Positions 1 through 64,000 of a stretch of 64,000 nucleotides of DNA are shown piece after piece (the stretch's first letter is position 1; each line of letters opens with the position of its first letter). The notes beneath the pieces are model-generated. The model saw only the letters and a program-made list of their open reading frames with translations, was not told the origin of the DNA and ran no database searches. This DNA is from Felis catus (Eukaryota), in contig NC_058380.1 in NCBI RefSeq assembly GCF_018350175.1, positions 91,574,001 through 91,638,000 on the forward strand, in the 5' to 3' direction. A program made the position numbers and the translations under genes.

Positions 1-21
1 TTTAAAAACTAAAATTAACAC

Positions 22-216
22 GCGGCACCTGGGTGGCTCAGTGGGTTGAGTGTCTGACTCTTGATTTCAGCTCAGGTCGTGATCCCAGGGCTGTGAAGTT
101 CAGTGTTGGGCTCCGTGCTGAGCACAGAGCCTGCTTGGGATTGTCTCTGTCTCCCTCACCGTCTGCCTCTCCCCCACTCATGCTTCCTGTCTCATTTTCA
201 AATAATAATAATAATA
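22..216 (+). mobile_element. CAN-SINE (carnivore tRNA-derived SINE)
   Basis: Head GGCACCTGGGTGGCTCAGT..GTTGAG..TCTGACTCTTGATTTCAGCTCAGGTC, CT-rich linker and (AAT)n tail. Confidence 0.9.
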
Positions 217-230
217 TAGGATACCATATA

Positions 231-533
231 TGATGGTTTGTTAATTTTATGTGTCAACTTGGCTGGCGTATGGTGTCCACCCGTTGGTCAAACAGCTATT
301 TACATATGGCTGTGAAGGTATGCATTAGATATGTTTAGGATTTACATAAAGCAGATCGCCCTGCATAATGTGGATGGGCCACATCTAATCAGTTTAAGGC
401 CTTCGACCCCCCCAAAGAGGAAAGGATTCTGCATCTGGAGACGCTCTTTGGACTCAAGACTGCAACGCTGACCTGACCCTCCCTTGGGTCTCCAGCCAGC
501 TGCCCTGCCCTGCAGACTTCACACTTGCCAGCA
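231..533 (+). mobile_element. ERVL LTR fragment (MLT2-like)
   Basis: Starts TGATGGTT..TAATTTTATGTGTCAACTTGGCT, resembling the MLT2 5' end as I recall it; ends with CCCTGCAGACTTCACACTTGCCAGC. Subfamily not verified. Confidence 0.65.
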
Positions 534-1355
534 ATTACTTTCTTGGGCATTTATCCCAGGACAGTGAAGACATTTTCATGCAGGAACATGTGTTCATAAC
601 AGCCTTACTGGTAATAGCCCCAAACTAGAAACTACACAAGTGTCTTTCTCTAGGTGATCAACCGAACAGAGTAGATTCACCCACACCCTGGAATACGATT
701 CAGCCATAAAAGGAAGGAGCCATTGCTGTGCTCAACGATGTGGGTGAACTTCAAGGAAGTTGCTGAGTGGTAAAAGCCAATCTCAGAAGGAGAGGTTGTA
801 CCTGATCCGTTTACACAACAGTTGTGAAGTAATACAATTACAAAGGCTGAGAACTCGTGTGGGTGTGGCTAGAAAGGGGTAGCATGGGAGCGTCTCGTGA
901 AGGTCAGTTGAGTTCTTGCTGGTGGGACACATGGCTGTGAGTGTGATAAGACTACAGAGAGCCACACATGTGCACACGCACAGACACGTAAGTGCATGTA
1001 AAATGGGGAATAGGGGGCGCCTGGGTGGCTCAGGCGGTAAGTGTCCCGATTCCAGCCCAGGTCATGATCTCACGGCTCATGTGTTCAAGCCCCACATTGG
1101 GCTTGGTGCTGATGGTGCACAGCCTGCTTGGGATTCTCTGTCTCTCCCTCTCTCTCTGCTCCGTCTGCACATTGCCTCTCAAAATGAATAAATGAATCTT
1201 TAAAAAAAAAAAAAACCAAAACACAAAAACAAATGAAATGCCCACCTAGGGCACTGGGGAAAAAGTATAAAGGATTTCCGTGCACATCTGGGCTAAATTC
1301 TTCTATGAACTCAAGCTATAAATGGATATATGTCGAGACTTGTCAGAACAGTAAA
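534..1355 (+). mobile_element. Old LINE-1 3' end fragment (L1M-type), interrupted by a CAN-SINE
   Basis: CTTGGGCATTTATCCCAG..., AATAGCCCCAAACTAGAAAC and GAATACGATTCAGCCATAAAAGG are typical of the L1 ORF2 end and 3'UTR. Confidence 0.7.
1013..1235 (+). mobile_element. CAN-SINE
   Basis: GGGGCGCCTGGGTGGCTCAG head, (CT)n linker, A-rich tail. Confidence 0.92.
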
Positions 1356-2490
1356 AAAAAAGAATTGTTGAACCTACCATCACAGTTGGAAATTTAATAT
1401 ACATCCCTAATAATTGGTAGGCTGTGGTAGTTTTGAACACTACTAATAATTTGATGTCATGGGCAGAATTAGGTTAACGCGTTAGTCAGTCTTACTAACT
1501 GGAGAACACACATTCTTTTCAGGCGCACGCAGAACAGGTCTAACTATTTACGACCACGTGCTGGGGAAAAAGCCAGTCCGGCAAATGTCAGAATATATTT
1601 GAGGATGGCTCTCAGACAGACCTCGCGCTCCAATCGGGATGCAGGGAAGTTCCAAGTCAACACCAAAAAGGGAACCAGAAAGAGCCCAGACTTCTGGATA
1701 TTGAAATACACACACCTAAACAGCTCATGTGTCAGATAAGAAAGTCCAACGAAAGTGGAAAAAATTGACCTAAATGGAAGCGAAGAGCATACAGCAGCCA
1801 ACACAGACAAGAGGGAGATGTATCCAGACACTTAGACACTCACGTCAGGAGAGAAGAAGGCTAGTCAGTACTGAACTGGGCATTGCATTTCAGAATTTCA
1901 GAAGCCGGAAAAAGACCTAGCAGAATAAATAACAAAGCATATGGAAGGAAGAAATTATACTTAATTTGTAGTGAACATTTACTGCATACTTGCTACTTTT
2001 CTCGATACTGGGGAGCAGACAACCGAAACAGACACAGAAATTCCTGCTCACATAATACGCTCAAGGTGGAGTGAAAGAGACGGGAGTACAAATCAGCGAA
2101 ACAGAAAACAGGCCTCAGAGAGAACATCGCTGAAGGGGAATGCGTGGCTGAGAAGACAGACACCTGGCCAGAGGAGTCATCCGGGGCGGACGTAAATGCT
2201 AGAAACAACATGACCTGTGCGGCAGGAATTAGGCAGATACTAACAGCTCGTGCCTGTCCGCTTGAAGTGGATGCCTTGCAGGGAAAAACTCCAGGCCTGC
2301 GTGCTCCTGCAGGCAAGTTCTCAAGGAACAGATAATGCAAATGCGATGTAACTTTTTCCAGAGGTTTGCGAGGCTAATATAACCCTGATGGTCAGACCGA
2401 AGAGGGACTTCACAGGAAAGGACAAGTACAGTCTAACTCACTGTTAGTCTTCAGAATAGAACTGTCACAGGGCGGGCGGGGGGTGCGGGG

Positions 2491-2650
2491 GGGGTGGTGG
2501 GCTTAGCTGGTGGAGCATTTCGGCTCAGGTCATGGTCCCAGGGTTTCTGGGATCAAACCCCGCATTGGGCTCTGTGCTGAGCGTGGAGCCTGCCTGAGAT
2601 TCTCTCGCTCTGCTGCTCACGAGCTCGCTCTCCAAAAAAAAAAAAAAGGA
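2491..2650 (+). mobile_element. CAN-SINE (diverged, internally deleted)
   Basis: GGCTCAGGTCATGGTCCCAGG..GGGATCAAACCCCGCATTGGGCTCTGTGCTG and a poly-A tail. Confidence 0.8.
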
Positions 2651-3363
2651 ATAAAATTGTGAGTTATTTTGCGAACCACGGGAAAGCCATAGGCACATCC
2701 AACGGGAAGGAGAGGATGTTGTGTTATGGAGACGCTGGAAGCTGGGAGGCGTTTTTCTGAACCCACGTCCACTGGAGAGAAGCAGGGGGTCGGGGTGACG
2801 GCCACTGGTGAGCGGCGGGGGGGCGGGCTTCTTGCAGGAGAGGCGGTGCATCTGTCCCTGTCGGGGCGGGAACCGGGATTCTTTCCCAAGGACACTCTTC
2901 CGTGGAGGCTGCGCCGGGGACTCCTTCCCGACGGCGCAGCGCCCCCTTCTGGCTGCGTTAGCGAGGTTTCTCCGGGAATGTGCCCACGCAACGGGTGTTT
3001 ACATTCAGGGCCGCTTGTGGTTGAAATACCGACAGGGTTTTTCAAGGAACTTGGTAAGCTGGTTCGAGAGATTTCTGTGGAGGAGCTCAGGGCTCCAGCC
3101 AAAGAAGCAGGGAGAGGGGACTTTCCTCCCAGAGATCGAGACGCGCTAGCACTCCCTGGCTGAATGCCCTATGGTGTGGGCATGGGCCCGTGTCTGCAGA
3201 CCCGCCCGTCAGGGCAGAAAGGCCAGCCCACGGGATACAAGGCCCGGGAAGACCGGTTCCCCAGGCGGGAGAACGGGAATCGGAACCCCTTCCTCTCACC
3301 CTCCACAAAAAACACGTCCAGGTGGATCAGACTCACAATCAGCAGGACGCTAAAACCTTTCGA

Positions 3364-3566
3364 TTTTTTCCCCGAAGTTAATTCACTTACTTTGAGAGAG
3401 GCAGAGACGGTGTGAGTGGGGGAGAGGCAGAGAAAGAGAATCCCAAGCAGGCTCTGCACGGTCAGCATAGAGCCTGACGCGGGGCTGGAACCCATGAACC
3501 GTGAGATCATGACCTGAGCCAAAACCAAGAGCCTACGCTTAACGGGCTGAGCCCCCCAGGCGCCCC
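3364..3566 (-). mobile_element. CAN-SINE
   Basis: Reverse copy: GAGAGAGGCAGAG..GAATCCCAAGCAGGCTC..GTGAGATCATGACCTGAGCC..CCAGGCGCCCC. Confidence 0.9.
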
Positions 3567-4545
3567 TCGAACAAAGCCTTTACAAAGCGAGTGAGGAGAA
3601 CATCCTACGACCTCCCGGTAGACTACTCACACGAGACCCCATAGGAGCAGAAAAGCAACACATCTGGACTAATTCAGAGTTTCCATGACTTCGCTGCCAG
3701 GATGAACGTTCAGAGTCTACATAAAGAATGCCTGCAAGTGAATGCGAAAACATAAACAACCTCTAGAAAAAGCAATAAGGGCCTGAACAGGCACTTGCAC
3801 AGCAGACAGGAAAAACACCCCGTCTCTTCAGAAACACAGGAAGCGCCACAGAAATCTCGAGGGTCCATGTTCACCAGCGTCTCACAAACCATCAAGTTGT
3901 GACGTCAATTCCAAACGTCGGAGAGGACGCAGGGGAACCAACACTGTGTGTCTGGTCTTGGGAGTGCCGGATGGCGCCCTCATTTTGAAAACAATGTAGT
4001 GTTTGCTGGGGATGCTCACACACATGCATACAACCACCCACTTGTTCCTAGGAAGTTCCCCCAGGGAAATGCGTGCAAATGCAAATGCAAATGCAAAAAA
4101 AAAAAAAAACCAAAAAACCAGCCTGGAGCTAGAGACCCCTGCGTGTTCGTGCTCATGCTCAAGCTCATGCACTCGGATGATGACGTGCAGGCTTCAGGGG
4201 AGCCAGGCCAGAAAACGGTGCGGCAACCACAATAAACCAACCACAACTTCAGAGGTCTACGTGGACGGACCTCAGAAGTCACTTGAGCGAAAGAAGCAAG
4301 TTACAGAACCATCTGTGCAGCACGTAAACATAAACTGCGGTCCAGCACAGGAAACGCAACAGATATATTTATTTAGGGGGAAAAATATATATGAACGCAA
4401 ATGCGTGGATAAGTGGAACACTATAGAGAGAAATATGAGACTGACGAACGTAAAACCCAAGAGAGTGCGTGGCTCTGACTGGGGCCACGGAGGGGTCTTT
4501 GATGTACCCGTTCCCCTCTTGTGTGTTTGTTTTGTTTTTGTTTTT

Positions 4546-4760
4546 AATTTTTTTTCAACGTTTTTTATTTATTTTTGGGACAGAGAGAGACAGAGCATGA
4601 ACGGGGGAGGGGCAGAGAGAGAGGGAGACACAGAATCGGAAAAGGCTCCAGGCTCTGAACCATTAGCCCGGAGCCTGACGCGGGGCTCGAACTCACGGAC
4701 CGCGAGATCGTGACCTGGCTGAAGTCAGACGCTTAACCGACTGCGCCACCCAGGCGCCCC
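4546..4760 (-). mobile_element. Young felid-type CAN-SINE (SINEC_Fc-like)
   Basis: Near-consensus reverse copy: GAGAGAGGGAGACACAGAATCGGAA..CTCACGGACCGCGAGATCGTGACCTGGCTGAAGTC..CCACCCAGGCGCCCC; CpGs largely intact. Confidence 0.92.
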
Positions 4761-4761
4761 A

Positions 4762-4898
4762 TGTTTGTTTGTTTTTTAATAGGTTTCACACCCAGCGAGG
4801 AGCCCTGTGCGGGGCATAGGACCCATGACCCTGAGAAAAAGACCTGGGCTGAGATCACAAGCCGGATGCTTAACACACTGAGCCGCCCAGGCGCCCCC
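4762..4898 (-). mobile_element. Older short CAN-SINE
   Basis: Reverse head ..GACCTGGGCTGAGATCACAAGCCGGATGCTTAACACACTGAGCCGCCCAGGCGCCCC with a T-rich tail. Confidence 0.8.
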
Positions 4899-5175
4899 GT
4901 GTTGTTAGTCTTCCCACCGTGCACAATTGCCCCACCTGCTCTCCTGTGTGTCTGCTGTGCCTCACAAGGCGCCACAGCCTTTTCCCCTTCCCCGGGTCCC
5001 TTTGGAAGATCCGCTCTCCTCAGGACAGGTGGTGGGTGGGCCTCCCCTGTGCCCACACCGTGCGGTTCAGGAGCACCCCTAGCTCACTGTGCATGCACGG
5101 ATCCTGGGGCACAAGTGTTTGCTGAGTGACTGAATGAGCACGTGAAGAAAGGGAGCAGTGAGTTGTGAACGTGAA

Positions 5176-5549
5176 TGAAGGGAAGGGTCACCAAAGTGGA
5201 CTCTGGATGTGGCTGGAAGGGGGAGCCAGAGCCCTAAAGGCCAATCACAGGAAGAATCATGACTTACAGGCCCCACCAGGGAAAGATGCGCACTACCTCT
5301 CCTATGGGAAACCCACCCCCTGAGACCCACCAGTGGCCGTCACTCTGAACTCTCGCTTTTCTCCAGTGGACGTGGGTTCAGAATAACCCCTTCCTCCGTC
5401 TCCTCCGTAAAATAGCATCCTCTCCTTTCTTTGTCAGATCTCTGCCTGTAGTTTTGTTGGAGTTTGTAAATGCCGAGCTGCGATTCTGTCATCCCCAAAT
5501 ACACCAATTTTTGCTAGTCAAATAGACTGTCTTACTTTTCGGGTGAACA
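5176..5549 (+). mobile_element. ERV1-type solo LTR (MER34-like)
   Basis: TG...CA termini (TGAAGGG ... GGTGAACA); the 3' part (CCCCAAATACACCAATTTTTGCTAGTCAAATA) resembles the MER34 family as recalled. Family not verified. Confidence 0.5.
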
Positions 5550-7373
5550 GAGTGAAGGGCCTTTACCGGTTAAGAGGTTTCAGCCATAAGACGCGGCGCC
5601 TCCCAACGGGGAGACTGAGGCAGGCATAGCCAAGATGTCCGTGGGCCTCAGCAAGGTCCGCGACCTGGGAGGTCTGGATCCCTCTGGCTGCACCTCTCTG
5701 CAAAGGCATTCCTCTGCCAGGACCCAGGGCCAGGCCACATGTAGCACATCTGGAGCCCTCCTCCCCCCCCCCAGTCACCCCTAGGTTCCCAGAGGCCCCT
5801 CCCATGGTGAGTTCCTGCCAGGAGCCCCCTTTCGTGCCCCCCAGCCCACCTCCCACTCAGGAAGGACGTCTCTGCGCCAAGGAGGGAGGTTGCGGCCCCG
5901 GTTCTGTCCCAGAGAGAACTCACTCTCAGGCTTCGTCCTGGCTGCCCCCTGCTCCCTGCCTGCTTTCCTTCTCTTCCGGGACTAATCTGGGCCCTGGGCC
6001 ACGAGCCCTCCCGCATCCAGGCCTCCACTACCCTGGCCCCATCCTCTCCCGGCTGGTGGGTCTCCGTCCGAGGACCAACCAGAGCATCAGGGAACCCTGC
6101 TTGGGCTCAGTGCGGTGAGGTGTGGGGGCCGGGAGGGGGGCCAGCACAGGGTGGGCGGGCCTGTAGGCAGCGCCCGGCTGCCCTTTCTTGCGCTGGGCTC
6201 CCTGTGGGCCGCCTTTGTCTCTTTCTTTTCAACTTAATCTGCAGGCCTCTCCCTCCTCTGGGCTCTCCCTGTGGAAGAAAGGCCTAGAGGGAGGGGCAGG
6301 GGGGTGCCCGCAGAGCCACAGCCCTGTGCTGGCCACACCCGGAGACTCTGCTGGGGCCCAGCCAGATGGGGTTGCGAGCAGGCTGAACCATCTCCGGGAT
6401 TCCCACCCTTTCTGCTCTCGGGGTCCAGAGCTGAAAGAAAAGCTCCTTCACTAGGCCAGTGACACCAGCTCCTCAGCCTGGGCAGCATCCCAGCCCAATT
6501 GTTCCTGCTGGTTCCAGCCAGCCCGGGTGCTGCCCAGACCCTGTCCCCATCAAAGGCCACCCTTTGGCCACCACCTCCCTGCCCCCAGTCACTGGCGCTC
6601 GGGGTGGTCTTGCCACATGGCTCCCTGCTGTTACGTGGCTGGGATTCTTGGTGCCGGAATTCCTGTTTTGCCTAAGGCCCGGAGTGGGGGTGGCTCCCGG
6701 CCAGGGAAAGGGGTGATGCTTGGCTAGGGTGGCTCACAGGGTGCCTGGGGAGTTAAAGCAGAGGCCAGACGGTTCAGGGGATTAAGGGCAGAGCTGAGGT
6801 CTAGGGCTGGCTGAGCGCTTCCCTATCCCAGTCAGCATCCAGGGACCTGTTGGCAGACAACCAGGGCTGGGAGAGCTTCTCCCTTATCTCCTTGCCCGGT
6901 GCACAGAGGACCCTCCTCCTGCTCCCCACCCCCTGCCCTCCCCAGTCCAGGCTTCTGGGCACCCCACTCTCCAGGCAGAGGGGGTGTCAGCGATGGGCCA
7001 GCCCCTGAGCCAGGAGACTGGCACTGGTCCATATGAGCTTGGGCTCTGGTCTCTCAGTTCACTGTAAGCGTGACCACCCTGCCCCTTTCTCTAGGTGTGT
7101 CCTCACCTGTCACCTTGGCACTAGGGCTGTGTGTGGGATAGGTCTGGCTTCATGTTGCTTGGCTGCCCAGCTTTGAGCCCTCAGCACCTTGAGGGCAGGC
7201 CCAGACTGGGTCACTCTGATGTCCCCAGGGCCTGACTGTACCTTTGCAGCTACCTGCCGTGTGGCCTACAGCTGGGTCAGCACCACTGGCTGGCTGGCCC
7301 TTGATTTCATGGAGAGCTCGGCAGGACCCCAGCCGGGACCGGTGCAGCTCCTGTCGCTAGTGGTGGCTCCTTC

Positions 7374-7390
7374 AGGTCAGGATCAGGTCA
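7374..7390 (+). promoter_or_regulatory. Perfect DR5 nuclear-receptor element (RARE-type) upstream of ENTPD2
   Basis: AGGTCA-ggatc-AGGTCA, ~530 bp before the ENTPD2 ATG. Motif match only. Confidence 0.4.
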
Positions 7391-7599
7391 GGATCAGGCC
7401 GGAGAAAAGCTGGCCACTCCGGCAGCCTGGCCCTCTGAACCAGGCTGCCTGAGAGCCAGCCCAGCCCACCCTTCCAGGCCAGGCCTCCTGCCTAGACTCT
7501 CCTGGAGAGGGCTGGGGTTTCTCTAGGTCCTGCCCAGGGGAGGTGGGGGGAATCCCCCAGTGCCCACAGGCCGACCCTGGTAGCCAGCACGAGGGGTCA

Positions 7600-8400
7600 G
7601 GGGGACGCGGCAGAGGGGACGAGTGTCGGAACTGGGCGGACAGGAAGCAGGAGGTGCTCGATAGCCGCGACCGGGGGCGCTGGGAGGGGCGGCGCGGGTG
7701 ATTCAGCCGACACTTCTCCCACCTGCGCTCGCGGGGCGGGCGGGCGGTGGGCGGGGCGGCCAGTCAGTGGGCGGTCCTGGTCCGCCAGTGGGCGTGGCCA
7801 GCCGTGGCCTCTGTCCGCGCCCCGCCCTGGGCGCCTACCCCCGGGCCCCGGGCCCCCGGCCTCCAGCTCCCTGCCGCCCCTTCGACAACGTCTGGTGCAC
7901 CCGCGCGCCCGCCCATGGCTGGGAAGGTGCTGTCGCTGCTGCCGCCGTTGCTGCTGGCCGCGGCGGGCCTCGCCGGGTTCCTACTGCTGTGCGTCCCCAC
8001 TCGAGACATCTGGGAGCTGCCCGCCCTCAAGGTGCACGCTCGGGCATCCGGCGCAGTCCGCGGAGTTGCGGGCCCCGGCTGGGAGGCTTGGACCCGAGCA
8101 GGGCCAGGCTGCGCTCCCGCGGCAGCCGGGGACCCCCACCCGCGCTGCGCTGCGCTCCTGGCCGGGCGGGGGGGTGGAGTCCCGGGAACTCCCCGCTCGC
8201 GGTGCCCGTCGCGTAGCCTGTCAGGGACGCGGCCGAGAAGCTGTCTCTCCGCTCCCCAGATGCAGCCCCAGGACGCCCCAGGCTGCGGCTGGACCCTCCG
8301 CCCCCAGCCCTGTGCTGTGCCCCAGGGATGCATACCCTCAGGGTTCAGTCAGATGGGGCGCGGCGGGCGTCGGAGCCTAGGGACCCCTCCCCACCCACCC
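7600..8400 (+). promoter_or_regulatory. CpG island / GC-box promoter of ENTPD2
   Basis: Dense CpGs and several GGGCGG boxes (7686-7830) spanning exon 1. Boundaries approximate. Confidence 0.8.
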
Positions 8401-11400
8401 GGTGGCCCTGACAGTGCGGGGTCTGCCCTTGAGGGGTGCCCGGTGGGAGGACAGGCCCGGCTGGTCCTAGAGGCGTTGGGGTGGGCTAGGCCAGATCTGC
8501 TCCCGCCAGGCTCCCGCAGTCCTGCCGGCTCCCTTGACCCTTTATTGGACTGGCAGGAAGAGAGCTTTGCTGGGGGCATGTGGGTGCTCCAAGCCCCAGC
8601 AGCCCAGGATGGGAGGTCGCAGGAGTGGGCGCTCTGTAGCCAAGAGCCACAGCTTGGGGGCTGCTGAGGCTGGGTGGCGGTTAGCCCGCTGATGCTGCTG
8701 TTCCCGGGTTGGGGAATAGGCCTGGAGAGGCCCCTTTCCCCTGCTCAAGAGGGCACGGGCTCCAGTGGGGCTCTCAGTGCTGGGAGCCTGGCCCCTGGAA
8801 CTGCAAGGAAGGCCCACGTGGCCCCTCTCAGCTCTGCAGGACCCAGCTCAGAGGTGCTGGCCTTGAGGCTCAGGGAGGGGGTGTCTTCCACATCCTGAGG
8901 CTGGGCTGAGGTCAGAGAGGTAGGGACACAGACGTGGAGAAAGCGTGGGTGCAGGTGTTCCTGCAACTGGGTTTCTCTACTGCAACCTGGGGACCTCACG
9001 TCCCTAGGGCGTTTCCGAGGGTGGTCCCGGGACTTTTCTGACACTGACACAACCCTTCAGCTTGCCCTTGCCAGGAAAGTTCCTGCAGTCAGAGGAGAAA
9101 AGGCTCCTGGCTGTCTACCCCTGCCCCCATTCTCTCCCCTACCAAGCCGTGTCTCTGTGGTCGTCCCTGCCGCCTGAACCCCAGTACTTCATCCTGGAGG
9201 TTCCAACCTTGCCACAGGGTGGGGGTGGGGGGAGACCCGGGGAGCCAAGGGGCGTGGCCTCAGGTCCCCACCCTCACCCCCATTCCCAGTACGGCATTGT
9301 CCTGGACGCGGGCTCTTCGCACACGTCCATGTTCATCTACAAGTGGCCTGCAGACAAGGAGAATGACACGGGCATCGTGGGCCAGCACAGCTCCTGTAAT
9401 GTACGCGGTAAGGCCCCCTGCGCCTAGACACCCGCTCCACTCACTGTAGGGCCTCAGGCGCCCTCTCTGGCCTCAGGCTCTGAAGCCAGGCGCCTTGGCC
9501 CGATGCCACTGGGGCCTGCTCCAGGAAGGAGCTGCAGGAGCCTCCAAAAGAGGCTGGGACCTTGGGCCTGGGAGAGGCTACAGGCAGTTCATTCTAGAAA
9601 GTAAGCCTCAGGCAGTGACTGGGAGGTTTGGGCTTTGCCTGGCCCAAGACTGGCACACCCAGGCACGCCCCTTGGGAGGCTAGGCCAGATTGACAATGCC
9701 TAGTGCTTTATCCTGGCACCTGGGCCCACACCCATGGGCGGGCAGCAGCCTCAGAGACTGGGTGGCCCAAAGGCAGGTAGGCCCTTTTGTCTCTGAGGGC
9801 ATAAACTGGGAAGGTGTGTCCAAGCTGCCACCGGGCTTGGGAGCCCAAGGTCCCCAGCCCTCCTGGCCCATGGCTCTTCCAGGGGCTGGCTGTCAGGCTT
9901 GGGCCCATCTCCCTGTCCCCCTCCAGGAGGAGGCATCTCTAGCTATGCAGACGACCCTTCCAGGGCTGGCCAGAGTCTCGTTGAATGCCTGGACCAGGCG
10001 CTTCAGGAGGTGCCCAAGGAGAGCCATGTGCACACGCCCCTCTACCTGGGAGCCACAGCAGGCATGCGCCTGCTCAAGTGAGTGTGCCCTTGGCCTTCCT
10101 GGTCTCCACAAGAGCCTCAGCATAGGGTGGGCCCCACACACCCTCGGCAGCGGCCCTGAGCGCGGACCCACGCGGCCGACCGGCCACACACGGTGCACCC
10201 CAGCAGCGGGATCTTGGCTCCCTGGCGAGGATGGCCCTCAGAGTCCTCCCTGTGTTACAGCCTGACCAGTCCCGAGGCCTCGGCCAATGTGCTCGCGGCT
10301 GTGACCCGGACGCTGACCCGGTATCCCTTCGATTTCCGTGGTGCCCACATCCTCTCGGGCCAGGACGAGGGGGTGTTCGGCTGGGTGACGGCCAACTACC
10401 TGCTGGAGAACTTCATCAAGGTGGGCCTGACGGTCAGCCCAGCGAGCCAGGGGGCGTGGCACCCACCCACCAGCTGACCCCCACCCTCCGCTCCCCACAG
10501 TATGGCTGGGTGGGCCGGTGGTTCCGGCCAAGGAAGGGGACGCTGGGGGCCATGGACCTGGGGGGCGCCTCCACACAGATCACCTTCGAGACGGCCAGCC
10601 CAGCCGAGGATCCAGCCAATGAGGTCCAGCTGCGGCTCTATGGCCAGCACTACTGCGTCTACACCCACAGCTTCCTCTGCTATGGCCGTGACCAGGTCCT
10701 CCGGAGGCTGCTGGCTGGTGCACTCCAGGTGCCCCACCACCTCTGGCCCACCTGCACCGCTGTGCCCTCCTGGAGGGAGGGGGGTGAGAAGAGATGGGAG
10801 CTGAGGGTTCAGAGCAGAGCCTGGACCGAGGAGGGCTCCTCCGGCAACAGGAACCAAAGCTGGGTTGTAATCAGCTGGCAGGATAGATGCGGAGGGATCC
10901 TTCCTGGGGAAAAGCCAAGTGGTGGTGGGGGGGGGTCTGGCGAGTGCCTGACTGGGGGAAAGGGGGGCCAGGGCCAGGTCTCCAAAGGCCTGGATTTTGT
11001 CCAGCAGATAAAGGGAAGCCATAGATTGCTCCTGAGTGCAGAAAGCGATGTTGCCCAAGTGGGACTTTCGAGAGAGTCAACAGGCAGGCCCTCTGGGGAG
11101 GCTTTCCAAAGGCCCCGGGCAAGGGGTAGCGGGCAGACTCTGGAGGAAGAGTGATGCCTATCACAGCCCTACATCCCCCTAGACCCACGGCTTCCACCCT
11201 TGCTGGCCGAGGGGCTATTCTACCCAAGTGCTGCTTCAGGACGTGTATGAGTCTCCGTGTACCGCGGCCCAGCGGCCCCAGACCTTCAACAGCAGCACCC
11301 GGGTCAGCCTGGCAGGGAGCAGCGACCCTGCCCTCTGCCGTGGCCTCATCTTAGGACTCTTCAATTTCTCCTCCTGCCGCTTCTCCCGATGTTCCTTTAA

Positions 11401-12835
11401 TGGCATCTTCCAGCCCCCAGTGGCTGGGAACTTCATGGTGAGTCCAGGGGGTGGGAGTGGGGGCGGGTGCCCTGTGGCGTGTGGGGCCTGCTCATGGGGA
11501 GACCGTACCCCCCTTGCAGGCCTTCTCTGCTTTCTTCTACACCGTGGACTTCCTAAGGTCTGTGATGGGGCTTCCCGTGGCAACCCTGCAGCAGTTGGAG
11601 ACAGCCGTAGTCGCCGTCTGCAACCAGACGTGGAGTCAGGTGAGGCCTACTCCCGCCTTCCCCGGGGTTGCACAGGAGGCCCCGGTCAGCTGGCATCATG
11701 CCTCCCTGAGGCCCGACCCTAGAACCGAGATCTGGAGGACAGAGCGAATAGCAAAGGCCCCGTGGCAGCAGGGCACACAGAGGGAGATGGGGTGGGGACT
11801 GGTTGCAGCGGGAAGGACCGGCGGAGTTTAGGGGTGGGGAAGCCAGACTTTGAAGACAACACCCAGGCTCCTGGGGTCTGCCCCCGGTTAGACGCTGTTA
11901 CCAAGAAAAGGAAGACGGAAGCGCTTGCTCAGGCGGAGTGTCAGGTGTCTGCCAGACCCCGGGAGAAACACAGTGTCTGTGGGCTCTGGTGGTGACCGAG
12001 GCCCCGTCCTGTCTTCTCGGGGTCTAGTCACGGGCAGACTTAGGGGGGGCGGGGAAGCGGGGGACAAAAGGCCAGCCCAAGGTCCATGCGGAGGGCCTGG
12101 AGCTTCTCCTGTTGCCCTGACCACGGGCTAAGGTCGCTGCCAGCCTGCTGCGCCCTGGGTGGTCATCCCTGCTGTGCCCCGGGGGGCCCACCTCCGGGGC
12201 GGGGGTGTCCACGGCCATCCATCCACAAGTCACACTGTCCTTCCTGGAGGGCACAGTCCTGCCCTGGGGGGGGGGGCGGGGGGAGGAGGTGGCCCCTCTG
12301 GCCCCTCACTGCCCGTGGGTGTGTGTTGGGGGGAGGGGTGCTGCACGCCACCGGCCAGCTCTCCTCGTGGGCCCGGACCTCCAGGTGGCGGCCGGCCCGA
12401 CAGTCTCCCCCGCGCGTCCCAGCTGCAGGCTAAGGCTCCAGGGCAGCGGGCCCGCCTGCCCGACTACTGCGCGGGGGCCATGTTCGTGCAGCAGCTGCTG
12501 AGCCGCGGCTACGGCTTCGACGAGCGCGCCTTCGGAGGGGTGACCTTCCAGAGCAAGGTAGGAACTGGCGGGGGTGGGGGTGGGGGACCCCCGGGCCGCG
12601 CGGAGGCTGAGGCCGTGCCCCTCGCCCGCAGGCCGGGGACACCGCGGTCGGCTGGGCGCTCGGCTACATGCTCAACCTGACCAACCTGATCCCCGCCGAG
12701 CCGCCGGAGCTGCGCAAGGGCACAGACTTCAGGTCCTGGGTCGCGCTTCTCCTGCTCTTCGCCGCCATGCTTCTGGCCGCCGTGGTCATGCTGCTGCGCC
12801 AGGCGCGCTCGGCCGGGGCGTCGAGCGCCATCTAG
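7915..12835 (+). CDS. ENTPD2: Ectonucleoside triphosphate diphosphohydrolase 2 (NTPDase2/CD39L1), 9 coding exons, 495 aa
   Basis: Exons 7915-8031, 9290-9407, 9927-10077, 10261-10420, 10501-10728, 11183-11437, 11520-11639, 12423-12557, 12632-12835. All introns GT-AG; total 1488 nt. Apyrase conserved regions [30 protein letters not shown] and WALG; N- and C-terminal TM helices. Confidence 0.97.
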
Positions 12836-13193
12836 CGGCGGACCGGGTCCCGGCTCCCCGTCCCACCCGTGACGCCTCCGCCCGCAACGCTGCTCCGGCC
12901 GAGACTGGGGGCCGGGCCCACGGGGGACCGGGGTGGGCGAAGGGAGCCACCTCCGGCCCCTGCCTGCCTGCTGCAGCCTTCTCCAGCCTCCAAGGTCTCC
13001 TGCTCCTCCCCGCGCCCCTCCCCCCCCCCCACTTCCTGGGGGTGGGGGATTCAGACCTCCCCGGAGCCCTGGGCGGGTGACTTCAGGACTGGGTGTCTAG
13101 GGACCCCCACCCCGCCCTCGGGAGTCTGGGTCTGCATCGGGGCGGTCAGAGCCCACAGGCTGGGAACGCAGCGCTTCCTTGTGACAATTTTGT

Positions 13194-13199
13194 AATAAA
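13194..13199 (+). terminator. Polyadenylation signal of ENTPD2 (AATAAA)
   Basis: First AATAAA ~360 nt after the stop codon. Confidence 0.8.
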
Positions 13200-14499
13200 A
13201 GCTTCTTCCTAGAGCAGCGGAATGTTCCTAGGGTGGGGCCTCCTTGCTGCTGCCTGCCCTCCCTCCCTCCCCACAGCTATGTTGGCCAGGAAGGCCTGCT
13301 GCTGGTCCCCAGGGTGGCCCCGGGCTCCTTCTCCTTCCTTCTTCTCTGGGCCCGGACCGGAGCAGTGAGGGAACCCTGGTCCCCTGGTCCCCTGGTCCCC
13401 TGGTCCCAGTGTGTGGCCTGGAGTAGCTGTGGGGTGGCCGAGCCAACACAGACCCCGTGTCCCCTGAGTCTTCTCCGGCCAGCAGTGCCCCTGCGGCACC
13501 TCCAGATCTGCATCAGTGACCCAAGCAAGATTGGAGCTGGGCCCTGGCCTGGAATTGGCCTGGGGGTGGGGGTGAGGGCGGGGAGCGTGGAGGTGGTGGA
13601 AATAGTGGGCAAGGCAGCTGTCTGGCTGCAGTCAGTGCTGGAAGAGTGAGGGGGGCGGTGGACAGACCCTCGGCAGGAAGCGGTGTTGGGGGCTGTTGTG
13701 ATCAGGACCAGGAGGGCCGCGGGGCCCATTGCTCAGAGAGACGAATCCCGTGAAGAGGCTGGGCTGTAAAGCCCAGGGGCCACCACACTGGGACGCGGCT
13801 CCCTTCCTGCCTGGGTGTGGTCTTCCGTACCCCCAAGAAGCACCAGGTGCCCCCACCTGCCGCTCCTGCAACCTCCCCCCCCAAGCACTGTTGCACTGTT
13901 TGTTAATTTAATTTTTTAATTTTTCCCCAGCATGGGAATGCATGGTCTTGCCTATGTCTCCCTGCCCCCAACCTTTCTAGAAAGTGAGTGCAGACACCAT
14001 TTCTGTCTGGTCATTGCAGCGCTTGAGGGCAGCGCTTGCTCTGGGGTTTTGAGCCATTTCACGAGCCCGAGGGCAGCCAGCCCTACCTTTGGGATTGTGA
14101 CACAAAGGGCTGAGAAGACGCATCGGGTGTGGAGGCTCACCCCTGTTCTCTCGGCAAGGTGAGCCGGAGGGAGGTTTCCAGGTGGCAGGGGTGGCTGTGC
14201 TCTCTGGAGGCAACCGGTGCGCTGTAAGGGTGTGCATCCATAGGTGCGTGCTGCCGTGAGGCCTCAGGGAGCTAAAGGCTGTCACCTAGGGACCGTGGAC
14301 AGCTCCCAGCCGCTCCAGGTCGCTCTTGCCCCCTGGCGGCCTCACTGAGAGCAGCCGCCCCATTCCCCCGAGCGGTCACCAGCACCCGCCTGGTTCTGCG
14401 AGGGTCTGCTGCTGTCCATGTGTCCCTGAGGGCCCAGGTGCGGACGCACCTGTCCACCCGTGTGCGCCTGGTGTCCCTGTGTTCCTGGGGCTCGCGCCT

Positions 14500-15500
14500 C
14501 CAGGCCCAAGGCAGGTGCCTCGCTCCAGCGGGGCGGAGGTTGGGTGGGAATTGACGACAGAGAGGGGACCCGAGGGAAGTGTGTCCCGCGGAAGCCCACC
14601 CCAGGCCTAGCCGGGTTTGTGGAGGACAGAGAAGGCCCCCGGCTGCAGAGGCCACAGAAGTCGGGGCGCCCCGAGGCCCCGAGCGAGGAGGTGGAATCGG
14701 AACTAGAGGAAGGGGGAGGGGGCGCAACCTGGAGGCGCCGGCCCGCCCCCGCAGGTGGAGCGCGCAGGCGCACTCCCCGAGCGCCTCCCGCCGCCGCGCC
14801 TGGATCCCGGATCCTTTGCCGCAGCGTCAGCGCCGCCGCCGCCGCCGCCGCCTCTTTTCCGCCTCCTTTCCTCCTCCGTCTCCGCCTCCGCTCCCTCCTC
14901 CTGCTCCGGCTCCTCCGCCTCCCGGACGCGACGCCCGCAGCCCGCGCCGAGCCCCGGGCCGCGCGGTGCCATGCTGCCCCGGCGGCGGCGCTGAAGGATG
15001 GCGACGCCGGTCCCTCCGCCCTCCCCGCGACACCTGCGGCTGCTGCGGCTGCTGCTCTCCGGCCTCGTCCTCGGCGCGGCCCTGCGCGGTGCCTCCGCCG
15101 GCCGCCCGGGTGAGCCAGCGCGTCCAGCGCAGGCCGCGGGGGCGCCCGGGGGCCGGGGAGCGCTCGGCTGCGCGGCGCCGCCGCCCTCGCCCGGCCGCAG
15201 GCCCCGCCTCGCCCGGGATGGGTAAACAGGCTGGGCCCGGAGGGCGCGGCGCCCTAGGGGCCGCCGAAGGGCTCCCCCGGATGGCGCTTCTCTGGGTTCC
15301 TGGCGGCGAACCCGAAGTTCACGCGCGTCTGGCCTTTGTCTCTGGATACGTGGGCTTGTTCTGTGTGTGCCTGTGTCTGAGGAGGGTTCTCTCCGGGTGG
15401 GCCCGCCGCTGGGAGTCTGTCCTGTGCGCGTCTGTGTGTGTGCGCTTCTCGGCCTCCGCGTGTCCGGGCCTGGCTCCGGGTGCCTGCCGGCCTTGCTGCT
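14500..15500 (+). promoter_or_regulatory. CpG island promoter of NPDC1
   Basis: Very high CpG density around exon 1, GC boxes near 14740 and a (GCC)7 run at 14832-14852. Confidence 0.8.
14971..14994 (+). other. Upstream ORF (MLPRRRR*) in the NPDC1 5'UTR
   Basis: gccATG CTG CCC CGG CGG CGG CGC TGA, ending 3 nt before the main ATG at 14998. Confidence 0.6.
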
Positions 15501-18500
15501 GGTGTCCGTCCTGGGGACTGCCTGTCCCCGTGTGTCGGGTGGCGGTGGGGACGAACCTTACCTTGCTGCGGTGGGGGAGTCTGAGTTGTCCCAGGCTTAG
15601 GGGCTTGTTCTGGCCTCAGTGGGGCAGGAGAGCTACCAGTCTGGAGCTTCCTCCCTCACCTCCTGCCCTGGAGGGCCCCCTTATGCGCTAGGGGCTGAAG
15701 GGCACCCCCCAAGGTATGCTCCGCAGAGCCTGAGGAGCCCAGCGTCCTGGGAGATGGGCAGTGAGGCTCCAGGTCCGAAGGTCTGCGGGAACCCAGGATC
15801 CAAAATGCACCCCCACTCCAGGGCTGAACTGGGAGACTGTGCTCACACATTCATTCACTTCTCCTGACAGCAGCACAGGAGAGGTGCTATTCTTAGCCCA
15901 TTTTACAGGTGAGAAAACAGGTACAAAGAAGTTAAGTGACTGGTAGGTGGTACAGCTGGGGTGCCAACCTGGGCCGTGTGGTTCTGTGGGAGGCCTCCAG
16001 AGGCCTCCTGGGCATAGCACCCCTGGACAGGGGGCCGGGGCACGGCTGGCCAGGGATCGTGAAGGCTGCCTGCTGAGAAGCTGACACTAGAGCACGAAGG
16101 GTGGGGCCTCCCGAGGAAATGCAGCCTCTGTGCTGAGCCCCTGGGGTGGGCAGTTGCTGTCCCCGCTGCTGATCAGCCTTATGCTCTCACAGATGTGGGA
16201 TGTGGTGCCAGCCAGTCTCCAGCTGCCGCTGTTCCTGGGACCTCATCCTGCGCCCGAGGCGGGACTGGGGACTGTCCCTGGGGCCTCGTCCTGCACCCGA
16301 GGCGGGGGGGAGGGGGACTTTCCCAGGATTAGCGAGGCAGCAGCCATGTCTTTCTAGGCTGGAGGACTGGGAGTGGAGGGAGGCCTCTGCAACCCAGACC
16401 CTGGCACCAGCTTTGCGCTTTGGGCCTCTACCCCTGGCCTAGTGCACTCTGGGTTCTCAGCACCAGGAGCAGGGACTGTCTGGCTTCTTGGGCACCCAGC
16501 TGGTGGGTGGGGTCCAGACTGATGGGCTGACACAGGCTTAACGTTTAACTAGCCCACGCCCCAGGTCGGCTTTCTGATACCGGTGCCTGCTGACCGGAGG
16601 TAGTGCAGGATGGGGTCCCCGGGATGGGAGTCTGCCTGCTTGCCGCAAGGACTGCTGGGACTTCCTGCCTACAGACAGGAGGCTGGGAGTATCAGGTTAC
16701 CAAGGAAACCAAGTCAGGCCAGCCAAGGTCTGGAGAAGGACAGGGCCGGGGAGTCCCTGATCCCTCACATACCTTGGGCTCTAATGGTCCTCCTGCAGTA
16801 TATGTGTGTGTGTGGGGGGGCTAGGTAGAGAGGAGTAGTCCTAGTTCTCCAGAGATGCCCCATCCCAGCCTCCCCAACCAGAATTGACGGGCCCGCTGGG
16901 TACCTTCCGGGGTCCTCTGGCTCTGCTGCTCATACCTGGGGCCAGCGTCCCAGGCCTTGGGAGATTCCCTCGTTTCGAGGCAATTCTCCTGCATCTGAGA
17001 AGGGAAACGGGCGTGGAGGCCTACTAGCTGCGTATACAGGACTCCCCGGTCCCTGGCAGCGTGGCTGCAAGGGTGACCCTGGCCTGGCTTCCGTATTTCA
17101 AGCAAGTCAGATTTGCTGACCCTATTCTAGAGCTCCCCAACCCAGCAACTTCTCTGTGCTCTGGTGACAGGCCAGAGGTCAGACGCTGGAGGAAGGGCTG
17201 TCTTCCCTTGTTCTAGGCTGTCTTCCGGCTCTGCTCTGGGGCTGGGGGATGGCATGCTGGGACTTGCAGGACAGTCCTGACGTGGTGGGAGAGGTGGGCG
17301 GCCAGCATCCTACGCTGTCCCTCTCAGAGACGGACCTGGGCCCCACCTTCCGGGGCTCCCAGTCTGGATGGAAGGTCCAGGGCTTGTTCCGGGCACGTTG
17401 CAACTGCAGGCAGGACCCAGAGCGCTGCACGGCCCTGGCCAGGAGCGCTGTTGCTGTGCAGCCAGTGAGGGAGGGCTTCCTTACAGGGCTGGCTCAGGCC
17501 TCCCAAGTGGACTCTGGGGAGTGGGTGGGGCAGGGAAGTTCCAGTAAAATGTTGGGACTGCTTGTCTTCCTGGTCCTGGTTTCTGGCTGTTGGGGGGAAG
17601 GGCCTGCCCAGAACAATGGCCGGAGCCAGGCCAATGGGTCGGCTCAGTGGGGGAGGAGTGGCCAGGGCGGTACTGTCTCTGTGCAGGGGCTGAGCCAAGC
17701 AGGGCGGTGACCTGGCTCTGCTTCCTTCCTAGATGCCGCCGTCTGTCCTGGGAGCCTGGACTGCGCCCTGAAGAGGCGGGCACGGTGCCCCCCGGGCGCG
17801 CACGTCTGTGGGCCCTGCCTTCAGCCCTTCCAGGAAGATCAGGAAGGGCTCTGTGTACCCAGGATGCGCCGGCCTGTGGGTATGGGAGAGAAGGATGTCC
17901 TCCGCCCTCCCCTGTCCTGACACATTCGCCACTCAACCTCGGCTCCTAGGTCCCTTGAGCTTTGTCAGGTGCCGGAGACTCTTCTGTCTCCGAGTAGCCT
18001 GGTGATCTTTCCAGATAGCACCAGCCCAGAGCCTGGCAGTGTGCCGAGGCCTGGGGCAGTTAGCCCCTACCGGGACAAAGGGTGTGTGGTGTGAAATGCT
18101 GGGGTGACTCCAGGAGAGAAGGGGGTTAGAGCTCCCCAAGTCCTATCCCCTGGGCTGCCCCGGCTCCTCGCCCAGGGTGACCTCTTTCTCCGTGGCTCAC
18201 TCACCCTGTGCAATCCATGTGGCTTACCGACCGATCTGAGCCCAGGATGTCTGGACAGCCAGCCAGATGCTGAGTGACTTCAGGTGTGAAGGGGATTACA
18301 GAGGGATGCCGGGGGAGCTGAAGTCTGGTGGGGCAGGAGGACCTTCCTGGCTGTAGGGGAGGCAGGGGAATGAGATGTACAGGCTTGCTTCTAGAAGGTG
18401 GCAGGTGTCCTGCTCTTCGATGCTGTGCAGAGTGTCGGCCTGGAGCCTCTGTCTGAGCTGTGGAGCCCACGGCAGGGATGGGGAGGAGGAGCCGAGACAC

Positions 18501-20351
18501 CAGCCCCACTCAGAGAGCTGCCCTCAGTTCCTACTGATGACCTGGGGAGGGGGGGACAGAATGGGGCCTCTCCCCTCTTCTTGAGGAGCCACTGCCTGTC
18601 TTGGTAGAGAAGGGGTGGAGTGATGCATGGGTAACAGGTAGGGCGAGGAGCACCCTGCCCTTCTCCTCCTAGCCTCTGCACATTCCCCTAACTCCTCCGC
18701 TCCCTTGCCCCCACCCCCACTTTCCTGGGAAAGCTGCCGCTCCTGTGGACTGCCTTCGGCTGTCACCATGGCAACTCGGGATGGCCGGGGCTGGCAAGCT
18801 GGTACCTGATCCTCTGGCCACCACCGGCCCCTGGGAGGAGCCTGGAGGGAGAAGGAGGCCTAGGCCTGGAGTCTGCTTCCCGGACCGGCCTCACCTTCTC
18901 TGGAGGGCCGCCTGCAGCTGGCGTTGCCAGGGATGGGCTAGGAGCCTCTCCATCTGATGGCTCCTCCCCCCACCCCACCCCCCAGGGGAGAACCTGCCCA
19001 GGACGAGACTGGAAGACGAGATTGACTTCCTGGCCCAGGAGCTGGCCCGGCAGGAGCCCCGGCACTCCAGGCTCACGGCCCAGCCCCAGCTTGAAGGCGG
19101 ACAGCAGCACCTGGAGCCCGGTGAGCCCCAGCCGGTCCCCCTGCGTCTCCCCACCACTTTTGACCCCCCAGGCTGGTCCTGTGCTCTAACCGTACCCTGC
19201 CTTCTCTCTGCAGCAGCCACCCTGGGGCTCTCAGAGCGTCGCCAGGGCCCCAACCTGGGCCTCCCCTCCACTCGGGGAGCCCCGACACCCACGGTCCACA
19301 CATCCTTGGGCTCCCCTGTGTCGTCTGGGCCGGTGCACATGTCTCCCTTGGAGCCCCGGGGCGGGCGCGGTGACGGCCTCGCCCTCGGTAGGTCTGCGGG
19401 TCTGTAGGTCTCGGTGGGCCGGATGCAGGGTCCCGCCCAGAAGGCCGTCCTCCTCACCGCGCCCCCTCCCCGCAGTGCTCGTCGTGGCGTGCTCGGTAGC
19501 CGGCGCGGCTGCTCTCGCCGTGGCCGCTCTCTGCTGGTGCAGGTGAGCGCGGGGCGGGCCGGGCGGACTGGGGACCGCGGGCGGCGACCCCGCGGGTCTC
19601 AGGCTCCACTCCCCGCAGGCTGCAGCGAGACCTCCGCCTGACTCAGAAGGCCGACTACGCGTCCCCGCAGGCGCCGTGCTCCCCAGCGACGCCCGGGATC
19701 TCGGTGCGTGGCCCCGCCCCGCCGCCCCACCGCCCCGGCCCGGCCCCTTCCCGCCGCGGCCTGACCTCCCTGCCCTCCCCCTGCACAGCCGGGCGACCAG
19801 AGGCTAGCGCACAGCGCCGAGATGTACCACTACCAGCACCAGAGGCAGCAGATGCGGTGCCTGGAGCGGTGAGAGGCCCCACCCGGTCTGCCGGTCCCCA
19901 TACCAGCCAACCTACCCGGCCCGGCCCTGCCGGCTGCGGCTCGCCCCCCCTCCCCCCCCCCCCCCCCCCCCAACCCCCCAGCCCGCCGCCCCTGCCCTTG
20001 GGCTCTGGGGCCAGACGCTCCGAGGCCCCCCTTGCAGCCCGGGCCACCTGCGCTGGAGGGTGTGGGAGGACCGAGCCGTCCCGCCCCCCACCCAGGCATA
20101 AAGAGCCGCCCAAGGAACTGGAGTCGTTGTCGTCCGACGAGGAGAACGAAGACGGCGACTTCACGGTGTACGAATGCCCCGGCCTGGCCCCCGTAAGTGC
20201 TGGGGCCGGGGGTGTGGGGGGGCACTTACTGCCTCCTGGGCCGCTCTCCCGTGCACCCCGAGCCTGACACTGGCCTTCACAGACCGGAGAAATGGAGGTC
20301 CGGAACCCGCTGTTCGATCAGTCGTCGCTGGCCGTGCCCCTGCCGCAGTGA
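14998..20351 (+). CDS. NPDC1: Neural proliferation, differentiation and control protein 1, 9 coding exons, ~321 aa
   Basis: Exons 14998-15109, 17733-17879, 18986-19120, 19214 (or 19217)-19387, 19476-19542, 19619-19703, 19789-19868, 20096-20192, 20283-20351. Signal peptide MATPVPPPSPRHLRLL, Cys-rich CPGSLDCALKRRARC, a TM helix, and the conserved tail AEMYHYQHQRQQM...DEENEDGDFTVYECPGLAPTGEMEVRNPLFD. Confidence 0.96.
15845..15990 (-). mobile_element. MIR element fragment
   Basis: Core CCCATTTTACAGGTGAGAAAACAGG..AAGTTAAGTGACT. Confidence 0.65.
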
Positions 20352-20630
20352 CCCGAAGGCTGCCGCCCACCGGCTCCCGGACCGCACGGCCCACGGGTGG
20401 GGAGGGGCAGGGCTTGGAGTTTCCCCCTACAGAGACCGTGTTGAAGGTGGGCGTGCTTGTGGCTGGGCCAGGGCACCAGGGCGGGACCCCCTCATTGAGC
20501 AGACTCAGCCCCCGCCTGCCAGGGACCACGTTCCCCTTGCACCTGCCCTCTGGAGTGAGAACCGCAAATGAGGGGATGGGGCGAACCCCCTAAAGACCAG
20601 GTGCGGATGAGGCACCCTGGAGACAAAACC

Positions 20631-20636
20631 ATTAAA
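20631..20636 (+). terminator. Probable polyadenylation signal of NPDC1 (ATTAAA)
   Basis: Common variant hexamer ~280 nt after the stop, in a locally AT-rich patch. Confidence 0.65.
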
Positions 20637-21477
20637 ATACATTTCAAACCGACCATCTTGGCGTGTGCTGGAGACCGGCCTCCGTCCCACCATCTGGGGC
20701 TGCGGAGGATGGGGGTGCAGTGGGGACCTGGGGCTCCTCCCACGCTCTGAGGGGGGGGGGAGGGGCATCTCTGCCCCCTGCTGGGGAAGAGAGGCTTTAT
20801 TTTTCCACCAACACGGAGGACCACCCTTATCCAGTTTCCCCTGTGGGCCTCACCCCTACTGAAACTTCTCTCTCAAGTTGGGGAGGGAGGGGTGAAATGT
20901 GGGGCCAGGCGGGTCTGGAGTCGGTACCACCCCCTAAAAGAGCCCATTCCGTGTATGCTAAAAAGGGCAGGGGAGCGGGGGAAGTGGGCGCCCACGCACA
21001 CCTGGCAGTGGGCACCCGAATGCCATTCTGCAGTTGCCCACCTGGGCCAGAAGGCGGGGAAGAAGCAGGCGCTGAGTGTGGGTTTGTTACAGGGACCACA
21101 GAGACACCTGGGCCCCTGCAGCACGTGGGCACGGCAGGCAGAGGGACCTGAGGGCTGCGGGCTGCACGCAGACCAGGGTGGAGCAGGTGAGGGGGGAGAG
21201 GTGGCCGGGGCCCTGAGTGTCAGGAACTGGGTCTTGGCCCACACCAGCCACCCACCCGGGAGCAAGGATGCCGGTGGAGGGGAAGAGTGACCTTCAGGTG
21301 AAGGTTCAGAGCGGGGGTGAGGGGGACCGCGCTGTGTCATCAGAGGTGTGGAGGGGTTTCAGGGAACAGGAGGGCCTACTGCAGACGCGGACGGGGTGCA
21401 GGGATTGGACCCGTCTGCCCCACTGAGGCTGGGGGCCGGGGGGAGAGGGTTGGGTTCAAGAGAGGAATCTGAATTTC

Positions 21478-21500
21478 TTTTTTAATGTTTACTCGTGTAT

Positions 21501-21547
<47 letters not shown>

Positions 21548-21699
21548 CAGAGACAGAGAGAGCGGAGGAAGGGCAGAGAGGGAGAGAGAGAATCCCTAGC
21601 AGGCTCCGTGCTGTCAGCTTAGAGCCAAACGTGGGACCCAACTCATGAACCGTAAGGTCCTGACCCGAGTCAAAGTCAAGTTGAGCCACCCAGGCACCC
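21478..21699 (-). mobile_element. CAN-SINE with (GA)n microsatellite
   Basis: Long (GA)n at 21504-21560, then GAATCCCTAGCAGGCTCC..GAGCCACCCAGGCACCC. Confidence 0.9.
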
Positions 21700-24600
21700 T
21701 GAGAATTCTGAACTTCAGGGGCGACCCTGAGAGAGGGAGACAGCCGGGTTCCTGAGGAGAGACCGGTGGGCTGGGCTGGGGGAAATGAGGTTGCCCCTGC
21801 TTGGAGCACACGGCCTGTCCTAAAAACGTCTGTCTCTGGGGCTAGTGCCCACAAGGCTGGGAAGTCCTTTCTCCCCACCCTGGCTCCTGGGCTGTGGCCT
21901 TGGGCTGGCCCGCAGCTGGGAGCCTCAGTTTTCCTTCTGCGCACTGGTGTGGGAGATGGAAGGAGGCAGGTGCAGGGAGCTGGGAACCTGTGTGGGTGAG
22001 GGCAGGGTGACGATCGCATGTCCACTGTTGCTTACTCTGTGCCTTCAGGGGAGATAGCCACGGAGGGAAAGGTGTGGCGGGCCCCAGCCTCTCTCAGGAA
22101 GGCCCAGGCGGTCTGCATTGCTGGCTGGCTCCTACATACTGAGGGCCAGGAGGTTCCCCTTGAGCTCTGGGGTCAGGCCCGGTGTCAGGACCCTTGCCTT
22201 TCCCGCTTCCTGTGGCCTGACCTGGGCAGGAGCGGCCACCAGGGCTTTGCTAGCTTCTGTCCCCAGCGTCCTGGCTGCCTGCTCCCCAGGGCCTCAGACA
22301 GGAGGGTCCTTCTTCCTGGGCAGCTGCAGTGAGACAGGAACCGGTATGTCTGGGCCAGGGAAGCAAGGGCAGGGGCTGGGGTCCTCCAGGCAGTTGGGTC
22401 TCCCTTGGCATAGGCCCGAAGCAGCTCAGCAGCCCGCTCCCTACCTGGTTCAGGCCTTCCATTGGCCTCAGGTGACCTCAGGCAGGGCCAGTCCCTGCTT
22501 TTGCCTAGACTCCAGCCACCCTTTTTCCCCACAGGCCCAGGATACAGTGGGCTGCCCTGGGGTGGGGGCTCGGGGCCCAGGAAAGCTGTCTCCACAGGGA
22601 CTTTGGAGACCCCAATCCTGGGCGAGGGGCCCATTACCTTCCTCCATACCACCTGTAGCCTCGTATCCCCGCCACTGTTCCTGTTGCCGTCCCAGGGCCC
22701 CTGACCACGAACAACCTTCTTGGCACAAGAGGCTGATCCCATCTCTGCCCTCTGGCCCGACCCTGTGCAGAGCCCTCCTGCTTTAGCTCTTTACCAGCCT
22801 TCCCTAGCTTGACATTCTCCTTGAGCATAGGTGACGAAAGGTGACATTCTCACAGCCCAGCAGAGACTCCGAGGTGACACCCATCTGTTGGGAGATACCC
22901 CCACCTCTGCCAGACCCTTACCCCGCAAGAGTGTAAGATCACATGTGGCACAGGACGTGGGGTGGTCCCTTAGCCAAGACCCTATGAAGTGGGCACTTGC
23001 TATGTGCAGACCCCAGGAGGTGACGCCTTCCTCCTGCAGTTCAGACACACTTCCCTGTCCCCCTGGGTGGCTGGCTGGGCTGGTTCCGAATCCCAGTCCC
23101 CCAGCTGCACCCCCACCCCGGGTTTTGTGCGGAACAGAAAGAGACGAGGCAAACTCAGTGCATGGGCATCTGGCGCTGGTCTCGGATGAGGAAGTGAACG
23201 TGCTCCCGGCCTGGGCGGGAAGGGAAGGGGTAGGAGAGGAGGCGCTGTGCTGCTGGCCTGGACCTGTGTGCCCTGTGGCTGGTCCACGTGGCCTCTGCAG
23301 CTCGAGATCAGAGTTGTCTCCCGCGGCAACTGGCGCCCGGCACAGCCCTCGTGCTGCACCCCCAGCCTGGGGGCTCTTTGGCCACCTGCCACTCTCTGCA
23401 CCCGCCTTCCAAAGGCTTCCCTGAACCCCCAGCATCATCTTGCCTTTGACAACGAAGTGTGTGCTGCCCTTGCTCCCTCCCCTGCGGGAGCAGGTGGCTT
23501 TGGAGCACGGCCACCAGGGGGCCTTCTGGGCACAGGCATGGACTCTGCCCTGCTCAGGATAACCCTTGGCCGGCAGGCAGCTAGGCTGTGGCCCCCCCCT
23601 TCCCTGAGGCAGCCCCCCAGGCTGGAGCTAACGCTGGTCCAGCCCTCCACCGCCCTAGGTGCTGCTGCCTGGCCACTGTCTGCAAGGGGGAGGTGGCCAG
23701 TGGCCCGCCCTCCGTCTGGGGCAGGGCCCCCCACCCCCATCTGTGGTTCCTTCAGTGGGTGCCCACAAGGAGGCCGGCCCCGAAGCAGCCCGGAGGGCTC
23801 AGCCGGGGGAGCCACAGTACGCTCCTGCTCCCAAGATGCTCACGGGCTGCAGAGATGGAGTTGGGTGCCCGCCTGCGTCCCAGAGAGTCACAGGGCCTGG
23901 GGTGAGGCGGCAGGATGAGGCCCCCGCTTTCCCTTTGACTCACGCTTTCTCACCTTCTTGACTTTCCCCTGAGAGCGTCTCATTCTGACTTGTTTCTAGG
24001 CCAAACCTCAGGGCCCCATTTCCCAGCCAGCAGGTTTTCATGACGGGGGGCCGCCAACCCGAGCTGGCAGGTGTGTGACCGGGGAGCAGTGGACCTGCGG
24101 CGGAGGGCAGGGAGGGTCCTTTCAATCCACCCAGAAAGGCAGCGGGCTGTGGGTGTGGGTGAGGCCTGTGGTGAGCGCCTTGGCCAGCCTGGCCGCGCAA
24201 ACAGGAAGGGCACGGGTGCCAGCAGCCAGAAGCCAGGTCCTAGCTGGCTGCCGTGGGATCGGCCCCTGCCCACCTGTCCCCCTGCCCACCTGCTGGGTGC
24301 CTGCCGCAAGGAGAGGTGGGCTGAGGCCAGGGTGTGGCTGCTCTGTGGTACACCCGTCAGTGGAGAGACGCCAGGGTGGGGCCAAAGGCTCAGCGCCACC
24401 CGGGGCATCCCCCTAAACGTCGGTGGGGGGGGGGCTCCGGGCAGGCCCTGGTGACCACCGGCAGGGAGTCAGGCCTGGCTGCGGCACCCACACCACAGGC
24501 TGCCAGATGGTTGCCGCCAGACCCCATAGCCTTCCTCCCCTCCTTCCACGTTGCGCAAAGCCCCACTGCAGCTCGGAGGTTATGCAGCGGCAGGGGAGCC

Positions 24601-26120
24601 CCACAGATGCCACACTGCCCCCTCTCCTGCATCGGCCTCTGTCTCCTCCGTGGATCTCACGCCAGCTCCCGGCTCCACCCTGACAGCAGTCTGGTCCTCA
24701 CTGGGGGGGGGGGGGGGGGGGGGCGGGGGCTGGGAGAGGCCAGCAGCTTCAGGTGCCACAAAGTGAAAAAGGATGGGGACAGCGGGCTCTGCAAGGTCCC
24801 CAGAATGGGGTGGGGCAGCAGACCCAGCCAACAGTTCCTGTTTGGCCTTCCTTCCACAACAGCCATCCCGCAGATTCAAGAGCGGGACCGGCCTGAGGCC
24901 TCCGGAAGCTGAGCACGAGGGCCAGTCCTTGCCCTGGCACGTCGGGGACCACGTGAGGGTCCAGCCAGGGTGAAGGAGGCAGATGGGCGCTGGCTGAGCT
25001 GAGCATGGGGAGGGGGCCAGAGCTCAGGGGAGGCCGACCTTGCCGGTTTGCCGTGTCTCCCGCTCAGAGGAACTGGAGAAGAAGGGGAAGGAACTTGACC
25101 TCCAGGCCTGGGCCCCCAGAGCTGGCCAGAGGGCAGCGGTGGGGGTGGAGAAGGCCTCTGGACTTGTGCCTTCCTTTTCCTGGAGGGAGCAGGCGCCGGC
25201 CCCCTACCTGCCAGCGTCAGGGACACAGCGACTCCTTCCCTTTCCACCCTGGAAAGCCCCCTCCCTGTCCCCACCCCCATCCTGGGCTGTGGGGCCCGGA
25301 GGAAGAGGCCTGGAGCCCCCAAGGGCAGGCCCCTGCCCATACTCCAGGCTGGCCGGGACCCTGGGACTTCGTGGACATGTGTCCTTGGGTGAGGAAAGAA
25401 GGCACGTGGCCCTGCAGCCCACCCTGGGGCCAGGCCCAGGCTGGCGCCTGCCCTTCCTAGGCACGTGCTGTGGCCTGGTGTGGACGCTCCCGGGACCCCG
25501 GGGCAGTCCCCCTCCCTGGGAACCTGGGTTCTGTGGCGAGGCAGGCGTGCTAGAGGCGGCAGGGGTGAGGAGGGGCGGGGCAGCGCCGTGAGAAGCTGTG
25601 GCCGAAGGCTCAGGCTCCTGGCAGGGCGCTGAGCACAGCAGGTCTTTGTGGGGGTCTGGGAGTGGCAGAGCGGGCAGGCGTTGGGCAGGGGAAGTGGGTG
25701 ATGCTACCGCAGGAGGGGCCTCCCAGGGAAGTGCGCCCTGCTTTCCGGGCCTGGGTGGTGGGCAGTGACTGGGTCCTTGCCAGCGGGGCGCTCTTCTGGG
25801 AAGGGGGCCCCCCCATCGGCCCAGGACGGCTCCTCCCCTGCTGGCCCCAGGCCCCTTCAGCAGGGGAGCGGGGCCTGGTGTGGGCTCTGGATGGCGCCCC
25901 TCCTAGAACCACCTAGCCCCCCTCCCCCACAGCCAGAGGCTCGGAGGAGAAAGCCAGCGGGCGGGCGGGCAGGCGGGTGAACCAGGATGGTGGCTGTTGC
26001 CAAAGGTCACCCCCAGGGCGGGGGCCGGGGCGGAGCGGGAGCAGGAAGATACCCTGGTTTCTGTCATCTTGGGCAGATGAAAGGAGATCGCTTCCAGGTG
26101 GGGCCGGGCGCGGGGGCGCA

Positions 26121-26164
26121 GCTGTGATTTCAGGGCGCCTCTGCCTAGTGGCTGCTGTGATTTG
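26121..26164 (-). promoter_or_regulatory. Two tandem GFI1/GFI1B-type motifs upstream of the FUT7 start
   Basis: GCTGTGATTT occurs twice (reverse complement AAATCACAGC); the second copy reads CAAATCACAGCA. Motif match only. Confidence 0.45.
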
Positions 26165-26204
26165 AGATCCTCGGGTGGCTGCAACCGGGCGCTGTGGATG
26201 AGCC

Positions 26205-27335
26205 ATGCTGGTGAGTGCGTGGTCCCCCGGGAGACCTGGGCCGGGAGGAAGGGGCCCGCGGGGCGCGCCCGGGAAGACAGCCGCTCTCCCCCCTCCCCCC
26301 CCCGCGTGTCCCCTGTAGGATGCGGCCCCACTCAGAGGCGTCGGGCATCTGGGGATGCTGGCCGGAGCCGCCCTGCTCTCCACCCTGTGGCTCCTGTGGC
26401 AGCTCGGGTGGGCCCCCGCGAGGGTCCCCGTGGCGCCGCCCACGCTCACCGTCCTCGTCTGGCACTGGCCCTTCGCCGACCAGCCCCCGGAGCTGTCCAG
26501 CGACACCTGCGTCCGTTACGGGGTGGCCCGCTGCCGCCTGAGCACCAACCGCAGCCTGCTGGCCAGCGCGGACGTCGTGGTGTTTCACCACCGCGAGCTG
26601 CAGAGCCGGCGGGCCCGCCTGCCCCTGGCCGAGCGGCCGCGGGGGCAGCCCTGGGTGTGGGCCTCCATGGAGTCGCCCAGCCACACCCGCGGCCTCGGGC
26701 GCCTGGGCGGCATCTTCAATTGGGTGCTTAGCTACCGGCGGGACTCGGACATCTTCGTGCCCTACGGCCGGCTGGAGCCTCACGCGGGGCCCGCCCCGCC
26801 GCTGCCGGCCAAGAGCGGGACGGCAGCCTGGGTGGTCAGCAACCTCCAGGAGCGGCAGCGGCGCGTGCAGCTGTACCGGCAGCTGGCGCCCCACCTGCGG
26901 GTGGACGTGTTCGGCCGCGCCAGCGGGCGGCCGCTCTGTGCCGGCTGCCTGCTGCCCACCGTGGCCCCGTACCTCTTCTACCTGGCTTTCGAGAACTCGC
27001 AGCACCGAGACTACATCACCGAGAAGTTCTGGCGCAACGCTCTGGCCGCCGGCACCGTCCCCGTGGTGCTGGGGCCCCCGAGGGCCACCTACGAGGCCTT
27101 CGCGCCCGCCGACGCCTTCGTGCACGTGGACGACTTCGGCACGGCCCGAGAGCTGGCCTCGTTCCTGGTGGGCATGAACGAGAGCCGCTATCGGCGCTAC
27201 TTTGCCTGGCGGGACCGGCTCCGCGTGCGGCTGTTTGGGGACTGGCGAGAGCGCTTCTGTGCCGTCTGCACCCACTACCCCCGCCTGCCGCGAGACCAGG
27301 TCTACCGGGACCTCAAGGGCTGGTTCCAGGCCTGA
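26205..27335 (+). CDS. FUT7: Alpha-(1,3)-fucosyltransferase 7 (GT10), 2 coding exons, ~340 aa
   Basis: Exon 2 ORF contains VVFHHREL, MESPSHT and FYLAFENSQHRDYITEKFWRNAL (alpha-1,3 FucT motif) and ends GWFQA*. Intron 26211-26318 (GTGAGT..TAG). The in-frame start is the ATG at 26205 (MLDAAPLRGVGHLGMLAG...) or the internal ATG at 26355. The ATG at 26198 is out of frame (see findings), so the start is uncertain. Confidence 0.93.
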
Positions 27336-29499
27336 GCCCTGGCTGCAGGAGGAGGCAGAGGGGGGCGGCCGGGCGCTGGCGGTGTGGGTGGAAGGCTGGA
27401 TGTTGAAATCAAACCACCGGGCATCCGGCCCTGATGCGCAGCCGTCAGGTTAACATGGAGGCTGGGGTCAGAGGCTAGAAAGCAGGGGTGTGGGAGGAGG
27501 GGGACGATCTGGGCGGGCTGTCTGGAGGAGGCTGGTGAGCACTGGGGCGAGCGTTTGGCGGTGAAGGTTGAGAGCAGGGAGTTAGTGGGGGTGCGTGTTG
27601 CTAGTTGATCGCAGACGCAGGCTCCCGCGACCTCTGAAGACCTCCCTCCCCGCCTTGGTGACATGCCGGGCGGATCGAGGCTGTGCCAGACACGGCGGCG
27701 GGGAGGGGGAGAAGGCCAGAGGCAGGGCGCTGGGCCTGGGGGTCATGCCCTCCTGCAGTCTGTGGGGGGAAAGACCGCGCCCCCCCGACCTCCTCTGTAA
27801 CGGACCGCTGGCCCGGGTCGTGCGGGCACATCACCCTCGCCCTCCACGGTGCCGGAGCCCCGGTGTGCAGACCTGTGCCAGGCCTGGGGACACCACACAA
27901 GCACACCAGTTCGCTGGCCTCTCCCACCCGCGGCCCACTCTAGGGAGGGCAGCTGCCAGTAAAGGGAGAACGAGAATGGCATGTGCTGACTCTTTGTCTC
28001 TCTGCCCCCACCCCCCGCCGTTTCACCCCTGCCACACAGGCCTCCTTGTCCTGAAGGAATCGGGCCCGCTCCTCCTCAAGGCCTCTGAGCTCCCTGTGCT
28101 TGAGAGGCCCTCCCCCACACTGCTCTGCCCGCGCCTCCCAGCTTCCCTTAGCCACTGCCAGACGAACAGCATGGCATTGGAGAGCCTTCCCTGACCGAGG
28201 CGGGTGGAGGGCAGGGGTGCCGAAATCTGAAACCTGGCTCGGGGGGGAGGTCAGAGATACCCCGTCTTAAAGACCCTGGGATTTCATTTTCAGGCTGCAG
28301 AGGCGTCTGGGGTGTGGCAGGGCTTGGTTTGTGATACCGGGTTCTCTCTGACAGGTGGTTTGTGGCCGCAAGGGCAGAGGTGGGTACTGACAATGGGGCG
28401 GTCAGGGCAGCCCCCGTGGCAGGCTGCGTGTGGGGGAAGGAGCGGAGAAGCTGGTGGTGCTGACGGGGGCCTCCAACAGGCTGAGCCCCTGGGGCAGGGG
28501 ACAGGATTCGCCCCTGCCCCAGGTGGGGTTGGATGGCATGTGGAGGCAGGAAGCTGCCCTCCCCCTGGCAGTGGCTTGTGGGAAAGGCCTGCCAGTGACT
28601 TCCTGCCCTGACCTGGCAGGGAAAAGGAAGCGTCCTCAGGATGTACGGTGGGGTGGGTGGGGGACCGTGCCCCCCACCCACCCCACTGTAAAGAAGGAGC
28701 TGGGAAGGGGCAGGTAGCTGTGGTTCCCCCCAAAGCCTGCCATTCAGCTTAGGGTGCACCCTCTATGCGAACCACAGACATGGCCATCTCTCGGCCTGCG
28801 CCTCCCGTTGGCAAGTGGGGAGACTGAGGCTGGGGAGGAGCCACCCGAGCCACCCACAGAGGTTCCCTGCCCCCTGCTGGCCTCTGCTGGCCTCCATGGG
28901 AAGCGGCAGCCTCACCCCACCAGGCATCAAACTGCCTCTGCGGAAATCACTCCATTCCAAATTCCGTGTGTGGAGGCCTGGCTCGCTCTGCTCTCCCAAA
29001 CAGAGAGGAAAACGAGCCCCTTACAGTGGGGGCAGCCTCCGTCTCTTCAAGCACCCTGCCCGCCCCACCTGCCGGGAGCCAGAGAGCTGCAGCACCACAC
29101 CCCCGGCCCAGCCAGGCCCATCCTGACACTTGGTCACCAAGTGGCTCCTTCACAAGGGACCAAGGGACGAAGTTCTTCCAGCGGTGGGACAGTGCACCTG
29201 CAGCGCTTCTCACAAGAGCCGCCCCCCCCCCCCTCCGCCTTAAGAGGCGCGGGTCGGGAAGCACCTTGTGGGGCCCAGAACGTTGCTTCTGGACGACCTG
29301 AAGGCAGACGTTGCCCGCCCTGCACAGGTGGGATCTCCAGCCAGTGCTAAGCTTTCCCCTCCCCACGTGCGGGTGGCCACACCCTTCCAGCCTGGCAGTG
29401 ACCCTGGGGACCGAGACCTGGCTCTGACGTCCAGGTGAAATCCCTGCCTGCAGCACTTGAACGCGGGCGGGTGGAGGTGGTGACAGGGTGGGAGCCGAG

Positions 29500-30360
29500 C
29501 CTCCCCTAGCATCCCTTCAGGGCGCCCTGGGGGCCAGTGACCGCCTTGGGGCGCCTCTGCGGGAGCGCGAAGATCCCAACGGGGGCTGCTGTGCGCGGGC
29601 CCGATGCTTCCGGGAGAAAAGCGCCCCGGAGGGGCGGGATGAGTCGGTTTAGACGGGGGCTCTGGGGCACGTCACTTCAACGCCTGGCGGGATGGGGGCG
29701 ACCAAGGAGGCCGCCCGCGGCGGGGCAGAGCTCCAGGATCCCGCGCGGATCGCGGCGGCGGGCGCGGCGCAGCGCAGCGCGGCGCCTTTAAGCGGGGGCG
29801 GTGCGGGCGGGGGGCGGAGCCAGCGCGGAGCCGGTCTCGGACGCCCGAGGCCCCGCCCCGCGCGGGCGATGCCGAGCGGCGCGGCGGGCGGCGGGGCCGG
29901 CGGGGCGCGCAGAGGAGCGGGCCGCGGCGCGAAGGCGGCCGGAGCGCGGCCCCGCCATGGGCTTCCTGCACCAGCTGCAGCTGCTGCTCTGGAAGAACGT
30001 GACGCTGAAGCGCCGGAGCCCGGTGAGCGACCCCGCGCGCCTCCCGGCCTGCCCCGAGCGAGAGGGCGCGCGCACCGGGGCCGGCGGCGCGCTTTCCGCG
30101 CGCACGTGCGGCCGGGCGCGCGCAGACCCCGGGCGGGCTCTGGGGGCGGCGGGCCCGAGACCCCTTCTCGCCGGACCCCGCCCGCCCTGGCCGGCTCCGG
30201 CCTCTGGGGAGGGGGCTCGGCCGTGCCCAGCCCGCGGCCCGCGCCCGCTGACATTCGCGGTGCTCGGCTGAGTCACGGGATGGGCGCCCTGCGCGGCGCG
30301 CTCTTGGGGTCTAGCTGCGCGAGTAGGGGGGCGAGCGGTCCCAGGACCCTGGGGTCGCGG
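29500..30360 (+). promoter_or_regulatory. CpG island promoter of ABCA2 (exon 1A)
   Basis: CpG-dense with GC boxes at 29793-29818 and a Kozak-context cccgccATGG at 29957. Confidence 0.82.
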
Positions 30361-33300
30361 GAGGCCCTGGTTCCTGGGACAGAGGACAGGCATGGGGGGA
30401 CTCTGTCCAGCCCAGAGGCTCCTTGGCCTCTGGGCCCAGCCCCCCTGGAGTCCCTGCAGGGACCCTGCCCCTTCCCTCCCTGCACCACCCCTCTGCCCTT
30501 GGACAGACACCTCCCTTCCTCCCCCTCCTCCTCCCTTTCACCCTCCTCCTCCTCCTCCTCCTCCTCCTCCTCCTCCTCCTCTTCCTCCTCCTCTTTTTCA
30601 CCCTTCCCGAAAGTCCCTTAGCCCGTGCTCCTGCCTTCTCACCAATGGGAATGTCCTTGCTGTGGCAGCATCGGCCAGCCTGCAGCCCTGCACCCTTTTG
30701 TCCTTTGGGGCAGTCCTCCCTGAGGCCGATCCGCCTTCTGGTCTCCCCAGCCCCAGCTTCCTTTGGGAGCCGGATCCTGCTATTTGGAGATGTGACCTCC
30801 AAGCACCCCAGCTGTCCGCCCGTGCCTGGGGTGGCCAGGGGCCTGAGGGTACAGGACACAGCAGCTGTCAGGGGCAGAGGCCCTGGTGAGGAGCCAGCCT
30901 GGGGCAGAATGGGTACCATCACGCCGGCCCTCACCGCTCTTGCCCCGGGAAGGGCAGGGCCATCTCCTGTTGTCCTGCCCAGCCGACAGCAGCACATGCA
31001 CCAGAGAGGCCTGGGCAGCTCCGGTTTCTGAATGGGCCCTGGGGATTTTCCACAGTGAGGCCCAGAGCAGGCTGGGGTCCAGAGTGGGGGCCCGAGGAGG
31101 AGGCATCCCCTTGCCCACCTGGGGCCCAAGAGGCTCCTCTCCCACCTGACTCTGAGCCCAGTGGGGCTGATGAGCCTCTGCATGGGTGCCTCCTTGAGAA
31201 GGGCTCTGGAGTGCATAATCAGAAGCCCAGGGTTGCAGGCAGGGTGGGGTGGCCATCATCACCATGGCTGGCAGGAGTGCCCTGGGCACCTGAGCCTGGC
31301 AGGGAGCCGGGGTTGAGTACACTCCCTGCCCACGTGCCTGGGGCTGGCTGGCACCGGGTCCCATGGGTCAGGCCTGCAGCCTCTGGTGCACCTTCCCCTG
31401 CTTCAGATTTGGGGTTACTGGGGGCACCAGGGCAGGGCTCAGGGGAGGAAGGGAGACTGGGATGTGGGCATTAGCATTATCCCCAGGGTTCTCAGCAGGA
31501 AGGGCCCCCAGGGGCTGGGAACAGAGCCTAGAATGATGGTCCCTGCATCCACTGGAGACCTCAAGGCTCAGGGAAGGGAGCAGCAGCTTGTGGGGCACCT
31601 GGCAAGCAGGTGGGAGGTGCCTTCTGCCAGATACCCAGGAGTGGCCCCACCTGCTAGGTTGGGCCTTCCCTAGAGTCTTCCTGTACCCTGCCCAGCGGCA
31701 CCACCAGGGACTGGTTGGGCCACATGGAGGTCCTCGGCCTGAGGCCACAGCAAATCAGAAATTCCTCCTCCAGGGTGGCTAAGGCCTTGCTGGGCTCGCG
31801 CCGCGGGGCTGGGGCAGGGGCTGGCCAAGTGCCTGGCCCACTCCTCCTGGTCCCCCGCTTTCCTGGGGAGGTCTTGGGCTTTGGAGTTGGACCTGCGGGC
31901 TTGGCCAACAGAGGTTCTGCTCTGCGTTCTATGCGCTTCTCTGGGGGAGGGCTTGGTTCGGAGGGAAGGGACGAAGGCCCTCTGTGCCCTGCTCTTTCAC
32001 GCTTCGCATCTCTGTGCCTTGGTTTCTCCATCTGAGTGTCGCCTATCCCCTCTTAGCTGGGACGGGTCTGCCCTGCTGTAGGGACGGCTGTAGCCTCACC
32101 CCTGGGGTCAGGGTCAGGCCGCTCCGTTCAGGTCTCCTCTGTTCTCCCCTTGACACAGCAGGAGGTGGCTCAGGCCCAGAGTGGGCACCCAGGCCCCGGC
32201 AACACCATGGGGGCACTGGGCTAGTCTCAAGGGACTGGGCTTTAACCACCTTGCCGGCCGCGGGTGGGGTGCCCAGGTGGGGCTCCCAGGTGGGGCCTAA
32301 CCTGCACTGCCTGCCTGTAACCAGATGCCCCTCTGGCCGCCCGCCCGCCCGCCAAGCAGGCCTCCCTCCTCCCAGCAGCTCCTGCGCGGCTGTTGCTATA
32401 GCAATGAGGAGGTAGCCGCGGCCTGTTGCTGCAGTTACGTGGTGGAGGTGCCCGGTGGCAGGGCGGGTGTGGGTGGGGCTGGCACCGCGGCCGCGACCCC
32501 GCGCGCCTGCGTCGCCACTCGCATGCAGCCACCCTCACTCAGTGCCCGTCCCCAGCCCCGTGGCTGCCCGTGGTGCCTCTCCAGCTAGCCCTGGGAGGGG
32601 GTGGAGGCTGGCACGGGCTGGGGCGAGTGTGGGGTGCGGACACACAGTGGGGTGTTCCAGGCCACAGAGCACGATTGTCAGAGTGCGGTAAACAGGAGCA
32701 GCTGGTCCACCCCAGGGGACCGGGAGCCCGGGCCCTGGGCCAGGCGGAACGCCACCGGGGTGGGGGCTCTGAAGCTGCTTTGGGGGCAGGGGGCGAGGAG
32801 GAAGGAAACCCGGAGGCTCTGAGAAGAGCGAGTGGGGTGGAGGTCGGGGTGTGTCTTTGGGCTGAGCAGGGGGCTCCCCCTCAGGGCAGCTGGCCTGAGG
32901 TCCGGTCTCTCCACCTTCCCTCCCTGAGCCGGGAGAGGTGGGGGTGGTCACGGGAGGCCTGGGTCCCTGGGGCTGCTGGCATTTGTCTCCCACACAGAGC
33001 AGTTCCATCAGGGCTCACCTTGGCGCCCAGGCGGGGGTGGCCGGGGCAGTCCCAGGAATACTGAACAGGGGTGCTGGGGAGGGCAGGCAGGGCTGCTGAG
33101 CGCCCCCCACTGCCGTGAACCACGTTGGGGGGGGGAGGGGAAGGGGCCAGGGCGGAAGAAGGTGCCTGTGCCTCAGGGACTCAGGGCTGTCAGACCTCTG
33201 ACCAGGTTTCTCTGGAGGCTCAGGACCCGGGGCTAGAGCCATGCCTCCTCCTGTCCAGGCTTTGGGCTGTGATGACGGCTGTCACAGCCAGGAGGACTCA

Positions 33301-36300
33301 CCCTGGGGGACCGTGGGAGCTGAGATGGGGCCCGCGACCACCTCCGAGATCCTAGCCTGGGGAAGGGGAAGCTGAGCTGGGCAGATGCACGGGTCAGAGT
33401 AGACCACGAGCTGGCTGTTTTGTCTGTCCTGGCAAGTCAGTGTGGCAAACAGGACCCGGGCCAGGGGGCGGGAGACCTGGTTGGCTTGGGCCAGACAACA
33501 CTCGCAGTTGCGCCCTTCGAGAAGGCCCTTGAGGGAAGGGGGTGGGGCTGCAGACTCTGTTGGCCCCCAAGGGCCTGTGTTGACCTTTTGTGGCCTCTGT
33601 GGGAATATGTGGGGCCCAGGCTGGCTCTGCCTACCCGGAAGACATCTGTCTGGGGAGCAGGGGGGAGGCTCAGGCCTGTCCCGTCCAGCCCCCGGCAGGT
33701 GGCGTGGGAGGCCAGGCTGCCGGACAGGTACCTTACTCAACCCGCCCTTTCCAGTGGGTCTTGGCCTTTGAGATCTTCATCCCTCTGGTCCTCTTTTTCA
33801 TCCTGCTGGGGCTTCGGCAGAAGAAACCAACCATCTCCGTGAAGGAAGGTGAGTGTCCTTGGGGGGGGGGGTGCCCAGGGCACAGCTGGGGGGTCAGGGT
33901 GGGGCAGGCGGTCCTCACCGCATCACACATGCCTGTCCTGTGTGCACGCGGCCACACACGTGTCCCAGCTGCCACGCTCCCCCGCGCGGTCCCTGGCCGT
34001 GCCTCCTGGCTGGGCTAGGGGCCTGGGCCGGCCGCGGCGGCCATCCCTCACGGTTCTCCTCTGTTCTGTTTTACCCGTCCCCCGCATGGTCTCTTGTCCT
34101 CCTCCTGGGCCTGCATGCAGTCTGTAAGTGAGGCCTTCCTGGTGCAGCCGAAGCGTGCCCCGACCCCGCTTGCATTAACAGCCTTTCCAGGCCTGGCTGC
34201 GTCCTGCAAAAACTCCTCTCCGCTGTCAGGGACAGCTGGAGCACTGGGGGACGGTGGGCGGTGGGTGCTGAGTGTGCCTGGGCCACGGTGGCTCCCTTCT
34301 GGGGGTTTCCATCTCTCTGTGGGGTCGCCTGGCCCTGCTTTGCAGGCCTGGGGCCAGGTCACCTGGCTGCTCCCCCAGCAGACCCCTGTGGGTTCCTGCG
34401 TTCTCTCTGCTAACCAGCTGGCCAGAGAGGTCAGAGGTCACTTCCCGTGGGGGGGGCGGGGCACGTGCTCCCCTGGGCTGTGGCACCCATGCCACACCTG
34501 AATTCTTGGGGAAGGCGTCAGGGCACTTTGGCCTTGGCTGGCTAAGGGAAGAAGGACACCCTGGGAGTTGGGAGCAGGGATGGTGAGATACCCTTTGACC
34601 TCTGACCTGCTGGGGTCCTTTGCACCAGAGCTCTTGGCCCTCTGCCCCCTGTCTGCTGCCTGAAGCTGTTTTTCCTCCCTGACTTTCTCTAAATTTCTTT
34701 ATTCGGCTTCATCTCCCTTCCCTTTCTTGACTCCTTCCCCGTCTCCTGTCCCTCTGTCTCCACCCCTCGGGTCCTCTCACCTGCCCTGACCGCCAACCCC
34801 CCCCAGCTTTCTACACGGCAGCGCCGCTCACCTCTGCGGGCATCCTGCCCGTCATGCAGTCTCTGTGCCCGGATGGCCAGCGGGACGAGTTTGGCTTCCT
34901 GCAGTACGCCAACTCCACGTGAGTGCCCCCCACCCCGCCCTCCGGGAGCCCACCCCCCTGCGGAGGCCAGTGGGTGACCTCGGATGGTGGTGCAGGGTCA
35001 CTCAGCTTCTGGAGCGCCTCAACCGCGTGGTGGAGGAGGGCAACCTGTTCGACCCGGCGCGGCCCAGCCTGGGCTCGGAGCTCGAGGCCCTGCGCCAGCA
35101 CCTGGAGACCCTCCGCTCGGGCCCGGACGCCTGGGAGAGCCTCCCGGACAGACCCGCAGGTGCGCACCGGGCCCGGGGCGGGCTGGGCCGTGCCTGTGCG
35201 GCGGGGCGGGGGTGGAGGTTGTTGAGACCTGAGCTCTGGTGTCAGCTGGGTTCAAACCCCGGCTCGGTCACTTCTGACCGTGGGCTCGCGGCTGGGCCTC
35301 CGTCTGAACCGTCCCTCCGAGTTCCCGGGGCAGACGTGCTCGGGTGGTCCCGGCCGAGCTGACCGCCACAGTGGCCGAACCTGGTGCGGGGAGCTCGGCG
35401 CTGAATCTGTTCTGGGTGCCTAGACCCTGGGCCCAGCTGGCCCTCAGCGCCATCCTTCTGCCTGTCCAGTGCCCTCCTTCTCTCTGGGCTCGGTGGCCAG
35501 GGACCCACGGGAGCTCTGGCGTTTCCTGATGCAGAATCTGTCGCTGCCTAACAGCACGGCCCAGGCCCTCCTGGCTGCCCGGGTGGACCTGCCTGAGGTG
35601 AGGTGGGGCAGGCGGCCTCTGTGAGCGCGTGTCTACTCCTGGGCAGCTGCCAGCCCTGGGCACTGCCTTCCACCCTCCTCCCCTGCTTGTAGGAATGGAG
35701 GGCATGGGGGGGGGACGGGGGGGGGATGCGGGGCTCTGAGGCAGCCCCGGGGCCAGGCTCTGGCACCTCCTGGCCTGAGCTGTGCCCCCTTTACATCCCA
35801 GGTCTATCACCTGCTGTTTGGCCCTTCGCCTGCCCTAGATGTGGGGTCAGGACTCCCCAGGGGTCAGGAGCCCTGGAACAACCCCCTATTCCGGATGGAG
35901 GTGAGAGGGCCTCTTAGTGGGATGGGGGTGTGCTACCTGCTTCTGCCAGAGCGGGTGAAAAAATGGGCCCCCTTGATAATTCCGAGCTTCTCCTGGGAAG
36001 TGAGGGAGGTCTCTGGGAGTCTGGCTGGCATGGAGAGGGGGAAGGCAGGACAGTGATGTGTGTCCATCCCTCCTACTCCCCGCGCCCCCGCCCCCCCCCC
36101 CCCCCCCCCCCCGTCACAGAGCCTGGGCTGTCTCAGACTTGACACAATGGGTGGCGCAGGGGGCGACCCGAGGCCTTCTTGGGTTAGGGCCTTGGTTTCC
36201 TCTGGGCTGAGGCTCCCGCCCAGCGGTTCCCCTGTGCCTCGCCCCCAGGAGATGCTGCTGACGCCTGCCCTCCTGGAGGAACTCACGTGTACTCGGGGGT

Positions 36301-39300
36301 CCAGGGAGCTGGGCCGGATCCTCACCGTGTCCCAGGGTCAGCAGAGGGCGCTGCAGGGCTACCGGGATGCCGTCTGCAATGGGCAGGCTGCGACCCGCGC
36401 CCAGCGCTTTTCTGGGCTGGCTGCTGAGCTCCATAACCAGCTGGATGTGGCCAGGATCGCACAGCAGGTGAGGTCCTGCCTGCCAGCTGCCCCACAGGTC
36501 CACCGTGCTGGGGCTTCTCGGTGTCCTAGGGACTCCCGGGCCCAAGGCTGTCAGTGGGGCGTGCCCATGGGTGGGTGTCCCGCGCTCCCCCAGTGACAAC
36601 CATGCCTCGTGTCCCCTGCCTCACCCCGTGGCCTCACCCCAGTGTGCTTCCTAGCCCCTCGCCAATGCTCACCTTCTCTCGGGATGCCGACCCTCCCGCA
36701 TCCTCTCATCCCAGCCTGTGCCCTCCCTGACCCACCTCCAGATCGGCCCCCAGCCCCTGCTCCTCCTAGGCCTGCATTTCCCCACATGCTCATTTCTCCT
36801 CAGCTGGGCCTGGACACCCCCAACGGCTCGGCTCCCCAGCAGCAGCCACCACCCCCACAGCGGCTGCAGGCGCTGCTGGAGGACCTGCTGGACGCCCAGA
36901 AAGTTCTGCAGGATGTGGACGTCCTCTCAGCTCTGGCCCTGCTGCTGCCCCAGGGCGCCTGCGCCCGTCGCGCTCCGGGGTCCCCAGCCAGCGGCCCCGG
37001 CAGGATGGCCAACGGCACGGGGGCGGCGGCGGCGGGCACGGGCTCCAACTCCACAGCGGAGGAGGGAGCTCCGTCCGCTGCGGCTCCTGCCTCCTCCGAC
37101 GCGCTGCAGGGCCAATGCTCTGCCTTCGTGCAGCTCTGGGCCGGCCTGCAGCCCATCCTGTGCGGCAACAACCGGTAGGTGGGCGGCAGGGAGACAGGGG
37201 TGGGGGTCTGATCCCAGGCCCGGCTCTGACCCCCGCCCATCTTGACACCGGGGCACCCGGCTCTGTATCGCGGCCCCGTGCCCCACCCCTTCCGATGCAC
37301 CCCTTCCACGCTGAGGTCCCGCCCCGTTAGTTCTTGAGGCCCCACCTCCACCCCCACCCCCCCTCCCGGATCCAGACCCCGGACTCTGCCCCTCACGCCC
37401 CACCCCCACCCTAGCACCATCGAGCCCGAGGCACTGCGGCGGGGCAACATGAGCTCCCTGGGCTTCACCAGCAAAGAGCAGCGGAACTTGGGCCTCCTCG
37501 TGCACCTTATGACCAGCAATCCCAAGATCCTGTACGCGCCAGCGGGCTCCGAGGCCGACCGCGTCATCCTCAAGGTTGGCAAGTCTGGCGCGCCGTGTGC
37601 TTGAGCTGCACGTGTCTCTGGGGCAGGAGCTGAAGGAGCTGGGCACCGGGTTCTGCAGGCCCGGGACCCCTGTGCCGAGTGGGGTTGCTGGAATTGGCAT
37701 GGGAGGGGCGCAGCTGGCACTTGAGCACCGACTCGGCTCTGCGGGGGGAGGGGGAGAACCCACAGGGGGCGTTTAGGGTGCAGAGGCCCTTGGGGGCCAG
37801 GCATGGCCGGGGCCCGCAGTACTGGTTTGGACAGAGGAGAGGCTGCACGTGAGGATCTCTGCAGCATCCAGTGGGTGACGATTGGGTGGGGTAGCTAGGC
37901 GGTATGGGACCAGCTGAGGGCAAGGTGTCGGTGGCCAATCCAGGGGGCGTCCTGTCTGGGAGAAGTAGAAGCTAGGGCTGGAAATGGCCCCGGAAAGGGG
38001 GGAGCCTCTGGAGGGGTCTTTAGGATGACCGGGGGCAGGGAGGCAAGGGCCAGGTGTCAGGACCCTGGAAGGGACATGTGGAGAAGGGCCCGACAGAGGA
38101 GGCAGGAAGGCACGGCTGGCGACGTAGGGGAACCCCGAAGCCATGTTGCCCCAGGAGCCAGAGCAGAGCCTGTTTTGTGGGGTCACTGCGGAAAGGTTGG
38201 GGAGGGGAGGGTTTCGAGCTTCTAGGTGGCAGTCTGGCCAGAGCATCACTGGTTTTGGGGAGGACTGGCCTAGGGGGAGACAAAGGAGCGGAGTCCCCCC
38301 TTGCTGGCTGGGGTCCGCCCTGAGCCCCATGACCCGTGCCCTCACCCTCTGCAGGCCAACGAGACCTTTGCCCTTGTAGGCAACGTGACTCACTACGCCC
38401 AAGTGTGGCTCAACATCTCTGCCGAGATCCGCAGCTTCCTGGAGGAGGGCAGGCTGCAGCAACACCTCCACTGGCTGCAGCAGGTGCCGGGGGTGCTGGG
38501 CGGGGGTGGGCTGCGGAAGGTGGCGGGGGTGCTGGGCCGGGGTGGGGTGGGCGGAGCCCCCTGTGTCAGCCCCGCCCCCCTGAGCCAGGCTCCCCCCCCC
38601 CCCAGTATGTGGCGGACTTGCGGCTGCACCCCGAGGCATTGAACCTGTCGCTGGAGGAGCTCCCGCCCGCCCTGCGCCAGGACAATTTTTCGCTGCCCAA
38701 CGGCTCCGCGCTCCTGCAGCAGCTGGACACCATTGACAACGCGGCCTGCGGCTGGATCCAGTTCATGTCCAAGGTGGGGTGCGTGGCCCCTCGGGCTCCG
38801 CGGGGGCCGGGGGCCGGCTCCAACAATGCCCCTCCCCTCAGGTGAGTGTGGACATCTTCAAGGGTTTTCCCGACGAGGAGAGCATCGTCAACTATACTCT
38901 CAACCAGGCCTACCAGGACAATGTCACCGTGTTCGCCAGTGAGCTGGTCCCCCTTGGGCGGGTCCCTAACTCCTGTTCTTCTGCCTCCCCCCCTCCTCCA
39001 GCCCTAGCCTCGCGTCTCTCCATCACAGCCCTCCTGTCCGCTTTACCTGCCCCTGTGCCCCCTTTCCTTCTCCAGCCTTGCCCCACCTCGGTCCCCTTCC
39101 TCCCTGGCCCTGCCCTACGACTCCCCTATCTTTTCCCAGCCCCGCCCCTCACCCCCTAGCACTGCCCCAGACCCTGTACCCTGCTTCACGCCCCGCCCCC
39201 ATCCCAGCCCTGCCCCTGCAACAGGTACCTTCCCAGCTCCCCGGCCCCACCTTTTCCCTGGACCTGCCCCCCTCATGCCCCAGTGGTGCTCTGGCTAGAC

Positions 39301-42300
39301 AGTCCCCTTCACGTCCCCGCCCCTTCCTCCCTTCACACCTTCACCCTGCAGCCAGCCTGGGCTCTGCCCCTCCACCTGCCCCTCGTCCTGTCTCCAGGCG
39401 TGATCTTCCAGACCCGCAAGGACGGCTCCCTGCCACCGCACGTGCACTACAAGATCCGCCAAAACTCCAGCTTCACGGAGAAAACCAACGAGATCCGCCG
39501 GGCCTACTGGCGGCCGGGGCCCAACACAGGCGGCCGCTTCTACTTTCTGTACGGCTTCGTCTGGATCCAGGGTGAGGGCCGCTCCTGGGGCAGCCGGGGT
39601 AGGGCCCGGCCACCCCCCTGCCGTGGCTGACCTCTCCCACCTGCAGACATGATGGAGCGTGCCATCATCAACACCTTCGTGGGGCACGACGTGGTGGAGC
39701 CTGGCAACTATGTGCAGATGTTCCCCTACCCCTGCTACACGCGAGACGAGTGAGTGTGTGTTGGGGGGGCCGGGGGCTGGGGCTCAGGCTGAGCCCCTCC
39801 CCTCACGCCCCGGCCCCGACCCCCCCCCCCCCCCAGCTTCCTGTTTGTCATCGAGCACATGATGCCGCTCTGCATGGTGATCTCCTGGGTCTACTCAGTG
39901 GCCATGACCATCCAGCACATCGTAGCAGAGAAGGAGCACCGGCTGAAGGAGGTGGGGGGTGGGGGGGATGGAAGGGGGAGGTGAGGAGGGGGGAGGGGGC
40001 AAGGATAGAGGCAGGGGGACCAGTGAAGGTGGAGGGGAGACTGTGGGCACCTCTCCTTCCCTGGGCCTGGCTGGTAGGGGCAGAGACCCGTCATTCCTTC
40101 GTGGCACCCCATCCCAAGGCCTCCTGCCTGCATTCCCCCCCCCCTCCCCCGGCCACCTGCCCACAGGTGATGAAGACAATGGGCCTGAACAACGCCGTGC
40201 ACTGGGTGGCCTGGTTCATCACGGGCTTTGTGCAGCTCTCCATCTCCGTGACGGCCCTCACGGCCATCCTCAAGTACGGCCAGGTTCTCATGCACAGTCA
40301 CGTGCTTATCATCTGGCTCTTCCTGGCGGTCTACGCTGTGGCCACCATCATGTTTTGGTGAGCACCGTGGGGCTGGCAGGGGGCTGGCAGGGAGCCTTGC
40401 TGGGCCCTGGCAGAGTGCGTCTTGCATTCACCCAGAAAACGCAGGAACAGCCTTCTGGAGCTCCTCTGTACCCGGGAGGTGGCGCCACGAGGGCTTTGGG
40501 CTGTGCCCTAAGGGTCGGGTGTGGCTGATGGCCGTGGCCCCACCCACCCTAGCTTCCTGGTGTCTGTGCTGTACTCCAAGGCCAAGCTGGCCTCGGCCTG
40601 CGGTGGCATCATCTACTTCCTGAGCTACGTGCCCTACATGTACGTGGCGATCCGCGAGGAGGTGGCCCACGATAAGATTACCGCCTTTGAGAAGTGCATC
40701 GCGGTGAGGATCGGGGATGGTTGGGGGTGGGGCGGGGTCCATCCTCCTTCCCCCGCTGACACCACCGTGCTCTCAGTCCCTGATGTCCACAACAGCCTTC
40801 GGCCTGGGCTCCAAGTACTTTGCCCTGTACGAGGTGGCAGGTGTGGGCATCCAGTGGCACACATTCAGTCAGTCGCCTGTGGAAGGTGATGACTTCAACC
40901 TGCTCCTGGCCGTCACCATGTTGATGGTGGACGCGGCCGTCTACGGGGTGCTCACGTGGTACATCGAGGCGGTGCACCCAGGTACCGGCTGACCCTTTGC
41001 AGGGGGAAAGGAGAGGGTGTGTGGCTCCCTAGGGGGTGCACATGGCCTGGGGTGGACCTGACACCAGGCCCTGGGTCAGCCTGCCTTCTGCACCACCCCC
41101 CCCCCAACCCCTAGGCATGTACGGGCTACCCCGGCCCTGGTACTTCCCACTGCAGAAGTCCTACTGGCTCGGCAGCGGGCGCACAGAGGCGTGGGAGTGG
41201 AGCTGGCCATGGGCTCGCGCCCCCCGGCTCAGCGTCATGGAGGAGGACCAGGCCTGTGCCATGGAGAGCCGGCGCTTGGGTGAGGCGGGCACCCAGGGGG
41301 CGGCTGGGGCAGTCACTGGGGTTGGGGGACCCCGGGGCGTCCTCAGCTGACCCGCGGCCCTCGTGCAGAGGAGACGCGGGGCATGGAGGAGGAGCCCACC
41401 CACCTGCCGCTGGTGGTCTGTGTGGACAAGCTCACCAAGGTCTACAAGAACGATAAGAAGCTGGCCTTAAACAGGTTGAGCCTGAACCTCTACGAGAACC
41501 AGGTGGTGTCCTTCCTGGGACACAACGGGGCTGGCAAGACAACGACCATGTGAGTGTCAGTGCAGGGGGTGGGTCCTCACCAGGTGGGCAGCAGGGTGGG
41601 GCTCCCGGCAGGAGGTGGGGGTCGTGACCCTGCCCACCCGCCCAGGTCCATCCTCACGGGCTTGTTCCCGCCNNNNNNNNNNNNNNNNNNNNNNNNNNNN
41701 NNNNNNNNNNNNNNNNNNNNNNNNNNNNNNNNNNNNNNNNNNNNNNNNNNNNNNNNNNNNNNNNNNNNNNNNNNNNNNNNNNNNNNNNNNNNNNNNNNNN
41801 NNNNCTACTCGAGGCTCAAGAGCAGGGCCCAGGAGGAGATCCGCAAGGAGATGGACAAGTGGGTGGGGTGGGGGCGGGGCTCCGGGGCGGCCCCGGGGTG
41901 GTGGCGGGAGCCCGCGTGCGCCCCTACATGCGCCTGCGCCCCTACATGCGCCGCCCTGCCCGCAGAATGATCGAAGACCTGGAGCTGTCCAACAAGCGGC
42001 ACTCGCTGGTGCAGACGCTGTCGGGCGGCATGAAGCGCAAGCTCTCCGTGGCCATCGCCTTCGTGGGTGGCTCCCGCGCCATCATCCTGGACGAGCCCAC
42101 CGCCGGCGTGGACCCCTACGCGCGCCGAGCCATCTGGGACCTCATCCTGAAGTACAAGCCGGGTGAGCCGAGCGTGGGGTGGGTACAGGCGGCCCCGGCC
42201 GGCCCCACCCAGCCCAGCGCCCTGAGCCTGGTCCCTCACCCCCCTCCAGGCCGCACCATCCTGCTCTCCACCCACCACATGGACGAGGCCGACCTGCTGG

Positions 42301-45300
42301 GGGACCGCATAGCCATCATCTCCCATGGGAAACTCAAGTGCTGCGGCTCCCCGCTCTTCCTCAAGGGCGCCTATGGGGACGGTTACCGCCTTACTCTGGT
42401 CAAGCGGCCTGCTGAGCCTGGGGACCCCCAAGGTCTGTGCTGAGACTGCCTGAGCCGGCCTGGGGTCCCCCTCTCCCAGGACCCCCTTTCCAAGACCAGT
42501 GAGCTCGAGGGGCGGGCCCTCAAGGCTTACCTTAGTGAGCCTGGGGTGCCTGGTCCCTCTCCTCGGTCCTCCTCTTGACCTGGCTGGGCTCCCCCGTAGA
42601 GGATCCCCCTCCCCCAGCCCCCCACCCTCCTGGTGAAGCTCTTCTCCATTCCCCACCCTTCCTAGAGCCAGGGCTGACGTCCAGCCCCCCAGGCCGCACC
42701 CAGCTGAGCAGCTGCTCAGAGCCCCAGGTCTCCCAGTTCATCCGCAAGCACGTGGCCTCCTGCCTGCTAGTCTCCGACACGAGCACAGAGCTCTCCTACA
42801 TCCTGCCTAGCGAGGCCGCCAAGAAGGGGGCTTTTGAGCGCCTCTTCCAGGTATGGGGTGGAGTGAGTTCCAGGGCGGGGCGCGGAGGGGGTGGGGCGCG
42901 GAGGGGCGGGGTCGTGGTGGTGGTGGTGGAGTGGGCTCCAGGGCAGGGCGCAGAAGGGGCGGTCCCCGCCGCACCGGGTCACGCACTGCCCTTTCCCAGC
43001 ATCTGGAGCGCAGTCTGGACACTCTGCACTTGAGTAGCTTCGGGCTGATGGACACGACGCTGGAGGAGGTGTTCCTCAAGGTGTCAGAGGAGGACCAGTC
43101 TCTGGAGAACAGTGAGGCAGGTGGGAGCCCCGCTCCACCCCACCTGACCTTGGACCCGCAGCTGTCTGCCCACTCTAGCCTGGTCTCTGGGGACCAAGGA
43201 TTCTGGGTGGGAATAAGGTGCCAGGGTTCCCTGCCAGGCTGGCTCTGGGGCTGAGGAGCCTGGGTAGGTGGGTGGCCATGGGAATTGGGGCGCCCCAGGG
43301 TGAGGTGGGGTGAGGGTCTTGGTGGGTGAGCATGGGGACTGGGGGTGGCACGCTGGTCTGAGTCCCCCTTGTCCCCTCCCTGGCCCCTGTGCTGTGGCAG
43401 ATGTGAAGGAGTCCAGGAAGGATGTGCTCCCAGTGGCGGAGGGCCCGTCGGGGGAGGTGCACGTTGGCGATCTGGCCCGGAGCACGGAGCTGGCCCAGTC
43501 ACAGGTGTCACTGCAGTCCGCGTCCTCGGTAGGCTCTACCCGTGGAGACGAGGGGGCCACCTACGCAGATGTCTATGGCGACTACCGACCCCTCTTCGAC
43601 AACGCGCAGGACCCCGACAACGTCAGCCTGCAAGGTGGGGGGTGCGGCTGGCTGGGGCTGGTAGGGTCCCTGGAGGGTGGTGTCGGGCCGCCTGCTCAGC
43701 CCCCCTCCCTGTGCAGAAGCTGAGGCGGAGGCCCTCTCGAGGGTCGGCCAGGGCAGCCGCAAGCTGGAGGGCTGGTGGCTGAAGGTGCGCCAGTTCCACG
43801 GACTCTTGGTGAAGCGTTTCCACTGTGCTCGCCGCAACTCCAAGGCCCTGTCTTCCCAGATCCTGCTCCCCGCCTTCTTCGTCTGCGTGGCCATGACTGT
43901 GGCCCTCTCCGTCCCTGAGATTGGTATGGCCGTTGGGTCAGGCAGCGTGCTGGGGGGACCGGAGCCCCACTGCAGTGGGGCTGTGGCTCTTCCCCCTCCT
44001 GGACCGCCCGCTCTGGGCCTGGCGGGCACACTTGTGGGCTTATTGGGGACTCGGGCCTCCTCAGGGCCAGGCCCCCAAGCTCCAACCCTGTGGGTATTGG
44101 GAAGAGGGGACTGAGGCCTGGGGGCCGCCAGCAGGCAGTCAGAACCTGCTCAGGTTTCCTCGTGCATCCTGCCAGGTGACCTGCCCCCTCTGGTCCTGTC
44201 ACCCTCCCAGTACCACAACTACACCCAGCCCCGTGGCAACTTCATCCCCTATGCCAACGAGGAGCGCCAGGAGGACCGGTGAGGCCATCTGCTGGGCAGC
44301 TGTGGTGGACAGGGGCCGGGTGAGGGAGGGGAAGGTGGGCGGGCACTCATCCCCCTCCCCCCCGCCCAGGCTAGGCTCACACCGCGGGTTTCCACAGATT
44401 GCGACTGTCGCCGGATGCCAGCCCCCAGCAGCTTGTGAGCACGTTCCGGCTGCCGTCGGGCGTGGGCGCCACCTGTGTGCTGAAGTCTCCGGCCAATGGC
44501 TCGCTGGGGCCCACGCTGAATCTGACCAGTGGCGAGTCACGGCTGCTGGCCGCGAGGTTCTTCGACAGCATGTGCCTGGAGTCCTTCACGCAGGGGCTGC
44601 CGCTGTCCAACTTCGTGCCGCCCCCACCCTCACCTGCTCCGTCCGACTCCCCTGTGTCCCCAGAGGAGGATCCCCTGCAGGCCTGGAACGCTTCCCTGCC
44701 ACCCACCTCTGGGCCAGGTATGGGCCCGCCAGGCTGCCGGGGGGCGTGGGACGGCACGGACCTAAGCTGACTGCCGGCTGTACCCGCAGACAACTGGACG
44801 TCAGCACCCTCCCTACCGCGCCTGGTGCGGGAGCCTATCCGCTGTACCTGCTCTGCGCAGGGCACCGGCTTCTCCTGCCCAGGGGGTGTGGGTGGGCGCC
44901 CGCCCCAGATGCGGGTGGTCACAGGAGACATCCTGACCGACATCACTGGCCACAACGTCTCCGAGTACCTGCTCTTCACCTCTGACCGCTTCCGGCTGCA
45001 CCGGTGAGTCAGGTGGGGGTTCGTGCCAACTGTGGGCGAGGGGGCAGACCGCCCACTGCACGCCTGGCCTCACGCCGCTCGACCTACCCGCCCAGGTATG
45101 GGGCCATCACCTTTGGCAACGTCCAGAAGTCCATCCCAGCCTCGTTTGGTGCCCGGGCCCCAGTCATGGTGCGGAAGATTGCGGTGCGCAGGGCAGCCCA
45201 GGTGAGCGGCACAGCCCCGGGCCCTGCAGCGTCCAGCTGTGACCGCCATGCTGCAGGGACCCACGGTGCGCTAAGGGTGTTTCTGCGTCCCTCCCAGGTT

Positions 45301-48300
45301 TTCTACAACAACAAGGGTTATCACAGCATGCCCACCTACCTCAACAGCCTCAATAACGCTATTCTGCGTGCCAACCTGCCCAGGAGCAAGGGCAACCCGG
45401 CAGCCTATGGTGAGCCTGGGTGGGCTGGGCTGGGCTGGGGGCCGGGCAGGGTGGGCATGGAGCAGGTCCCTGAGGCTGCCCTCCCCTGTCTGCAGGCATC
45501 ACCGTCACCAACCACCCCATGAACAAGACAAGTGCCAGCCTCTCCCTGGATTACCTGTATGTATGCAGGCGGGTGGGGGGGACGAGGTGCGGGTGCTGGG
45601 CAGGGCTGATGGCTGCCTTGCCCCCAGGCTGCAGGGCACAGATGTGGTCATCGCCATCTTCATCATCGTGGCCATGTCCTTCGTGCCAGCCAGCTTCGTG
45701 GTCTTCCTGGTGGCTGAGAAGTCGACCAAAGCCAAGCACCTACAGTTTGTCAGTGGCTGCAACCCCGTCATCTACTGGCTGGCCAACTACGTGTGGGACA
45801 TGGTGTGCTCCTCCTGCATGGCTGAGGGGGGTTCCCTCTACCCCTAGACCCCTGCCGTCCCCTCCCCCTGTCTCCTGCCAGGCCCACTGGTTCTGGCCCC
45901 AGCAGCCCCCCAGCCCCACTCCTGGACCCCTCACCCCTGCTCCTGGGCCCTCACCTGCCACTCTTGCTCTGGTAGCTCAACTACCTGGTCCCAGCCACCT
46001 GCTGCGTCATCATCCTGTTCGTGTTCGACTTACCGGCCTACACGTCACCCACCAACTTCCCCGCCGTGCTCTCTCTCTTCCTGCTCTATGGGTAAGGGGG
46101 AGGGGGCCGGGAGGAGGGCCTGGGGTGGGGGCGGGCTCCCCGTGACCGCCTCCTGCCCGCCTGCCCGCAGGTGGTCTATCACCCCCATCATGTACCCGGC
46201 CTCCTTCTGGTTCGAGGTGCCCAGCTCCGCCTACGTGTTTCTCATCGTCATCAACCTCTTCATTGGCATCACGGCCACCGTGGCTACTTTCCTGCTGCAG
46301 CTCTTTGAGCATGACAAGGTGGGGCAGCGGGGTGGCCGGGCGTGGTGGGCAGCAGGGCCGAGGCTGTGCCCGTGACCCCCCGTCACCCTCCAGGACTTGA
46401 AGGTTGTCAACAGTTACCTGAAAAGCTGCTTTCTCATCTTCCCCAACTACAACTTGGGCCACGGGCTCATGGAAATGGCGTATAACGAATACATCAACGA
46501 GTACTACGCCAAGATTGGTGAGCAGGGTGGGTGGGCGTGCGGAGGGGGGTCCGGCCTGGCCCAGAGATTGAGGGTTCAGGCGTGAAGGACATGGCTGCCG
46601 GGGCGCAGGCACAGGCCCTGAGCCGGCTGCCCCACAGGCCAGTTTGACAAGATGAAGTCTCCATTCGAGTGGGACATCGTCACCAGGGGGCTGGTGGCCA
46701 TGACGGTCGAAGGCTTCGTGGGCTTCTTCCTCACCATCATGTGCCAGTACAACTTCCTGCGGCAGCCACAGTGAGTGGGGGAGTGCAGGGAGATGTGGGG
46801 GCCAGTGGCCGGCTGGGCACTGCCGTGGCCACTGCCGTGGCCACAGAAAGTTGGGGAGCACTGGGTGATGACTCCGCCACCCTGTCCGCACAGGCGAATG
46901 CCAGTGTCTACCAAACCTGTGGAGGATGATGTGGACGTGGCCAGCGAGCGGCAGCGAGTGCTGCGGGGGGACGCTGACAATGACATGGTCAAGATTGAGA
47001 ACCTGACCAAGGTGGGCCCTGGGCTTGTGAGATAGAGGCCAGGTTGGGCGGGGCCCAGGTGGGAGGCGGGGCCCAGGTGGGAGGCGGGGCCCAGGTGGGG
47101 TGTGTTTCCGAGCAGGGGCGGGGCCGGGGGGCACGGAGGGTGTACCAAGGCCCAGGTGGAGCGTGTTTCCAGAGAGGGGCGGGGGCCCAGGTGGGTCATA
47201 TTTGCAGGCAGGGGCGGGGCCCAGACAGAGGGCGGAGCCCATGTGGGGGCCATGTTTCCAGACAGGGGCAGGGCCCCGGTGGGGCATGTTTGCAGGCAGG
47301 GCGGGGCCCAGGTGTGTAGGCGGGGGCAGGTGGGGGCGGGGCCCAGGTAGGGGTGTGTTTGCAGGCAGGGGCGGGCCCAGGCAGAGGGCGGGGCCCAGGT
47401 GGGGGGGGCGTGTTTGCAGACAGGGGCGGAGGCCAGGGGGCGGTGTGGTTCAGGGGCCGGCCAGCCCGACTGGCAGCCCGGATGGGTGGGCTGACCCTTC
47501 CCTTCCACCAGGTGTACAAGTCCCGGAAGATAGGCCGCATCCTGGCTGTGGATCGCCTGTGCCTCGGCGTGCGTCCCGGCGAGTGCTTTGGCCTCCTGGG
47601 CGTGAATGGCGCGGGCAAGACCAGCACTTTCAAGATGCTGACGGGTGACGAGAGCACGACAGGGGGCGAGGCCTTTGTCAACGGGCACAGGTGCGGGCGG
47701 GCGGGCGCCTGGGCGGGTGGGGTGACTGCGGCCGCCGGTGCTGATGGCACTGTGTCCCCAGTGTGCTCAAGGAGCTGCTCCAGGTACAGCAGAGTCTGGG
47801 GTACTGCCCGCAATTCGACGCCCTGTTCGACGAGCTCACAGCCCGGGAGCACCTGCAGCTGTACACGCGGCTCCGTGGCATTCCCTGGAAGGACGAGGCC
47901 CGGGTGAGGGTCGCCCAAGGGGGGCGGGGCGTGGCGGGCAAGAGGGGCAGGCCCTGACGCCAGTCCTCGCCCCCAGGTGGTGAAGTGGGCCCTGGAGAAG
48001 CTGGAGCTGAGCAAGTACGCCGACAAACCGGCCGGCACCTACAGCGGGGGCAACAAACGCAAGCTGTCCACGGCCATTGCGCTCATCGGGTACCCGGCCT
48101 TCATCTTCCTGGTGAGCCGGGGCGGGAGGCGGCCGGCCGGGCCAGGCGGGGTGGACGGGCCGCAGCCGCTGAGCCTGGCGCCGCCCGCCCCCAGGATGAG
48201 CCCACCACCGGCATGGACCCGAAGGCCCGGCGCTTCCTCTGGAACCTCATCCTCGACCTCATCAAGACGGGGCGCTCGGTGGTGCTGACGTCGCACAGGT

Positions 48301-49702
48301 GCGCCCCCACCCCGGCGCGCCCTGCCCCAACCCTCGAGCCCTGTCCCCGCCCCGCGCGCCCCGCCCCAGCCCCTGCGTCTCCGCCCTGCAGCATGGAGGA
48401 GTGCGAAGCGCTGTGCACGCGGCTCGCCATCATGGTGAACGGGCGCCTGCGCTGTCTGGGCAGCATCCAGCACCTGAAGAACCGGTGAGCCGAGCCGAGG
48501 GTGCCGGCGGCGGGAGGGGCGCGGGGGGGGGGACGGGGGGCTCGGGGCTCGGGGCCACAGGCCTGTCTCGCAGGTTCGGAGACGGATACATGATCACCGT
48601 GAGGACGAAGAGCAGCCAGAACGTGAAGGACGTAGTGCGGTTCTTCAACCGCAACTTCCCGGAGGCTGTGCTCAAGGTGGGGCGGGGCCCCAGGGGGTGG
48701 GGCGGGGCCCCAGGGGGTGGGGCGGGGCCCCAGGGGGTGGGGCGGGGCCCCAGGGGGTGGGGCGGGGCCCCAGGGGGTGGGGCGGGGCCCCAGGGGGTGG
48801 GGCCGGGCGGTGCTCCGAGCCGCCTCTGACCTCCCTGCGTCCCCAGGAGCGTCACCACACGAAGGTGCAGTACCAGTTGCAGTCGGAGCACATCTCCCTG
48901 GCTCAGGTGTTCAGCAAGATGGAGCAGGTGGCGGGCGTGCTGGGCATCGAGGACTACTCGGTCAGCCAGACCACCCTGGACAACGTGAGTGCCCCAGCTC
49001 GGCGCATCGGGCCGGCCTGGGCTGCACCCCGCTCACCCACCCACGCACCCCACCCGCCAGGTATTTGTGAACTTCGCCAAGAAGCAGAGTGACAACCTGG
49101 AGCAGCAGGAGACAGAGCCCCCCTCGGCTCTGCGGTCTCCCCTGGGCCGCCTGCTCAGCCTGTTCCGGGCCCGACCCGCCCCCACCGAGCTGCGGGCACT
49201 CGTGGCTGACGAGCCCGAGGACCTGGACACAGAGGACGAGGGCCTCATCAGCTTCGAGGAGGAGCGGGTGAGCCCGGCCTGTAGGGTCAGGGCAGCCAGG
49301 CTGGCCAGAGGGCTCAGGCTCTGCATAAGGAGAGGGCTTGGAGAGGAGTGGCCCCGGGGACTCCTGCCGCCCTGAGGGATCCGTCGGATGCTCAGGACTA
49401 GGGTGGACACAGGAGGCTCCGGGCACAGGTGGAAACAGACTGGTTGTAGACCCCGAGACTCGTTGGAAACCTTGAGGGGTTCCAGACACGGGCAGAGCAG
49501 AGGTGGGGTAGGGGGGAGCAGAGCCTAGGGACACAGGAGGCACCAGACTTGGCCACTGAGGGAGAACTCACGGGAGACAGAGGTGAGGGATCCAGTCCCA
49601 GGCCCGCGGGTGCATGGGGTAGCGGACGCCTCCCCCAGCACGGCTCACCTGCCGTCTACCTACCAGGCCCAGCTGTCCTTCAACACGGACACACTCTGCT
49701 GA
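29957..49702 (+). CDS. ABCA2: ATP-binding cassette sub-family A member 2, 49 coding exons, ~2433 aa
   Basis: Exons: 29957-30022, 33755-33848, 34121-34123, 34807-34918, 34996-35159, 35470-35597, 35802-35900, 36249-36467, 36804-37174, 37415-37574, 38355-38483, 38606-38773, 38842-38938, 39398-39571, 39647-39749, 39837-39951, 40167-40357, 40553-40703, 40777-40981, 41115-41279, 41369-41549, 41646-41858 (N gap inside), 41966-42162, 42250-42432, 42666-42850, 43000-43120, 43401-43634, 43717-43923, 44176-44278, 44398-44717, 44790-45003, 45096-45201, 45298-45409, 45496-45556, 45628-45802, 45976-46091, 46171-46318, 46394-46517, 46638-46770, 46894-47011, 47512-47690, 47762-47903, 47977-48111, 48195-48298, 48392-48484, 48574-48676, 48847-48984, 49061-49267, 49667-49702. 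Phases are consistent (7302 nt). Starts [14 protein letters not shown]; two NBDs ([21 protein letters not shown] and [21 protein letters not shown]); VFVNFA motif; ends FNTDTLC*. Confidence 0.97.
30511..30600 (+). repeat. (TCC)n pyrimidine-rich trinucleotide tract, ABCA2 intron 1
   Basis: Near-pure TCC run at 30544-30592. Confidence 0.9.
34121..34123 (+). other. ABCA2: 3-nt microexon (TCT) of ABCA2
   Basis: ctgcatgcag|TCT|gtaagt after a pyrimidine-rich tract; inclusion converts KEAFY to KEVSFY. Confidence 0.8.
41673..41804. other. Assembly gap (132 N) inside an ABCA2 NBD1 exon
   Basis: Run of N; the reading frame is preserved across it. Confidence 0.99.
47043..47440 (+). repeat. G-rich degenerate minisatellite (GGCGGGGCCCAGGTGGG / GTGTTTGCAGGCAGG units), ABCA2 intron 40
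   Basis: Repeated units directly visible. Confidence 0.85.
48677..48803 (+). repeat. 20-bp tandem repeat (GTGGGGCGGGGCCCCAGGGG) x~6, ABCA2 intron 46
   Basis: Perfect 20-nt periodicity starting at the donor GT. Confidence 0.95.
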
Positions 49703-50391
49703 CCGTCAGGCGCTGACTCAAGGACACGCAGTGGGGACAGAAGTCAGGCGGTGGCCGAGGCCCCACCCTGTGCCCCCCAGTGCCCGCCACGAGGCCCTGG
49801 AGTGGGGGCCCCCTCCAGCCCCTCACCTGTCCTCAGCACTGCCTGAGGCCACTGCGCTGCCCTCCCCTGATTGTGCCAAAGGTTGGCCTGGCCCTGGGCC
49901 GCACACACCCTCACCCTGCTCTGCCTTAAAGCCTTGGGGTCTGGCCGGCCCCTAGCCTCTGCCCCCGTCCAGCTCTGCCCACCACCCCCAGGGCCACCAG
50001 GTGCCACCAGACCCTGTTGGCCGGGCCTGGCTCCTGAACGGGCCAGGGACACCCGAAACTGATGGGCCGGCCTGGGGCTGAGGATGGGGACTGGGTTAGG
50101 TCCCGCCCCCGGCCCTTATTTATTTTGCTGTAGGAAGAGGCCCCCTCATCCTGCTCTCATTTGGGGAGGCCCCCACCTGAGGGAAGCCATGGGCACGGGC
50201 CAGGGAGGGGCTGCCTCAAGGGGGTGGGCCGGGCAGCAGGAACGGAGAAGCTGCCCCGCTGGCCAGACGAGCAGCCGGATCCCCTCCCCACCCCTGCCCC
50301 CTGCCATTGCTCTCTCCCACCCAGCTTGGCCCCCTGCACACCCACCTGCCCGGGAGCCAGACCTGTACATAGCGCACAGATGTTTGTTTTA

Positions 50392-50397
50392 AATAAA
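50392..50397 (+). terminator. Polyadenylation signal of ABCA2 (AATAAA)
   Basis: AATAAA ~690 nt after the stop, with upstream TGTA and downstream GT-rich sequence. Confidence 0.8.
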
Positions 50398-51270
50398 TGA
50401 ACAAAAAAACCAGCGCCAGCCTGCGTGTGTGGAGTGGGGCGTTGGGGTGAAGATGGGCCCGGTTGATGCTGGTATGGCCCCTGCCCCACAGGTGCATCTG
50501 CAGCGTCCCGGAGCGGTGGGCCCAGCGTGAGGGGAGGGTGGCTGGGTTAGCCTGGGGGGGTGGGGGTGGAGGGCCCTCATCCCTGTAAATAGCTGTTGCT
50601 ACAGATGGGGAGACTGAGGCGGGGGCTGTCCATCACCCCCCTCCCCTGCCCCGCCTACATAGCCCGGACTGCCTGCCCGGAGGCAGGTCCTGAATGGGCT
50701 GCTCTGAGCCACGGTTGCCCGCCCTTCGGGCCTGTGCTCCCTGAGGCCTAGACCCTGGGCCCCGTGCCCACTCAGGGCCCATGGGCAGTGTGCGCTGGGC
50801 TGTGTCCCTCTCACCCAGGATGTGGGAGGGCTCTCAAGAGGAGGTGGTCTCTGGGCTGAGACCGGCGTCCCGGTGGAGCGTGTGCAAAGGTTGGGGGCAG
50901 TGTGGGGACTCCCAGGGACTGCAGGGCTCGGTGGCAGTGGAGCCTGGAGACAGTGGGGCCACAAGGAAGGATCCCAGAGCCCGCACCGCTCAAGCTTGGC
51001 CGTGGGCAGTCTCCCATCGGAGACCCCTTCTAGGGGGCTGGAAGGGACACAGAAGGTTCCGCGTGAGGACGGAGGGCCATGGGAACAGCTTGTCTCCCAA
51101 AACTTTTTACCCCAGGGGGTGGCTGCAAAATGTCAGGTTTCTAACGAGTTCATCTTTTCTGCATTTATTAGCTGGCATTTTGCTTAAAGATTTCCACTTT
51201 TAGAAACGTATCATTGTGGATTCACGGCTTTTTAAAAAATCACCATGTTACCGTCATTGCTATCCTCTAA

Positions 51271-51463
51271 ATTTTTTCAAGTTCACTTATTTTGAAAGAC
51301 AGAGTCACACAGGAGAGGGACAGAAGGAGAGAGAGAGGGAGAGAGAGACTCCCAAGCAGGCTCCATGCTGTGAGCACACAGCCCGACAACGGAGCTCGAA
51401 CGTCATGACTAGAGCCAAACTCAAGAGTCGGACACTCAACCGACTGAGCCACCCAGGTGCCCC
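51271..51463 (-). mobile_element. CAN-SINE
   Basis: Reverse copy: GAGAGAGACTCCCAAGCAGGCTCC..AACCGACTGAGCCACCCAGGTGCCCC. Confidence 0.9.
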
Positions 51464-52254
51464 ACTAATATTTTCAATGTACATAGTATTTACTGTCTTA
51501 GCCATTTATAAGTGTACAATTCTGCCATCTTTCTTATGCTCAAACTGCCCCAGATGTGGCCGGTGGGAACCCCTTTGTGGTGGCTTCTGTGTCCTTTTGA
51601 CTTGCCCTGGACATTTTTTGGAGCACTTCTTTTCTGTTACAATTTCCAGGCCTGCTCATTACCTCCCTGACCCAAGTCTGGATTCAGCAATTTTCCAAGG
51701 AGCCCCGTTTCTTTGGGGGGAAATGGGTTTTGGAACCCCCATCTGGACTCTGGCTGTGCCCACTGCTCCTTGGCTCTCTCAGGGGGCAGAGCTCCTGCTC
51801 AGATCCCAGTGCCCCCCAGTCCTTCCCCCCCCCCATAGTGTCCCCGACAAGTCTGTTAAAATGTCACCAGGAAGGGCCCACAGACAGGCCTCAGGAGAGA
51901 AATGTTTCTAATGTGTCACGTCCTGGGACTGTGGGCCAAGAACCGTCCCCAGGAAGGAAGAGAAGGACGTGCAAAGACAAGGACAGCAGGCCCCCGGGCC
52001 CCTCCAGGGGCTGCTCTGTGGATGTGGCCGGGGCACTGTCAGGGAGGTTTATTCAACGCCCAGCAGGTCATGGGTCAGTTACGGCTGGTGACCGTGAGCT
52101 TCTGGTCTCATTTATTTAGAAACATTTACTAGGAAATCATGGTAGAAAATTCAAAGGTCGGAGGACATCCTCGTGGCTTTTTCCGAAAGCTCGGGGCACA
52201 GACTCGCAGTGACTGCTATGTAGTGCTTTTCAGTTTGCGGGGCTCTTCTCTCAC

Positions 52255-52565
52255 TGGTCTTTGCTAGAGCCGTGAATCACCGCTGGAAGCCACAGAGATC
52301 TATCCCCCCAAAGTCTGGAGGCCGGAAGTCCCAGATCACCGTGCGGGCAGGGCTGGCTCCTTCTGCGGCTGTGGGCGAGGGTCTGGCCCCAGCTCCCCGG
52401 AGCCGCCCCCCAGCTGCCGGTGGTTTTCCGGCAAGGCTCCGTGTTCCTCGGCTTGGAGATGCACAGCCCTGCCCTCTGCCTCCACCTTCGTTCGTGTGGC
52501 GCCCCGTCCATGTGGGTCTGTGTCCAAATCTCCCCCGTGTACAAGGACAGTCGTATTGCGGTGGG
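52255..52565 (-). mobile_element. MaLR LTR (MLT1-like)
   Basis: AGTCTGGAGGCCGGAAGTCCCAGATC..GCAGGGCTGGCTCCTTCTG..TGTGTCCAAATCTCCC..AAGGACAGTCGTATTG, typical of MLT1. Confidence 0.65.
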
Positions 52566-54005
52566 ACCCCCCCCCCCCCCCCCCGTCCTCTCCTGTGAGC
52601 AAACCAGGACTCTCCCACGGAAAGGGGGCTTGCATCAGGGGGACGGCCCGGATCTGTCTACACGTCCCTCGTGTGTACCAGATCACCTGTGGGCTGATGC
52701 CCCGTTTTGCCGGCCGACAGGGCATCCGGAGCGACACCGAGAACGTGGTTACCGCGTTTCTGCTCACCGCAGCCGCGGATGTGTGCTTCTTCACAGCAGC
52801 GTGAAGTTTCACGCCTCCCCCCACTTCCCGCTGGGGTGCGTGCGTTTCTTTGTTTCTGCACCGCCGGGTCCTTCGTCCAGCTCACCGTTTGTCCTATGGA
52901 CGTGTGAGGGTATTTTCACAGGCGCGGAAATCCGCACGGGACATCTGGCGAACGGGTGCAGGTGTGGGGGGCCTTTGTGCGGCATCGAGGCAGGAAGTGA
53001 GCAGGCCCAGCCCTGCCCCCACCCCCACCACGCGGAGGAGCAGCTGAAACACCGGTGCTCGGACTGGAAGCCCAGCCCCGGCGGGGAGCCAGGGCCCAGC
53101 CCCAGTGTCAGGCCCGCACCCGGGCTGCGTCCGGGGGTCCTGGACGGCGTGGGGTCCCAGAAGGGGCCGGCCGGCTGGAGGCCCTGGGGGAGGAGGCCAT
53201 GGGGGCGCCGGCCACCCTGACGGGGGCGGTGCAGGTCGGGGGCGGGGGTTGGTGCTGTATGCACAACATCCCCTAGTTTTTTTGTTCCAGCCAAGGGCGG
53301 GGCGGGCGGCAGCACAGGTCAGGAGGTTGCGGCTTCCCACCCTTCTCCTGGTGCTTTTTTTAAAGGTTGGGAAGGAAAGAAGCCTGCGTGGAACCGATTG
53401 CGAAGGGCAGGGGTGCGGGGTTGGCAGAGAAGAGCTACCTGAGCGGGCGGGCAGCAGTTCTGGAATGTGGGCGGGCCTGGGGGCGGGGCTCTGCCAGACG
53501 GAGCACAGTGGTGTCCCGGGCGTCCCTTCCAAGGAGGAGGCTTAACGCTCTGGTAACGCCCTGGTAGGCAGCTAGGGAAACTGAGGCTGGGGCCAGACTG
53601 TTCATTTCTCCTCCCCACCCCCCGGCTTTCTGGGCTGGGGACCCCCGACAGATAACGGGGTGTGCACTGCAGGGCTGGGGGGTCGGTGGCAGGTCCCGAT
53701 CTAGAGCTGCCTTCTCCCCAGGCTGGCACCCTTCTCTCCCCGCCTCCACATCCACCATTGTCCGCCCCCATCCCACACCCACCCTGGGGCGCTCAGGTCC
53801 CCAGCCCCGCCAGCCCCGAGCACGCAGTGCCCCCACAGTCACACCCTCATGCTTGGACACGGTGCTCTGACAGCCCCGACAGCCTCGTCCACCTGCGTAG
53901 GTGGCTTGTCAGGGCGGGCCCTGGGCCCGGGAGGGCGGGGCACCCCAGGAGCCTTAAAGGGCTCTCCAGATCCCCACCCTGCCTCGGCCACCACAGCTCC
54001 TCGCC

Positions 54006-55920
54006 ATGGCAGAGACGGCTAAGCTCCAGCTGTTTGTTAAGGTGCCGCTGGGCTGGGAGGGAGGTCTGGGGAGGAGTGTGCTGTGCGGGGCTCCGGGGCT
54101 CTCTAGGGTGGGCGGTGGGTCTCCAAGGCAGCATCTGTGTCCTTTCCTCTGTGGTGGGCTCGGGCAGCCCTGCAGAGGCTGAGCAAAGAGGGAGCAGGAC
54201 CGGGGAAGGGCCCGGTGAGCTGTCCCCAAGGGCGTGGGGTGCTGACTCCCAGCCCTGGCTCCTGGACCCAGCCCAGCCCTCCTGGGGGAAAAGCCCCTCG
54301 GTGGGGACGCGACAAGCAGGCAGCTGGAGGCCAAGGCCTACGTGGAGCTTGAGGTCAGTGAGGCAGGTGGGGGCTGGGCTGGGCCAGGCAGCCCCGTGGA
54401 CAGTCACATCGCTGCCCAGATCTGGGGTCCCTGTGCAGGGCTGCGAGGCCCTGGCCTCCTCCCCACTGTGGGAGGTGGGACAATGAGTGTGCTGGCGCCC
54501 AGTGTCCAGTCCGGCAGGGTGAATCACTCAGAAAACAGCTCACTCGGCCCACCCCACCCTGTGACCCGCCTGTGGGGCCTGGAGACCAGCAGCCCGGCCT
54601 CTGCCCAGGCTCTGAGGATAAGGGTCAAGGGGCCAGGCTCCAGAGCTAGGGTCCCAGCCCCATGTCCCTGTGCCCCTCCCCAGCTCCCAGGGACCACGCC
54701 AAGGGCTCTCACGTGTCGAGGTCATACCCAACCAAGCTGGAGCCCGGGATCACGCCAGGCTCTTGGCCCTGGGAGGCAGGGTCCCCTTTGGCGGGATTCT
54801 TAGGTCTGCTCTCTTCCCTGGCGCCCTCTACTCCACGCGCCCCAGGCAAGCGAGGATGGCGAGAGCGTGGGACACTGCCCTTCCTGTCAGCGGCTCTTCA
54901 TGGTCCTGCTCCTCAAGGGCGCGCCCTTCACCCTCACCACCGTGGACATCCGCAGGTGAGCCCCTTGCCCCCACGGGACCGCTGCCTGGTCCCTGGCCCT
55001 TCTGACCAGCAGCCTCCCCACCTGCCTCATGCCCACAGGTCCCCGGATGTGCTTAAGGACTTCGCTCCCGGCTCGCAGCTGCCCATCCTTCTCCACGATG
55101 GCGACACCAAAACAGATACACTGCAGATCGAGGAGTTTCTGGAGGAGACGCTGGGGCCCCCCGAGTGAGGGCCCGGCCTGGCAGGAGGGGCGATGATGGG
55201 GCGCCCAGGGAGGGTGCTCCCAGGACAGAGCCCGGGAAGGCTGCTGAGGGTCCCCGCAGGGAAGAGGGCCTGGCTCAAGGGTCTGACCACAGATCCCCTG
55301 CTTCCCCGCAGATTCCCCAGCCTGGCGCCCCGCTACCGGGAGTCCGCCACGGCGGGCAACGACGTCTTTCACAGGTTCTCCGCGTTCATCAAGAACCCAG
55401 TGCCCACGCAGGACGATGGTGAGGAGGGTCAGGAGCGCGGCGAGGGTGGGGGGAGCTGGCCCAGGCCGGGCCTCACCGCGCCCCCCCCCCCCCCCCCCGC
55501 CCCCAGCCCTGTACCAGCTGCTGCTGCGCGCCCTCACCAGGCTGGACAGCTACCTGCGCGCGCCGCTGGAGCACGAGCTGGTGCGGGAACCGCAGCTTGG
55601 CGAGTCGCGCCGCCGCTTCCTGGACGGCGACCAGCTCACGCTGGCTGACTGTAGGCTGCTGCCCAAGTTGCACATCGTGGACGTGAGTGCCGGGCCGGGG
55701 CGCGGAGCGCGGGGGGCGCCCCGCTACAAGGCCCTCACCGCGCCACGCCCCTCGCCCACAGACGGTGTGCGCGCACTTCCGCGGGGCGCCCATACCCGCC
55801 GAGCTGCGCGGCGTCCGCCGCTACCTGGACAGCGCGCTGCAGGTGAAGGAGTTCAAGTACACGTGTCCACACAGCGCGGAGATCCTAGCGGCTTACCGGA
55901 CGGCGGTGCGCCCCCGCTAG
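54006..55920 (+). CDS. CLIC3: Chloride intracellular channel protein 3, 6 exons, 237 aa
   Basis: Exons 54006-54041, 54846-54955, 55039-55164, 55312-55418, 55507-55682, 55762-55920 (714 nt). [27 protein letters not shown] (CLIC3-type CPSC active site) and [12 protein letters not shown]. Confidence 0.97.
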
Positions 55921-56672
55921 CCGCCGCCCCCTCTACCGCCACCCCCTGCCCCCTCTTCTACAGCCCCATAAACGCATCTCTGCCCCAGCAAGCATGCCCT
56001 GACATCCGAGGGACCAGAGGGCCCTTGACTTCTGCCACCCCCAAAACCCCCACCATGGAACACTCCGTCCCCACGACAGCCTGGAATGATGGGCAGAGAA
56101 CCCAGTGGGTGGCTCTGCTCCACTCACCCTGTTGGGGGTGGGGTGGGGACTAGATTGGGCTCCCAAACCAGTCAGGCCAGGGTGGGGCTGCAGGATGGCC
56201 AAGGAGGGTGGGGACCAGAGCCCAGACTGGGCACCTAGAAGCTCAGGTCGGTGGGTGGGGCCGGCCCACATTCCTCAGCCCAGCCCCAGGCGGCAGGCCA
56301 CCACCCTCCAGCTTCCACATGACCTACGGTGTCCGCGGTGTGGGACACTGGTGGCTGTGCCTGTTAGGTGAGGTCTGGAAGAGTGAAGTGTGTGGAGTGG
56401 AGGGGCCAGCAACAGAGTTCCAACCTTGAGGAGCCCTGACCTGCCTTCCAGTCCCTCTCCGCTCCATCGCGAACCGGGCAGGGGCAGCTGGGTGAGCCTG
56501 TAGAGAGTGGTGCTCCCCCCACCCCCACCCCCCAGGTGGTGCGGAAGCTGGCCCATCTGCTTACACACTGCGGCCCGAGCCAGATCGCAGGCCCAGGGAG
56601 ACCCCTGATCCCTCTCCCCACGCCAGACCCCAAGAGCCAGAGCATGGCCGTTTCCTCCACTTGAGGAAGCCA

Positions 56673-56678
56673 TTTATT
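56673..56678 (-). terminator. Polyadenylation signal of PAXX (AATAAA on the minus strand)
   Basis: TTTATT on + strand, ~125 nt past the PAXX stop. Confidence 0.8.
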
Positions 56679-56803
56679 TAATGGGGAAGGGGTCCAAGGA
56701 GCAGGTTTGTTCCCCTCTGGCAGCAGGACGGGCTGTGGGGTCTCAGGCGCTGTCCCCACCGCATGAGCAGACTCCTGGCAGGGTCACACTTGGTGCTGCG
56801 CCT

Positions 56804-58198
56804 TCAGGGGCTGTCAAAGTCTACACCACTGGCTGGTTTCTTACTGGGAGAGAAGAGGAAGAGACACTATGGTTTTACGGAGGGAGGGGCAGGGGTCCAG
56901 GGCTGGGCCAGGGGCACAGGAGGGAGGGGCAGGGGGTGAGTACCTCTTGAAGCCAGGGTTGATGAGGGACTCTCCTGGACACCGCCTCCTGACCCCAAGT
57001 CCAGGGCCACCTCTCTGAGGGTCCGGGTCTGAGGGCAACAGGACGGGACAGGGCTTCCTGAGTCGGTAGGATTCCAGAGCCACAGCCCCCTCTCCGTGCA
57101 CATGCTGTCTTTGGGGCCCGACTCTTGTTCTGGGGAAGGGGAGTCCCAGAGGGAGGAGGAGCACAGCCCCCACCGAAGTCCCAGGTGACAGGCCTTACCT
57201 GGTAAGAAGAACTGAGGCCCTGCCAGACAAGGGCTCTTTTTGGGGCTGGTGGCTGTCACCTGCAGGCCTGGGGAAGAAAGCCAGGAATGGAGGCACGAGC
57301 AGGGGGACCCTAGTGAAGATTCGGGGTACCCGCTCCCCACCCCACCTGCCAGCTGCCTCTTCAAGTTGCACACTTGCTCTGCCAGACCCAGGGTCAGTGC
57401 CCGCAGCCTGGAGGCTGCCTCTGGGCCCGGCACCTTGGAGAGCTCAAAATCCAGGGCCCAGGGCCCCCCGGAAAGGGTTAGGGATGCTCCATCCTCCCGC
57501 AGGGCGAAAGTCACAGCTTGCTGCTCACAGGCTGCCCTAGGAAAGGAGGTGTGCTGAGTGCGGTGTCCAGACCCCCAGCTCCACACCCACCCTTCCTTCC
57601 CCGCTCAGCGACTCACCTGAACCGGGGGGTGATCTCCTCAGCCGCACTCAGGCCCAAACGGGCTTTCTGCAGGGCACAGGGGCTGGTCACCAGCTGCCCA
57701 AGACTCTGGAACCACCCCAAAGCTGCCTGACGGAGGGCCACCCAGGACCCCGGGCCAATCTTAGGGCTACAGTTACAAAGCTGGGGGAAGGGTGTCCAGA
57801 CCCCCCCCCCCAACCCACCCCTACCGCGGGATCCCAGACCGCCCCCTGCGATCCCAGAGGTGGTCCGCACTGCAGGTACGGAGTGCCGGGGGCTTCCAGG
57901 CCTGCCCGGGAGCCCCGATACCCACGAGGGCCTCCAGGCTGTCCGCCGTGAAGCAGGTGCTCCAGAGTTCCGCGGCGTCCGTCACACTGTGGGGGGAGGG
58001 GCTGTCAGGCGGAACGGCCCGCAGAACTGTCGGCGCCCCCAGCGCCCCGCGCTCCTCGCCAGCCACTTACTAGAGGTTGAAGCCGCCGCGGCCTCCGTCC
58101 TCGCTTCCCTCCCCCTCGCAATAGCACACGAAGCGCGGGGGCCCGGGCCCCGGCGGCAGCGTGCAGAGAGGCGGCGACAGAGGCGGCGGCGGCACCAT
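56804..58198 (-). CDS. PAXX: PAXX non-homologous end joining factor (C9orf142), 7 exons, 207 aa
   Basis: Minus-strand exons 58198-58071, 57986-57926, 57666-57617, 57536-57346, 57267-57199, 57028-56944, 56843-56804 (624 nt). LSPPLCTLPPG..RFVCYCEGE, VTDAAELWSTCF, and the C-terminal Ku-binding segment RRRCPGESLINPGFKSKKPASGVDFD. Confidence 0.96.
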
Positions 58199-58660
58199 AG
58201 CACCGCGGCCGCGGCAGGGACACCACCCGGGAGGCTGCGGGCCCCAGGGCGCCTGCGCGGGAGGACGGCTCCGGAGCCGGGGGCGGGGCTTACGGCCCAG
58301 GTCCCGCCCCGAAGACCCAGGCCCTTCGCGCCGGCGGCGGGGCCTGGGGGCGGGCTGGAGGGGCGGGGCTCGGTCTCCGGCGGGCGGGGCCCCCCGGGCG
58401 GGCCTGTTCCGGGTGCGGTTCCCGCGTCCGCGCGGAGGCCTGCGCGCCTTCCGCGCGCGGAGTCCGGGGTTCCCTCCCCCGCCGCTTCGCCCCCTGCTGG
58501 TCCCAGCGGCCTCGTCCTGCCTTCCGCACCTGCTGTCGCCCTTCCCGAGATACTGTCTCACGTGGTCTTTAGACGCGCAAACTTTCCCAACGCCGAACCG
58601 CAGCAGGTCGGAATACGACCGTGAATAAAGTGTGGCGGCCAGCGCACGAGGCTCCCGGCA
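57800..58660 (-). promoter_or_regulatory. CpG island promoter of PAXX
   Basis: CpG-dense with GC boxes at ~58280-58390. Confidence 0.75.
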
Positions 58661-60399
58661 CTCATCCATCCATCCCCTCCTTTGTGCCTCCCGTTGTCCT
58701 AGCCTTGAGCACGTTGCTTAACAGACAAGGTCTCTGGTCGCCTGGAGCTTGTGAGATCTAATGGATTGGACAGATAATAAACGAAACATGAAACTCTCGG
58801 GTAGTCCACGTGCGGTCGGAGCTGTGACCCAGGGGAATCGAGGGATGATGGTGACGCGCCAGGATGGGGGATCCCAGGCAGAGGGGCAGCCACTGCAGAC
58901 GCCAGAGGAAGGCACAGAACGGTTCTGCTCAAGGCCTCGCCAGAGGGTCGGGGTGACCACAGGACAGTCGTGGGGAGGGCTGAGGCTGGGCCTGTAGGCC
59001 GCGCTGCTGGTGTTGTCCTGCCCCTCCTCCCCCTCCCCACCGTGTGCCTCCTACGGCCCAGCCTGACCCTCCCTTACGGTCCCCTGGGTGACAGCCTCGG
59101 TGACCCTCCCTTACCGTCCCCTTGGTCCCCTCAGACTCACATGCTTCCTTTGGGGCTTCAGTGAAGTGCCAGCTTCTCAGTCTTCCTCAGTCACCTGACA
59201 CAGTGTCGCAGCCTGCCCACTACCTCCAGTCCTCTCTCCTGTTTCGTGTACTTGTTTTCCAGCCCTGTCACTAGATAAAGTACCTCTGGCCACTTACTGT
59301 GCAGCGGACTGTGAGACGGCCCCAACCGGGCCGGCCTCCTGTGTCTCTGCCCCATCGCAGTCCGGTCGAGTAACTTGCCCCTGGCCAGGAGACTGGAGCG
59401 ATGGGCTGCCTATTCTTTCTCCTTGACTCGCTCACCACCACACGTGGCACAGGACCAAGGCTTGGCAACAACTAGTGAAGGGCTGTCATGCAGACCCCCC
59501 CCCCGGCCGAACCTTCTGGGGAGAACACAGCCCTGGCCTGTGGCTTGACCACGGCCTTGTGGGAACTCTTGTGCCAGAGGCCCTAGATCACCCAGGACCA
59601 GATTCCTGACCCTCAGAAATGGGGGGTAATACATGCTTCTTGTTTCCAGCCAGGGAATTGGGGGGTAATCTGTTATCAGCAGGAGGGAACTAATGCATTT
59701 TTCATCCTGTTTACGGTGGTTCCCCCAGAGGTCCGTGGAGGGGGAGGACTTCACGTCTGTTTCACTAGCCTCGTCTTCAGGGCTTAAACATTGCATTCAG
59801 TAGATATGGTGAATGAGAGAATGCAGGGGGGGGGGGGCTGCTGGAGGGCTTAAGCAGGGGCGGAGTGGGGAGGGGCACAACTGATTTATTTGTAGAAGGC
59901 CCACATTGAGTGCCAGCAGGAGAAAGAGCTGAGGGCTGCACGGGTGGAGGTGGGGGTGCAGGGAGAGTAGCAGAGGGCTGCTGAGAATCCCTCAGGGCAG
60001 AGCTGACTGAGGCTGGGGGGGGGGGTTGCTCAGAGTGGAGGTGGACAGGGGTGAGGTGAGGGGGGTAGGGCTCACAGGTGCCCCTGTCCGTGGGTGGTGT
60101 GGGCACGCCCTTCCCCAAGGTCGCCGGGCTGAAGCAGGTTTGGAGAGAGCCTGGGGGCCACTCCTTTGCTGTAGGAACTCCGCGACATGTCGGTGTCCGA
60201 AGGGGATGCTGAAGTCTACTGTGTACCCAAGACTCCAGAGGAGGGTCAGGTGTGGCAATGGGAGTGTGGGGCCACCAGCCCCCAGGACCCCCTTAAACAT
60301 TCCTTCCTCTGGGCACAGTGCCGGGGGGCCTGGGGGAATGTTTCCAGGGAGAATGCGGCACACTCAACGGAGTCCCCCAAAGTTACTGGCAACGGTCAA

Positions 60400-60690
60400 T
60401 GGCAGCTTGTGTGGAAGAGGGTTTTTTGCCGATGTGGTTACGGATCTCGAGATGGGGAGATTTTCCTGGATTATCCAAATGCTGTCATAGATGTCCTTAG
60501 AGAGAGGCGGAAAGAGATTTCACTAAGAGGAGACTAAAGCCTCTGGAGGGAACGCGGCCCTGACGGTGATTTCCGCCCAGGGGCACAGATTTTGGACTTT
60601 GGGCCTCCAGAACTGTGAGGAGGTAAATGTTACGTTTTAAGCCACCAAGTTTGTGATAATTGGCTACAGCAGCCACAGGAAACCAATACA
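60400..60690 (+). mobile_element. MaLR LTR (MLT1-like)
   Basis: GAGATGGGGAGATTTTCCTGGATTATCC..GGCCTCCAGAACTGTGAG..TTTTAAGCCACCAAGTTTGTG..CAGCAGCCACAGGAAACCAATACA (canonical MLT1 3' end). Confidence 0.8.
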
Positions 60691-61076
60691 AGACCTGAGC
60701 CGAGGAGTTCAAAACATAGAAAACCGAAAGATCTGTTTTCATTTTAGACACAAGGGTCTAGAAAATGTAACTTACCAGCCCATCTTCCTGCAGGGAGCAA
60801 TCTTCTTTAATGTGGGTGTGGGTACGTGTGGATATCTGGGCGCCAGGTAGGTGGGGAAGGGAAAGGACACTGGAGGGAGTGGGGGGGGGCAGGGGGAAAA
60901 GGGTGGCCTCTCACCCCAGGGCATGCAGGGCTGAAGCCTGAGAGCTGGGAGAGCAGTGCTCCTGGCCGGGGCAGCTGTGCTCTAAGGCAGGCGTGGGGCC
61001 AGCATGTTGAGGGTGGTCAGAAGCAAAGATGGGAGGGGATGGGGTCAGAGGTGGGCGGATCGGGGAGGGCCTTCTT

Positions 61077-61294
61077 CTTTTTCAAGTTAAAAAAAATTTT
61101 TTTTAACTTTTATTTATTTTGAGAGAGAGAGAGTGAGCAGAGGAGAGACAGAGAGAGGGAGACAGAATCCCAAGCAGGTTCCGTGCTGCCAGCACAGAAC
61201 CTGATGCAGGACTCTAACTCAGGGACCATGAGATCATGACCTGAGCTGAAATCAAAAGGCGGATGCCCAACCGTCTGAGCCACCCAGGCGCCCC
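61077..61294 (-). mobile_element. CAN-SINE with 14-bp target-site duplication
   Basis: Reverse copy flanked by GGGAGGGCCTTCTT at 61063-61076 and 61296-61309. Confidence 0.93.
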
Positions 61295-62256
61295 AGGGAG
61301 GGCCTTCTTGGCCAGCTAAGGACTTTGGCTTTTCCTGTTGGGGCGATGGGACCCCCTGGGGGCGGTTGGGAGCCCAGCAGGGAATGAGCTGATCCGGCGG
61401 ACGAATTCCGTGGCTTCGGGGCGGGGAACTGGCTGAGGACTGCCCCCGTGTGGTCTGAGCGGGTGGTGCAGGACGACATGAGCCCCTAGTGGATATGTTG
61501 GTGCCGGGGGCACAGCCCTTCTGGGTTCCTGAGGGGTCCTATGGGGCTGCCCCACCCCAGAAGAGGGCCGCCCTCCCTGGAAAAGGTGTCCATAAGGCCA
61601 CGGGGGGGCAATCTGCATCTCCCCACTCGGGCCCTTCCCAGGGGACCTGGTGGGGGGGGGGGGGGGAACAGCGGGGGAGGGCAGGACCACCGGAGCCTGG
61701 TGGCCAGGCTTCCTGCACCGCTTGCCAGGGGAGCGCATCCCCACGTCTCCACCTTAAACCCTTGTTGCTGCCGTGACAACCTTCGTCCTTCTTCTCTGGG
61801 TCCATATGGAAGGCGAGTGACAACAGATAAATCAACCCCTCCATCCGCTAATTTATCACCTGGAGCTCAGACAGTATCTCTCAGCAGATGCCTCCCTAGG
61901 TGGGCAGACAGCACCTTGCCTGTCAAGAGGGTGGGACGGTGAGCTCACAGGTCACACGTGTGGGAGGGGGCTGGCTCTCTGGGCCTTCCCACACACTCTT
62001 CCCCATCCCCAGGGCTCGACTTCCAGACTGGTGTTGTGCTGGGGGCGGGGGGTTGGGGCGGGGGGGAGACCGTGTCCACAGGTGGGCCAGAGGCTGGCAC
62101 GTGGGTTGGGGCAGCCAAGGTGCCCAGGTGTTGGGTGCAGGTGTGGAGGGGCTGTCTGGGGCCCCCAGAGAGTGACCTCCCAGCCCAGAAGGGCCCCAAT
62201 CAAGGCAGCAAATTGGGCAGCACAGGGCTGTGTTTTTAATTAAAAATGTCCAGCCA

Positions 62257-62475
62257 GGGGCGCTTGGGCGGCTCGGGTGGTTAAGCGTCGGACTCTTGGT
62301 TTCGATTCAGGTCACGATCTCACAAAACGTGAGATCGGGGCCGAGATGGGCTCTGCGCTGACAGTGTGGAGCCTGTTTGGGACTCTCTCTCTGTCTCTCT
62401 CTCCCTCCCTCTCTCTCTGCCCCTCCCCCACTTGCACTCTCTCTCAAAATAAAAAACTGAAAAAAAAAAAAAAAA
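62257..62475 (+). mobile_element. CAN-SINE
   Basis: GGGGCGCTTGGGCGGCTCGGGTGGTTAAGCGTCGGACTC head, (CT)n linker, poly-A tail. Confidence 0.92.
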
Positions 62476-62912
62476 GAGCAGCGATATGATCCTACCCAGA
62501 CACAATGGCAGGACAGAGTTTTGCGCATACCCCGCTTTCCTCTGGCTCTGGGTCTGGGGAAGTGCGGGACGGAGCGGCCCAGATACCTGCTCTGTGCTGT
62601 GGAAGGAAGGGTCCCAAAGGCCCAGGAGGTCCCCTGTGTCCGCGGGAGCTCTGGGTGGCCGCCCCGGGGCTGGGCTGCTGAGGCTGGTGCCCTGGTGCGT
62701 GGGGAGGGGGAGCGGGTGGCAGGAAGGCCCCCGCGATGCCCTGGTCAGTCTGGATGAGCTTGCCTCCCTTGGAGCAGAGCCTCGGCTCCTTCCAGGCCAA
62801 GCGCCTGCCCGGCCCTGCAGAGCTCTGCTCGGCCTAGCGAGGGGTCCCACCCTGTGCCCGGACACCACCGTGGAGGGTCAAGAAATGCAGAGCCATGGGC
62901 TTTAGGAGAGTA

Positions 62913-62918
62913 TTTATT
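62913..62918 (-). terminator. Probable polyadenylation signal of the lipocalin gene (AATAAA on the minus strand)
   Basis: TTTATT on + strand, downstream of the lipocalin's last coding exon; fits a non-coding terminal exon of roughly 63200-62895. Confidence 0.6.
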
Positions 62919-63283
62919 GTGCGGGGGATGGGTGGCGGACAGAAACGGTGTGCTCCTGGGGGAAGGCCCCGTACAGCATGGCCCCCAATGGGCACTCCTG
63001 GGAGGACTCTTTCCTGCAAACAAGGGGGCAGATGTAGTGGGGTGAGCGCCGTCTTCTCGTCCCCTCCTGCCCTCCCTGGGCCCAGCCCCAGGGCCCCTCT
63101 GTCCCTGGCCACTGCTGTCTGCGGTCCCACCTTGATTCTATGGTACCCACCACCCTGCCACCTGCTCCCGGCAGGAGGGCCCCCACAGTTCAGCCTTCTG
63201 GCTAAGAGGGGTCTCCATGGGCCTCAGGGCACCGGGCGCTGCATGCTGTGGGGACGGGCGTCCAGGCCGGCCCGAGCACTCAC

Positions 63284-64000
63284 CTAGGAGAAGGCGCCAG
63301 CACACTGGTCTGTGGGAGAGAGTGGGGTCTGAGGAACCAGCCAGAGGCCCCTTCCCCAGGGGGGGAGGCCCCCAACTGCCCCCGAGGAGCCAAGCCTCCC
63401 TGCCTGCAATCCCCTTCGGAGAGGCCACTGGCCAGGGCACTGGCCCGCCCTCTTCTGGCCCAGATAGGTCTGGTGCTTGTCCCAGGGGGGAGTGGTGCTC
63501 CCAGTCTGAGTCTCCTGCAGCCCTGAGCTGGCTCGGGGACAGCACTCACCGGACTGGGGCAGCAGGGCGCCCTGGCTGGGGTTGAGGCCCACTTGGGGTG
63601 CCAGCTGCTGCATTTTCTGGGCACCTTCAGGAAACAGCTCCGGGGCGCGGGCTGAGGGCAGGGAGGGTTGGTGAGCAGAAGAGGGCAGGGTTGGGAGGAG
63701 GAGGGTGGTGGAAGGCGGGGCGGGGCGGGGTGGGGTGGGGTGGGGTGGGAGGCAAGGGGAGGAGGCACGGGGGTGGGGGGAGGGGTCCGGACCCCTCTAC
63801 CACAGACACGGGGGTCCCCAGGAGACCCAGGGACACAGCGGTCCCGCCTGCCATGGACCTGGAACTTGCTGGAACGTGTGCGTGGGCGGCAGTGCAGACG
63901 GACCTTGGGCACACGGCTCCCGGAGGAGCGGCCTGCGCCTGGTGACCAGTGGGGGGACGGGGGGTGCTGGGAGCCCCTCCCCCCAGGACGCCCACCGTAG
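63284..64000 (-). CDS. LCNL1: Lipocalin-like 1 protein, 3' part (partial; 5' exons lie beyond the window)
   Basis: End of an upstream exon at 64000-63996 (..CTACG|gtggg), a 102-nt exon 63651-63550 (ARAPELFPEGAQKMQQLAPQVGLNPSQGALLPQS) and a 26-nt exon 63309-63284 (DQCAGAFS*). Exon sizes, phases and the C-terminal Cys fit lipocalin genes. The symbol rests on synteny (PAXX-LCNL1-PTGDS). Confidence 0.75.

Follow-up and report, generated by a model that had tools for sequence, protein, structure and literature searches.

A frame switch in felid FUT7 that probably moved translation to a formerly out-of-frame AUG, and similar switches in other mammals

FUT7 (alpha-1,3-fucosyltransferase 7, GT10), an enzyme that builds the adhesion sugars of white blood cells, carries in cats one extra base in the region coding for its N-terminus, and we consider, with a probability of roughly 0.76, that the felid enzyme has since been made from the second AUG of the message (ATG2), reached by ribosomes scanning past the weak ancestral start (ATG1). 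A frameshift in the first exons is normally read as damage to a gene. The switch is real and common to the felids, is likely functional, and is more general than in the preliminary description of this DNA: the felid switch described there was found again, whereas its recurrence in other mammalian clades had been missed.

According to the mechanism proposed here, ATG2 would have existed before the insertion, out of frame, formed from codons 3 and 4 (N-A-T plus G) of a message in which the context of ATG1 was already weak. The two AUGs would compete for ribosomes, and any net +1 change within about 19 tail codons would swap the AUG that yields the enzyme, at little cost because the sequence of the cytoplasmic tail looks loosely constrained. 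The same layout would explain the bats (+1 near codon 19-20) as a separate occurrence, and probably also Afrotheria and geomyoid rodents (-2 near codon 8-9). In the simplest reading drift would have tolerated the change and selection would then have kept ATG2; the number of recurrences is not evidence of adaptation.

The FUT7 locus and the site of the extra base

The window is the whole 64,000-nucleotide stretch of Felis catus DNA that was analysed, and the FUT7 features from 26198 to 27335 given below lie on its forward strand. The best protein matches of the locus are fishing-cat and tiger FUT7 (98% identity), which identifies it as felid FUT7, and its 5' part has one genomic match only, indicating a single copy. 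NPDC1 lies upstream, its first 25 residues being encoded at 14998-15072. Four ruminant models of the FUT7 cluster (P0268, P0270, P0273, P0278) are named NPDC1 and have the NPDC1 N-terminus first, which suggests NPDC1-FUT7 read-through transcripts or mis-joined models. The GT10 Pfam domains PF17039 (7e-34) and PF00852 (3e-58) were found on the leopard-cat protein P0131, which differs by two residues from the luminal domain of the window. Six Cys, two N-glycan sequons, the GT10 motifs (FENS/DYITEK) and Arg108, which is residue 110 in the 342-aa forms, are kept; these residues have roles in FUT7 function.

The ancestral start ATG1 (26198..26200, tggATGa) is weak, with T at -3 and A at +4, and is now out of frame. 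ATG2 (26205..26207, gccATGc) has G at -3, lies in the catalytic frame and is the likely working start. The 108-nt intron that follows (26211..26318) is in phase 1 for ATG1 and phase 0 for ATG2; its donor GTGAGT at 26211 scores 8 of 9 against the consensus, its acceptor TAG ending at 26318 is preceded by 16 pyrimidines in 20, and the junction agrees with the felid models. The main coding exon (26319..27335) encodes the new tail, the membrane anchor, the stem and the GT10 catalytic domain. When the intron was removed, the three reading frames claimed earlier were reproduced: ATG1 opens a frame of 141 aa other than the catalytic one, ATG2 gives 340 aa in the catalytic frame, and ATG3 (26355..26357, gggATGc, G at -3) gives 326 aa, also in frame. 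That list of starts holds, but it overlooked a fourth ATG in the third frame at the beginning of exon 2 (26320..26322), with weak context and an ORF of 73 aa. The ORF from ATG1 (26198..26731, the stop ending at 26731; 177 aa if unspliced) overlaps the main ORF, in agreement with the proposal that the old start had become an overlapping uORF, and its first 14 codons represent the old tail. No homologue of its first 108 unspliced residues was found among 162 candidates, nor any Pfam family. ATG1 is kept in five shifted bats, as judged from their old-frame models. The mRNA fold around the starts (26150-26230, unspliced) was no stronger than in shuffles (z -0.23).

The old-frame start of the window is identical to that of the hyaena in 11 of the first 14 residues. 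When each base from 26338 to 26355 was removed singly, removal of 26347, 26348 or 26349 gave the best identity to the hyaena (18/22), which locates the extra base, any one of these three (26347..26349), at the Ala14-Leu15 junction. Removal of a base of the GGG run, where the insertion had been placed before, gave only 17/22, and this site was rejected; the single extra base itself stands, since the frame is restored relative to the hyaena. Collinearity with the hyaena returns with one base, which differs from a compensated frameshift (pCFM) with two indels summing to a multiple of three.

The most hydrophobic 19 residues of the new form (10-28, 26340..26396) are predicted to be the signal-anchor (Kyte-Doolittle mean 1.65, against 1.47 in the hyaena), and with this anchor present FUT7 may keep its predicted type II Golgi location.

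Two further features of the locus were observed. The intron 26211-26318 is a multiple of three in length and free of stops in the ATG1 frame, and the same is seen in mustelid, fruit-bat and mole read-throughs (P0154-P0156, P0193, P0042), so that intron retention would give a long-tailed FUT7 in unshifted species; the ATG2 frame of the cat with the intron retained stops at the acceptor TAG. Further upstream, 25157-25264 is homologous to the upstream exon of the rodent long FUT7 isoform (tblastn E 2e-7 to 3e-5). A coding exon was rejected here, as the matching place has no ATG and there is no 8/9 donor from 24071 to 26211, and the element is likely conserved for regulation rather than coding; the sequence GGAAAGCCCC at 25251-25260 within it is the reverse complement of an NF-kB-like site.

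Felid-wide distribution and the choice of start and splice site

The felid set consisted of the 13 NCBI proteins listed (15 of the 21 members of the first cluster, and the tiger cluster). Twelve of these proteins, representing 13 species, have 340 aa and start at ATG2, the other one starting at ATG3; the UniRef lion model likewise begins at ATG2. RefSeq automated annotation already contains the 340-aa ATG2 product (e.g. XP_047684865.1, XP_042819732.1). FUT7 of hyaena and meerkat has 342 aa in the old frame. Felid residues 1-12 correspond to the +1 frame of residues 3-15 of hyaena, meerkat and polar bear with 1-3 base mismatches, against 15-18 when the same back-translations are read in frame; shuffling gave an equally low cost no more than once in 1000 trials in the nine pairs with these three species, while against the distant protein P0007 the test was not significant (51-128 of 1000, three pairs). 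Felids being shifted and hyaena and meerkat being in the old frame, the +1 insertion would date to the felid stem.

An assembly or sequencing error, which the preliminary description had named as the outcome to be checked, has a negligible probability and is already refuted for felids. RefSeq-type pipelines do handle the corresponding shift of bats as erroneous (seven bat models are marked LOW QUALITY). However, the shift is common to models of the 13 felid species from separate assemblies, the extra base lies outside any homopolymer, and 14 of the 24 sequencing runs listed contain all of the sampled words (1.00), eight of these 14 being possible sources of the assembly.

It is very improbable that the enzyme begins mainly at codon 15 (at ATG3 here, at near-cognate ACG or GTG elsewhere) as a tail-less 326-aa form. 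Such a start would be in frame with G at -3, Thr and Val can be encoded by near-cognate start codons, and one Prionailurus model (P0125) begins at this codon. On the other hand Met occupies it in 3 of the 13 felid proteins only, limited to this genome and Prionailurus, with Thr in eight and Val in two; Thr is also found in hyaena and meerkat and is thus ancestral. Moreover three AUGs stand upstream on the mRNA, and the shifted bats offer no counterpart. In ten of the 13 felid proteins the first Met after that of ATG2 is Met119, which lies inside the catalytic domain. ATG3 is not felid-wide, and as an ancestral rescue start it was rejected.

Alternative splicing could restore the frame of ATG1, for example by joining the donor at 26211 to an exon start at 26338 (candidate acceptor AG at 26336..26337), with a shorter tail. 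Five of the 24 donor-acceptor pairs put ATG1 into the catalytic frame without a stop, yet we regard this solution as improbable. The candidate acceptor is a GAG with 10 pyrimidines in 20, against TAG with 16 in 20, a CAG lies two bases before it, and the alternative donors score 3-5 of 9 against 8. The tiger Gly9Arg, if caused by a single-base change, would remove the AG at 26336-26337, and in bats the shift is at the edge of the anchor. Additionally, four Logan ORFs (P0017, P0200, P0223, P0226) join ATG2 straight to exon 2 at the canonical junction, as would be expected of spliced contigs. In the raw RNA data no reads covered 25700-26600 in two runs sampled at 1-2%; two metatranscriptome contig sets over the same interval look unspliced and stop short of exon 2.

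Initiation at ATG2 by leaky scanning is predicted from the arrangement of the two AUGs. The first is weak and the better second one follows 7 nt on, within the limit of about 14 nt for close AUGs. In HeLa cells luciferase fell to 0.33, partly through lower mRNA, when a frame +1 ATG was placed at +8 behind a weak start, and in yeast a weak upstream out-of-frame ATG inhibits less as it moves from -25 to -7, the closest position tested in that experiment (PMC9743702). The geometry of FUT7 is the same as that of these reporters, so substantial initiation at ATG2 would be expected both before and after the indel. Leaky scanning as postulated earlier is borne out to the extent that this weak-context, 7-nt geometry fits efficient use of the second AUG in reporters; for the cat itself its use is probable by analogy. 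Since the ATG1 ORF ends within the last coding exon, junction-dependent decay of the message is unlikely.

Recurrence in other mammals and the history of ATG2

All cross-species claims in this work refer to protein sequences. In noctilionoid and vespertilionoid bats there is strong evidence for the same net +1 switch at another site. Named vespertilionid, molossid and phyllostomid proteins start with MPG, MLG or MSG and have an N-terminus two residues shorter, or else are represented by LOW QUALITY old-frame models, seven in all, with Miniopterus and Pteronotus among them. Pteropodids, rhinolophids, hipposiderids and emballonurids show no shift. Over 16 codons, each of the 12 bat pairs of old and new form takes 0-6 mismatches to fit the +1 reading, against 18-23 in frame, and none of 1000 shuffles was as low; pairs within the same group cost 0-1 (Miniopterus, Molossus, Desmodus, Myotis) or 5 (Pteronotus). 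The switch point lies near new codon 16-18 in bats and 11-14 in felids, and the events are thus separate. Unspliced read-throughs of shifted bats have Gln (a phase-0 CAG acceptor) before exon 2, while most unshifted species show the phase-1 acceptor pattern. Extra new-frame AUGs stand beside ATG2 in Myotis (P0219, P0221) and in the Desmodus cluster P0213-P0215 (a Met-Met start; Met at new residue 4).

For Afrotheria and geomyoid rodents the evidence of the same switch is moderate. Exon 2 up to the Arg-Leu-Arg motif is shorter by 2 nt, and Lys or Gln stands at the acceptor in the read-throughs of Elephas, Dugong, Tenrec, Echinops and Thomomys. A switch-point model was better than an in-frame model against 9 of 9 references for each of Loxodonta (summed cost 52 against 100), Trichechus (59/106), Elephantulus (86/134) and Dipodomys (51/91), and in only 3 of 9 for the otter controls with an in-frame Met3. 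The support is no more than moderate because the switch point was free to vary in this model, and shuffling at a fixed offset favoured the switch neither in Afrotheria nor in Dipodomys. All four shifts are net +1, the sole class that brings ATG2 into frame, and all eight LOW QUALITY mammalian models seen fall in shifted clades.

Other start changes were noted in passing. Of nine comparisons for the hedgehog eight favoured the shift model, though narrowly (77 vs 97), a result that an in-frame Met3 also explains. Horse and rhino models of 367 aa (Equus P0280, P0283, P0035; rhino P0014) start at ATG2 with an 82-nt intron retained, and the horse has Ala-Trp where others have Ala-Gly; this suggests loss of the acceptor AG in the horse as a possible fifth route to ATG2. 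The aardvark protein P0044 has Met at the place of the Lys/Gln acceptor codon of other afrotherians, as if the acceptor may have mutated into a new in-frame start. The tail of the armadillo P0025 has a Trp-Ala-Ser-Trp-Pro stretch that looks as if a few codons were read in another frame, which may point to a compensated frameshift pair or to a duplication. Sea otter and Eurasian otter (P0149, P0151) have 340-aa models from an in-frame Met3, a turnover of the start without a frameshift.

In the old frame ATG2 spans two codons: its A and T are the last two bases of codon 3 (for Asn, His, Asp or Tyr, with T in third place), and its G is the first base of codon 4. Residues 3-4 permit it in 34 of 58 unshifted named species, where permission falls short of proof as a synonymous change is invisible at the protein level, and exclude it in 24 (9 of 28 families). 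It is likely that ATG2 is ancestral and lay latent, out of frame, until the insertion brought it into the catalytic frame. Trp or Tyr precedes Met1 in upstream-running models of Phyllostomus hastatus, Pteropus and Arvicanthis, and T at -3 of ATG1 is therefore likely ancestral as well. A metagenome scan (80 loci) contained no mammalian FUT7, the best full-length match having 49% identity.

About ten independent losses of ATG2 were counted in unshifted lineages and none among the 35 shifted species scored. The ten losses fall on unshifted branches of 2.69 substitutions per site, so that 6.0 would be expected on the 1.61 of the shifted crown clades; retention is significant (P 0.003 Poisson, 0.009 conditional), also in bats alone (P 0.03-0.05), while for the felids by themselves, with 0.38 losses expected, the test has no power (P 0.68). 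The test used the luminal domain of 94 proteins on a fixed species topology. Eight models were left out, Elephas, Dugong, Echinops, Orycteropus, Thomomys, Myotis yumanensis and P. iriomotensis because they start elsewhere and Rhynchocyon as a LOW QUALITY model, and losses of ATG2 among these would weaken the result. Furthermore the models are not independent proof of the start, since annotation programs choose ATG2 because it is in frame. Benitez-Cantos et al. 2020 (PMC7397870) report that, where the start is weak, selection disfavours a strong out-of-frame AUG following it, which fits the repeated losses of ATG2.

A wider reading of the same observations, which we consider rather unlikely, is that FUT7 carries an ancient decoy/start switch flipped by net +1 indels. 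The better-placed ATG2 would be an out-of-frame decoy throttling the enzyme in most placental mammals, and a single net +1 indel would make the decoy the start and raise output. The flip would have occurred independently in cats, in most microbats, in Afrotheria, in geomyoid rodents and perhaps, with the retained 82-nt intron, in horses, changing selectin-ligand levels on leukocytes, and dogs, mustelids and murids would have lifted the brake through loss of ATG2.

Tail, catalytic domain and relation to known systems

The preferred reading, a tolerated swap of the start, replaces the cytoplasmic tail, and this part of the earlier claim is upheld together with the move of the frame from ATG1 to ATG2; the consequence for Golgi targeting and sLeX output proposed with it is weak. 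Tails contain 1-4 Lys or Arg in unshifted species and 1-2 in felids and shifted bats. In the felid switch the R-x-R motif was lost and an Asp gained; gains of Arg (in the tiger tail, and in that of lion and leopard) amount to two events only. All eight ruminant proteins have a single Arg as the only Lys or Arg of the tail, which makes an Arg-rich Golgi signal a weak idea. Robust binding of GOLPH3 generally required a tail net charge of at least 4, and the FUT3 tail did not bind it (Welch et al. 2021, PMC8421267). Loss of such a signal was accordingly set aside as the main effect; a changed Golgi position after the swap is possible though unsupported.

Felid FUT7 could instead be weak or decaying, with ATG1 capturing most ribosomes and FUT4 or FUT9 supplying the selectin ligands; we give this little credence. 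Among the 13 felid sequences compared F178L, at a column that does not vary in 30 unshifted proteins, is fixed, A278V occurs in 10 and Q329R in 12. Decay would be hard to see in a crown as short as that of the felids, 0.10 substitutions per site. Among bats, Molossus is accelerated (Tajima 36:14, P 0.003) and Phyllostomus discolor P0207 has Arg108Gly, again at a column invariant in the 30 unshifted proteins; the residue matches human Arg110, which is needed for activity. Against decay, no stop or X occurs in the 31 shifted proteins scanned, ATG2 is kept across the shifted clades, and Tajima tests were not significant in 4 of 4 felid (16:10, 13:14, 20:10, 17:15; P 0.10-1.0), 5 of 6 bat and 2 of 2 other comparisons. 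The distance to P0007 is 49 residues in felids, 50 in caniforms and 52 in other feliforms. No speed-up of the felid catalytic domain and no sign of a pseudogene were thus observed at the protein level, where power within felids is low. In ischaemia models cat hearts were protected by a sialyl-Lewis-x oligosaccharide and by P-selectin blockade (review, PMC6400985), which speaks for the selectin pathway in cats but not for FUT7 itself.

The swap seems to have occurred two to four times in one immune gene, which makes FUT7 a natural, replicated test of AUG competition at exactly the 7-nt spacing of the reporters and implies that the cytoplasmic tail of a Golgi enzyme is replaceable wholesale. If enzyme output is altered, this would bear on species differences in leukocyte homing. 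For annotation caution is advisable: pipelines 'correct' a real shift, as in the seven bat models, and may call FUT7 lost in cats and bats.

The RefSeq felid records give the same protein and are silent on its N-terminus being a shifted reading of the ancestral tail, and of the bat equivalents some are annotated from ATG2, others as LOW QUALITY 'corrected' models. The literature consulted, mainly open papers, has no account of the FUT7 switch or its recurrence; supplements of TOGA2 and of the pCFM study could list the gene. What is likely new is the rescue by an upstream, formerly out-of-frame AUG, apparently repeated across clades.

Compensatory frameshift pairs (Biba et al. 2022, PMC8935012: RAB36, ARHGAP6, NCR3LG1), enriched near gene ends, share with FUT7 a short terminal stretch in a new frame, but FUT7, not named in that main text, has one indel only, compensated by a start upstream of it. 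TOGA/TOGA2 likewise allows for an early, inactivating-looking change being tolerated via another start, in that TOGA2 masks frameshifts in the first 10% of an ORF with a downstream in-frame ATG (bioRxiv 10.64898/2026.06.30.735536). In FUT7, however, rescue comes from an ATG ahead of the indel that was formerly out of frame; in most felids no further in-frame Met occurs before residue 119, so that the rule would likely flag damage. FUT7 also resembles pairs of out-of-frame AUGs at short distance (Li et al. 2022, PMC9743702; PMC7397870), which share the weak first AUG, the +1 AUG at +8 and a competition that depends on context and spacing. There the second AUG is harmful, and selection depletes or weakens it, whereas in FUT7 the decoy likely became the start itself through an indel downstream.
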